Shown: positions 1 to 64,000 of the stretch, piece by piece
Position numbering within the stretch: position 1 is the first letter of the stretch
Layout: every line of letters starts with the position of its first letter
From: Hyphochytrium catenoides
Lineage: Eukaryota; Protista; Hyphochytriomycota
Direction of reading: 5' to 3'
DNA length: 64,000 bases
Assembly (NCBI GenBank): GCA_900088475.1
Contig: FLMG01001193.1
Coordinates: 70,866-134,865, forward strand
Notes under the pieces: model-generated
The model's input: only the letters and a program-made list of their open reading frames with translations
Databases searched by the model: none
What the model was told of the DNA's origin: nothing
Made by a program: the position numbers and the translations under genes

Positions 1-77
1 GATCCACTACCTCTTTATCGAGTCTTACTTGGTTACTGTTTCTTTCATCTTCCGGTTTTGCTGACTATCTATGGCAG

Positions 78-1931
78 GGCTCTACTGCCTCCAGGTTACA
101 ATCCTGCCTTCCATATCGGAGTAAGGTCTACCAAGACAAAGAAACTGCTAGGCTTTATTACAGGCATACCCGTCTTAGCCAGAGTCTATAGCGAGTAAGT
201 TTCCCCTCTCTTCTTCTGGGAGGACATAGTCGGGAGGTGCTTGAGACTCGGGAGAAGTGTGTCCAGGTAGAGAGAAATGAAGGGACCTACACGATTGGAG
301 GTATTTTCCTATCAAGCAGAAGAGTCAGCAAAGGATCCTTCTCATGCTTTCGACGCCAAAGAGGATCACTCCGGCTTAAGTCGCAGTCGGCAACAATATA
401 GCTAGCAAGGACAAAGAGATGTCCGTAGACGAGAGTCTAACTCTCCCGGGATGAAGCAACAAACTCTGAAAGGCTTGGTTATGTAGGAAGGTCAAGATGG
501 TGGAAATCAACTTTCTTTGTGTCCACAAGAAGCTGCGAAGTAAGCGCCTTGCACCAGTGCTCATCAAGGAGGTGACCCGGCGTGTGAATAAGACAGGTCC
601 GTTATACTGGACTATTATTTTTGCTGGGAAGAAGGCACTGACCATCAAAACTTAGATGTTTGGCAGGCAGTGTACACAGCAGGTGTCGTCCTCCCCAAGC
701 CCGTAGCTAGTTGCCGATATTGGCACCGTTCATTAAACCCAAAAAAGCTGGTGGAGGTTGGCTTCTCTCGGCTTCCGCCAAGGATGACAATGAATATGCT
801 GATCAAGCTGTACAAGCTTCCTGCGGTAGGCACCGGTAGATATGAGAACTGAATAACTTGGAAGCTAACGAATGAACCCTAATTGCAGACTCCGGCTACC
901 CCAGGCATACGAAAGCTCACCGCTGAAGACGTTCCATCGGCCTGCAAGCTTCTGAACTCTTTCTTAGACGGGTCTGTTGACAATGCCCATTCCCCGCCAA
1001 TTCTGGCGAGAAAAGTTTCACTCATATCTCCGTCAATTGCCTTCGACCTCCCATGATTTGAGCTTCTTAACCTGCGCAAGGACCTTCCTTCAACTCTGTT
1101 TGATACCTTTGCTGCCGTAATCACCATCTGTAAGGGTTGATGTTTAAACCACTCCACTGATGGCTTATTGTCTAAAAGGTATGACCTGGTGACGATTTTT
1201 AGCGAGGAAGAGTTTGCGCACTGGTTCCTTCCGCGAGATCATGTCGTTGACTGCTATGTGCGGACAGTAAGTGATCCTTTCTCCATCGAGATACGGTTGC
1301 GTTCTCCATTGGCCAGCGGCGGCCTGGTCTGCAATCTGTGTTATAGTTCATCCTTCTGCCCCATGTGGAGTTGGATCTCTCGCGAAGTCCGTCCAATTTG
1401 ATGTGGCTTATACTTCCTCCCACACCTCATTTAGGATGACAAGACTGGAGAGGTCACAGATATATGTTCCTACTATCATCTGCCCTCGACGGTATTAAGG
1501 CATGAGAAGTACAAGAGCGTTAACGCCGCGTACTCTTTTTATAACGTGGCGACGACAGTCTCTCCGACTGAACTGATACAGGATTTGTTAGTGCTTGCGA
1601 AGAATGTATGACTTGGGCAACTCATGTGACTGGTGTCATTGAAAGTATATCTCAACTTATGCTCCTGATCTCTTTGCAGAATGGGTTCGATGTGTTCAAC
1701 GCGCTGGACGTTCAAAAGAACAGTGAGGTTTTCGGAAAGCTCAAGTTCGGCATTGGGGACGGACATTTGCAGGTAAGGAAGCCACCTCAAGTAAGTTATA
1801 CGTCTCAGATCGCTCAATTCTCACGCTTTGCTTCTGGTGCCAATGCCCTCAATGCGACCTCGCAGTATTATCTGTACAACTGGAAGTGTCCAGCGATGAC
1901 ACCTCCAAGAGTTGGCCTGGTGCTTCTTTGA
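78..1931 (+). CDS. NMT1: Glycylpeptide N-myristoyltransferase (5' end outside the window; multi-exon)
   Basis: Spliced exons give [67 protein letters not shown] and the C-terminus VGLVLL*. Introns are GT-AG. Confidence 0.97.
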
Positions 1932-2124
1932 GCATCTCAGCTTAGCTCCCTAGAACCCCAAACCCATTTGCAGAGGTCTAAGAGCACTAAGCTCAGCCAG
2001 AGACCTTCCTATCCTTAAACAGGCTTCCCTTAATTTAGACCTCAATGTCATGATCGAAAAGGGCTGATGTTTTAAAATCTTATAAAAGGAGTAGAGTGGG
2101 TGAAAGAATGCTTTGATGATAGCC

Positions 2125-4159
2125 CTACAGGTTCCCAAACTTTTCAAAGAGTAGCTGAGAATCCGAGCTGGTTGAAAGAAGACGGCCTATTCTGTCCTTG
2201 CTCCCCTGGCGCTTGATCTCATGAGTGTACGCCTGGAATTTCACAATGTTGCCAGGATCCTCATTCTCAAAGGCAATGCGATAGATCATTGCCATTAGCG
2301 GAAACTCTTCGAGCTGATTATTCTTCTCTAGCACCTGCCAATTAAGTTGAAGCAGATGCCGTTAGACACTACATCCTTGCGATAGGAGAACGCCTCAGGA
2401 GACAGAAGCTGTCTAGGGATTGTGAGTACTAGGCACAACCGCTGGCTAGGAGCAGAGACCTACCTTGTACACTTCTGAAGCCGTAAGAGTCCCCTGCAAC
2501 TTCTGCCCGCCCAGAAGCTCACTTTCTAACTCAGACTGAAGACAATGGCCACACAAACATGGAGGTAACGATAAATCAGACTGTCATGTTGAGAAGGGAT
2601 GGACTGTTCCTTATCGCTCGGCCGGTTCCGCAAGGAGCATCCTTCTCCTGTTTGGAAGATTTCCAGAGCATCCTTAGCCTACTTACCCAGCCTCGCCTGG
2701 TCTTGACATAGGCTTCAGCTACCTTTCGGTTCCTACCTGTCGGATAGTCCATGCAGTGGTCAATTGGAAGGTATGAAGCGGGAGAAGGAGAGAGCTTACC
2801 TCCGAAGCAGGTGGTGATGAGGTCAGCCACGCCACAGCTCTATGTATGCGGCAAAAAAATGTTCCAGCTCTGAGCTTTACTCCCCAACTGAAGCATTGTG
2901 CTATATTAGGTACCTCAAAAAATGTCTCATCCCTTATACCATCCAAATAGCGGTAGGCGAAGCGTTTCATCTCTAGCAATCCAATGCGAATGATAGCAGC
3001 TTTGGTATTGGTCCCATAGCCAAGACCATCACTAATAGCACAATTGTTGGCAACATAGAGAGGAAGCAAGATAATGAGAAACAACGCGGTGGTCTACATA
3101 GCTGAGAACAAGCCCTTAGATGACGCTGAGTCTCATCGATTGGGCCATCATATAGGTAAAGAACCAATTAGCAAGGCTGCACACCAGACGAAAAGCAGAA
3201 AGCCACAAGTGGACAGGAATGACGGTACTATCGAGCAGCAGGTCAACGCATGATAAAGTAGACGAGTAGGTCTTACCAGAAGCCAGCTCCAAGGGCAATC
3301 ACGTTCTTTAGAGCACCACAGATCTCTACTCCCTGGGCATCCAGGGCCACCTCGCACCTGAAGGTGTCAATGCTGAGTAGCTTTTTCCATAGAGAGCCAT
3401 TCTCAAGGTGCTCGGTTCCAATGGTACTCTCGCAGAACTGACCCTCGGCTATCTCGTTTGCAACATTTGCGCCCATTAGGACACTAACGTCTACCCCCAG
3501 GGCTTGGCGAATAATGTCTGAGATCAGAACAGGACCTTCCTCGTCAAAGTCGACGCCTTTGATTAACGAGATGGCCCTGGCGTCCGACCTCATACTAGCT
3601 TTGACCACTGGAAGAAGGCCGGGCAAAAACTGATGTGGAAGGACGAAGATGAGGCAGGAGGCACCTGTAACAGCTTTCTCCAGCTCTGGGACCGCAATAA
3701 CGTTCTGGGGAATCTTAAACCCTACAAGCAAGAGGTGCAAAACAGCGGTTGGCTTAGGTGTGAGAGAAAAGCAGGAAGTGTATTGAACAACAACCCACGC
3801 AGCAGCAAGCAACAGAACCTTCTCTGATTAGTCTTGGGAATCTGGGTGAATCACTATCTCATAATCTTAGCATAGAAGAGCTGACCTCACGAACCTGGGA
3901 GGTACTTTACGTTCTCATGGTCCGTGTTGATGATCTCACTCAGCTTGCGTCCATTGATCACCTCCTCGTACACCCAAATCACCACTTGCTGCTCAAAGAG
4001 ATCTGAATAGCTTCTTACAGTCTCGCCGACAATCCGTGCAATGGTTGTGCCCCAGTTGCCTGAGCCAATGATGCAAACCTTTTCCTTAGCCCCACTTCGG
4101 CCGCTAGATAGCCCAGTAGAGGTGTTTGGGTCCTGCGCTGTGCTGGACGTATCTTCCAT
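2125..4159 (-). CDS. GPD1: NAD-dependent glycerol-3-phosphate dehydrogenase
   Basis: [68 protein letters not shown] and GQKLQG across exons. Confidence 0.96.
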
Positions 4160-4916
4160 AGTTACTTGACCTTACTGTCTTGAAGCAGCTTCGACCGGAT
4201 AGCACTTTCAGGGTGCGCGCGCCTCCTTAGCCACGACAGCGGTGCTGTGTTAAATGTAAGAAATCGAAGCGCTCCCCTAACTCTTGGTCTCTCAGAGGCC
4301 AGGACTTCCCTGTCAGCTCAAGGACAGAGGCAGTACAGAGCCTAAGTCACGACTGTTCATCTGCTGCCAGCTGAAAGGGCTTGCGCCTTTGTCGATGTCG
4401 CTATGATGAGGTGTCGTGGTTGCTCTTCTCTACTCGTCGTACCTTCATCGACTTTCTGCGATCTCTGAAATAGATCTTCGCACGATCTAGTTCTGGAAGA
4501 ACCATTACTCAGATCACCTCCAGGAGAGCCCCGGTAACTGAGAGGTCTTGGCTTTGGAACATAGTTTGTCAAGCAAAGGAGGACGCCAATAATAACTTCC
4601 CCCGCCTGGCAGGTAGGAGTAGTAGTAAGCCTTCGTTGGGAGAAGCGCTACTCTGACATTCCATGATGAGCTGTGGCAGGGCCATTGATATTGTTGAGAC
4701 TATCCGAGCGTGGATCGGTGTGCTGCCCCAGCTCGAACATAAACCGATAAAGGCTAGCATTGGAGGCTTAATGGTTTATTTTACAAGCTTAAAGAGCAAA
4801 CGACCCCAGCAGCCCGACGGGGTTTGGGCCCGTGGCGAGTAGCATTGATGTACAGAATGGGGGTCAGATGGAAGATGGACGTGTTTTTACAGTGATGGGC
4901 GGGTTGAGCCGAACAA

Positions 4917-6570
4917 CTAATGGCTCCGAGCGACGCAAATAGCACCGGTAAGGTCGTCCACCGTGACTGCAAGCGGCAAGAGGACACCTAGAGCAGTGAA
5001 CAGAAAGTGATACAGCTGCCCATTAGGAGTAGTAGAGAATGTTGTACCCTCACCTTCACAACGCACTTCGCTGATACAAATATAGTAGTAATGCGGAGCT
5101 TCCGTCTGCCGGCGCTTCCCTCTTAGAACAAGTCGCACTATACCTCCCAAGAAAAGAACGGGCTTCTTGAACTGGAATGTCTGGGGCTATATCGTTTTTT
5201 AGTGAGCTGCAAGATGTATGTCACATCTTCTGGTTTCCCCTTTCCTCCTTTCAACGTCTTCTCGTCCAGCACCTGCCTCTCTCTACCAAAGTCATCTTCC
5301 TTTCCTGCCAATCTTCTTTCTACATTTACCTTCCAGCTTTGCTCGAACCCAAATACAAGCGATCGCCCTATTCACGTCTCCTAAGGGAACTGCTCCTAGC
5401 TCCTGTCCAACCACCCACAAGCATGCTTTGAATTTCACAACCACAAACGCTCCTCCATTTTCCGCGCTCTCTGCCTACAACTTCTTGCTCAACTTCTCTA
5501 GTCTTTTTTGCCTTGAGCCCGCTTGTAAGAGTGTCAAGTCTTACCCGGAATTTGTTCTCCATATTGGACACCTCTGATTGAAAGTAAGGCTCAGTTGCCC
5601 CCGCCAGAAAGAATTCAAACTGCACTTGCTGAGGCCCATAGGTGGGCGCCGACGGGTGCCAATACGCTTGATAGGGAGTCACGCTTATGGAAGTGATAAG
5701 GGCAACATTGCCCTTAAGCGTATACTCGAGCCATTCTACTTGGTCTGGTGTCTCCGAGGGTTCACTGTGGACAATTCAGAAGAGTTAGATACCTACAGCA
5801 AGCCCTTAAGAAGACATCTGAAAGCACTACATATGTATAGCAGCATTTCTACTTGAAGAGGTTGCCGCACCTGCTCCAATAGCAAGGACTCCCAGACCCA
5901 CTGCAGCCGCAGCGATACTGCAAGAGTTTGTAAAGCTGGATTAGTTGGTGAGGTGGAATCTCTGTTCTGCAATGCGTTATCATTTGCAAGCACGGAGACT
6001 TGGTGAGGGTAGTGTTGATCGACTCATCCTCATGATCCTGACTCGATGGGTCTGGCCGGGTGGTCTTAGTGCAATGATCTTTAATCTCAAGATTGCGGAG
6101 AACCCACCTCCTGCTTCCTGGATGAGGTTCTTCTTCTGCCTCTTTGAGCCGAAGGCAATGGCTCTGTAGACATTGGGCCAAGTGGCATGGCCAATCTGGT
6201 TGATTGTAGGCACGAGAACGGTCGCCCGCCGACGACAGTAAGCTGAGGGACAACAGAGTTAACATAAGGTTATTGAAGAGCAGACATATGTATGCAATAC
6301 AGACGCGCTGCTATGACCCTAGCTAATTGTCTCCCCTAAGTTCCGCCTTACATGAAGATCTTGTTATCCGATGTAGAAACCGCGCACATTCTGCCACAAG
6401 CAGCTCCGTAGGAAAGTCAAAGAACTCCAGCAGGTACTATGCAAAAGGGAGAAATAAAGACAATGCAGCGTCGTGAGGAATAGAGGCAAAACCTTCTCAT
6501 ATATCTACCGTACCTCGATAACAACGTCTGGTAGCCGCTGCAGGTAGCATGGCCTTCTTCCTTCAGCCAT
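4917..6570 (-). CDS. F-box protein, plant At4g00755-like family
   Basis: N-terminal LQRLPDVVIE|YLLEF F-box-like segment. SSQDHEDESINTTL, YWSSEPS, PYQAYWHPSAPTYGP and PVLFLGGIVRLVLRGK...YYICISEV match motifs I recall for this family. Start uncertain. Confidence 0.7.
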
Positions 6571-7279
6571 GGCCGTGCAACCTATGGGTACGCTATCAAC
6601 CTCCATCTCAGGATCAACGCTGGGCGGAGATGCCCATGGCAAGGGTCGGCCCCAAGACGGGGCTGCCCCGCGGCGATCGTAAGGGTGGTATCGGAACAGC
6701 TTTCCTTATAGGTCGGAGAGGATAATAGACCGTCTCCCTGATAATCAGGCTGATCGGAGTCCCGAAGAGCTCCGTCTGTGAGCAAAATGTTATAAGAAAA
6801 GACTCTGCTCTCCTCTTAGGCAGCTGGGATAGATTCACTCCACGGATGAGCGACGTCAGTCAAGCCGTAGAACAGAGCTGCCATACTTCAAAGGCTGCAA
6901 CAGATAGATGGGTGCTCAGGTCGCCCCTGATGATAGAGCTAGCGCCGTGCCCTCCTACTTTCAGGTTGACATGCGGGTGATATTGTGTGTAAATTTTCCA
7001 GATGCCTTTGTCTATGTCTATCAATAGAGATGCAAGGTTTCCCAGATCGTGACTGTGGACTTGGGATGCTGCACAGTGTTTGATGTGGTAAGAGGTGTGA
7101 CTTGGGAGCTGTTAGTTCCTCTTCGCGCAGCATCCTCGGCTGCCGCTCATCTTGGAAGAACAAGCAAACGCACGTCTATTTCTCACTACAGAGATCCTAC
7201 CTCTCATTGCTCTCCGCGTTGGTCTGGGATCGAGCGAGAGCTCCTGTAGAGGGAGTTGACATGGTCAAACTGCCGCAGG

Positions 7280-7369
7280 AGAGAAAGAGAAAGAGAGAGA
7301 GAGAACTGAGAGATTGAGGAAGAGACAAAGGGAGACAAAGAAAGAGATAGAGACAGGGACAGAAGAGGG

Positions 7370-7407
<38 letters not shown>

Positions 7408-7440
7408 GAGACAGAGAGAGAGAGGAAGAGAGAGAGAGAG

Positions 7441-7485
<45 letters not shown>
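7280..7485. repeat. Imperfect (GA)n/(TC)n microsatellite
   Basis: About 200 bp of gagaga/gacaga. It explains the spurious SLSLSL and ERER ORFs. Confidence 0.95.
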
Positions 7486-8458
7486 ACAAGAAGTTTGGTG
7501 GAAGCTTCTCATCTTGATGAGCACAAGCACATGGAGAAGTGAGCTTGGCCTCAAAGAATCGCCGCCCTCCCGCCAATCTAGCCTTACATCTCACTAAGGA
7601 TAGCTGATCGTTAACCGACCAAATAAATTGGAGCTTTTTGGTCTCTCTCTTCCTCACTTTTCCTTCACACCATCATCATCACAGTAGGCCACATCGCCCA
7701 CCCATCCGGCCTTGGGGGTATAGCTTTTATTGGTGCTTGCTTGATAATTGAATGTGCCCACCCGCCGCTCAAGGGGTGCAACCACATCAGAAACAAAGAA
7801 AAGGCCAAAGAGACAGGGCCTTGCTTGCGAGTGGGACAAAAAGAGTGCGAAGAGAGAGTAGAATTGAGGGAATACAAGTATGGAATGTTGGCAGACAGAG
7901 CGACAGAGAGAAGCGCCCATCCAATGCTCATCTTGGTCTGACCAACTGAATAGGCGGCAATTTCCAACATCCTTGCAACTTCAAGCTCATCATCAGCGGC
8001 CAGCTAGCTTATCATCAAGACAACCGGAGATCACAGCGGGAGGAGACCAGACACCTGGAAGGAGCAAAGATCAAAGGAAGTCCGACATAAAGACATCAGG
8101 GTGAAGCCCACTCTGGTATACACTTCAAAGGATGGCAAGAGAGAGTTGAGCGATGTTGTTCCTCCTAGTCTTTCTATCTCCTCAAGTAAAGAGGACAACT
8201 TCTAAGTCGTACGGCTTCTAGCTCTTTATCATTGTGACGTCTTCAGCTGTTTTAACCCTTAGGTAACGGGCAGGGAGCTGCTATAAAAGTGCCCCTGTTG
8301 GTCACAGTGTGGGGGTGCGGAAAGCAGGCAGAAGAGTGATGACGAGAATGGCATCCACATGTTGCTTATGAAGCTCGATACGCCCACGACTTTGGTGATA
8401 AAAGGCACCTTGAGTAGCTCCTTCGCTTTCCTACCGTTCCTGGTCCCCGAAGGGCCAC

Positions 8459-9034
8459 ATGAGGTTCTTCTCGCCAACCAGTAATAATAGAGCTCACTTC
8501 TGCCGGGCCCTCAGCTCCGCGCAGCCACAGCGACAGCTCAGAGCCATTGTGGCTTGCTCGAGCAATTATGTAATAGGGTTCAAGGGCCGGCTACCTTGGC
8601 GCTTCGATTGCGATTGGACACATTTTTTAAGGACTACAGCAGGAGGGGTCATCATTGTTGGTCGTCAGTCATATGAAGAGCTGAACTACGCCATCCCAGG
8701 AAGAGAGACTATCGTCATATCCAATTCAAGGCGTCGATTTCATGACGCAGTGCGTGCGGGATCCGTCGAAGATGCTCTGTCGATGGCCGAGGAGCATTGG
8801 CCAGCAAAGGACGTTTGGATATGTGGAGGTGAAAGGATTTATCAAGCAGGACTGCCATACTGTGGAGAGCTTTACATTACTCGAATTATGGCAGACTTTG
8901 AGGGTGACAGATATTTCCCTTCTTCGTGGAGAAAAGACTTCCCCGTACTTTTGACATCGCACGTGGAAGACGAGAGAGGCTATCGTTTGAATTTCGAATT
9001 GTACAGTAGGGCATCGCCGTTAGAAGAGCCTTAA
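8459..9034 (+). CDS. DHFR: Monofunctional dihydrofolate reductase, intronless, with a possible mitochondrial presequence
   Basis: AIVA..NYVIG..GRLPW, conserved Asp in DWTHFLRTT, IVGRQSY, IPGRETIVIS, ICGGERIY, LYITRI and EGDRYFP. The stop follows with no TS domain. Confidence 0.92.
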   Translation: MRFFSPTSNNRAHFCRALSSAQPQRQLRAIVACSSNYVIGFKGRLPWRFDCDWTHFLRTTAGGVIIVGRQSYEELNYAIPGRETIVISNSRRRFHDAVRAGSVEDALSMAEEHWPAKDVWICGGERIYQAGLPYCGELYITRIMADFEGDRYFPSSWRKDFPVLLTSHVEDERGYRLNFELYSRASPLEEP

Positions 9035-9106
9035 CGCGACGTGCAGTATATAGGAAAATTGGTGACCATAAGTAGTACTAGGGATGGTGAAGATTGTCAC
9101 GCTTAG

Positions 9107-11796
9107 TTATTTTCTCCCTTGCTCTCCCTGCCCTGATTCACTTTTATCCGTCTTTGCGAAAGAACCCGGTAGAGGTTGCAACGGAGCAGTTATTGACAGG
9201 GTTCCGCTCTGTTCGTCCTCGAGCACTGTTTTTAGGGCATCTAGGCACTTTACATATCGGGGAGCGAACGCCTTGAGCTCCGTTCTCTCCACCTTCAGAA
9301 GCCGCACAAAGTTGTTGTCTACTTTCTTCAAAAGGGTCCGGAAGGCTTTCTCCTACAGCCCAAATGATTAGAGATCTAGCTATTTCTACGCAGTAGTTGG
9401 GTTACCTGTCCTTTCCGCAGTAGCGTGACACAAGTCCCTCCCTGGCCCGCTCTGGCTGTTCTTCCTACTCTGTGGATATAAGTCTTCACATAAGTCGGCA
9501 TGTCGTAGTTGATGACACACTCCATTTGTAGGTCCATTCCTCTTGCCATTGCATCAGAGCAAACCAGGACCTGCGAGGCCATGATCTCAGTGGCTATTGC
9601 CCTCCAACTTCTCTATACTCTATATCTTACCTTAATGCGGCCATCGCGACAGGCTTGGAGCAACCGGCTCCTCTTGGCCTGAGCGAGTTGTCCAGAATAT
9701 TCTCCCACGGACCCTGACGTCACAATCAGCAATCTCATTAGGCCAGGAACCGACTGCGTTTAAGATATAGCCACTAAGACTCACCAGCGGACATGTAGAG
9801 CTGCAGTAGCCGTGTTAGACGGTGTGTAGACTCAACGGAGGAGGTAAAAATAATGACGCGCTTGTTTGAATGTTCTCGAAGCAGAAGATGAATGAGAAAG
9901 AGAGGCTTTTCTCCGGTTTCGCATAAAAGCATGTACTCGCTAAGTCCTTCAGGTGTCGAATATAAAGACTTCGTCCCAGACCGGTCCAAGAAGTCAAATT
10001 TGTCGTTAGCCTCTGACTGAGTGACCTTTTGATTAGAGGGGTCTCCGTCCACCAGCTGTTCCCTGGTAGTTGCGTAGTACTGTGGATAGAGTAATCCGAG
10101 AGCTGCAAGTTTCTTGGGGTTCCGGGTAAGCGTGGCCGAAAAGAGCATTCGTCTGAAGGGTGGGGCCATGGTGGAGCGCGTTAAGCCTGTCTCCGTTTCT
10201 GTCTTTGGCCTCGTTCTGACTGATGCAGGGTCAAACTTCAAGGTGAGGTCTTCCTTCGCCAGCCTTTGGAGAACAGGCAAAAGTGAGGATCCGGGTGACT
10301 TTGGCAAACGCCCACTTTGTATAGTCAAGCATAAAGAGTGCTTGAATGCAAACGCACTAAGGTCTAAACCACGAGATCGTGATAACAGAACTTTTGATAT
10401 CTTACCTAACCGTTCCTGGTTGCCTTCCATACGCCGAGTCGTATACCTTCGCTATCCAGTCGTAATAAGATTGATTTAGCAGCCTATCGGCCTCGTCCAC
10501 CACTAGATAGCGTAGGTGTTGCAGAGTGAAGCCAGGAGTTTGACGTAAGTGGTCAATGAGTCTGCCCGGGGTCGCAACTAGTATATCAACCAGGCTACAG
10601 CCGCCACATATTTGCTGCTCGATCGTCAAGACCTTAGGTCCTTGCCCTGAAGCCTTTACCCCATGACTGGTCTCGTAGCCCGTTGCACCTATACCAAGTA
10701 CTTCTTAGCGATATGACCCGAGATCAATAAAGTATGACTATATCCAGCTTCTAAGTAGCTCCGAAACAGAAACAATGTATACAGTCCACTAGAGGCACAT
10801 GGAAACGACAGAGGTAAGAAGGAGGGAGACGAGGGAGTACTGCCTACCGACTAAGTCCAACTGTTCGTCTGCAAAGTTAGATTGACCAATGGCAAGGCCC
10901 ACCACAAGTTGGCTGCCAGCGCAGTAATGGTCAAAAACAGACTTCACCTGGATGGCGAGATCTCTACTAGGTACCACAACAAGAGCTCGGAGTCGGCAAA
11001 TGGTGCGTTCCAGAAGGGCTTGGACGATTGGAAGGACGTAGACTAGAGTCTTGCCCGACCCCGTTGGAGCAGATACACAGACATCGACGCCAAAACCTCC
11101 CGTAGGCAAGCCCTCTGTACGCATCACACCTGGTATTGCCTGCCTCTGAATAGGGAAAAAAGACTTCATACCCGCTGCATGCAACCTTCCTATTAGGAAG
11201 CTATCAATGCCCCAAGCTTCACAATCCTCTTCGATGGTTGACTGTACGCGCTCCGAAAGGTTCACCAGCCTCTTCTGAAGCCTTGCTCTCTGTGGTTCCT
11301 TGAAGTCCTGCTCACTTGCCTGAGATGCCCGTTTAGGGCTTGGAAGCCTTGGATCCTGTCTAACCGTTTTAGTGGTTTGCTCTTGCTCATCTTCGGGTCC
11401 TTCTGCCGAGCCCTTCTCAATCCCTTCATCCGCTAAAGGTTCAGATGTAAATCTAGCTGTTGCCTCCATTTTCGGCTTTGTTGGCTCCCCATGACTCTTA
11501 AGTCTGCTTTTTCCTGTATATAGCTTAGATTTTCCTCGACAGCTTGGCAATCGCAAAAACCAATTACCTGACTTTGCGCCCTGAGAGTGCCTCCGGTCAG
11601 CGAAGAAGTCACCGCCTGCATTGTGCTGCTTGTTGGTGACGTTCGTACGTCCATCGTCGTTCCCTTCAGTATCAGGCCGTGCTGCACGAGAAACCTTGTC
11701 AGGAAGAGCAATGCAATATAGTTGCAGACAGGTACACGGTCCCACCTCTTTTTCTCTTGTAAACTTTTGCCGGAGATGGCGAATGGCCCTCCCCAC
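9107..11796 (-). CDS. DDX51: DEAD-box RNA helicase DDX51/Dbp6 (start uncertain)
   Basis: [52 protein letters not shown] and [10 protein letters not shown]. Confidence 0.9.
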
Positions 11797-13021
11797 TGCC
11801 GTCGAAGCGCTTAACAGAGAACATCAATGCTCCTGCTTGAGGTGCACGCGGTGAGATGAAGATTAGTTTAGAATCTCTCTGCGCTTCAGCCACCCGGTAT
11901 CACGAGTCCGAAAGCCACTAGGATGCACTACGTAACTTTCATCCTGGGAGCAAGCGAGTCGCGTTGTAGCTGTTTCACATGCTGCTGCTCAACCAATCTG
12001 CTTCGTAGGTTGCTTCTCCCGATGACGATGGTTGATGGTCAGTCTCTGTGTCTCTGTCGTAGGTCAGCGCGCTTCGCATCCCATCAACCATCACCGTCAG
12101 AGCCGCTAACGCCGCTTCAATGCAACTCCTGGGGGTTATACCACTCTCTCTAAACCCCCTTTAAATCGTTTCCGGCCACTATCCTCACATGAAATCACCT
12201 AGATTGACGAGGGACTCACAGATCAGATCTGGTAGCTCTTTGGCCTCTCTTCGTACCGAGCAGCCTCAAGTTTGGCTGCGGAAGAGGTTTAGGAAGAGAG
12301 TGAGGATGTGGTTAATAATAAGGGTCATAACATAACCTTTGTATTACTTTAGGGTTAAGGGGGCGGCGTATTCTCAGATGCTAGGCGGCATTCTGGAAGG
12401 CTGTGCTCCTTACAGATCCAAAGCTCTGGAGCAAGTAAGAGCACTATACAGAGTAGGAAGTAAGAGTATCGTGCAGAGAAGCTTCGTGAGGACGGCAAAG
12501 AGATGAGATACATCCAGACGGCGGAAGGATAGAGTTGGCGCGAGAGAGACAGAGAGCGAGAGAAGACAAAGCGAGACCGGCACACCAGAGAAAGAGAAGA
12601 GAGCTCGTTTCCTGGAAGTGTGGCTGAAGAACTCTGGAGGCTGCAGCCACGAAAGGGGCTTACTTTTAGTTTGCTGCACCTCCTTCCTGGTCCTATCGAC
12701 AGCCGCCACTTACGAGTTGCGTTGAGTAGCTGTCAGTCATCTTCCAGCTACCTCCTTACCATTTATTGACCCGCAGACAGTTCTCTCAGAACCAAGCAAG
12801 TCGACCTCGTCTTAGCCTCAGATAGTCCTAAAATCTCACCGAAATAAGGTCTTTGGCATCTTTAACGCGGGGCGAACTAGAGCGGTTGCTTCCTCAGCTA
12901 GGAGTTAGGAACGTTTGAGTAAACTATTAGACTTTGTGAAGAAGTGTAGACTGTAAGCACTCTGTCTATCTGTTGTTTGGCAGCTCAAAACTAACCTGCA
13001 ATGGCGCTTCATAGGGTCAGC

Positions 13022-15007
13022 ATGGCATCAAACGTAGCAGCCGCAGGATATCAAAATGGCCGCGATGAGGCAGGAGAAGAGGACTGGAAAGTCGGGCTCA
13101 GGACCCCAGCTCCTGACAATCGCTATAAGACTGAGGTAGGTATTGAGATTATAGTCTCCTATAGGCCTCCTTTGACTCATCACATTTTCTACTACTGAAT
13201 GCAGGACGTGACGAACGTGAAAGGTAGCTGAATATCGACTTGCCTAATCACATCAAACCTAGTATATTGATTGGCGCTACGTAGGCAATGAGTTCGAAGA
13301 CTATTTCCTGAAGAGAGAGTTGCTGATGGGCATTTTTGAGAAGGGCTTTGAACGACCATCCCCAATCCAAGAAGAAGCCATCCCCATCATCCTTGCAGGA
13401 AGAAACGTCCTTGCTCGTGCAAAGAATGGCACCGGAAAGACTGCTGCCTTCATCATCCCATGTTTGGAGAAAACTGACACAGCAAAGAACTACATCCAAG
13501 GTAGATTGTCTTAAAAAAGTCACTCTTGCATCATCCCACTGACAAACTCTTGTTGGCTCATCTCATAAGTGCTTATCCTCGTACCTACACGCGAGCTAGC
13601 ACTACAGACTTCTGCTATTGTTAAGGAGATAGGCAAACATATGGGAGTAGAATGTATGGTGTCTACCGGAGGAACCAGCCTGAAGGATGATATTATGAGA
13701 CTGTACAACACTGTTCATATTCTTGTCGGCACTCCGGGTCGAATTCTGGATCTCGCCAACAAGGGGGTTGCCAACCTCTCTCGATGCTCTATATGTGTGA
13801 TGGACGAGGTAAGTTCGACGTTCCATCTTGAAGGGTTTAATCGCAGCTCATGCTCCCTCACTTCTATTCATTCTACCTTCAGGCCGATAAGCTCCTCTCC
13901 CCTGAATTCCAGCCAATCCTTGAGCAGCTCTTGGGCTTCTGTGCTTCAGATAAGCAGATTTGTCTCTTCTCTGCAACATTCCCAGTGACGGTAAAGGCCT
14001 TCAAGGACAAGCACATCAAAAATCCCTACGAGATCAATCTTATGGACGAGCTGACGCTCAAGGGTGTCACCCAGTACTACGCTTTCGTTGAGGAGAGACA
14101 GAAAGTCCATTGTTTGAACACCCTCTTCTCAAAGGTATGCTTCTTGCGCCAAGAATATTTCTTCTCTAAACTTAGGGGCTTGTTAGAGCGCCTGCTGTGC
14201 TATGCTTGTCGACAGTGGCTGTTCACGTATGTGGCTATGCACCTCGTTTTAGATAGCCCTCCTCGCCCGCTACCTTGTGCAGGTTCCCGATTGCATCTTT
14301 CCTGTCCTAATTCAGCAGTTGCCGCACTGAGTCACTCACAGTATTCCTGCATCACATTTATCTCCCTCTCTCTCTCTCCTGTCCGTGTCCCTCTTATAGC
14401 TCGAGATCAACCAATCCATAATCTTCTGTAACTCTGTCAACCGTGTGGAGCTCCTCGCCAAGAAGATCACTGAACTAGGCTATTCTTGCTTCTACATCCA
14501 CGCCAAAATGCTTCAGTCTCATCGCAACCGCGTATTCCATGAGTTTAGGAATGGAGCCACACGCCATCTGGTGTCTTCAGGTAAGCCGCGACTGGCAACT
14601 CAGCTTTTTTTAGCTTGGGTTGCGTCTTTACCCTTTTAAGTATGGTGGGAAGATCGCCGTCCTGCACCAAAAGGGTCTCGATCTGTCATGTCTTCATCGC
14701 TTGTTACCTTTCCCTACTCGCTTACCGACACTGTCGCCGATTTGTCTACAAACTACCTTGCACAGACCTCTTCACCCGCGGTATCGATATCCAGTCCGTC
14801 AATGTAGTCATCAACTTTGACTTCCCAAAGAACTCTGAGACATACCTGCACAGAATCGGGCGCTCTGGACGCTTTGGTCATCTTGGACTTGCAATCAACC
14901 TGATCACCTATGATGACCGATTCAATCTTTACCGTATTGAGCAGGAGCTAGGAACTGAGATACGCCCTATTCCCGCTTCCATTGATAGAAACCTCTACTG
15001 TCGTTGA
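13022..15007 (+). CDS. DDX6: DEAD-box RNA helicase DDX6/Dhh1
   Basis: [46 protein letters not shown] split by an intron, FSATFP and [10 protein letters not shown]. Confidence 0.98.
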
Positions 15008-15397
15008 TCGCGATACGAGTGGCAGGGCGAAGGGGTGAGTTAGGAAGAACTGTGTTTGATGGGTTGTCAGGGGCTAGGATTGGCGTCGGTTGCTGAGAGG
15101 AAATGACCTGCTGAGGGTAACGTTTTGCGCTCTTTGTATTATGTGTGGTTAGGGGCCTTAAGACTGAAGCATCGGAAGCCAACCTTACATGTGCCCATAA
15201 CTATGAATAAAGCAATCTCAGACCCAGTGTCCGACGTCTTCTTGGAAAGGCTTGCAGTATACCCCACGCAGCCTCTGCCATCTTTCCACTTGATGAGCTT
15301 TAGTCGACTGCTCTAATAAAAATATCATGTTCATTTCTAGACGTGAGTCTAGAGAGCAGCGTATACTTTCAAATATCCCACTCCAGTAGGTTCCTTT

Positions 15398-16524
15398 CTA
15401 CTGCTCTTGGTTCTCAGTTACTGGAGCCTTCACTGTGCCCACCTGCGCGGGTCGGAGGAGCCTCTGGTTGAGCAGGTAGCCCACCTTCATGATCTGACCA
15501 ATCGTGCCCGGCTCTTTGTTTGAATCCTCGTACTCGAACATCGCATCATGGAATTGTGGGTCAAACTTCTCGCCGACAGCTCCCACCTGCACGATAGCCT
15601 GGTAAGTAGGAGCCTCCAAACCAGAGCTGTGGAGTAGAGTCGGTATGCCTTGTTCGTTGCTAATTTCTAGCTTTTCTTATCCCTCGCGATTGCCAGCTCC
15701 CGTGTACCTGCGATACTACTTTTTCCGCCCCCACTCCTTTGCAACACTCTTCGAGGCTTCTATCCTGAGACGGCGTACAGCCGATCGTCATCCGTTCACT
15801 GACGGACGTACCTTAGTAACACCAAACTGCCTAAATGCTTTCTGCAGCTGATCATCGGTCATCTTGACACCTTGTAAAAGCGCTCCCAACGGGGAGTTAG
15901 GGTCCTCAGGCTCGGAGACGGAGTTTACCGCTCTCTCAAGATTGTCAGCCACGTCGAGCAAGCTCTTCGCGAAGCTCTGAATAGAGAACTCCCTGATAAT
16001 GAAGCCATCGTGAGGAGAGTGGATTCGACGTCATCAAGACAGAAATCCCAGGCAAAGGAAAGCTACAGCTGGGGAAGACACTTTGATCTACCTGGCAGTT
16101 TGAACATCCCTAGCCGCTATCCTCCTCACGTTCTCCATCTCCGCTAGAGCCCTAAGCACTCGATCTTGCAGCTCCTTGTTCCTTTCCTCCAATTCAGCGA
16201 TCTTGGCTTCAGAAGTGGGTGGCTGCTGCCCTGGCTCAGCCACCTTCTCACTCTCTTCTGATAATCCAAAGGAGGAGTGAGGAACACAATTCTTTTTGTG
16301 CTTGAACAATAGGGACTGTGTACAGAGCTCTGTTTACCTTGGGAAGTCGTCTGGTCTGTCTGATCCTTCTTCTCTTCATTGGCCCGAAATTTTGAGGTGG
16401 TGTAAGATCTGGTTGACAGCGGGCTCCCAAAGCTTGACAACGAGGCACTTCTCAGCGCTGGCTTTACAAGCGCCTGTGGCTGCCTTCTCAGTAGTGCGGC
16501 ACCAAGCTGCTTAGTGAGCATCAT
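15398..16524 (-). CDS. GRPEL1: Mitochondrial GrpE nucleotide-exchange factor
   Basis: R/S-rich presequence, RALAEMENVRR, FAKSLLDVADNLERA, KFDPQFHDAMF and GYLLNQRLLRPAQVG. Confidence 0.95.
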
Positions 16525-17370
16525 CCTTCTTAGAATGTTTTCCTGTCACGTGGGGTAACTAAGACGGATTGACTCGGCAACTTCGTAGACGATATCCTAA
16601 GCCTCAGTGTCGGAACGTGCTTCAGTATATGCTATGAATGGTTAACAGCTTCAAGAGATGGAGAGCATGGACAGCGCTCTGAAGGTCTGGACACTCTTCG
16701 TTCCTGCAGAGACCTGGAGCCCACATCACGTCGATCATTCTTCACATGAGAACTTTGTTGAACAATGGCCGTTAGCGGCCTCCCAATCGCTCTTTCTACA
16801 CCCTGCTCCCGTGGTTTCGGCCATTCATTCTTGCTCACACTTCAACGGAAGCTCCAGTGGCTCATCTACCAGGCACCTGAAGATTCCAGAAGGCGATGTT
16901 TGAAGCTTTCAGCTTCTGATGATGGAGCTGGCCAAATAACGATGGCCGATGATCAGGAGCTTTTGCTAACACGTGAGACTCTCCTTCAAAGCCTATTACA
17001 CTATTGTGAGAGAAGATGGCTAGGCTGTTGACTTGTGGAAGAGTCCTCATCTTGCATCTTACGCTAGAGACGACCTCACGGGTCTTTTTAGTGACGAGTC
17101 ACAGGCTGCCCTGTGCTTTATGGTAGCGGATGCAGCCTTTAGGTCCCAACGTCTGGTTGACAGGCGATGAAAGCGAAATGTCCTGTCATCCAGCTCTCAC
17201 GAGCGCTGACTTTGTATTATAAATAAAGATAACAGATGAAATTGGGCTAACCCTTTGTCGGACACTTTCAAAGCGGCCACCTGAAAGCGTTCATCGATAA
17301 GAGAGACTATTAAACGACGGAATGAAACCGTGGTCCCTTGCCGCTCAACAAGTACTCTGTCCTTTTGATT

Positions 17371-20300
17371 CTACCGACCACCCTTCGAATCAGGCATCGG
17401 CAGGTTATGGCCACGGATGTCTCTCATTCCCATTTTGCTAGGGTCCAGTCCGGCGAGCCTAGACTGCTGTCTAAATTTGTCCTCGTCCATATCAGCTACA
17501 TAGATAAATGAGGAGAGGTTAAAGATGCTGGCACAATGGCTAGAAATGCGAGAGTCAGAACTAGGACCTCTTCCCATGAACAGACCGCGAAGATGTAAGC
17601 AAATCAGACAAACTGAGAAGGTGGCCTAGGATGATCTTCTCAGTACTCTGTGTGTGTCGTCACTTACACATTACTTTCTTGACTCCTCGCATGTCATTCA
17701 TCATCATTTGCGGACCTCCTGGGAGTGAACTGCCTCCCATTGATAACCCTGGCATTCCGCCAGCCATTTGCGACATTGATCCTTGCATCATTGATCCTAG
17801 GGATCGCCCTTGAGTCAAGATTAACTGCTGATCGAAAAGAGAGCAACCCCAAAAAGGTATTTACCTGGTCCCATCGGTGGGCCACCCATTCCACTCATGC
17901 TTGAGCCTGGTCCTGGCATCATAGAGCCCATCGGGCCCATGGGGCCAGAAGGTCCCCCCATCGGCTGGCCGCCGCCCATCGGCCCACCTGGTCCTGGGCC
18001 CATTCCTCCCCCAGGGCCCATAGAGCTACCTGGCATAGCACTGCCAGGGCCCATACCGCCGCCCGGTCCCATTGGTCCTCCTGGCATGGGACCTCCTGGG
18101 CCCATAGAGCTACTAGGAACCATGGAGCTTGTAGGTATGGGTCCCGAACCCATCGGTACTGAGACCATTGGCCCGACAGACTGAATGGTGCCACCAGAGC
18201 TCATGGGACCTTGGCCGGGCATTTGTCCACTTGGGCCCATTGAGCTTGTCGGACCACCAGAGCTCATGCCCATAGGTCCTCCCATGCCACTTGGTGTCAT
18301 TGAAGCCATAGTGTTACTCATGGACATGGACATTGGGCCAGATGCCACACCACTTCCTACTCCCGACATAGGCCCGGATACAACCTGACCTCCAGCCATT
18401 GGGCCACCTTGTCCTGGCATCTGGTTAGGGGCAGCCATATGAAGATGTCCTGGCTGACCACTTCCACCGGTGGGAGGCAACCCGGGTGCCCCCGGATAGG
18501 GAGGACCTCCAGAGGTTTGGGCAACTCCTTTAGCTTGAGGTCCACCAGGCATCTGCAGCGTCTCACTGAAGCCAAATGTTCAGTTATATTAGATATAGCG
18601 GCATGAAAACTTCGAGGCCACAACATACCTCTCATAGCCCATAGGAGCGCTAGTAGGTGGTTCAGAGGGGCCAGGGGCGGCCCCCATACTGTTGATTGGT
18701 GGCACACCTTGCCCGTCTCCATCCTGCTAAGGAGGTTATTGTTAGCGTCAGACACCTCGAGTGCCACCTTTTGCCCACTCTTACCCTCAAGGCATTTAGC
18801 CTTTCCCTAATAAACTGACTGTTGGCACCAAGCTCCAGGGCTTTTTGGTACGCATCTCTAGCATCACTTGGCTGATTACAGGTGTCGTAAAGGGTGCCCA
18901 CGTTATACCTAAAGAAGATTGACAGAGAGAGTCAGCTATGGATCATATACATTCTGGCATCCACTTCCATACCAGACTTCAGCAATATTAGGGTTGGCTG
19001 AGATTGCTCGACTATATGCGTCCAGAGCATCCATGTACTATCAAAGACCATAATATGGGTCCACAAAGATATACAGGGCGATGTGTTGAGTGTGATAAGG
19101 TTAGTAAAAGTGTGATGAAGACAACCGTTCGCTGAGAGAATATCCTAACCTCGTTCAGCTGATAAAACAGGACACCTAAAGAGCACCAAACGTTTGGATT
19201 GTTCGGCTCACAGTTGCTGCGATAAGGCTGAAGTCAGCCTTTACTCTTGTAAGGCACAAACGCACAAACAAAGAAGTCTTACACTGCCCGTTTGTAAGCG
19301 TGATAGGCATCTTCGTACTCATTCTCCGCCATATAACAACGTCCAAGAAGATACCACCCCTTCCCATCATTTGGATCTAGGGGTTCATATCATCATGAAT
19401 TGTCAACGCTGGTCACAATAGTAGTAGAGATGCCCGTATTTCTCACCTATGCCAACTGCCTTCTTCAAATATTCAATGGCCGCGCGATTCTCTCCGCGTA
19501 CTTTATAGCACAGCCAGCCTAGCTGTTGCAGAGCTTTCGCGTTGCTAGGATTGATTTCTACCACCTTCTGGTAAGCGCTCTTCGCAAGCTGGATCTGTAC
19601 GTGCAGGATCACCTTAGTTATCCTGCTGCAACTACATTACTAAAGAGTATACTTACCTCATTCTTCAACTCATAGACATGACCTATTTGGGACCACACAT
19701 CGCCGGCAATAGCAGGAGTGGGCTGGTCGTCAAGGACTCGTCTCAGGCGCTGACCAGGATGCCGTCGGTTATAGAGTAATACTTGAGTTTAAAATTGTTG
19801 CTGTCCCCTCACCTCCAATGCTTCATCATAACGGCCCTTGGTCTTTGCAATCACTCCAAGCCGAAACCTAACCTCATGTGCCCTTGAGAACTTCGGGTCC
19901 ATTTTCAGGACAGCATCAAACGCTTCCTCAGCGTGATCCAAGGACCCGTAGCGATCATAGAGCACGCCGATCCCGTACCAAAGGTCAGCATCCTAAACGT
20001 AAGTTGTGTTCAGCTAAGAAAGGCCTATGACATCAAATTCTCGGTGCCTTCTCCCATTCTACCCTCGCCCCACTTCCTCCCTCAACGCCCCAAACCTGAT
20101 CCTTTCACAGCGTCCTTACCTTGGGATCTGGGATGTGGTAGAGGGCATGTTGGTATGCTGCGTAGGCGTTCTGCAGATCGTTCATCATCAAATAGCAATA
20201 GCCCAAGTTGGCCCACGCTTCGCCATTGCTTCCGTTCATATTTATGACCCGTTGGAAAAACTCTGCTGCCTAAGAGGAAGGAGGTTAGATCTTCTGTCAA

Positions 20301-20722
20301 AAGTAGTGCACACGTCCGGCCAATCAACCTTTGTGTAGTTCTCCTTTTTCCGATGAAGAATGCCAACCATCTGTTGTGCCTTCATATTCACCGGATTGTG
20401 GTTCAGAACCTTCTCGTAGGCTTTAAAGGCTTCCTTCTCGTTATCCATGAGTTCAGCAATCGTGCCTGGATCCATACTACTCAGAAAAAGATTGCAACGA
20501 GTGGAACTCTCAGGACCTACCTATTTGCATCCAAGCTGTCTCATTGGCGATTGCAAGCTGCCTCAGGACCTGTGGAGGTTTATGTTAGCACAGATTGCGA
20601 AATTGCGTTTTAAGGTGTGTAGGTCGAGCTACCGGATGTCCCTGATGCGATCCGTTATGATGCGTGGCCCCATTCACCTGCGGTGGAGCTTGCTCCATCG
20701 CAGCGACCATTCCTCTTGTCAT
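17371..20722 (-). CDS. CYC8: TPR corepressor Cyc8/Ssn6-like with a G/P/M-rich C-terminal low-complexity region
   Basis: ANETAWMQIGTIAELM, LWYGIGVLYDRYGSLDHAEEAF, YMDALDAYSRAI..NP.IAEVWYNVGTLY and DARDAYQKALEL, followed by GPMGPG repeats. Confidence 0.85.
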
Positions 20723-21895
20723 ATTGGGGCGGATGACTGCCACTATCTCCTTTTGTTAATGCCTGCGATGAAGGCTCAACAGACAATCGCTGATGTACAG
20801 CCTCCTATCTGTGACTACCACCACAACCCCGCCAGATAGCAGCTTGTGCCACCTTATTCAGAGAAAATTAGGCTCTCTGCTAACCAGGAGCCTGGTGGTT
20901 CGCTTGACCTCAGCTGACTCTTCTCTAGCACCGTGAGTTCAAAATTTCAAGCTGCTTGGCTACCTTACGGATGGCTGGATATTATGACTCTACGCATCAT
21001 AGAGTATGAAGCTCGATGTCGCGATCAAGGCTTGGATAGGACGGTGCTCGATAGAATCACGTTTGATCCCCGGCAAAGCTAGTCTAGCTTTTCTCTCCTT
21101 CCAGGGTCTGTCTGCATGCTGTTGATCGGTCTTCCGCTTGGGCCCGTACCGTGAGTTATTAGTGCGGGTGATCTCTGGACTTCAAAATACTTTTGCAAGT
21201 CTCTTAGACGGCCCTCGTTCCTTCTCCTCCTCCTCCTTCCCTGCCCTGCCCCTGCCCTTCCCTCCTAGTTTCCTCATTAAGAAAGCCTGAGGTGGAAGCT
21301 ACTCCTTACTTGACAATAGTAGTAGAGGGAGGGAAAGGGGACAAAGGTATGGGGTTCCATGGCGTAGTAATACTCCTAGATACGCAAAGACTATCTGAGG
21401 ACAGTTTAAACTTTACAAAGCGTAATATTTACACAACCTTGGTGGCCAAACATCAGAGATTGCCCATACATTGCTTCCCTTTCATCTTGAAATATCCTCC
21501 TTGATGTAAATTCACACTTACGAATACAATTTTTGCCCCTGTTGAAGAAGTTGGTTTGAGGTTGGCGGCGTCAGTTCTGATGATCAGCCTGCGCGCTCGC
21601 TGGCCTTGGCCTTTCGCCCGTCCTCTGACAGTTCCTTCTGCATCTTCGCTCAGAATCATCCGGAAGCTTTCGACAGACGAGAAGATAAAGCTCGCGGTGG
21701 CCAAGCTGTCACACGCGCCGGTCCGCACTAGCTCACACTTCCTTACTGCCATAGACTTCAGTATACTGCGGATATCATTAGATGTAAAAGTCTAGCAGTT
21801 CCTACAGATCGGCTAGGCTTCCATTGAGTGCCTGATCTGTCAGTCCTTCTCATAGGAGGATCTATTGCATTTTGACCAGCCATTTGTCAAGAAGA

Positions 21896-23355
21896 ATGCT
21901 AACCGCTCAACAAGAAAGCGCCGCTGCGCCTAGATTTATGAGTGATGTTGAACGTGCAAGATCGCAATCCGTACCTTTGCCTGCCGCGGAAGCCAACAGC
22001 GGTCGCCCAGCGCCTCTTCTTTCCTCTACCTCAGTACCCGCTTTGGCCCAGCGCCCATCGGCCGTGCTCCACGCTGGAGAGCCCATTCTTCTAGTAGAGT
22101 ATAGGCACCGCGCGATGCTTACAGCCGCGGCTGCTCCCTACCTTAAGTTTGTCGACCGGGACACCATATGTAACGGGAAGGAAGTCTTCAGACTGGAGAA
22201 AGCGAGCGGAACTGAGGCGGACAAAATAATCCGCTATGGAGACGTTGTTCACATCTGTTGCTATTCGGACCACATGGCCCTTAGAGGCTCCAAAGTAACC
22301 AAATATGTCAAGCTCTCTGGGGACCGAGACGACAAAGCCAAATTCATAGTTGAAGCTCTCTCTGGGGTTCCTCCTCCAGATGAAGATAGAGTGCTGAGAC
22401 CGTCGTCGCCCTTTGAGCTTCGGAGTGTTGCGTGGAGCAAGCACTTGCTTGGGAAGTGCTTTATGCCACCTTTCATGGTAAAAACAGAGCTGTTTGACAC
22501 TCAGAATTTCATGGGTTGTGCGACTTTGGGCAACGCAGAGAAGCCCAGCTCTTCCTTCCTGCGGTTGAGTTTGATGGCTGAACCGACGGAGCTGATGTCA
22601 AGGTTCAGCGACGTGTTGCGGTACAACTTGGTTGCAGGAGTCTGTCCTCGCTGTCAGAACATGCTCCAAGGGCTAGCTGGAAATGTTGTTGTATGCAGGT
22701 TCTGCAAGAACTGTAAGTGATTGAGTTTCTCAGCGCCTCTCTATGGATTTGAGATCTGACCCGTCTCTTTTCACTTTCTGCATGATGGGTCCTCATTACC
22801 TGTCATAGCAAGCCGGATGCCAGCTGTCATCTGGGGTCGAGAACACCCATCAGCCAGCGCCTACCGGAATGATTATGCTTGCCCCCACTGCACCAGAGTC
22901 TTCGTCAATCCAGCAGATCTTGTGCGGCATGTGGAGGACTATCACTCTCAAGAGGGTACCAGTGAATTTGCGACTCAGAGCCAGAGCAGCCGATGCCCAG
23001 AATGCAACGTTGCCTTCGAGGTGAGTTCATGGACTCGTGATGGCGCCGCAACCTGTCATTAACCCCTCCTCGTCAGGATCCCGTCAAGCTTGTGGAACAC
23101 GTGCAGTCGTGGCATCCTGACTCAGAGAGTGCCAGGCCAGTCAAGGCTGGCGATATCGAGAACAGATGCAACTATTGCGGCCTCGTCTGTAGCTCGGCCG
23201 TGGACCTTGTCTCACACGTGGAGTCTGTACATAGAGATGCCTTTGAGTCGTCTACGCCAGCGCAAGAGAGCGAATGTCCAATATGTGGCCTTCGCTTTCT
23301 CTCTGCTGTGGAGCTGGTGGACCATGTGGAAATCCAGCATAAGAGTGACACTTAG
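21896..23355 (+). CDS. Uncharacterised protein: putative beta-trefoil-like region, C4 zinc ribbon and four C2H2-type fingers
   Basis: IIRYGDVVHI segment, CPRC..CRFC, then CPHC..HVEDYH, CPEC..HVQSWH, CNYC..HVESVH and CPIC..HVEIQH. Two GT-AG introns. Confidence 0.75.
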
Positions 23356-23479
23356 AAGTGTCACAGATGTTTCTCTTTATTTTTCGTTTTCCTATTTACC
23401 CTCAGCCGCTAAGCGGTATAGATAGCATTGGTGTTCACTTCTACAACGCCAATGGCAACCCTTAAGGTTTCACTTAGGG

Positions 23480-26400
23480 CTACACGTCCTCAGTGAAACG
23501 CTGACCTGTGACAGGGTCTGTCTTCAGATCCCCATTCGTGTTTTTATAGCGTACGAGGGTGCCGTTGGGATACACTGCGAAGATCGTATCCCCAATCCTC
23601 TTCCCGTCATACTAGAAGTGAGAAAAACACAAAAGTACATAAGGATTATGTTTTTCGCAATCCCCCCACATCAGCCACGAAGTAGCCTGGTTTACTCACC
23701 GCACAACGAGTGTCAGGAGTTATCTCTTGATAGCGTGACATCGCCTCAGCCTTTTCACAAGCCACCTGCAAAAATCTGTACCGCCAGAGATTCCGCACAA
23801 TCATGGCATCTCTGACTCTGTAGGAGGAGTTTGGTAGCACTTGGCTGAAGTAGTCTTTCAACTCCGACAATGTCAAGTCCTTTGGTAGCACCTCCATGGC
23901 CTAGATATCGAAAGAGCCAATGGAAATGGTCAGCCATGGTACCTAAGAAGTTCGGCTATTGACCAGGGGCTGCAGTGGAACTGCTTTCCCGAAACTCAAT
24001 GGCCAATAAGTCCCCCTTTCCCAAGCCTGCCCAAGACCAATCCACCCCATCATGACCCAACTCAAAGCCTATGTGTCGCCAATCACCTGGATGGGATTGA
24101 TGTTCTTAGCATTGGTTCGGAGCACAGACATGGCTCTTTCCTTAAATTGAGCTCGCTGTGTAGGATCCTTGGGATTGAGCAGGGCCTGAAGATGAACCGG
24201 AAGCTTAGCGAACATCTGTAAAGCCAAACGAGACCAAAAACAAGGCACAAGAAAGGCAACAAAAGCTCATACCTTAATTAGCCTAATCAGGAGCGGGTTA
24301 TCATGATATCGAGCGTCACTTAAGTTCTTGGCATGGCCAAACTGCAGGCAGTAGATCTCGGCAGCTAGTAAAGGCGAAGAGAACACATGGCAGTGAAGTC
24401 GTTCAGTTAACATGAATTTACTGTGTCCAAGATAAATGATGAAGCTCAGGCAAGCCGAAGACAAACACGTGCGGCTATTCAGAAAACTACGTCTAAATGT
24501 CAGACGTCTTACCTCTAGGATCACCAACCTCGTAGAGCAAGATATCAATGGCATCTTCGTGTCGGCCAGCTTTGCTACAAAGGTTGACATACTCTGCAAT
24601 GAGTTGGTTCTGCCTCGTCACCTCCAGAAGGCGGGCCATGTCGTAGGACCCGCCACGCTTGATAAAATCCACTAGTTTCTGGCGTACAACCTGTAGCCTT
24701 CCAGTCTCAACTTTCACATTAACTAATAGGCAAAGGAACCGGCAATTTAGACTCCTGAGGCCGGATTTTAGCTGATCAGCAAATTAGCCTACCAGGTGCC
24801 GACTTTCGCCTGGATGATCCTGCCTGCTGGATAAGATCTACAGTTTCCCTGATATACTCCATTGCTAACCGTGTGTGATAGCTTTCAACAGTCTTCGTGT
24901 CCTAGGCACACACAGTTAATAAAAAGACAAACTGAGTAGGGTAGGAGGGATGCGGAATATCCACCGTAAACCTCCAAGTGATACTTCCTTCATCACCCCC
25001 TGCAGCTCAACTACCGCTTGTCCCCTTCCTTGTTGTTACTGAAGGAACTCAACGAGTCCTTATTTGATAGCTGAGACTCACAGGATCATTGACAAGATGT
25101 TCTAGATACCGCTGCACCAACGTGTAATCCTGAAAGCCATCGAGGTAGTGAAGTATCTCCTCAACGGGAAGGGGCACTTTACGGGATCCGCAGAGAATTT
25201 TGAGTCCTATAACAGGAGGTGTGAGAGGAGACACGATACTCTACTTGAAGCCTTAAATATGTGGCAATGAGTCTGCCTTTTGTGCCTTCTGATCTCTTCC
25301 TCCTACCTCGGTCTGGGTCGAGGCGCAGGACCCAAGCAGCGTACTTGAAGATGAGGTCTAGAGAGTCCGTGTTCAAGAGAACAACGACCGTTTGGTCTAT
25401 GCATTTGTTTTGCAGCTCAATGTCCTCTTTACCTGCGATCATGCACATATCAAGCAAAATTGGTTGTACGATCACGCACATATCGAGCAAAACGAGTTGA
25501 ATAAATAGTGGTAACCCCTCAAGGGAGAGAGAGTACTAGAGTATCACGACAAACAGTAGTCCAACTTCTGAAGTATTAGGAGTTGCACGTACTTGTTCCA
25601 ACTTTGGCCCACACGCTTAGGGCTTCAGGAACCATACCCTTGGCTCTATAGAGCATTGCCTGTGCGTTGGATAGCTTGGACGTCGACAGAAAAGGGATAG
25701 ATTCCTCAAGGTCTAGGGCTGCCCCACTACTTATCAGATCCTCCACATCGGCTCTTCTACCAAGAGAAACGTAAAGTCGCAGAAGAGCCGTGTTCACAGC
25801 GAGCATTGCCTATAGAGCAGAATGGAGTGGTACCGTGAGATATGGCCGAGTTAGTTTTCACGGGTTATGTCCAGGTATACATTAACGGTCTCACATTTTC
25901 CGAGCTCTGGGCTTTTGGTTGCCCTTGCGCCTCCTCTAGAAAGGTGCACAAACAGGAGCGACTGATGCTAAGAAGTTCTCTTTGGGAAGGCTCCCTGATG
26001 TTCTTCTTCATCTGAATCTCTGTGATGACTGACGCGATATCGGGCTTAGAACTCTGACCGTACGGAATGACCCGAGGCTCCAGGAGAAGGGGGCGATAAT
26101 TAAAGTATTTGGTCTAAGAGACAGAAGCGTTAATAAAATCGACCGTGCGGTGTGTCCGTGAGAGCATACATATCTGTCACCCTATAACCCCCTGTTTACC
26201 CATATGTAATTGAGGTCAGTCATCTAGTCCTATTCATAGTGGTTCTTTGACCTCTCAAGAACTCCAGACGGAGCGAGATACCAAGACACTTCTACCCACC
26301 ACCTCTGGCGCTGTCCCTTTACCTGGAGCTCAGGGAAAAAAGCTATGAGCTCTCTTGGATCCACCTGAGCTTGAGAAAGATGGAAGAAAGAGTCATCGAA

Positions 26401-28324
26401 CCGAAGCTGGGTCAGAAGAGTAATTCCAGCCGTCTCATGAAAGCGTTGAAGCCGCTGTTGTCTCTGAAAAGACGGTTGCCGTTGGTACAAATCCACAGTA
26501 AGCAACGCGCACTAGGTGAAATTCTAACCTCAGAATCGGGCATTCTAGCAGGGAAGCTGGCGATAAGCATCTCATGCGCCTCCTCAACTTTCCCCAATTT
26601 CAATAGATCATCTGCTTGCTGTTCAAAGGGAACACGCTGCAGTAGGAATAGCTGCAGGGGGGTCGCTGAAGGTAGCATTTGAGTGTAAGTAGACTAGAAG
26701 GATGAAGCGAGGGACTATTTTTGCCGGGCATGGGACATCGATAGACATTCTGTCACCCTATTGGCAGCTCTCATTCCCTGCTTACCTATAAAGACTAAGT
26801 CATCCGGATCGGAAAGGGGCTTGGGGACTCCCTGCCAGCTAAGACTATTGCAACTGAGGCACATGGCTCCTTTTAATGGTATGCTCTGCACCAAAGCTTG
26901 GTCCTTCGCACTATGAACCTTGACAAGCGAAGCGGGTGAGATGAGAGATGCTGAGTTGAAGGTGTAACACATTGTCCTTTCTGACCTCAACTGCCCTAGA
27001 TGGTAGTATGGAGATGATGTTTGGAACATGGTAGCCGAAAGACGAAGGGGATTGTGACCAATTCACTGGATTCTTTTGTGCCACCTCGCCCGAGAGAGAT
27101 AGGAAAACTCCCAACTTGTCAAGAGTTGACAGCAGGACCTCGCTCTCGGGCATTAGCTCAAGCATGGGAATCGTTTTGCTTGCGTCAATGCTGCATGCAT
27201 AAAAGGTTAGGGCTACTCAGATCATCGCAGACACTATAGAGGAAGAGAATCCGGAAATTTTGGTAAATGGACCTTGAAGGAGATAGGTATAGTTTGAACT
27301 TTGATTCACTAGTCGTGGAAAGTATGGGTGGACATTTTTGTCTTTCCCCAAAGACACGCAGTATGGTGAGAAGAACAAGCTCTGGTGGTGTAGGGATGAC
27401 ATGGTGAAATGGCCCCAATAGTGAGCCAAAAAGGCGAATCGAGCTCGACGGCCGCCTAGATTGAGAGGAATACGCTCGATAAGGATGGGGAACAAGTCAG
27501 ACCAACCGCACCTTGAACTACCAAAAGGCACAGAGTCGCCGGTGTTCTCGTTGATAAGCCAATAGTCCCGCCGGTAGCCTACGACCAAGGTTCTGCCTAT
27601 CCAAAGCATTGTACTAGGAAGGTCACCAATGTTGAGCTCCTTGGAGAAGCGGTACTGGCCTGAATGATAATCGAAAAGAGCAAGCTTCCTCTTCATGGCA
27701 GCCACAATAGAGAAGGAAGGAGGACCGCGCTGGTTGACGGCCATCAGCTGTAAGCAAAATTGAGGAAAGAAAACGTTAGGGTTAGAAGGAAGCCAATACA
27801 TCTGCCAAGGGGGGATTTGAAGAAGGCCCAGACGGCTAGCAAGAGTAAGGGTAGAGAGGATGGGACAATGTACTACATACCCGAGCACCTCTGACGTTAA
27901 AGCCAGACGGCAATATCTCGAGGTCTGATAGACTGTGAGCGGTGATGGCGCCATCACAGAGCACCAGAAGAGTTCCAATCTCGGGTACAGCAATCAGTTG
28001 CTCTATGCGTTTTCCCTTAATCACTTGCTTCTGTCCCACAAGCCTCCCGATGCAGCCATCTGCAGCATCAACATAAGCAATAGAGCTTGTAGGGCTGTCA
28101 AAAAACTAATGCATACCTCGAGATCGTTCCAGAGCATAGACGAGAACCCGTCCATCCTGAGTCCCGACGAAGACAGTGCTGCCGGCCTGAGCCAATGACT
28201 CTGCGCCGTGATAAAGCCCCTATTAGCTTTGGTTATAGGTCGTTCTTGAGGAGAATCGCATGTTACCTGCTTTCCCAGCAAGCTCTCCGACAATCGGAAC
28301 CAAAAAGTAAGCCTGGCGCGACAT
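23480..28324 (-). CDS. VPS39: Vps39/TGFBRAP1 (HOPS/CORVET subunit; CNH + clathrin-like repeats)
   Basis: MSRQAYFLVPI start, CNH motifs (KRIEQL..LLVLCDG, NWSQSP), VNTALLRLY, LVQRYLEHLV, EVLPKDL and the C-terminus KRIGDTIFAVYPNG. Paralogue assignment uncertain. Confidence 0.85.
25436..25499. repeat. Two-copy tandem duplication (33-bp period) at a Vps39 intron 3' end
   Basis: cgatcatgcacatatcaagcaaaattggttg versus cgatcacgcacatatcgagcaaaacgagttg. Confidence 0.8.
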
Positions 28325-29368
28325 TTTCAAAGAAACAGCTTCCTTTTTTCGGGCCTACAAGCCTCAAAGATCAAACGCTATTCCCTATGATTATCGTTTT
28401 CCATGAGCTAGCTCATCCTTCTCTAGTGTTCTAACTGGAGGCACCCATCTCCGGCTCAGGCGATATATTTATGTCCTGATGGTCTCCCTCGTGGTGCCTG
28501 CAAGATGGCCGTGCGTGATAAAGATTTGGCACCACCAAAGAGTCCCGTCCTTGGCCCTTGTCTACCTTCCACAGGTTCTGAAGATTGCAGGATGCGGCAG
28601 CAGCTGAGGCAGCTCCAGTTCCGTTCGATGAAGAGAGCGCCAGGCCGCCGACCAGATCTGTAGAACTCGAGGAGGAGATAAGAATCAGCCTGTTGCTGTC
28701 TCTATCATCAGAGCCTGCACGCAGAGGTTCTACCCTGGGTTCTTCGTACTCTCAACATCAAGAAAGACTGTCATCAAGACCCAAAAAAGAAAGCCCTTGA
28801 TTTCCCGAGGTTGTTAAAAAGATCTGTACATAGGATTACTACAAGTATATGATTTTCCTGACTGATCTCAAGCTTCATCCTGAAGATTGTGCTGTGGACA
28901 GAGCGCGGCAAGCGAGTGAGGTCGGCCTGGAAATCAGCGCTGCCCTCGTGCGGATGGATGAAGTTGAAGAGATCTGTAAGAGATAGATGCTTGTATGACC
29001 TGCTCAATCAATAGAATACCAAGCCGACGGCCCCTCCAGCAGCATAAAGCATAGCAGTATAAGGCTGTAGAGAGCTTATTCATCTTTTCTTCAAACCGTC
29101 ACCTCGCCCTGCCTGAAGCGCAACGCATGTGGCTCGAAACTCTTTCAGAGTAGTCCTCCCTAAATGGCCAGCAGGCAACAGAATTAAAGGAGAAAGAGGC
29201 GCTGAAGAGAGGTCTTTTGACATATCTCGATCGACAACATCATAGTGCGTTAACAAACAACCCTTCGATTTGAAGGTCATCTCTTTTGAGAAGCCCAGAA
29301 GGAGAACGAGTTCTATTGAATGGCTGTTTCGCTATCTGTCATTTAGAGGCGTTGGGAAGTGATACCAG

Positions 29369-32300
29369 ATGGATTCTAGGGCGGTCGCCAGATGGGTTGA
29401 AGATCAGCTGCATGGGCTTGTCGGTTTTGCCGATAGCACTTTGGCGAAATATGTCGTAGCTCTCGCAGGAAAGGCAAAGTCAGTGCGAGCACTGACGGAC
29501 CAGCTCTGTGACAACGACTTCCCTAGGACCAGTGCGACCAAAGCCTTCGCACAGGAACTCTTCGAGAGAGCTGGATCGAAAAGAAACGGTGCTTCCAAAG
29601 CTGAAGCTCCGCAAAGACTGACAAACGCTGAGATAATCAAACAGCAGCAGTCCTATGGACTCGTCCTCTCTGATGATGAAAATGAGAAGAAAAGGGCCAA
29701 AGCAAAGGACCGACGAGAGAAGGAGAAGTTGTTGACGAAGGACAAGGAAAAAAGGAAAAGGAACCTTCGGCGAAGGGAGAATGCTAACCCTGAAAAGGAG
29801 TCAAGCGAGGATGAGGGACCTGCTGTCAAGCGCCCGCTTCGCAAGGATCAGCAGAACGAAGCGGATCCTGAGAAGCAACATGAGGACGAGAGAGAGAGAG
29901 ATTTAGCTGAGCGCTTCGCATTTGAAGAAAGACTGCGCAAGAGAGATGAGGAGAAGACCAAAAAGACGGGATCAAAGGGGCTTTCCAAGGCTCAACTTGA
30001 GGAGCTCGCCACACGAGGGACGTATACAGACAATACGGACACCTCCATTCAAAAGCTTCGAGAGGTATCGCGACAAGAATACCTGAAAAAGCGAGAAGAG
30101 AAGGAGCTGGAGCTTCTAGACTTCTCCCTCAGAGATGAAGACTACCTTTTCGAAGATGTAAGTCGGACGGAGTTTGAAAAAAGCCGTATGGAGCTCAACA
30201 AGCGCATTTTGGAGACAGCCAAGAACAGATCCAAGGACATGGAGAAAATTAAAGCCAGCGGCTATCATATTCCGGATGGGTTCGAGGATGAGGAAGGCCG
30301 GTACGACTCTCGCAAGAAGGAAGAGCTTTTGACAGCACGGTATGAAGAGGAAGAAGTCTTCCAAACCGAGCAGGAAGTATGGGAGGAGCATCAGGTGGGG
30401 ATGAGCACCATGAAGTTTGGCGCTCAGGACAAGAGGAAGGCGGAAGAAGAGTACGAATATATGTTTGAAGATCAAATCAACTTCATTTCGGAGGAGGTTC
30501 TTGCAGGAAATGATCCGGAGGCAAAGTATGATGAGGCAGAGCTCAAGGCTAAGCTGGAAGCAGCCGCAATGGATAGCCTCCAGGAAGTACGAAGAAAGCT
30601 TCCAGTTTACCCGTATCGAGAAGAATTTTTAGAGGCGGTCCGTGACAACCAAATCCTTATTGTCGTTGGAGAGACAGGGTCAGGCAAGACCACACAGCTA
30701 CCGCAGTACCTCCACGAAGTAGGATATTCACAAGTCGGAAAAATAGGCTGTACGCAGCCACGTCGTGTGGCGGCAATGAGTGTTGCCGCCCGTGTGGCTC
30801 AGGAAATGGGCGTCAAGATTGGGAACGAAGTCGGCTATTCCATCCGCTTTGAAGACTGCACCTCCGATCGCACCATTATCAAATATATGACCGATGGTAT
30901 GCTACTTCGAGAGTTTCTTTCGGAGCCAGACCTCAAAGCCTATAGTGTGATGATGATAGACGAGGCCCACGAGAGAACTCTTGCTACGGACGTTCTTTTC
31001 GGGTTGATCAAAGATATTGCCCGCTTTCGGGAGGACATCAAGATCATCATCTGTAGCGCCACCCTAGATGCCGAGAAGTTCAGCGACTACTTTGATTCGG
31101 CCCCTATTTTCATCATTCCAGGCTACGCCTATCCTGTGGACATTCTCTATACGAAGGCGCCGGAAGCTGACTACCTGGATGCGGCCATTGTCACGGTCCT
31201 GCAGATTCACATTACTCAGCCCCTGGGAGACATCTTGGTATTCCTCACAGGGCAGGAAGAGATCGAGACAGCTGTAGAGATTCTTCAGCAACGAACACGC
31301 GGTCTGGGTTCTCGCATCAAGGAACTGATGATATGTCCAGTTTATGCCACGCTTCCTTCTGAGCAACAGGCCAAAATATTTGAGTCGACTCCTCCAGGCG
31401 CTAGGAAGGTTGTTCTTGGAACTAATATTGCAGAAACATCTTTGACAATTCCCGGGATTACGTACGTCATTGACACGGGGTTCTGCAAGCAGAAGAACTA
31501 CAACCCCCGCACAGGGGTGGAGTCTCTGATGGTTTGCCCTGTCTCTAAAGCTGCAAGCCGGCAAAGGGCAGGTCGTGCGGGTCGTACCGCTCCTGGAAAG
31601 TGCTTTAGACTTTTCACTGCTTGGTCCTTTCACAATGAGCTGGAGGACAACACGGTGCCAGAAATTCAGCGAACAAATCTCGGCAACGTCGTGCTAATGT
31701 TGAAGAGTTTGGGCATTAATGACCTCCTCCATTTTGACTTTATGGACCCGCCATCGCCCGAAGCACTGATACGGTCACTAGAACAGCTTTACGCACTTGG
31801 TGCTCTCAATGATAGAGGCGAGCTAACTAAACTGGGTCGCAGAATGGCGGAATTTCCAGTAGATCCCATGCAGTCCAAAGCCATAATTGAGTCTGAGAAG
31901 CATGGCGTAAGTGAAGAAGTTCTGACGATCATGTCCATGCTCAGTGTCAACAACTCCATTTTCTATCGCCCCAAGGACAAGGCCATCCATGCGGACACAG
32001 CCAGAATGAACTTTGCAAGAGGCGGAGTGGGTGACCACATTGCGCTGCTTAACGTCTACAACCAGTGGGCAGAGACTAACTACTCAACTCAGTGGTCCTA
32101 TGAAAACTTTATCCAGCTTCGAAGTTTAAAGACTGCCAGAGACGTTCGAGAACAGTTGGCAGCTTTGTGTGACCGCGTTGAGGTGGAAAAATTGAGTAAC
32201 CCAACTGATCTGGATGCGATACGGAAAGCGATCACAGCCGGCTACTTCTATAATACGGCCAAGTTCGACAAGAGTGGCCACTATAAGACCGTCAAGCATG

Positions 32301-32533
32301 CCCATACTGTGCACATCCACCCGTCCTCATGTCTTTTCAAGGAAGAGGAGATGCCACCGTGGGTACTCTACCATGAGCTGGCATTCACTTCGAAGGAGTA
32401 CATGAGGCAAGTTATCCCTATCAAGCCAGAATGGCTGATTGAAATAGCACCACATTACTATCAAGCCAAAGAGGTAGAAGATAGCAGGAACAAGAAGATG
32501 CCCAAGATGGTAGGAAGAATAGCAGCGCACTAA
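29369..32533 (+). CDS. DHX16: Pre-mRNA splicing DEAH helicase DHX16/Prp2, single 1054-aa ORF
   Basis: PWI-like N-terminus, GETGSGKTTQLPQYL, TQPRRVAAMSVA, DEAHER, SAT, TNIAETSLT, QRAGRAGR, HA2/OB regions and a KKMPK tail. Confidence 0.97.
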   Translation: MDSRAVARWVEDQLHGLVGFADSTLAKYVVALAGKAKSVRALTDQLCDNDFPRTSATKAFAQELFERAGSKRNGASKAEAPQRLTNAEIIKQQQSYGLVLSDDENEKKRAKAKDRREKEKLLTKDKEKRKRNLRRRENANPEKESSEDEGPAVKRPLRKDQQNEADPEKQHEDERERDLAERFAFEERLRKRDEEKTKKTGSKGLSKAQLEELATRGTYTDNTDTSIQKLREVSRQEYLKKREEKELELLDFSLRDEDYLFEDVSRTEFEKSRMELNKRILETAKNRSKDMEKIKASGYHIPDGFEDEEGRYDSRKKEELLTARYEEEEVFQTEQEVWEEHQVGMSTMKFGAQDKRKAEEEYEYMFEDQINFISEEVLAGNDPEAKYDEAELKAKLEAAAMDSLQEVRRKLPVYPYREEFLEAVRDNQILIVVGETGSGKTTQLPQYLHEVGYSQVGKIGCTQPRRVAAMSVAARVAQEMGVKIGNEVGYSIRFEDCTSDRTIIKYMTDGMLLREFLSEPDLKAYSVMMIDEAHERTLATDVLFGLIKDIARFREDIKIIICSATLDAEKFSDYFDSAPIFIIPGYAYPVDILYTKAPEADYLDAAIVTVLQIHITQPLGDILVFLTGQEEIETAVEILQQRTRGLGSRIKELMICPVYATLPSEQQAKIFESTPPGARKVVLGTNIAETSLTIPGITYVIDTGFCKQKNYNPRTGVESLMVCPVSKAASRQRAGRAGRTAPGKCFRLFTAWSFHNELEDNTVPEIQRTNLGNVVLMLKSLGINDLLHFDFMDPPSPEALIRSLEQLYALGALNDRGELTKLGRRMAEFPVDPMQSKAIIESEKHGVSEEVLTIMSMLSVNNSIFYRPKDKAIHADTARMNFARGGVGDHIALLNVYNQWAETNYSTQWSYENFIQLRSLKTARDVREQLAALCDRVEVEKLSNPTDLDAIRKAITAGYFYNTAKFDKSGHYKTVKHAHTVHIHPSSCLFKEEEMPPWVLYHELAFTSKEYMRQVIPIKPEWLIEIAPHYYQAKEVEDSRNKKMPKMVGRIAAH

Positions 32534-32938
32534 CGAAAATTTAGAGATAACTACTTGGCTGGTGAACAAGCTATTGAGCTGCTTCCTCCAAGTTAGAGAG
32601 CCAAGTGAGCTTTGTACTCTTTGTGACAGACCATTTCTCTGCAAAGCGCCCTTGAGGAGCGATTGTCCTTGCTGTTTCCAGACATCTGTCTGCCTCAATT
32701 ATCCATTCTCTCTCTCTTGGCAGTTACGGACAGCTCGAGATAAACGGCGCTCTGTCACCTCATCCTTACCATGCCGCTGTTAGATCATCTAACTTAGGCG
32801 TTGGATTGACAAAAGAGCTGAATCGAATATGCACAATTCTTTGCATGATACTTTTACTGCACACTTTCTTGCTTGGACCTATTCTTTTTCCTATCTGTTC
32901 AATGGCCCCACCGCGTAGTATTGCCCACCTTGCGTGTC

Positions 32939-35900
32939 CTAGTACTTGACAGATCGGAAAAAGTTTGATGTCATGTCCTTCAGCTGCCGCGAGATAAGAC
33001 GAGCCACGTCACACGTTGCCATTAACGAAATTGAGGGGTTAGATTGATGACAGAGTGGAATGGGACGGTGCGTTAACATTTCGACATCCTTGTCTCTTGA
33101 ACAGTAACAGATTTCCAGTTACCTTGGCCAGATCCTGGGATGCTTTCTCTGCTATGTTACTTGCCAAATCAGCCCCTATGTACACAGTAGTGTTAACACA
33201 CACAAAAGAAGAATCATCAAAGTTGAGAGCAAACAGAAGCTGGAGCCGGAGGCGCCTAAATCGAACGGGGGCCAGCACTGACCAATATCCGAGCCTGAGC
33301 CAGAGGATCTTCGGCCAAAATACATGTCACTCGATATCGCTGTAGCACTGCCATATTGCTGAATCTTCTCCTCCCTTTCATATCGTTCTTGCTCCGACTC
33401 AAACTAGTTGGAATCAAGGGCATTTAGCACTAGCTTAAGAGTAGACAAAGTGCATGGGCTGATGATACCTTTCCTGTGCCAAAGAGCTGGTCGGAAGAAA
33501 TGGCTTTGGCATTTTTGTACTTGTCCACGGTAAAGGAGGCAGGAGCAGCTGGGGGTGCCGCAGAATAGGACGACACTGTACGCATCGGAAACGTCAGAAT
33601 AGGTGGCTCTCTCAAAACTCAATTAAACAAGGAGCATGGATGGGACGCGAATGCTTGGACGGTGGCAAATATAGACGGGGGGAGGCCAGTAGAAAGAAGG
33701 ACAATACTTCAACCTCTGTATAATCACAGCACCATAGACGAAGAATGGCACAACTCGAATTAAGCACTGAAGAAAAGGATACAGCGGCTTCTTCTCCCAT
33801 CGATACCTGAGGATGGCGCAGGAGCTGGAGCGCTGGAATTGTAGCTGTAGGAGGGTGAGGTATCGAAGATTGACGAGGCTTGAGGGGGTGCCGTAGGATC
33901 CCTATTGGATACGGTAAGTATAGTCCAGAAGATAGCTCCCCTTTCCTGTTTGCCACAAACCCCCCGAAGCATGCTTACTCCCGAAGCGAGATACAACTGG
34001 ACTGTGTGCAAGTTTTCGCCTACTGCACCAGTTACTGCACCAGTTAGGGTGCTAGAACTCACCTGTACCGTGATCCACCAGCAACGGCAGGCAGCGTCCT
34101 GATAGAGAAGGGTCAGGTGGGTAGATGGAAGTATACAGACGTAGGGACACGACGACGTAGCTGTAATCAACACTATCGGAGGCTCACCCTTCCTCTTTTG
34201 CTAGAGCTTTGGCCAAAGCCTCATCCTCCTTGAGCTGTTTTTGCGCGGCAGTCTCTTCCGCTGAGGGTGCAGAGGTCTGGAACTGCGGATAGAGAAAACA
34301 TAAGGTACGGTTCATTTACAACGAGTGGCCTCATCAGCCTTCGCACAGGGCTTGCTTTCAGTGATAAAGCACCACTCCGCCTCAAATTTTCGAATCGACT
34401 TACCGAGTCAAAGTCGTCCCCTAACTTCGTAGCCCCCAACTTCTTAGCACCACCCTGAGGATTCCGCATGCAAAGTGAGCACTTGAAGCAATGGCCAAGG
34501 ATGTATTCCGTAAGGAGAAACCCAGACCGCAATTGATGGGCTACAAGACAGAAGAATAAATTGAAAGAAGAGGTTGCCCAGAGGTAGAGTTACGGAAAGA
34601 TAGGGCCTACCAGTCTTTGAGCACCCAACCTCCGCCCACCGAGCGTTGTCTTCTTTGGCCCAACTGCAGTGCTGGATCTTGAAGCCTGTTGTAAACTGGT
34701 TTCGTCGCTCCCTTGCATATCAACCTTTAGTGGGCTCTTCTTCTGTAGAACAACAGGCACTGTCGAATTGCTCGAGGATGCTGTCGACTGGCTAACTACA
34801 CCACCCGGCGCAGACAGATACAAAAAATACGACCGGCAGGATGGCACTTGTTAGTCTAAAGCTCAAGCCAATAAGAGACGGGGCGAGATAGAGACGCTTG
34901 GGTGAATAAGGGACAAGGGCCCTGTTGACTGACCACTAGCAGGCATATGCTGGGGTGGAGGAACGGCCTGGGTTATTTGTTCTGAGGCAGCTTGAGCCCA
35001 TAAAGACAGAGGAGGCGGTGAGCTGCTTGCTTGATCTTCTTTGGGCGGATCCTGTTTTAGATGCTTCTTGTCATGTGCAGGCTGATCCCCCAGGACCACT
35101 TGGCTTAGCATTGCACTGATTGGACTAGGAGGCTAGAGAGAGGTTATCAGTATAGAAAGGAACTGCAACGGAGTGTGAGAGAAGTCCAGAATGATACCAC
35201 AGAACTGACCACTGGAAAGTGGAGGCTAGAACGGAACGCGTCTGGCAAAGGTAATGAAGGGTTACAGGCAAGAGTACTCTCAGAGCACAAAATATATTTG
35301 ACTGACCGACTCTACTTCCACTCCATGGTCATGGGTGGCGTGAAAGCCGCTGTCGATCGCCTTCTTCTGAACTGCTGCTTTGTATAGCTCAGCGGCACGA
35401 CTAGTGAACTTACTTTGAATCTGTTTAGGAGGAAAGACGTCAGTCGAGCATTATGCCCGCCCTACTTGCGCTCCGACTCGTCCACTTACCTTCGTCGTCA
35501 GCTCAACGTTGTGAGACCTAAAGAAATCCCTTGCAGGACCATTGCCGCCAACCTGCATGACAGCCAGCTGCTCCGGAGTCCACTCATCAAGCTCTGTTGA
35601 TCTTAGCGTTTAAGGGAGACCCGTAAGGAAAGCGTGAGACGGGCATTCTCCATCAAAAACATCTATCTAGTCACCTGACAAAGGTTATGTGAACACCCAT
35701 TCTCCTGTGAACCGCTGAGCAGTCATAGCAAATGAAGATCCCGTAGGTTACTGATGCCCAGGTAGGGTTGGCCGCTGGACAGTCAAAACAGGTCTTGACG
35801 GCACGGTAAGCCTCTTCTACATCACTGCTGTGGCGAGAGCTATAACACTTTACCTTATTCGCCCTTAACGCTTTTAGCTTTCTGAAGATGTCCTTCCGTA

Positions 35901-35970
35901 CCGCTGGGTCAACGAAGTTTCTTCCCGTCAGTTGTAGCTGACCAGCCACGACGTTGAGAGGTGTAGTCAT
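32939..35970 (-). CDS. ARFGAP2: ADP-ribosylation factor GAP, ArfGAP2/3 (Glo3)-type
   Basis: [45 protein letters not shown] and the Glo3 motifs [11 protein letters not shown] and AISSDMYF. Confidence 0.93.
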
Positions 35971-36900
35971 TCTGAGTGCTGACAAGATAGCCTAAGGATA
36001 TTGCCAAGAATACTGAGCCGCTTGGCCCAGAAATCTTTCCCAGATACACTCAAGAGGAGGTATAGTAGTGCTGTGCTGCGCAGGCTTAGGCCTGGCGTAG
36101 ATTCAGTTTGGCGCTCTCTTCAAGCAGGACACCAGGCAGCAGAAGATTGAAGAGCTTGGTGATGTGAGGAGCATGCCGGACGGTAGCGGCTGGAGGAGGA
36201 ACGGATTATCTTGGTGAGAGAGGAGGCAGGAAGCTGATAGATCTGGAAGGGTCAAATCTTCCCCAAGAACGCCAATGTGGGACCAAGAATGTATAATACG
36301 CAGATATAACGACCTGAAAAGCATATATACCGTTTCACCGGTCGTGATGTCTGATGTCTTCATAGGGCGTTACAGTTATAAAAGCCTTTATTATAGTAGT
36401 TCTAGTGTAGGGCGACCTACTACAATAATGATAGAACTTCTACCACTGTAGCCATAATTCTAACAAGGGCAAATCGGCTAGTCAGTGAGACACTGCTCGC
36501 CGACCTTATAGAACTAGATCTATATCGTTTCTTCTACGTTCCTGTATGTCTTGAGGCCAATGAAGATAAATGATGCAGAATATTGCAGATATCTGATTTG
36601 CTCTACTAACTGAGTGGGACGGACTGAGGGCACTCCACGAACGTAGATCGCAGGCATTCAGACACTTTCATCATCCCCACAATATAGAAGCGGGGATCTC
36701 TCACAACCCATGTCGATGGACTACTTTCAACCTTCTGGTCGCAGCTGTTTATCAGGCTTGTTGCTGTCAACAAATGTTGTGCAGAGAACGATAAAGTCTG
36801 AATTGCGGCAGGGATAAGCTTATGATTGGGAAACGTTTGGCGACGAAAGAATGCGATGTGAGTTTCTCGGACGGCAAGGAGAGATGAGAACATGTCTTAC

Positions 36901-38279
36901 ATTTCCTTCTGCCAACTCTTAAGAGAAGGAAAATAGTCCTTCCAAGCCGGTAAGTCCTTGTCCAGGAAGAGAAGAAGCTCTAGAACTGTAAGATCTAGGT
37001 ATAAAGACACTGCTTTAGTAGCGTCTTGGCAAATTCTTGTCTGGTAGTGTTATGCTTGACAGAAGAAGACACTGATGCTACCTGCGGAAGACAGGCGACC
37101 GAGAACGAAGCTGCCTGTAGAGGACCGGGCTAGCAATGCACTTAAGCAAGCCAATTGCTGCCGACACAGATATAGTGGAGCGTTATCATGACATGAGATT
37201 TGAGTAGGATATGTAAGAGTGCCATGAATTTCACGGCAAGGCGGGCACTTCCTTACCGTGCCAAGTGATGCCTCTAGATATCGTCTCTTCAGTGTCGCTA
37301 CTGTCTGTATTGGTGGAATAACAGAGGGCCTGATGAATACGACAACACGGTTCTTTTCTGGCAGCACAGCTTAGGGCAAAAAGGTTTAGGAGGTAGATCG
37401 CCTACGTTAGGATGCATGGAAGGTGTCCTTGTTGCATAGAATGGCTGGCATCGATATTCGGTGAGTACGTGATCACTGTGAGGAAGCAAGCAGGGTACAG
37501 CAGGAAATTAGAATAGAGAAGGGACAGATGGCCAAATTGAGATTGATACAGGCACCAACCAACTCGCTTCAATCATATCCGCTTTCGCTTTGGCCTACGT
37601 CAGTATAAGGGGTGGCATAGTAAAAAAACGTAGTAGGGTCATTTCGAAGATCTTTAGCTAGGCCCACAGGGGCTGCTCCCTTACCACAAGATCTCTATCA
37701 TCCTCTGACAAACCCCCAATGCTACATAGGAGTTGGAAAATTGGATGGATGTGAAAGATATGTGCCCAGCCAGAGTTCGCTGAATTCAGCTCCCGAAGTT
37801 GGTTGCAACTCTGGAACTGTTGACGGCGCAGGCAGATAACAGCAGTTGTTCAATGACATTTACTCGTAAGTCGCAACCGACTCTAGTGATGCGATCAGAT
37901 TTGACATGCAGCCAGATGAGCAACAAGACGAGATTACGTGGCAGAAGGCGAATGACCACCATAAGAATGAAAAGCTCAATTCCGAACCCTATTGAGAGTC
38001 AATAGTAATACCGATAAGCAGCCCAATGCAGTCCTCAACGTATCTGCTTCTTCGCGTCATTATAAACTCATCGGGTTGGAGCAGCTCAAGAAGTAGCTTC
38101 ACGTTTTCCATCTCATGGAGGACCGAAAGAGCCAGCTTAACCTGGACAGGTGTAGGGCAAAGGTGAGACATCTTAGTGATGAGCACTCCTGTACACAAGT
38201 AACTGCGAATTAGAAGTACCCGAGCATCAAACCCCGTATTCTTTATATAGGTGTATTTTATCTCGTACTGCTTCTTCAT
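36901..38279 (-). pseudogene. Cryptic glutathione S-transferase-like gene or pseudogene (many short exons)
   Basis: Exons 37157-37082 and 36994-36901 splice in phase to LSALLARSSTGSFVLGRLSSADLTVLELLLFLDKDLPAWKDYFPSLKSWQKE (GST C-domain, SxAD capping box, FP-LK). Upstream exons give GLSEDDRDLV|AKAKADMIEA and MKKQYEIKYTY. The middle of the N-domain and the last exon are unresolved. Confidence 0.6.
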
Positions 38280-39583
38280 CGCTCGTCTGGGTTACGTCTA
38301 TGGATAGTTAGTAGTATGTAGACGCGAATCAATGTCGGCCTCTAAATTGGTGCATCCGACTCCCTTCCCCTATACTCCTCCAGAGGTCATTAAGACGGAG
38401 AAGCTGACGAAGGACTAAGACGTTGTCGCCGCGGCCTCAGCGCAAAGGGAGATAATGGACAAGTAAAGAATGTAGTAGCTCCTGTTCTCAAGCTGATGGC
38501 GATATGGCCGCCTCTTCTCATCTCGTTGCGATAACAGCCAGAGAGAGGATGAGAAATCAGCCACTGATGATTCTTTGTTGGCCGTGTCGTTTTACTACTT
38601 AGCGCAATTCCAATTATCGCTATCGAGCGGTGGTGGGAAGCGGTGAGACCTACCAAGGCGACTAGTATTGCGATAATGGCTACTTCCATGACTAGGGAAA
38701 AGGAAGCATCCAATTCATAATACATTGATTGCCCTTCTTGTTTCCTCCACCTGACATTGCAGGAAGAAAGTTCCTAAGAAGCAAGAATAATGATAAGGTT
38801 GGACGGTCGAGAGCAAATTCGGTATTGGCGTGAACGCTTTAGAAGCACTCCTGAATTCTCGCCACCCAATAGTTCTAGGCTGCTCCCGCAAACGAATTTT
38901 GCAATACGGTCCGTCAGCCTTGCCAATTTCGATTGCTTGTACAGTATCAAAGTATCAAGTAAAAGTACTTGTACTAGTTCTACTGTACTTCAACTGATGG
39001 CAAGCCTCAATGAGTTGTTGTCCAGCTGGTATCGGAGGATAATAAGGCGGAGGGAGGGGGAAGTGAAGGATGAAGGGCTCTTTTGAGCAGCAGTCAGAAC
39101 GAAGGAGCAGTTGAAGACCCTCACTCATCAAACTTACAGGTGGAGCCGCTAACCCCTAGATTGCCCGCGCGAGGTACAGTTTATCAGTCTTACCAGATCC
39201 GCTTCTCATGCCTTGAGTATGTAGCACTACAGTCCAGCAGCCATTGCCAAATCTCGTTTCAGCCTTCAGCCTCAAACGACGACCATCAAACTAGAAAGAA
39301 GCAATTGTCCCTGGAAATGCCGATGACCAGACGGCGGTCCAAGATTGCCCACAACATGACCGGGGACATCAGCTCAATGAACCTCAGCGCAAACACCACC
39401 ACTCCTCACCTTCAAGAAATACTAATGGTTTTATAGAGCAGAAAGCACATTCACATGTGGGCGGCATTACTCTCGCGTAGCCTGCCAGCACGGCGCCATA
39501 TACCAACCAACTTTAGCCTCAAGTTTGTCCATGGAGGTGGGATAGGGTAGCACGGTGTGGGTCGAGTTTTATATGAGGCCAAA

Positions 39584-42483
39584 ATGCCGCGTAGAGATAA
39601 ACGCAAAAACATTATTAACCTCTCTGAGGAGGAGCTTCAAATGTATCTCGGCTTGGCCAAATCAAAGGCAGCTGAGTTATTACATATTGAACAGTACTCT
39701 TTGGGACCAAGGGGCTGGGAACATTGGCGGGTAAGTCCGCATTGCAAAACTTTAAATACGTGAGCCAACGGTAACACTTGTCAGACCAAGCACGGTGTCA
39801 AAACCTATGCTGCAGACCTGCCAAACCGAAAGGACACTGTCGCCACAAAGACGGTCTGTGAGCTCCACTGTCCCTTAATGGAGATGTACAACCTTCTGGC
39901 ATGGCCTAGCAGTGGAGACTTTGAGGTAAGTGCAGAAACGTTTTCATGAATGACAGGGTGAAGACTCATTACGCTTGTACGGGCCTATAGAGCTTGATGA
40001 AACTTCTATTCCCTGATTTTGCGACTGGAACACTGCTTTGGAGCCGCTGGATTCCTAATGATGATTTTGGCGCGGAAGACCTCTTCTTCATAGCCCATGC
40101 TTGTTTCCGCTCAAACATGGCTACGGGGTCTATGGATAGGGAGGTCTTTGTACTCTCGGTAAGTCTAGCACGCGTTCCAGAGTGATTGTACAACTGGTTG
40201 TGAGCTAATGTTCCCTTTCAAGCTTCTTACGCTTGTAAAGAACGATAAGGACGAGACCGTAGGCGTCCTTGTCTGGGAATCAATAGACCGGGATGACTCT
40301 GTCATCAAGGGTACTAGAGTCCCAAGGCAGAGAGTGACAAGAATGGTCCTATCAAACTCCGGGATTACCTTTCGCTCCATACCATCGTCAAGAAGAGTGG
40401 TGGTTCAGCATGTGCAGCATGTTACCCTACCCCATGTTCAGAGTCCAGTCCCCACATGGATCTCTACTGTGATTAAGATGAACCAGGTATCTATTTTTTG
40501 CACGCCTTTTATTAAACAACTTGCGTGGGTAAGATGGTGACGAGACCTAACTGCCTTCTTGCTCACCCTTTCCTTTCCTGCTCCTACCCTCTGTGTTATT
40601 GTAGAGTCTGGTTTTGACCAACGTTGTCCATTACGTTTCGAGACGGAGGCGCAACGAATACGTGGCACCAGATGGGGTTATCGTACCCTCCACCCTTTCA
40701 GAGCACATTTATCACCCACTGCGCAAATTCAAGTGTGTTGACAGTCACTGGTTGTATAATAGGATGCAAATACAAGGCGGAATGCTAATCATTGACGTGA
40801 GGCCACCCAGAAGTGATACGCAGGCAATCAAAGGAGCCATCCACCTGCCTGAGCTGGCAGCCACATCCACCGAGGGTATTCTGCGGCGGCTCTCTCCTGA
40901 AGCTGCGGCAACGTTTAGTCGCTGGAGGCTGCTTGAGATCGTGATCTATGATGACTTGGGAGACTTAGAGATGACTCTTGAAAGCTGGAGCTATGAACTG
41001 TGCAACATGTTCATGGAGGAGAAGTCCACCGCTGCCGTCAGATACCTTTCAGGTGAGCATCCTTTACAGCTACTTTTGAGGAATGACTAATCCGACTCGA
41101 CCCTCACAGACGGCTTCAATACGTTTAACCTACGCTATCCACACATGCTAGTTAGCCTTCATACTCTCTTTGGCGTTGTCTCGCCAAGGTCATCCTTCAG
41201 TAGGTCTTCGGGTTCTTTCCGGATGCCAGAGACTCGTCTTATGCGTACTCATAGTGGTCTCCACACACTGACGTACCCAAATGAGATCATAGAGGACTTC
41301 CTTTATCTGGGAAATATGTGGCAAGCATCATCTGAGGCAGTAATCAAGACCTTGGGAATCACTCATGTAGTTAACGCTACCCTGGACTGTGAGAATGTTT
41401 TCGAAAACGATGGCGTCAAGTACCTCAACGTCTTATTGAAAGATCACCCTGATTCTCCTATCTTCACCTACTTCGACCAGGTATAATGCACACTGCCATC
41501 ATTCAAATATACGCTAGAGAACTAATGTCAATTCGTTACTCAATCTTGGCAGATATATCAGTTTATTCAAATGGCCAGAAGCGATCCAAGGGCTCGGGTC
41601 CTTGTGCATTGCACTCAAGGGATATCTAGATCAGGAACTATAACTATTTGGTACGTCATGCAAGCGATGCAGCTCTCCTTGGTTACGGCGTTCAACTATG
41701 TCGTAGCAAGAAGGGGAGTCGTATATCCAAACCTGGGCTTCATGCAGCAGCTCATTCAGGTGAGAAGCCAGAAGGCATACTCCTTTTATGACGATAACAA
41801 GGTCTTAGAATTTTGCTCTTTCGAACCGTGACTTGCAGGCTGAACAAAGACTCTATGCAGCGAATAGCATTGATGAGGCGGAGATCGAGAGTTTGCTGGC
41901 GGGCACAATAAGAGATAGGAATGCTCCAGGGAAAGTGCGGAAGCATGCATCTCGCTTTGACGAGATCCCAAGCTGCGGAATTTGCCAGAAGCTCTTTCAC
42001 TTCATAGTTCGAGTGCGGCGTCAGTGCAAGCTATGTGGCCGAGTAGTTTGCCCCCGGTGCTCATCAGTTCGCCTGCAAGCTACCCCCGAGCTGAAAGTTC
42101 GTGTGGGCAAATGGTCAATTAGAGTTTGTGACAAGTGTGTCTCGACACTTCAGAAGCTCGACATCGCTATGGATAGTGGGTCATACAACGCTTTCGTCGA
42201 CACACATCCAGACCACCACCCGAGAAATCATCTCATCATTGCCAGAGAGCCCAAGGATCCCAACCCAGTGTACATTTCTTGGCCAGTCGCACTGCCGTCT
42301 TCGGTGGTCAAGGGTGTTATCAGACTCCGTTTTGGCATTGATAGGTCCCTTCCCCTAGTCCTGGTCAAGAAATCAAGTGAGCGACTCAGTATAAAGTCGA
42401 AGGACGTCATTGAGCTCGCATACGTCATCGTCAATCCTCCGACTGCCGAACCGAGTGGTTCTATGTATGAGTTTGAAGAGTGA
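39584..42483 (+). CDS. Multidomain dual-specificity phosphatase: START-like + rhodanese + DSP + FYVE-like
   Basis: IIDVRPP..IKGAIHL (rhodanese), YPNEIIEDFLYLG, ITHVVNAT, VHCTQGISRS (CX5R), PNLGFMQQL, CGIC..CKLCGRVVCPRCS..VCDKC. The N-terminal START-like call is inferred from GWEHWR/LVWESID. Start uncertain. Confidence 0.85.
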
Positions 42484-43516
42484 TATATATCTTTTACGCT
42501 TTATTTTGTCATTCGAGCCTTCTATCACATAGATCTAAATCTTGCTAGCAAACTATTCTTCTAACGTCAAGAATTCATCCGACAGTCTTAGTTCAACTAT
42601 CAATTAACTCCTTCAATGAAGGCTCTTTCATCCACCCTACATAGAAGTAGTGGGCTCTGCATGCTTATCAAGCTGGACCTATCGTTGGCGACAGTATTTG
42701 TTTAAAGCCGCAGACGCCGAGATTCAAATTTTGGAGATCTTTGAGAAAAAGGAGAGGGATGGCGAGCGCTGACCATCCCGCCCCTCGTACACGATGGTAA
42801 GACGCCAGGCAGTTTGGCTGCTAGTGTGGCTCCAATCTCATCATCGTCTTCCGCCAGTTGGTGGTGGTCGCTACCACCGCTGGCATTGGCCCTGTCTGTG
42901 AGGCTCTCCTGCTTCGACCGTGGGTGTCTCAACCATCAGACTTCTTTCTAATACATCCAGTTCTTTTTTCCCTCTCTCGTGTGCGATTCTGCATCTCGAG
43001 ACAAGTTGGCAGAGCTGCGGGCAGTGGCAAGACAGGGATGCTTTGGGAACAAACCTATCTCTGGCAGCTACCAGCTGATGTGCAACCTCTCTCTCTCTAA
43101 TGGAGTTCGATGGGCCGAGTTTGTGAGAGCAATCAATAAAATAATCCATCACTCATCAGAATCACCTCAACAGGCACAGGAGGGCATATTCGGAATGGGA
43201 AATAGGTTAATACGCATTAGCTCAGCGACATTCAGAATGTACATACATTAAGCGCCATCGAACCGCCGGCACCATCCAAGCAAGGATCAGAACTCCGTGA
43301 GTGCTGGTAACTTGCTTCAGCTTCCTCGTGGCGGCGAAGGGCGTCTTCGTCGCGGCGGAAGCTCTACTCCGTCGTCTGACACTAAGCGACGTAGAGGAGG
43401 TCTTGGAGAGGCGGAGACGCTTCCTTCTTGGTAGGGGATATCCTGGTCGACCCAGCCTGGACATTCAATGCAGTGAATGAGAAGTGAGAGAAAGTCACGA
43501 AGCGGCATCTGACACA

Positions 43517-46500
43517 ATGCTGGCGGCCGCTAGGTGGTGCGGGCAGGGTTTAACTCAGGGGAGATGTCGCGTCATTTCTAGAGCGAAGCATCTCCGTCCA
43601 ACTCCCACTTACCCGATCACCGTGACAAGGCGCTTTTTGGAGCCGGGTATCACCAAACGCCAGGGTGGTGTTATCAGGTGTATTGGGCACACGATTTTCA
43701 GGGGTTATTCGAATACCAGTCATAGCCTAGGTTCCACTGAGAATGAGTTCGAGGGTGTCTCTATTTCTGATAGAAGCAAAGAGAACTCCGCTCCGCTGGA
43801 AAAACCTATGGAGGAACAGCTGCTGCTGCCGTTTCTGGACAGTTTTCTTAGCAAACTTCAGATCCATGCAAGTAATCAGTTCGTTACATCGATCATCACC
43901 AAAATTTTCAAGTTTGTCGATTCTCAAGCAAGCACCAAGTAAGTGTAAAAGACATACTGCGATCGTCTCTTCCTTGCCTCGAGGGGCCTATACCTTGTTA
44001 TCTTCCCGGAGGTGACTTTGTCTCTTGAAATCTATGTCCCGTGCTTAAGCTGATGTCTCTCTTGCACATGATTTCCTAGAGAACGTCTTTACAGCGATCT
44101 AGAAAAGATGATGAAAGCCAGAGGGTTGCCCTTCTTCTTCCCGCCATTGCAGAGATTTTTGGAAGGTGGCGATGTAGGTTTCTTTTTGCGCCCTCTTTGG
44201 AGGTTCCATCTTCCACGTCTGCTTTGTACTGAAATGAGTTACTGCAGGCGATGGAGTTGCTGAACACTATTCCTGAGGTTCGAGCAAGCCGTCTCGTATT
44301 TACGCCGTAAGTAAAGGGCGCAATGAGACTGCTCTAGACGACGTCATAACAATGTCCCTTGGGAGAAACTCATCTTCGTCTCTCCTCGTGCCTTCTCTAC
44401 TTAGCCTTGTCCAAAAGATTGAGGACGGCTGCTTGCCCACAGAGCAGGAAGCAAGACGAGACTTTAATGGTCAAGTAGCTCTCCTTATATGCGTCCGGCA
44501 CCTTTTCTCAGGCGGCCCACGGCTGGATTCTGTGACAAACAAACAACAAGAGTGAGTTTCAGGTCGTATCCTAGTATCAGCCTGCAGTTCTTCGATAGGG
44601 TGAAAACTGGTACTGAGAGGGTCAGGAAAGAGTAAGGAAAGAGGGTAAAAGAACGCAAAGGGGGAGAAACAGTCCAGTGCTACCCAGTGCCGGAGGATAC
44701 AATGTACGGGAAGTCTAAATAAGGGCATACACATGAAGAGTGCGCCGTGAAGATCAGAGGCACCGTCCATAGACATCAAGAGGGAACAGATGTTTGACGC
44801 TTTCTCTTAGGTATGAATTATTGAAGCAGAAATTGAAAAAGCAGCTCTTGAGTACGGGCTTGGCAGAAGGTCTTGAATGCAGCAGAGTTCTTATGGACAT
44901 CAACCCGTATTCAGGAGGTGATTCAGAACTTTGTTCAACGGAGGTTTGGGAGGATGACGCAGCAAAGGCAGAGGAACTCGCCATTCTGTTTGGGAACAGC
45001 TTGGAGGACAACTTCCACCGTTTGTTGTACGAGAGGTTGCAGAGATTTGTGGATAAACGATCGTTTAGCGCTCAAAACAAGTAAGGCACAATTGCGGATG
45101 TTTGAATGGCTTGCCTGTCATTGGTCTTTCAGACTGTACTTGGCTATTGCTCTCGTAGCCCGGCGGTTGGACTTCAGTCGCCACTAGCTTACGTGCGTAT
45201 TACATCGCAGTGATCTCCTGGTTGAGAGCTTGATGAAACTGTTGAAGGGTAGTATGATGAGGAATACTCTAATTGGCGCGCTGACAGAGTTTGCTAGTCG
45301 TTCTCTTATCCCGTCCACCGACTTCAGCCTGGAGGTAAGGATGAGACAGAGACAGCCCTTAAAACTGGCGACCACTTCTTGTAGTCCTGCTCGACATTAT
45401 TGTGGCACTCTTTATGCAACTCTCTCACCCACTCAATCTTACCTGTTTACCGCCCTCTCTCACCTGTAATACCAGCGGGATCGTTTGATGCTTGCACGCA
45501 AGGAAAAGCAGATGGAGGCATTCACGCATGTCTTGGTCGGGGCGAGATCCAGAATTTCAGAGGGGCTGGAGGAAGCCGCAACGCCTCTCCTTAAACGCGC
45601 GGCGAAAGGTATCACGAAGGACCCAGAGCTGGAGGTTCTTATCAACAGGTAAATGCTTTTCCAGCAGGGGTTAGCTTTCTCATGTCACGAGTGTTGGATG
45701 TGCCACTCTAAGCCCTATAAGGACGTATGCCATTGCGAAGAGAGTTATTTGGCTTGCATTCTTTCTGTTACATTCTTGGCACTGACCCTTTCCTTCAAAG
45801 AATTGCTACAATCTTAGATGAGCGCCAGTATTACGCCTTCTACATGCGCCTTGTGAAGTATAAGATGGCTGGAGACTTCTCGGCGGCGTCTCGCCACCAG
45901 CTGTTTAGAAATCTGGAGGAGCTTAGCGGTCATGCTGAAAAACTAATCATGCCTCTCCTGGCCAAGGTACATTTTTGGACCTTTATGTTAATGAATCTCT
46001 TTTGGTTCTTGATCTCTCAACGGCTTTTACCCAGTCATCGTCAGTTTTCACGTGCTTTTGGTGTACCGTTCTACTGTGATGTGAGAAATGGGAAACAAGC
46101 TCGACTTGGAATTCTATGGTGCTCTGAGGCAGGTATCAGGAATTAACGTTGTTCTGCTCTCTGTTACAGCATCTGGACTCTATTGCCATTGATGCACTTC
46201 AGGAGAGCAGGGCCAGGGCCCTCAATGTTAGAAGTATTCTCCTAGATGCGGTACCTATGCAATCCTTAGACGTCGCTAAGAGTTTAGAGCGTAAGAAGTT
46301 GCAGGAAAGAGAGAGTGGCATGAATGACGGAAGCGGTAGTGGAACCGACATCGATCGGGAACTGACTACGACGGCACCTAAAGATCTAGACCGAACCCTA
46401 GAGGGTGCGGAAGATGCTTTAGAGATGATGATGGCTATGCATCCGGTAAGCTATATCTCCTTCGCGAGGCATTCAGTTCCTCCCTCCCTCAAATTCTCTC

Positions 46501-48231
46501 ATCTTAGAGCAACGACGGCCGTTCTTCTCTAACTTCCCACTTGGAATTGAATGTGTTTATGGNNNNNNNNNNNNNNNNNNNNNNNNNNNNNNNNNNNNNN
46601 NNNNNNNNNNNNNNNNNNNNNCCGGGGACTTGCTCAGATTTATCCCACCTACTCACAAGGTAGCTCTTACCTCTGAAACCTCTCCGTCCGCCGAAATACT
46701 CTATTATGCTCTGTGCCAGCGCAGTTTTTTATAACGGACTCATTTCATGTTAGATTTACGTGGGAAACTTACCGCGTCATATTGACGAGGCTCAACTAGA
46801 ACTTGCTTTTAGCAGAATTGGACAGGTAAGCTTGGTAGGACTAGCGGCATAGAACTTTGATTAATAACAGGCCGATAGGGCCATGTAACGCGAGAAGCCC
46901 AAAGTGTACCATCCTGGAAAGAGACGACGGAAGAGGTTGATGTTTGGCCTCTAGCTAGCCACAATGCACAATACATAAAGGGGCAAGAGCAAATGATATG
47001 AGAGTAGAGGGCGTCGCAAAGGGACGATGGCTTTGAGGAGGCACACGGCAGAAGGCAATAGCACTGACCCCTATAGTAGGTAGATCATGTCGAGATTTTC
47101 CGAGATCGGGAGATTCTTGAGGAGGAAAAAGACACGACGAGGAAAGATGGAAGAAAAGCCAGAACAAACGTTAAACGGAAGCCGAGAGCAGACTTTACTG
47201 GCGTCTACGGTAGGGGAGGAGCCTTTCGTATGTCCTTAACTTGCTCTTTCCGTGCCTGGCTTTGTTACTTCTCCCTCAACTTGCCCGTTTGGGGCTCTTC
47301 GCTCAAGAATCTCATCAACTTACTTGCTTCCAGGCTTTGTCTACTTCAAGTCCGCGAAGGACCTAGAGAGAGCACTCGCACCATCAGTCAGACTCTTTGG
47401 CATGCGTATAAGGGTAAGACTACTGAACATCTACCTAACTAAATTCCGAGCATCCATCACCACCTTCGTTGCTCGGAAAACTTCACCTTCCCTATCGAGT
47501 GCTAACTATCTTCATCTCAGTTGCTTCACTTTCTTCATATCAGGTAGTAGGAGTACTTAAGGCATAGACCTGAGGTAGCTCCGTCTAGGCTACTCACTAA
47601 CCCCCAACCCCTCTTTGGCTGACTGTCCTCAGGCACATTACACCAAAGTAGAAGGCGAAGATGGTCCAGCGCGGGATATCGTGGAGTCTGCCATGTGCAA
47701 TATAGACCTTGTGTCGGATCGACGGACTCTGCGAATAGCTGACATCGCTTACGGCACGCAGGTGGAGGAGCTTGTAAATAAACTAGAGGAGCTTTTCGAG
47801 CCCTTTATAAAGGTGAAGCAAGGAGAGCCTAGACAAAGTCTCATTTTACGTGTCGTGGTACTCTAAGTGACCACGACTACTACCTTTTTGTGATGACGAC
47901 CCTTTTTGGATTGCCCTTCAAGGTCTACATACTCTTCCTTCTAAAGCGGTCCTCTGACAAACATTTCTGCATGTTTAAGGTGAATCTCAAGGAGAGCCTT
48001 GGTCGTGGCTCTCTTCTCCGCCGTGGCAAAGCCTTTATAGACTTCAGCACGCACGACCTAGCGGATCTTGCCTATCGCTGCCTGGCTGGCCGGCTATCTT
48101 TCAATGGAGAGCCTGCCAAGGTTGGTTTTGCTGCAAAGCGACGAACGGGCGGAGGAAGGATGCAAAATACGCAGCAAGGCCGCCAAGCTCCTTCTAGAGA
48201 AAGAGGAGAAGATTGGTCCGACGACCATTGA
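43517..48231 (+). CDS. Large protein with a mitochondrial-type presequence and C-terminal RRM domains (contains an assembly gap; could be two genes)
   Basis: MLAAARW..R-rich N-terminus, IYVGNLPRHIDEAQLELAFSRIG (RNP2), VYGFVYF (RNP1) and a second RRM KAFIDFSTHDLA. Confidence 0.65.
46563..46621. other. Assembly gap (N run)
   Basis: Run of n. Confidence 1.
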
Positions 48232-48561
48232 TAACGGAGGCTTCCAACCCACACAAGGTGTTTTAACCACTTGATTAGGGGACCGCCGCTCCAGTAAGAA
48301 CTTGTCGGAACTATCTTGTGGACTGCGGAAAGCACCCCCCTTAATTCCTGTTTCAAGAGGCGGAGCACCAATTTATGGATACCAATAGATCCGCGCAAGT
48401 GGAGACAAAAAGTCGCATGCCTCTTCCCCTAGTCTGGCTTGCAAAAGTAGAGTAGAGGAGTTAAGAGTGCAGCTTCTTCTCCATCCCTTTTAACTTATTT
48501 AGAGCCTCAGCCCACAGCCCTCTCTAGAGAACCAGGACCTAGTGGCTTCGGTTCTCAATAG

Positions 48562-49621
48562 TCAGCGAGCTGGGGCTGCCGGGACATTCCTAATGTCCAG
48601 TAGATATTGTAACAGAGCTTTCACCCTTCCCTCCACCTCGGCCGCGGCTGGTACCCCCGTAGGAATTATAAGTTGTTTGACTGCAATTGCAATGGCTGTC
48701 CGCTGGCCCACGTGCTGCAGGTTTCATAGGAGAGATGTACAGGGGAGCAGGAGGAAGAATGTCAGAAACCGTCCAGGCAAAAAGGTAAGTGCGTGGAAAA
48801 CAGGTTCTATGCTATAAGGAATATACCAAGGGAGAAGGCTAGTTCTATGCTATAAGGAATGGACCGATGGGAAGGCAAGTGAGATAAAGGATTGTTCACG
48901 TCAGAAGGTCAGATCCCTCCGAGCAACGAACTAGGAGAAATAACGGTTCATAGAGTGAAAAGGAGAAGGAGAGAGGTCGGAAGGGATTGTTCCTACTGTG
49001 GATGGTGTAAGAGAGAGAGAGAGAGTAGGGACACGGCATGGTTCCCACCTTCCCCATCATTACTGGCTGGCAATCAAGAAATAGCGCAGGAGTTGCAGAA
49101 ACGTTGCTTAAAGACCTCAGCTGCTCATAGAGAACAGGCGACGGACCGTACAAGCCGCGCTGACAGGCAACCACCAGTAGTCGTGCCTCTCTCCTCTCTA
49201 AGGCCTTCAGCACTTCATTAAGCCCCACAACCGCCAGGTTGTCAGATGTGCTACTCTTTGCATTTGTTTCTCCAGCGCTCTGTCTTGATCTTTTTCTTCC
49301 ACTGGTATGTGGCTGCTTCCTAAGCCCCTCTACGTCCTCCTGGCCCTTAATGCCACGTCCTTCCACGCCGGCCACCAGCTGTGTGTTCTCGCCCGCCTTC
49401 TCAGAGGCTGCGCCTTTCCTTTCATTACTATACTTCTGTTGTTCTTCGCAGACCTCTTTCCATCGTTTGATGAGAGGGACCAGCTCATTCCGTAGTCGTC
49501 CCAGAACGATGGTCGTATCCTCGGCACTGAGTACCTCCTTCTGTAGAGATGGTGGAAGAGGCAATGTAGAAGTCCTCTTCTCGGGCCGAGCACGCCCAGA
49601 TCCTGCTTTGACCTTATGCAT
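48562..49621 (-). CDS. L7Ae-family protein, RNase P/MRP RPP38/Pop3-like
   Basis: LAVVGLNEVLKALERREARLLVVA...PALFLD..MMGK|HVGQRTAIAIAVK (L7Ae core), with a long charged N-terminal extension. One GT-AG intron. Confidence 0.7.
48804..48860. repeat. 19-bp direct repeat (38-bp period) in an intron
   Basis: gttctatgctataaggaat at 48804 and 48842. Confidence 0.85.
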
Positions 49622-50267
49622 AGTGTCTCGACTTTAGCTATGAAGAAGATGCAAGGCTGGATAGGAACAATGGAGTGATCGAGAGAATCCTCCGTGCCTT
49701 TGAGCTGTTTTACGACGACTTAGGAACAGCCGAAGGAGAGTGTCAACTACTCACCGAACTCTACATAAACAGAACTTGTCCGCTGTGCTCTATATTTTTC
49801 TGGTGCGCTTCTGCCGTCGTGCATCTACAGCAGCCCGTCCAGCGACATCATGGTCATCCCACGATCAGGATGTCACTCTTTCATAGAACGAAGTTGGGCC
49901 AGCGAGCAAAGTAATGACATCAATGCAAGAGAGTTCTAATTGGGAGCCGCTAACGCCCGTTAGCCTATTGAAGAGCAAAGAGACAAGAAGAGAGAGATTC
50001 GAAGCTTGATGTGCATGCCCTCAGACAGACAGACAGAGCTCTGTTTCCTGCTTGCTTACCTGGAACAGCCGGCGACTGCGGCTCGCAGACTATTCGTAGC
50101 CCTTCTTTGGTCCCCGGTTCGTTAGAAACTTGCACTGCCTGGTCATCCTGGGATTCTTGTCGGTCTCTGCTCCTTGCACTGACGGGAAAAGTGTAGCTCT
50201 ATAGTGCTAAGAGGCAAAGGGGCTACGACTCTGTTGCTTGATTCGGGCAGCGTCGGGTGTCGCTCCG

Positions 50268-53200
50268 ATGGAAGGTGAGATCTTCCATGATACTGAGGAT
50301 GTGGAGCGGAGACTAGGGGAGGAAGCAGACTCTAAAGAAGGGAGCAGCAACCTAAAGATCGACTTGCAAGAGGAGGATATCGGGCAAATGATTACGGTGG
50401 TCGGGCATCAGGGGGAGCTCCTCGAGCTCCTTATAGACCGAAACGTGACTGAGACGGGCACGCAAGGATTCCGCAGCTGCCTCAAACCGTTGTCAGACTT
50501 GCATCAATTGAGGGAACGGATCCATAGGAGGCTAGCGCAAGAAGCAGAAAGACAGGAAAAGACAAAGGAGCAGGATAAGAAGGAAAGTGCTGGTGCCATT
50601 GGCGGTAAAGTAGAGGGAAGTACTGGGGAGAAAGGCTTTGCAGACCTCTTTCCAACCATTAGCGAAAAAGGGGGGAACAAGGAGAGAATAAGCATCGACC
50701 AGAGCAAAGTGGAGAACAAGAACGAGGAGGAGAAAGAAAGGAGAGACACTCTCAACAAGCGGGCTTCTCTCCCCTCTTTTGGCCCTCTTCCATCATCTAT
50801 CAATGATAAGACAATGGGCACGCTCTGCGAGGAGGTAAATGCCTTTCTTTCCTGGCCTTCAGTCCGCACCTGCGATGAGCTTAGAGACTACGCCAGCAGC
50901 TGTCTCTCAAAACTTTCTACCTCGCCCCCGCCGACCCTGTCGGCTGTAGATTTTGTACTACAGCCATTTGAACTTCGATCAGTGACAGTTCAGCGCGGTG
51001 CCAAGTATGAAGCATGCGTTAATATGCCGGATGAAGGTAATGTCCTCGTCTGGAAGTTTAGTTTGGAGGTAAGACAATGGAAGAATATGCGTTAGGCCAT
51101 GAGGGACAGCGGTTTCAAAAGAGAGAGTGAATTATCTCAGTAGTGAATCAGCAGTCTTGACTATAAGAGAGGGTGCTCAAGGTGGACTAGCATCCGCTAC
51201 CTCTTGATAGACATCTCTCCTCTATGGCTTTACGCTTCCCCTCTTTGCAAGGTCTATCCCTGGGGGTCATCGTTCTCGCTAAAGTGAGTACTGAAGCGAC
51301 TAACTACTTGACATACCTTTGCCTTTCCTTGTAGGACTATGACGTTGACTTTAGCATCTCCTTCCTTGCTACCAACAGCAAAAAGCGGACGGAGGACGGA
51401 GAAACCATGGTCGTGGAAACGGTTACTAGGGCCCTTGCTGGGCAAAAGTACCAGGGCTCGTTTGTCTGTACGCATCTTTCCCTTCACCCGCTCGCTCATC
51501 TCACCATCAATGCCCACCTCGGCTTTTGTTTGGCTGTAGCTCTTTTATTTTCTCCCTTTCTTGCCTTTGAAGTCCTGATGGCTAGGTTTTTGCTCTTTCT
51601 GGCCCATTTTTCCTCCATCCGTCTCACTTAGAGTTAGGCTGTCGTCCCTGTCGCCAATCTGTGACTGTCAGCTCTATAACCTGATTTTAGAATTATCCAA
51701 AATGTGATAATCTGCTTCGGACGTGCTTAGGTCCGGGTCCTGGTGTGGCAAACTTGTGCTGGGACAACTCATATTCCAGACTTCGAAGTAAAGTCATTCA
51801 CTTTGTAGCGGAGTGTATCGACAAAGATATAATGAGCTCGGCGGTTGAGGCGGCAGCAGCTTTATCTAGTATGAAAAAGGAAGAAGACCGGGAAAAGTTG
51901 GCGACTGATGAAGTGACAGAGTTGCAAGAAACCCTGCCAAAGAAAACCGAACCATCAGTCGGTTCTTTCTCCTGGTCTGGCACGGCCTGGAGTGTTCCTA
52001 GCATCTTTTCCTCTGGCAGAGCCAATGCCCTTACGAGTTCGTCCTTGGTCGCCACGTCAAAAGAAGGTATGCGTAGGCCCTGCTTTAAGCGTCCTGAGTG
52101 TTTTTCTACCGCAGAAGTACTAAGACGATAGCTGGCTGCTTCATAGAAGTTGCAGCTCCGGGCGGACCGCTACAGTCGGACGCAGCCCTCCAGGAAGAAC
52201 TGGAGAAGGCGAAAGAGCATCGACGATTGCTGGAATCTAAGCTGGTAAGAGTCTGATGCGTTTTGCTACCTTGCGAGCTAGAAGTGGTAGTTTAGGGGCC
52301 AATTCAGTCCTGTCACAGTCTTTATGAGTGCGCTCACTGATTGCTCATATGTATGCTTGCGGCTTATTCACCACTTCCCTCATCACCCGTCTCAGGACCA
52401 TATGGAGGATGAGCTAGCCAGCCTGCAAGGTCAGCACACGTTCAAGCTCTGCAACGGACCTCTTCCACTACTGAGATGAGGGGAGAACCTAACATTACTG
52501 TGACTGAATGGTGGGTTTATTGTCCATTAGCGCAAAGGGACCAGACGCTGGCGGCCTTGAAGATGATGAAGGTTGAGCAGGTGAGAGCTCGTCTGCTGAG
52601 GTTTGTGCAATTCAGTGGCCCAGTTTGCCAGGTGCTCTGTCTGATTTGCGGCCAACCGAGGTCTGCAAGAAGCACAAACCCCACTCTGCAACTCTTGCCT
52701 TCATATATAGTCACCTCCTAACTCTATTGCTACAATCTATCCAGGAACGTTTCGTTGCCAGGGAGAAATCAAGGGAAGAGAGCCTGCAGGTAAAGCTCGC
52801 ACTTGGACACTGAAAGACCACTGGTAGCCAGGCTGGAACTAAGTCTAATGTTTGGTCGTGCCAGAAACAAGTGCACTTCCTAGAGCTTAAAGTTAAGAGG
52901 AAGGAGGAAGCTGAACAGGTAAGCCTCTTATATTTTGAAGACCCTTCTTCAACCCTATAACGTTTTGAGAACCAACATACAGCGATGCGAGGGGCTGCAA
53001 AAAGGTCTAAGAAAGGCGAGACTGGAAAGTGAAAAGCTACAAAAGGAAGTTCAACGGCTAAGAAAGGTAATCGATTTAGATGCGTACAAACAATTATTAG
53101 ACGCCTACGTCTTAAAGGGCGCTATACGTTAAGGTGATCTACAATGGATCAGAGGAGCCGCAGGACGAAACGAGAAAGGAGGAGACTGGTCCCGAGATAC

Positions 53201-53795
53201 AGCACAAGGACCAGGATGAAAGGGAACTGAGGTCACAGCTGCAGGAAGAAAAGGAGAGAAGTACGTCGCTCTCTTCGTCCATCCTAGCGCTTCTTCGGGA
53301 AAACCAAACATTGAAAGCGCAGGTACGCAGCAGCATCACAAAGCCAAAAGCGTATGGTCGCTCCTAAACTGCCTTCATATCTGCTGTTTGCTCTTACCAC
53401 TGGATGTATCAGCTTTTAGAGCAGAAAGGAAAGGTAAGGGATGCGCGTGAACACTGGTCGGCCGGGTTTATATTCACATGCAATTGGTGAATAGATGAAG
53501 ACGTTGGCCCTAAAACTGGATGGCAAGAGCAAGAGCATTGACGGTAATGGTTCCCCTTCACCTCGTTTGGTGCACGTAATCTTAACTAGCTTATATACCC
53601 TCTCACCCACTCACCTATATCTCGCTCATTCCAATCCACTTACAAACGGCTTTCAATAACTCATTCGCAGCAAAGCTTCAGCTGGCAGAACAGGAGCTCA
53701 CGGAGCTGTCGTTAATCTCATTACCAGCCACTAGCGCACAACTGTATGATGTGAAGCATATACTATCCGGGCACCAAACTGGCACAGGACAGTAG
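50268..53795 (+). CDS. GOLD-domain protein with a C-terminal coiled coil
   Basis: VTVQRGAKY..VLVWKFSLE|DYDVDFSI..YQGSFVC..LCWDNSYSRLRSKVIHF, then heptad-rich short exons. Confidence 0.8.
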
Positions 53796-53917
53796 GAACT
53801 AGCAGCAGAACATCTGATGTGCAATCATGTGGGAGCCATATTACGTCCAACAGAGGTCCTTGTGGCACCAAGTCTGTTGTAATCCCTTCGTCTGAGAAGT
53901 GCCAGCTAGCCTGTCCA

Positions 53918-56900
53918 TCAGTAGTCGAGCTGCTTCAGAAGCTCATTTTTGTTCTTGGCAGTGTCAAGTGTCATTCTTTCTACGTTGGTTAGAACTTTCC
54001 GTCTCTTTTTCCTTTCGTCTTCAAGCTCCAGGAGAAGAGCTTCGAAACCTGTGTTTTTCCTCCTTACCGCTGCGGAAAAGGCTTCTAGTCCCAACGTGAT
54101 GAGCTATAAGAGAAGTAGTTAGCTTCACCGTGTGCTGGGTGGCACTTCAAGCTCATCACTCAGAGGCTGTAAGGGACAAATTGAGCTATTGTGTCCCTCT
54201 TAATTGTGTTCGCCTAACACGTTCTCCCGCTGCTTTTTCCCAACTATCATTTGTCCCCCTCTCTCCAATCCACAAGACCTACTAAGCCACATGGGGATAG
54301 ATATCTATACTCCCCTGCGTATCTAACTCACCATATCCTGTCTGATCGGCTCTTGATGACTTGGGTAGGCACAGTATTTAGACACCAGTTCGGAGCTCAT
54401 TCTTTGTTTTATGAGGACAAATGTGAAGCGCAGAGTTTCTAGGATGATCCGATACTGGTAGGAAGCCGATCGGGAGAAGCTACCGTCACCAGAGGCCAGA
54501 GTTCGAAGCTGCTTTGCATATGCAACGAACTTCACAGCGGTTATAACAAAGATTTCATAAACGTTGGCCTAACGCATTTATCAGAAGAGACATCGAGTTA
54601 GATGAGCACCAATGGACATTGCGAAAAAAAGGACGAGAGGCTTGGGTGGGATATAACCAACCAAGGAGCAAGTAAAGAGAGAAACGATTGACTAGACGCC
54701 AAAGTGTCAGTCTGACCAATTCCCATACTCACCATAATCGTAATTGGAGAGTTGATGCAGAGATCAAGGAGAAGAGCATGGCACTTGGGTTTCACAGCGG
54801 CCTTCAACTTCACTCGAAGCTGCTGCCATGGGGCACGGCCCCAACTTACCGTCAGGCTATCACGTATACTGGTGGACAGATACCTTCCAGCGTGGGGGTG
54901 TACATCAGCGACAAGACCCACATAATAGTTGTTGTATCTCATCACTCATTAAGCGCCCTGGCGCTCCTCTAGCATTCCACTCACCTTTGATAATCTGCAG
55001 AGATTTCAAGCGTGGCGGGATCAATGAGAAGGCCCACCCATGGAATCTTCGCTTTCGTGCTATCTAAGTGAGGTTGAGGTTGTGAGTGCTTAGACATTAA
55101 AGCCGTAACGTACTAACTCCCTTGGCCAGCTCTTTCCATATATCGATGACAGGAAAGCACCTCAACGTTTATCTCTCTGGCCTTGTACAATACAAATTTG
55201 AGTGCCCCGGCTAATCTCCCATCTTACCTGTTGCGTCTCTATCGGATAAATTTGTTAACGTCTTCTCATTAATGGAGCAGCCGAACTCTGGGAAGCCCCC
55301 TTTCATCTTATCCAGAAATCTGCTGGCAACCTCCTGATCGAGCGTGATAAGGAGAAAATCATCTACCAGGCGGAGAAGGAGATGTCGAGTTTCTGGAACA
55401 TCTAAAGGAGATTATGAAGACGAACGAGAAACGGCAGTTAGCCAAGAACGGTAGGAGAAGGATCCATCATAACAGCATATCCAGCTTAGATGTGAAAGTG
55501 AATTGGGACGAAGCAATTGTGAGGAGTGGGTCAAGTGTGCTAAGCACATATTCAGGGAGAAGATCTTGCTAGGATTGGAAGCAGTGGTGGATTGAAGACA
55601 CTCTTTCCAGTGAGAACTCGTCAGGCATACTAAACCGCTGTAGGCTGTAGCAAGTAACCTGCACATTGAGCCTTGCTTTCCCAAAGCTGGCCAAGGCACT
55701 CTTTCTCGACCTTCCCGTAGTAAAGGTTGCAAAGAAGGGTGGAGAGCACAGAGCCTTGAGGTATTCCCTGTACACATTGAACGAACATTGAATAGACCGC
55801 GTCGGAGAGTGTCATGACAACAAGGAAAACATTACGGATAAGGTTGACAAGAGTGACGCAGCTAAAACTATGCCCGGAGTTGCGGGGTTACAATGGGTAG
55901 AGGCCGAAATGACCAGAGTTACCTGGTGTTGCAGATAGTATTTGCCGTCGATACTGATGATATTGCGCCTGATATGTTCTTCGAGAAGATGTTTGATCAT
56001 TTGCCGCTGCAAGTACGAGTAGATGACGCCGTCCGTAAATACCTAATTTGAGCATGACATCAGAGGTAATCAGGAAGCAGTGAGAGGAAGGGGAATGAAA
56101 TGAGGTAGAGGGGCCCACCGATCGTGAATATCTTTTGCACAACTGGTGTGCCTTTGCTATGAACTCTTGATAATCTCCTGGCGAGCAGACATCTAACCTA
56201 AACTAGACGTCCGAAACGGACAACCCAGAGAAAGTGTAATCGTTAGATGTCAAATGGGCAGAAAAGTACAAGGACCCTAAACGTGCCATACCCTGGACAC
56301 CACTCGCTCTATGGAGGGGAGAGGATGCGTCACTTGATACTTTTGGATCAGGTATTCAGTCTCGGATAGGAGTCCAGATATCAACTCCTCAACGCGGTCC
56401 TGACGTATATTGTCGAAGCATCTTTGCACGTCCACGCGCACAAAGAACAAGCCGGGTGACCGACCACTCACCAGAACCTAGGGCAGAGGCGCTCAGTTTG
56501 TTTGAGACCATGTATATCACATCTCCTGGCCTTGTCATAGCACATGGTAGCACACCATCTAGTGATATCTCCCTTCCGAAGGCAGGGGTTTGTGACTTAA
56601 TCTACGCAACTATCACCTGAAGAGGACCCTACGACCCCGCGTCCACTAATTTCTTACTCTCTGAAGTGCTGTTTTGTATGGTAACAGCTTTTCATAGATG
56701 CCGTCATAGCCATATACTCCAGCTCCAAAGAGTCCTTGCCGATGGGTGCACTCATAGCTAAGTACCCTGAAAGGTCCTGCCAGGACTCGGTTGACGGAGG
56801 GCAGCGTCATTGAGATCCGGTTTTTGTTGTTCTTGATCACGGGACCATCTCCATCCTCTTGCATCTAATGAAAGGAATATCGAGAATTGACTGACAATGC

Positions 56901-59813
56901 TGGGATTGGGACAAAAAAAGATAAGGCAGGAGAGCGACGAATCGCGCTACCTCCACATATGGCTTTCGCGATGGTGCTGACAGATTCATGATAGGCCTTA
57001 GACTGTTCCGCTTGGGCAACAGCCTTAATTTGGAGGACCCAAACGTTCGAGATTTGGTGATTGTCAGAGCTTCGTCTGGGGAGAGAGGTGAGAAAAGCTT
57101 CCCAGCCATGTTCCTCACAGTTGCCGCCCTGCAAGTCATAAGAGTAAAATAAAAAGCCGCCATAAGCTTGTGATTCCAGAGAAAAATACCCTCAAGGGTC
57201 AACCCACTTGATACTTCTCCAGACATCCTTCATGAAAAAAACTACCCGGTTCTTATAGACTTCCGACTCTGTGGCATAGAAGTGGCTCTGTAAAAGGGGC
57301 AACGCCACATCGGTGACACACTAATGGCAAAGATGATTAGGACATCAAAGTTGAGCGCAAGCGCAAAGACAACCAAGTCAGAGTTAATCATGAATACCGC
57401 ATTGTATGAAAGCGCACTGACCCAGCTGAGAACATATCCCATTAGGTCCTTGCAAATGTTAAGCTCATTGGGGCTGTTGAAGAATGTCAATGGTGGTTAA
57501 CAAGGGTTAGTACATGAGAGGCAGCAAGGACGGGAGTACATGAGCAACCGGGCCTCACCACTTAAAGTTTGTAGAGTTGTTCAGCCAGGGGACCTGCTTC
57601 AAACAAATCTGGTTCAAGAACTAGCAGGCAATGTCAGATTAGTGGTAATATAAGCATATGAGGGGCTATGTACACCCATGGCTGCCTTAATATTCAGGGC
57701 AGAATAAGCTATCACCTACCACGTCTAGGTATAACTCTTCATATCTCCCACGAAGAACCAACTCAGCCACAGCCGAGAAGACGACCTTCTTATTACTCTC
57801 TGCTCCCCACAGCTCCGCAGGCAACAGTGAATCAAGTACAGAGGTAACGAATCTCAAGACCTGCGATGAAAGGTCAGTGTACTACACCGCCTTGACCCAC
57901 ACTAATCCTGTTACCTGGTGAGTTGGGGTCGCCGCGCTGATAATTTCAGACAGAGGCTCAGGCATGGCACCAGGCACTTCGTCGGATGTGCCGTGAGAAA
58001 CGGCATCCTCTTCCAATAGAACCGTCTGGTCACTCCCCTCCGGCTCAATAACATCTAAGAAAGGGTCAGCTTCACGGGAAGAACATCGGGGCAGGGTTTC
58101 TGCCGACGTTTCATCCTCCCATTCTTGGCTATAGTAGAGCTGGGTCGGAGAGTTCAGAGGGTCGACAAATTCATCGGCCTTCGCCTGCGTAGGGGAGGTT
58201 GTGGGTTGGAAAGTCATCTGACAGATGTGATGTGGAGGGAGAGAATTTGGAGATCAGTTCCACCTTTGCCAAACCAGACGACGTGGGCTGTACCTTGACC
58301 TGGCGGCGGAATATCGCCGAGATGTTGAGTTTACCATATCTCTCCAAGATGCCTTTAGCTAATGCCAGGAGCCGCTGCGCAAGAGCCCAGGAAAAATAAG
58401 TGATTAAATCGTTTGGAAGACATTGGGCTTATTCTCAAAGCTGTCAGCAAGAAAGGAGCTACTATGGATAGANNNNNNNNNNNNNNNNNNNNNNNNNNNN
58501 NNNNNNNNNNNNNNNNNNNNNNNNNNNNNNNNNNNNNNNNNNNNNACCAATCAGCCATGAAGAAGGAATTACGGACCTCGCCAGGGCAACGGAGCAGCCG
58601 GTTAAGTATATGATTTGCGGGAAAGCCTCGTTTAACACTGAAGGTTCCAGCGTAGAACAACGAGGACCGTGGGACAATCAATCTACTCTTGCTCATTGTT
58701 GGATAGGGGACGAAGTGCTCCCTCTTGTTGGAGGATGCTCTAACGTGAACACGCTCATTGGCAGCATTGACATAGTCTGCTATGGGATAACCTGCAAGCT
58801 GCCGAGAAGGGTCATAAGGCAATTAGCCGGAAGAAGGGGAGCTTAAAAGAACAGAAGAACTAACCTGAACATAGCATTTTTTCTCTAGGGGACCGAAAAT
58901 GGCCATATATTGAAGGAGATGGATCATCACCGCATCCCCTGCGTTTACGCACAAGGGGGGAGCAGGCTGACTCAGTAAATGCAGCATTAAACAGGAGTGC
59001 CCCATCCCAGGCTTACCGACACGTGACAGCAACAGCTTCCATGGTTCAGTTCGAAGTGTGCTCAATAGGGTGTTTGGGAAAAAGCATTCAACTCCATTAA
59101 ATGCCGTAGCCTCCAAATTTGGCCCTGGGCGAGCAGGCCGGTAGCCTTTGGACAGGACATTTTGACTTAATCCTGTTGCTTTGTGTCTTTCGAGGGCTTT
59201 GTGCTTCAGCTGTGCAGTTGCGGCTGTATTGGTCCGCACAAGAACCTGTCAAATCCTTAGTTATGAATCATCCATCATCCAGAATACTCAAATGCATCAA
59301 CCAACCTGGATGACTCTGTTGAGAATGTCTTCCTGCCAAATAGAGGTGAGCAAGACTAGCAAGTGCGTGTTATAACTCAGTGAATAGGTCTACCTGTGTG
59401 GAACTCTGCTCAAACGAAGTGATTGTTGTAGGGAACAGTAGTCCCTGGTCCAGCTCTGTGCCTCTTGGCTGGTGTTGCCGTGTGGAAGCAACCAAGACGC
59501 CAAGCAGCAGCTGCACATACCCCGGTGGGTCCTCTTCTCTGATAAGAATAGGGGCCCTTAACTGTGGTAGTGCTAATTGTGCTCTATAGATGAGCCTTGG
59601 AGACTCGATTAGTATGCGGCAGGGGCAGGGTACACGTGTCATACTTGGCGCTACTTACCGCTCCAAGTAGACCTTCAGCGAGCATGCTTCAGGAAAGCAG
59701 AACGAAATCACCGTCTGGACCAATAAGCTTTGTTCGTTTATCCTTGACTTCTTCGCAGCACGCCCTTCTCCGCCTCGCTTTCCGTAGGAATCCTGGACCC
59801 TGGGTCTCTTCAT
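53918..59813 (-). CDS. TERT: Telomerase reverse transcriptase (complete, multi-exon)
   Basis: TEN (EDPPGYVQLL, NVLSKGY, PNT..WKLLLSRVG), QFP, T (FYATESE), 1/2 (LRLLPK..LRPIMNL), A (FVRVDVQRCFDNI), B' (QGIPQGSVLSTLLCNLYYG), C (LLRLVDDFLLIT), D, E (IPWVGLLID) and a CTE ending QLDY*. Confidence 0.96.
58473..58545. other. Assembly gap (N run) within TERT, apparently intronic
   Basis: Run of n. Confidence 1.
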
Positions 59814-60076
59814 GGCTCAATTTCCTCGGCTGTGAATGTATATCTCAGCTCGCAGCACATGTCCCGTGGAATTGGAAGACTTCCAATCTGCGGGCATCAA
59901 CCGATGCAAGCGAGCGAGGCTGTGAGCAGGAAGAGAAAGAAGAGAGAGTCAGGAGAAGCGGAGAAGGCTGATGCTCCTGGCTCGTAACACAGGCATCACT
60001 TGTACTACTGTAAGAAGTTTTGCATAAGATCAGAAGCTCACCAGGAACTCGAGTCAAGTCTCCTTTAGCATCAGGT

Positions 60077-60093
60077 TTCGAAATTGGCGGGAA
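60077..60093 (-). promoter_or_regulatory. Candidate E2F + CHR composite element in the TERT/ORC5 divergent promoter
   Basis: Minus strand reads TTCCCGC-CAAT-TTCGAA (E2F-like site, 4-nt spacer, TTYGAA). Confidence 0.5.
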
Positions 60094-60347
60094 GACCTGG
60101 GCCAATTCCAAATAACATTTAATGGGTGGATATTGTTATGAACTGGTCTGGGTGTGGTTCCTGACAGAGTACATTCACGAAACTTAACGGCACACGAAAA
60201 ACTGTACTGTACTCGTAGAAAGACTCCAAGTGCAGAGATCGCTCCCAACCTTGAGTCACGCTCATTCATCGCTTTCCCCATCATCCCAGGTCCAGGAGAC
60301 TGCTCTCGCCATATGGAGCTTGGCCCTCCTTGACAATCTGGACTCTG

Positions 60348-62267
60348 ATGGAGAAGATTATTGAAAGATGGCCGGGAAGAGGGCAACAGATACAGCTGTT
60401 GTCAAACGTTATCATAGCGGTAAGGAAGAGCAGTCTTTTCTAGTTGCCGGCCTGCCACTTCACTAAAGAGTGTGAACAGGACGCCACCATCCGCGCACCG
60501 ATGATAGTCCTTTATGGAGCTCCTAGCCGAGATATGGCAAGCATTGTTCGGGAGGTCTTAAGAGAGCTGAGGAGAAGAATAATATACGTAAACTGCGTTG
60601 AGCTAGAACGGCCTGGAGAAGTCCTCAATTTGGTGCTTGATCAGATTGAGTTGATGAATAGAAGGGCAGAAGACAATGTTACTGCAGAGATCTCTACCCA
60701 AGAGCTCCCGGTCACAGTCGCCGATCCCACTCCGGCTGAAACGAGTGGGGCAGCTGTTCCCACGGACCATTGGGTCACAGAGTCCTTAGAGACTCCTGAA
60801 CTGTCACCGCCAGACCCGACTACCACAGCTGAGCCGGGCAGTACAGAGACCGCGAATGAATCGGTCTACAGCGATTTTCTTCGACAAATGACGAGTATGA
60901 CTGCTCTAAACAAAGCCACTTACTTGGTAAGCGGCCTCACGTTTATTGAGCTTCACTGTGTCCATTGGACTGATGGATAGCGTGCAAAGGTGCTCGATAG
61001 GGCGGACATGTTGTGCGAACTGATGAAGCCTCTCTTCCTCAGACTACTTGGCTGCCGTGATGTGGTAAGTTGGAACTGGAGCCATTGAGTGCTGGTCACC
61101 TTCTACTAACCAAGCGCTTTGTAGCCATCCTTCAACCTCTGTCCAATTCTGATTGTGTGGGGAGAGCTTAAGGATGCGTTCCGTGAAGCTGTGAGGCTGG
61201 ACCGTCCTTTGTGTCTCCACTTCCCAGCCCTAACAAGAGATATCCTTACCAATTTTCAGCGTTGTAGAGTGAAGACGCCTCATCGACTTTCTCAGCCTCC
61301 CTTTCTCGTTCAAATGTCTTCCTTGACTAGTCTTTGAAACACATCAGGCACACAAGCTAATCCGCGCACGCAGCGGCAGGCATAAGGTAGACCTTATCAT
61401 CTGCAATAAGAAGGCCTATTTCTTTAACCAACCTTTGGTGAACAGAACAAGAAGCTATTTGCAGCTTTCACAAGCAATGCTCTGGGGCAGATAGGCAGCA
61501 TTACGAGAGACTGGAGAGAGCTCTTATTTATCATAGAAAGCGTTTACAAGATCATAGAGCCGAAAGTGGTGGGCACAGAAGGTAAGCACTTTTTAGTCCC
61601 AGGAGTTCCCTTGCGCTGTCTGACTTCGAGCATAGTCGACGGGGCAGATCAAGACCCCACGTCGCACCAGATTGCCGTGATGATGAAAATTGCTCGACCA
61701 CATCTAAAAGCCGTCGTGGATAATCTGTACCACCATGACCTAAGCCTTCTTCGCCGGTCCGAGAGTCACATCTGCCAAAAAGACAGCCACAGTGCCTCAA
61801 CCGGTAAACCGGTACCTTGGGGTCCGACCGCTGATCTCAGCTACAGGGAGAAACTTTTGCTTATAGCAGCATATATTGCGGCATACAACCCGAAGGAGAT
61901 GGATGCCGATACGTTTTCAATAGGTTCAAGGGCCAAGAGACGAAAAGGAGGGGCTAAGCGGAGTAAGGCTGCGGAAGTTCCCCAGCAGCTGTTAGGAGCT
62001 ATGGCGTTCAGTCTGGACAGGCTTGCAGCCATATTTGGCTGCCTTGTACGAGAGTACTGCGATGCAGCTCACCAGCAAGCGCTCCGAGAAGTAGACATCC
62101 ATGTGCTGGTCTCCTCACTAACCAAGAACAGTTTGTTGGCAAGCGTCAAGCCTGGCGTTGAGTTGGATCAACCAAAGTATCGTATACAGGTGAATAGTGA
62201 CCTGGTTGAAGCTCTGGGAGAAGAACTGGACGTCCCCTATCGGAAACTTTTATATTGTGCCGTCTGA
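60348..62267 (+). CDS. ORC5: Origin recognition complex subunit 5 (degenerate Walker A)
   Basis: WPGRGQQIQLL, YVNCVE, YLVLDRADML, LHFPA and the ORC5 C-terminal motifs LLIAAYIAAYNPKEMD..F, QLLG..FSLDRLAAIF, LDQPKYR. Confidence 0.88.
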
Positions 62268-62816
62268 CCAACCTACAGGTTTGCCAAAGCCTCTGTTGCT
62301 GTAATTGCTGCAGCTAGACGTGGTTGGCAGGCACCTTGTTTCTAGACAAGATTCTTTCCTGCTTGCGCCCGGATTGGGAGGTTCCTCTACACGTGACCCC
62401 ATCCAGAGGGAAGTGAACCATTGCCAATAGCGAACGGCAGACTCCCAAGATGTCTCAACAAGTGCACAGCAAGTAACATTAGGACTGCCGCGTGACCGCG
62501 GCGGTCAAGAAGCCATAATCTAAGGGATGCATGCGAAGGGAGATGACCGGGATCTGTTGTGAGAAGAAACAGAAAACTTTGTGTACGGTAGAAAATTGTT
62601 CAAAGTGCTAGATCCTAATGCGACTATATCCAGACATTGTATGTAAAGTATGGTGTGCGTACAATACCCTCAACAGAGATAAGTATGGAAGACGGGCCCC
62701 AAAATTAGTAAATTATGACCTAAGACGATGAAGTACGGACAATCTGAGGATCACTGTTAGTTGAACAATAATTTGACTCTCCGTGGCGTTATTTGGGGCA
62801 CGGCAGGTTATTTGTA

Positions 62817-62836
62817 TTCGAATCTGTGGCGCCAAA
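62817..62836 (-). promoter_or_regulatory. Candidate E2F site plus TTCGAA upstream of GCP2
   Basis: Minus strand reads TTTGGCGC-CACAGA-TTCGAA. Confidence 0.4.
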
Positions 62837-63057
62837 CTCTGTCAATCCTTCAGGACGAGAAGTCTGATCCGCGATCATCAGACCGCGCAAACAGCCATCG
62901 GCCAACATCGGCATCATAGAGGCTTGGGATTCCCAGGACCGGGTACTATGGATGCAACAGCTGCCTCCGCTCGAGCGAACTGCAAGCTGGATTAGATGGG
63001 CCTCAGTCGGGACATCGAAAGGTGACAACTATACGTCGATTTAGTCCTTTCGGAGAT

Positions 63058-64000
63058 ATGTCGACAGCCACACCCAGGGCAGAAATCGAGGAGGTGGTGG
63101 AAAGACTAGTGGCCAAGCTTAGGATTTCCGAGGTAAAAAGACCCCCTAGTGCAACCCGATGCTTTTGTTGGCTAACTTGGAGGTGGTAGGGAGGCAAAAA
63201 GGACTATGTCAAACTTCTATTGAGCGGGATCACGGACAAAAACGTCCCGACGATAGCCTACGAGAAGGTTCTTCAACTCGTGCGCGAACGTAATGATCCT
63301 AGCGGCTTTCAAGATGCCTATGCTCGGCTGTACGCTAAGGTGACTACATGCAACCCAGTTGAACTGCTCTTCTGGCTACCCTAAATTTTACGATGGGATC
63401 TTTTAGGACGTTCCGGAGTTAGATAGGCTTATGACGGTGGTCGCAAGAATCGCTAGTGATAAGTCCTTAACGGCGCTGCTAGCAACTGGCAGACACTTGC
63501 AAACTAGCCGAAGTCGTATGATCTCTGGCCCTATAACACCCTCTGTTTCTGCAAAGACGACAGTCACCAATCCTCTCGCAAGCCCTATGGAGTCGCCCGC
63601 CTTGTCAACCATTGGTGCCCACTCCACTCCATCCTCCTTGGCAACACCCAGTCTGAACTTCCGAGCAGGTCGCTTTGATCCTTCGCTGGAAACGCCAAGC
63701 CAGTCTGGACTTTTCACGTCTACTGTGGTGAGATAACTTTCTCACTCTGTGGGGTTACTGCTCTCAAACCGGTGCTGAGCACGATTTACCAGGCACAAGA
63801 CCCACTCTCACCATCGTCTAGAATGCTGCTAGATAATGAGAGCAAGCGAAGGCTGTCTGCATCTGACTTTAGCTCGGATCCAACGCTTATCCATTCCTTA
63901 GGGAAGGATGACGCTCCGCCCTCTCCAGGTAAGGCAATCAAGTATTTGAGGGGCGGTTCGGATTCGCATCACCACCATTATTTAGGGTCAGATCTTAGGA
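63058..64000 (+). CDS. TUBGCP2: Gamma-tubulin complex component 2 (N-terminal part; runs off the window)
   Basis: Spliced EIEEVVERLVAKLRISEGGKKDYVKLL...DPSGFQDAYARLYAKDVPELDRLMTVVARIASDKSL resembles the GCP2 N-terminal helical domain. GRIP domains are not in the window. Confidence 0.7.

Follow-up and report, generated by a model that had tools for sequence, protein, structure and literature searches.

The window analysed here is a 64,000-nt stretch of contig FLMG01001193.1 of Hyphochytrium catenoides (assembly GCA_900088475.1, contig positions 70,866 to 134,865), and all coordinates below refer to it. It contains a TERT gene on the minus strand, an ORC5 gene on the plus strand and the 5' part of a third, putative GCP2 gene. 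The multi-exon TERT gene occupies positions 53918-59813, its 3' limit being that of the first-pass annotation, and was identified by Pfam domains and a PDB match. The TEN domain, the reverse transcriptase motifs and the C-terminal extension follow one another from the N to the C terminus, all encoded on the minus strand (TEN_TERT at 58823-59239, RVT_1 at 55630-55815, and TERT_C at 54598-54945), and the exon at 56277-56471 matched human TERT structures in the PDB search (E=5e-4). The frame opened by ATG 59813 stops after 52 codons if positions 59584-59658 are kept and joins the TEN-domain frame once they are removed; these 75 nt (minus strand, GT..AG, with a TACTAAT branch-like word) were therefore called as TERT intron 1. 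An E2F-like word, GCGCCAA, lies within this intron at 59645-59651. An assembly gap at 58473-58545 interrupts the gene in the part that separates the TEN domain from the RNA-binding region. Run X1 supplies a Logan contig (2,989 nt) that is collinear across the gap and places 159 letters, in place of 73, between positions 58472 and 58546, and the same joint was found in runs X2 and X3; all three frames of the left flank stop within 40 codons. The gap is clear of both motif pairs described below.

The ORC5 gene extends over 60348-62267 on the plus strand, with exons at approximately 60348-60419, 60480-60926, 60990-61064, 61125-61268, and 61446-62267, the splice sites being read from the sequence. 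Its identity is given by the ORC5_C domain (Pfam, 9e-28) and a match to human ORC5 (1e-12); the position of the AAA+ P-loop (Walker A) reads GAPSRDMAS, without GK[ST]. In a search of an ORC5 exon against 1.8 billion representatives, the best identity was 32%, and the top matches came from fungi, a choanoflagellate, and a green alga. No close relative was among them, and at this distance the promoter is therefore not alignable. The TERT-ORC5 synteny that the first-pass annotation had proposed to look for in relatives was not encountered at four distant ORC5 loci (L001-L004), none of which has a TERT neighbour, and no E2F-type or composite site was present within 1 kb upstream of these four. Among the other genes, the single-exon gene DHX16 has homologues that are 56-74% identical, mostly from stramenopiles and plants. 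The DHFR encoded in the stretch is of bacterial type (36-40% identity) and was discarded as a lineage marker for this reason.

The TERT and ORC5 genes are arranged head-to-head. Their start codons, ATG 59813 and ATG 60348, are separated by a spacer of 534 bp (59814-60347; CpG o/e 0.61), in agreement with the earlier estimate of about 535 bp and within the 1 kb between divergent start sites that is taken to define a bidirectional promoter. The next gene begins at 63058 on the plus strand and runs to the window end at 64000, with exons at approximately 63058-63132, 63190-63339, and 63407-63727, the splice sites likewise being read from the sequence. Its assignment to GCP2 was not confirmed: exon-level searches of PDB, Pfam, and Atlas gave no match for the first ~230 codons, and the diagnostic GRIP1/GRIP2 domains (GCP_N/GCP_C) would fall past the window end.

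Two motif pairs, each composed of a GC-rich E2F-type site and a TTCGAA hexamer, had been reported from the spacers on either side of ORC5, and both are present, in the same orientation, on the minus strand. The pair in the TERT/ORC5 spacer, pair 1 (60077-60093), reads TTCCCGC-CAAT-TTCGAA and lies near the spacer midpoint, as had been claimed, 262 nt from the TERT ATG and 255 nt from the ORC5 ATG. It consists of the palindromic CHR-type hexamer TTCGAA at 60077-60082 and, directly beside it, a 12-bp E2F-type site, ATTGGCGGGAAG, at 60083-60094. On the plus strand the latter contains GGCGGGAA, and its minus-strand reading includes TTCCCGC (cTTCCCGC / GGCGGGAA, 60086-60093), so that the 4-nt "spacer" CAAT is the second arm of the E2F-type site itself. 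The spacer length of 4 nt is the canonical CDE/CHR value. Exact TTSSCGSSAA words number only two in the 64-kb window, this site being one of them, and GGCGGGAA likewise occurs twice. Close by, GCCAATTCCAAA at 60101-60112 repeats TTCGAAATTGGC in inverted form, with 10 of 12 positions matching, and provides a second, opposed CCAAT box (inverted repeat I3).

Pair 2 was placed at 62817-62836, about 220 bp before the third gene, and was found there as TTTGGCGC-CACAGA-TTCGAA on the minus strand, 222 nt from ATG 63058. The hexamer TTCGAA occupies 62817-62822. The E2F-type site, TGTGGCGCCAAA, occupies 62825-62836, includes TTTGGCGC at 62829-62836 (minus strand), and matches the palindromic TTTGGCGCCAAA in 11 of 12 positions; apart from it, the window has just one 12-mer with at most one mismatch to TTTSSCGSSAAA. 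A separation of 4 nt between the E2F site and TTYGAA is thus seen in pair 1 and not in pair 2, in which 6 nt separate the hexamer from the octamer. When extended E2F matches are ranked over the window, both pairs are in the top four. A GC-rich E2F/CDE-type site (TTTSSCGC or its core) is present at both, and TTCGAA agrees at both with the LIN54 consensus of a CHR hexamer, TTYRAA. The pairs are located 222-262 nt from the ATGs, measured here to the ATG, tandem elements being expected within ~200 bp of the TSS. Since the order of E2F site followed by TTCGAA is read only on the minus strand in both pairs, the canonical order (E2F distal, CHR proximal) is found only with respect to TERT, and ORC5 and the third gene have it reversed.

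Composite elements of this kind are known from animals. The CDE/CHR and E2F/CLE tandems bound by DREAM (E2F4/DP and p130/p107 with MuvB, including LIN54) also consist of a GC-rich E2F-type site followed by TTYRAA (PMC5716687, PMC4974476, PMC3287175), and they too are found in promoters of cell-cycle-related genes. The CDE/CHR tandem has a fixed 4-nt spacer (PMC5716687), a spacing that defines both tandem types (PMC5716687, PMC4974476) and that pair 1 shares; TTCGAA fits the LIN54 consensus TTYRAA (PMC4974476). In contrast to the animal tandems, the spacer of pair 2 has 6 nt, and the order is inverted for two of the three genes. A strong E2F site with a perfect CHR is, moreover, exceptional in human S-phase genes, canonical CHRs belonging to G2/M genes with weak CDEs. 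Worm, fly, and human share conserved hybrid E2F/DP-LIN54 motifs, which occur between divergent genes (PMC3093354). The version found at targets of DRM in C. elegans and of dREAM in Drosophila resembles the present pairs in its adjacent half-sites and its frequent position between divergent genes; it has a fixed orientation and spacing (PMC3093354) and was derived from more than 1,500 ChIP-bound promoters, whereas only two sites in one window are available here. Among protists, a similar composite motif was obtained from Lin54 (Anqa1) ChIP-seq in Tetrahymena thermophila (PMC8216455). That E2F/DP-CHR-like motif is comparable in being a DREAM-type composite proposed in a protist, but it comes from a different organism, in which its authors call CHR elements unstudied (PMC8216455). 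The idea of an E2F/LIN54 hybrid motif, already known in animals and proposed in Tetrahymena, is therefore not new in kind.

The most likely explanation of these observations, which as a whole we favour only tentatively, is that both sites are genuine E2F/DP-type cell-cycle promoter elements. In pair 1, the 12-bp E2F site with TTCGAA immediately after it would reproduce the animal geometry of an E2F site and a CHR 4 nt apart. An E2F/DP heterodimer would recognise it together with a tandem-CXC protein, similar to LIN54, from a MuvB/DREAM-like complex, and that complex would repress TERT and ORC5 outside S phase; at G1/S the element would be handed to an activator E2F. Pair 2, 222 nt ahead of the third gene, would hold an E2F palindrome that is nearly perfect; since the register of its TTCGAA is off by 2 nt, it is the weaker candidate for a tandem reading. 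E2F binding, the reading of TTCGAA by a CXC protein, and the cell-cycle regulation of the genes are what we infer from these motifs.

The principal competing explanation, appreciable in probability though still a minority view, is chance: two ordinary GC-rich words would happen to stand beside TTCGAA in neighbouring spacers, neither of them regulatory. Each word taken singly does occur at chance frequency, with 83 TTYGAA against 75 expected and 29 TTSSCGC against ~31 expected in the window. Composites of the form TTSSCGC-N(0-10)-TTYGAA number two in 64 kb, both in the spacers flanking ORC5, and the simulated expectation was 0.14 (N0-10) or 0.04 (N4-6). The window-wide analytic P ranged from 0.004 to 0.17 over a-priori models, being 0.004-0.05 for most literature-based models and 0.17 for the loosest; it rises to 0.07-0.17 where liberal spacing, either side, and TTYRAA are allowed. 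These values refer to two instances of a pattern defined post hoc, once the sequence had been read with an eye to known motifs. Chance is further favoured by the unequal spacers (4 and 6 nt) and by E2F words of equal quality inside genes (40066 and 35542) and at the ArfGAP promoter (36107), where a perfect TTTGGCGC lies ~120 nt upstream of the gene with no TTYGAA. Allelic variation in the Logan contigs neither falls on the motif sites nor significantly spares them, which is also in line with chance. Against it, the promoter DNA that holds both composites, at replication-type genes, amounts to ~1.3 kb, in which about 0.002-0.007 would be expected; both are top-ranked extended E2F matches, and the spacing of pair 1 is exactly canonical. 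A CpG-island confound was rejected: the spacers are not CpG islands, so that composition does not explain the two CpG-containing words. The possibility that the two spacers share a longer motif or arose from a common source was likewise rejected, the best local alignment being elsewhere and trivial, and the number of 9-mers common to both spacers is as chance predicts. The Rfam search of the window gave no match. The adjacency of E2F-type words and TTCGAA in both spacers appears moderately above chance in the window, by a margin that varies with how loosely the literature model is drawn.

Two further explanations accept function at these sites and differ in the reader. It is rather improbable that only the E2F sites work, as G1/S elements, with TTCGAA beside them by accident and no part played by MuvB/LIN54. 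In favour of this, the two E2F sites match the extended consensus strongly, and the unequal spacing speaks against one rigid complex on both words. A precedent is human ORC1, an origin-recognition gene that has an E2F consensus in its proximal promoter and is controlled through this single site without a CHR-like partner, canonical CHRs after an E2F site being rare exceptions in human S-phase genes (PMC5716687). The parallel is limited in that the gene here is ORC5, the distant orthologues of which, as examined, have no upstream E2F word. Against this reading, each of the two sites has a TTCGAA no more than 6 nt away and on the corresponding side (probability about 0.005 per site). Least probable is a different factor, in either of two versions that are jointly given little weight. 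In one, pair 1 would be an arm of the imperfect palindrome TTCGAAATTGGC-N12-GCCAATTCCAAA with two opposed CCAAT-type boxes, through which an NF-Y-like or other dimeric factor would organise the bidirectional promoter. In the other, an unknown dimeric factor would bind the 8-nt palindromes TTTCGAAA and ATTCGAAT, to which both TTCGAA words extend. Bidirectional promoters and cell-cycle promoters typically carry NF-Y boxes, and inverted repeat I3, matching in 10 of 12 positions overall, has a perfect 7-nt core (AATTGGC/GCCAATT). Repeats of this quality, however, are frequent in the spacers (three in 534 bp) and common by chance, CCAAT is followed by T, a base disfavoured there by NF-Y, and pair 2 has no CCAAT box.

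Returning to the E2F/DP-type reading, its components differ in strength. That some functional E2F-type site is present appears about evenly balanced, and a true tandem E2F and CHR element of DREAM type is a more doubtful proposition. As an account of two sites, the DREAM-type reading is a reasonable hypothesis; a DREAM-type switch that co-regulates TERT, ORC5, and the putative GCP2 gene is plausible but unproven. The broader proposition, that the grammar of an E2F site and a CHR 4 nt apart operates with a MuvB/DREAM-like complex in this protist lineage and that one site at the spacer midpoint switches TERT and ORC5 together, is at present unlikely. If the element is real, telomerase would be tied to origin licensing via one common promoter element, and a single 17-bp element with two divergent genes would make a simple test case. 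A distant eukaryote would then join the few lineages with DREAM-type tandem sites, namely animals and, tentatively, one ciliate, and would help to date the E2F and LIN54 promoter grammar. If the broader proposition is true, the composite element would be ancestral to a large part of the eukaryotes and not a feature of animals.

The spacer between TERT and ORC5 and the spacer between ORC5 and the next gene each contain an E2F-type site paired with TTCGAA; both pairs are present where the first-pass annotation had placed them and share the same absolute orientation. Pair 1 (60077-60093) reads TTCGAA-ATTG-GCGGGAA on the plus strand and TTCCCGC-N4-TTCGAA on the minus strand, and straddles the midpoint of the TERT/ORC5 spacer, at distances of 262 nt to the TERT ATG and 255 nt to the ORC5 ATG. 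Pair 2 (62817-62836) reads TTCGAA-TCTGTG-GCGCCAAA on the plus strand and TTTGGCGC-N6-TTCGAA on the minus strand. The E2F-to-CHR order, CHR denoting the TTYGAA-type hexamer, holds in both pairs only in the direction of TERT; for ORC5 and the next gene, both on the plus strand, the CHR comes first and the E2F site second, opposite to the canonical order in animals. The E2F site of pair 1, ATTGGCGGGAAG, includes GGCGGGAA and is one of two words in the window that match TTSSCGSSAA exactly; that of pair 2, TGTGGCGCCAAA, agrees with the palindromic consensus at 11 of 12 positions and is one of two 12-mers in the window with at most one mismatch. Taken as extended sites, both putative E2F-type sites are strong matches.

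The head-to-head arrangement of TERT and ORC5 was confirmed, with start codons 534 bp apart. Three Pfam pieces of TERT lie in N-to-C order on the minus strand, namely TEN_TERT (58823-59239), the RT piece (55630-55815), and the C-terminal extension (54598-54945), and the exon at 56277-56471 matches human TERT structures. The reading frame opened by the proposed TERT ATG at 59813 runs for 52 codons before a stop; this start codon is acceptable, as removal of a 75-nt GT-AG intron with a TACTAAT-like branch word (59584-59658, minus strand) brings it into one frame with the TEN-domain exon. An E2F-like GCGCCAA word occurs within this intron 1 (59645-59651). The plus-strand gene is securely identified as ORC5 (ORC5_C, 9e-28; human ORC5, 1e-12); its Walker A position (60501-60545, +) reads GAPSRDMAS, without GK[ST]. 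Candidate short upstream ORFs precede ORC5 (ATG 60313, 6 codons, 60313-60333) and TERT (ATG 59861, minus strand, 59837-59886). The next gene starts at 63058 on the plus strand and continues past the window end; exons from its first about 230 codons, those within the window, gave no matches in PDB, Pfam, or ESM Atlas. Its label GCP2, taken from the first-pass annotation, is putative.

An assembly gap of 73 N (58473-58545) interrupts TERT 1.3 kb from its start and leaves the motifs unaffected. A 2,989-nt Logan contig of the DNA sequencing run X1 covers 57403-58472 and 58546-59852 unbroken, with 159 letters between them, and contigs of the runs X2 and X3 contain an identical joint; the gap flanks are therefore continuous and collinear. 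All three reading frames left of the gap stop within 40 codons, which places a TERT exon end or intron in or adjoining it.

E2F words of equal quality occur within genes at 35542 and 40066, which counts against specificity. A perfect octamer TTTGGCGC at 36107-36114 (+) precedes an ArfGAP gene (35671-35985, minus strand) by about 120 nt, with TTYGAA absent nearby; E2F consensus words here are thus not restricted to cell-cycle promoters. Between 58.6 and 63.3 kb, five E2F-like heptamers were found versus about two expected, which is not significant. No E2F word was found upstream of the DHFR gene of the window (8459-9034, +; single exon, ~26-aa N-terminal extension), a poor control because it is bacterial-type: its best database relatives are of bacterial FolA size (144-169 aa, 36-40% identity, origin unrecorded). 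This DHFR may be organelle-targeted or horizontally acquired. Roughly 1 kb upstream of this gene is a long (GA)n/GAGA-type microsatellite (7290-7490). The window also encodes an intron-less DHX16/PRP2-type DEAH helicase (29369-32533, +; 1,054 aa), with best matches 56-74% identical, mostly from stramenopiles and plants, and no self or near-self protein in a collection of 5.8 billion clusters.

Against 1.8 billion representatives, the ORC5 exon reached a best identity of 32%, the nearest sequences being from fungi, a choanoflagellate, and a green alga. The TERT-ORC5 synteny did not extend to four distant ORC5 loci: none had TERT as a neighbour, and the 1 kb upstream of ORC5 contained neither an E2F-type site nor a composite in any of them. 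Neither the synteny nor the site is a general property of ORC5. Logan contigs revealed a second haplotype, in which 11 bp are deleted at 62783, TG is inserted at 60005, six SNPs fall at 62861-62923, and small indels are numerous at 60187-60267. In the spacers 59814-60347 and 62700-62930, the level of heterozygosity or mixture in the organism or culture is about 1.5-3%. Both pairs are unaltered in allelic contigs where covered. Their intactness is uninformative either way, since at about 1.6% divergence a 20-mer stays untouched about 70% of the time and the divergent haplotype has no coverage of pair 1.

Separately, the two words are at background level in the window (TTYGAA, 83 versus 75 +/- 9 in shuffles; TTSSCGC, 29 versus about 31 expected by our own arithmetic). 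The composite, a TTSSCGC-type word adjoining TTYGAA, was found only at the two pairs. Markov simulation gave 0.14 expected composites for spacers of 0-10 nt, where 0.3-1.5% of runs contained at least two; for spacers of 4-6 nt the expectation was 0.04. Models set from the literature and not from the window (E2F core; TTYGAA or TTYRAA; spacer 4, 3-7, or 0-10 nt; one or both sides) gave P = 0.004 to 0.17 for the window; with the spacer fixed strictly at the canonical 4 nt, pair 1 alone counts and P is 0.02-0.06. The two spacers have CpG o/e ratios of 0.61 and 0.85 (window, 0.69) and are not CpG islands, so composition leaves two neighbouring CpG-containing words unexplained. The adjacency of E2F word and TTCGAA is moderately unlikely as a coincidence; for the motif pairs as a whole, coincidence is nonetheless a real possibility, short of probable.

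In animals, precisely 4 bp separate a CDE or CLE from the CHR or E2F site, and an E2F site in either orientation is followed by a CHR-type word downstream (PMC5716687); TTYRAA is bound by LIN54 via two CXC domains (PMC4974476). A hybrid E2F/DP-LIN-54 motif of conserved orientation and spacing is known from worm, fly, and human DRM/DREAM targets, including between divergent genes (PMC3093354), and Tetrahymena Lin54 ChIP-seq yielded a similar motif (PMC8216455). Pair 1 matches this grammar well: its 4-nt "spacer" is the second arm of a 12-bp E2F site, as in animal tandem elements; pair 2 agrees in content but differs in spacing. We tentatively consider that at least pair 1 may be a true tandem E2F+CHR element. 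A canonical CHR at the CLE position is present in only one of the human S-phase DREAM targets that have a conserved E2F site, and ORC1 is regulated through E2F alone (PMC5716687). That the E2F sites function alone here is unlikely. Action of some other factor is quite improbable. TTCGAAATTGGC (60077-60088) is repeated in inverted form as GCCAATTCCAAA (60101-60112), with 10/12 positions matching and a perfect core, AATTGGC/GCCAATT. The two opposed CCAAT boxes that result could represent a symmetric NF-Y-type layout for a bidirectional promoter; inverted repeats of such quality are frequent in these spacers, and pair 2 lacks a CCAAT box. No longer similarity between the two spacers was found. 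The 9-mers common to both by the E2F sites, GTTATTTGG (forkhead-like) and ACTCTGTCA (with the TALE/MEIS core TGACAG), are at chance level in number (60108-60116, 60162-60170, 62788-62796, 62807-62814, 62836-62844); GTTATTTGG is repeated twice in the spacer of pair 2.

There is precedent in kind for proposing a DREAM-type element in a protist. If real, the tandem E2F+CHR pair would be a further example of an already known type of promoter element.
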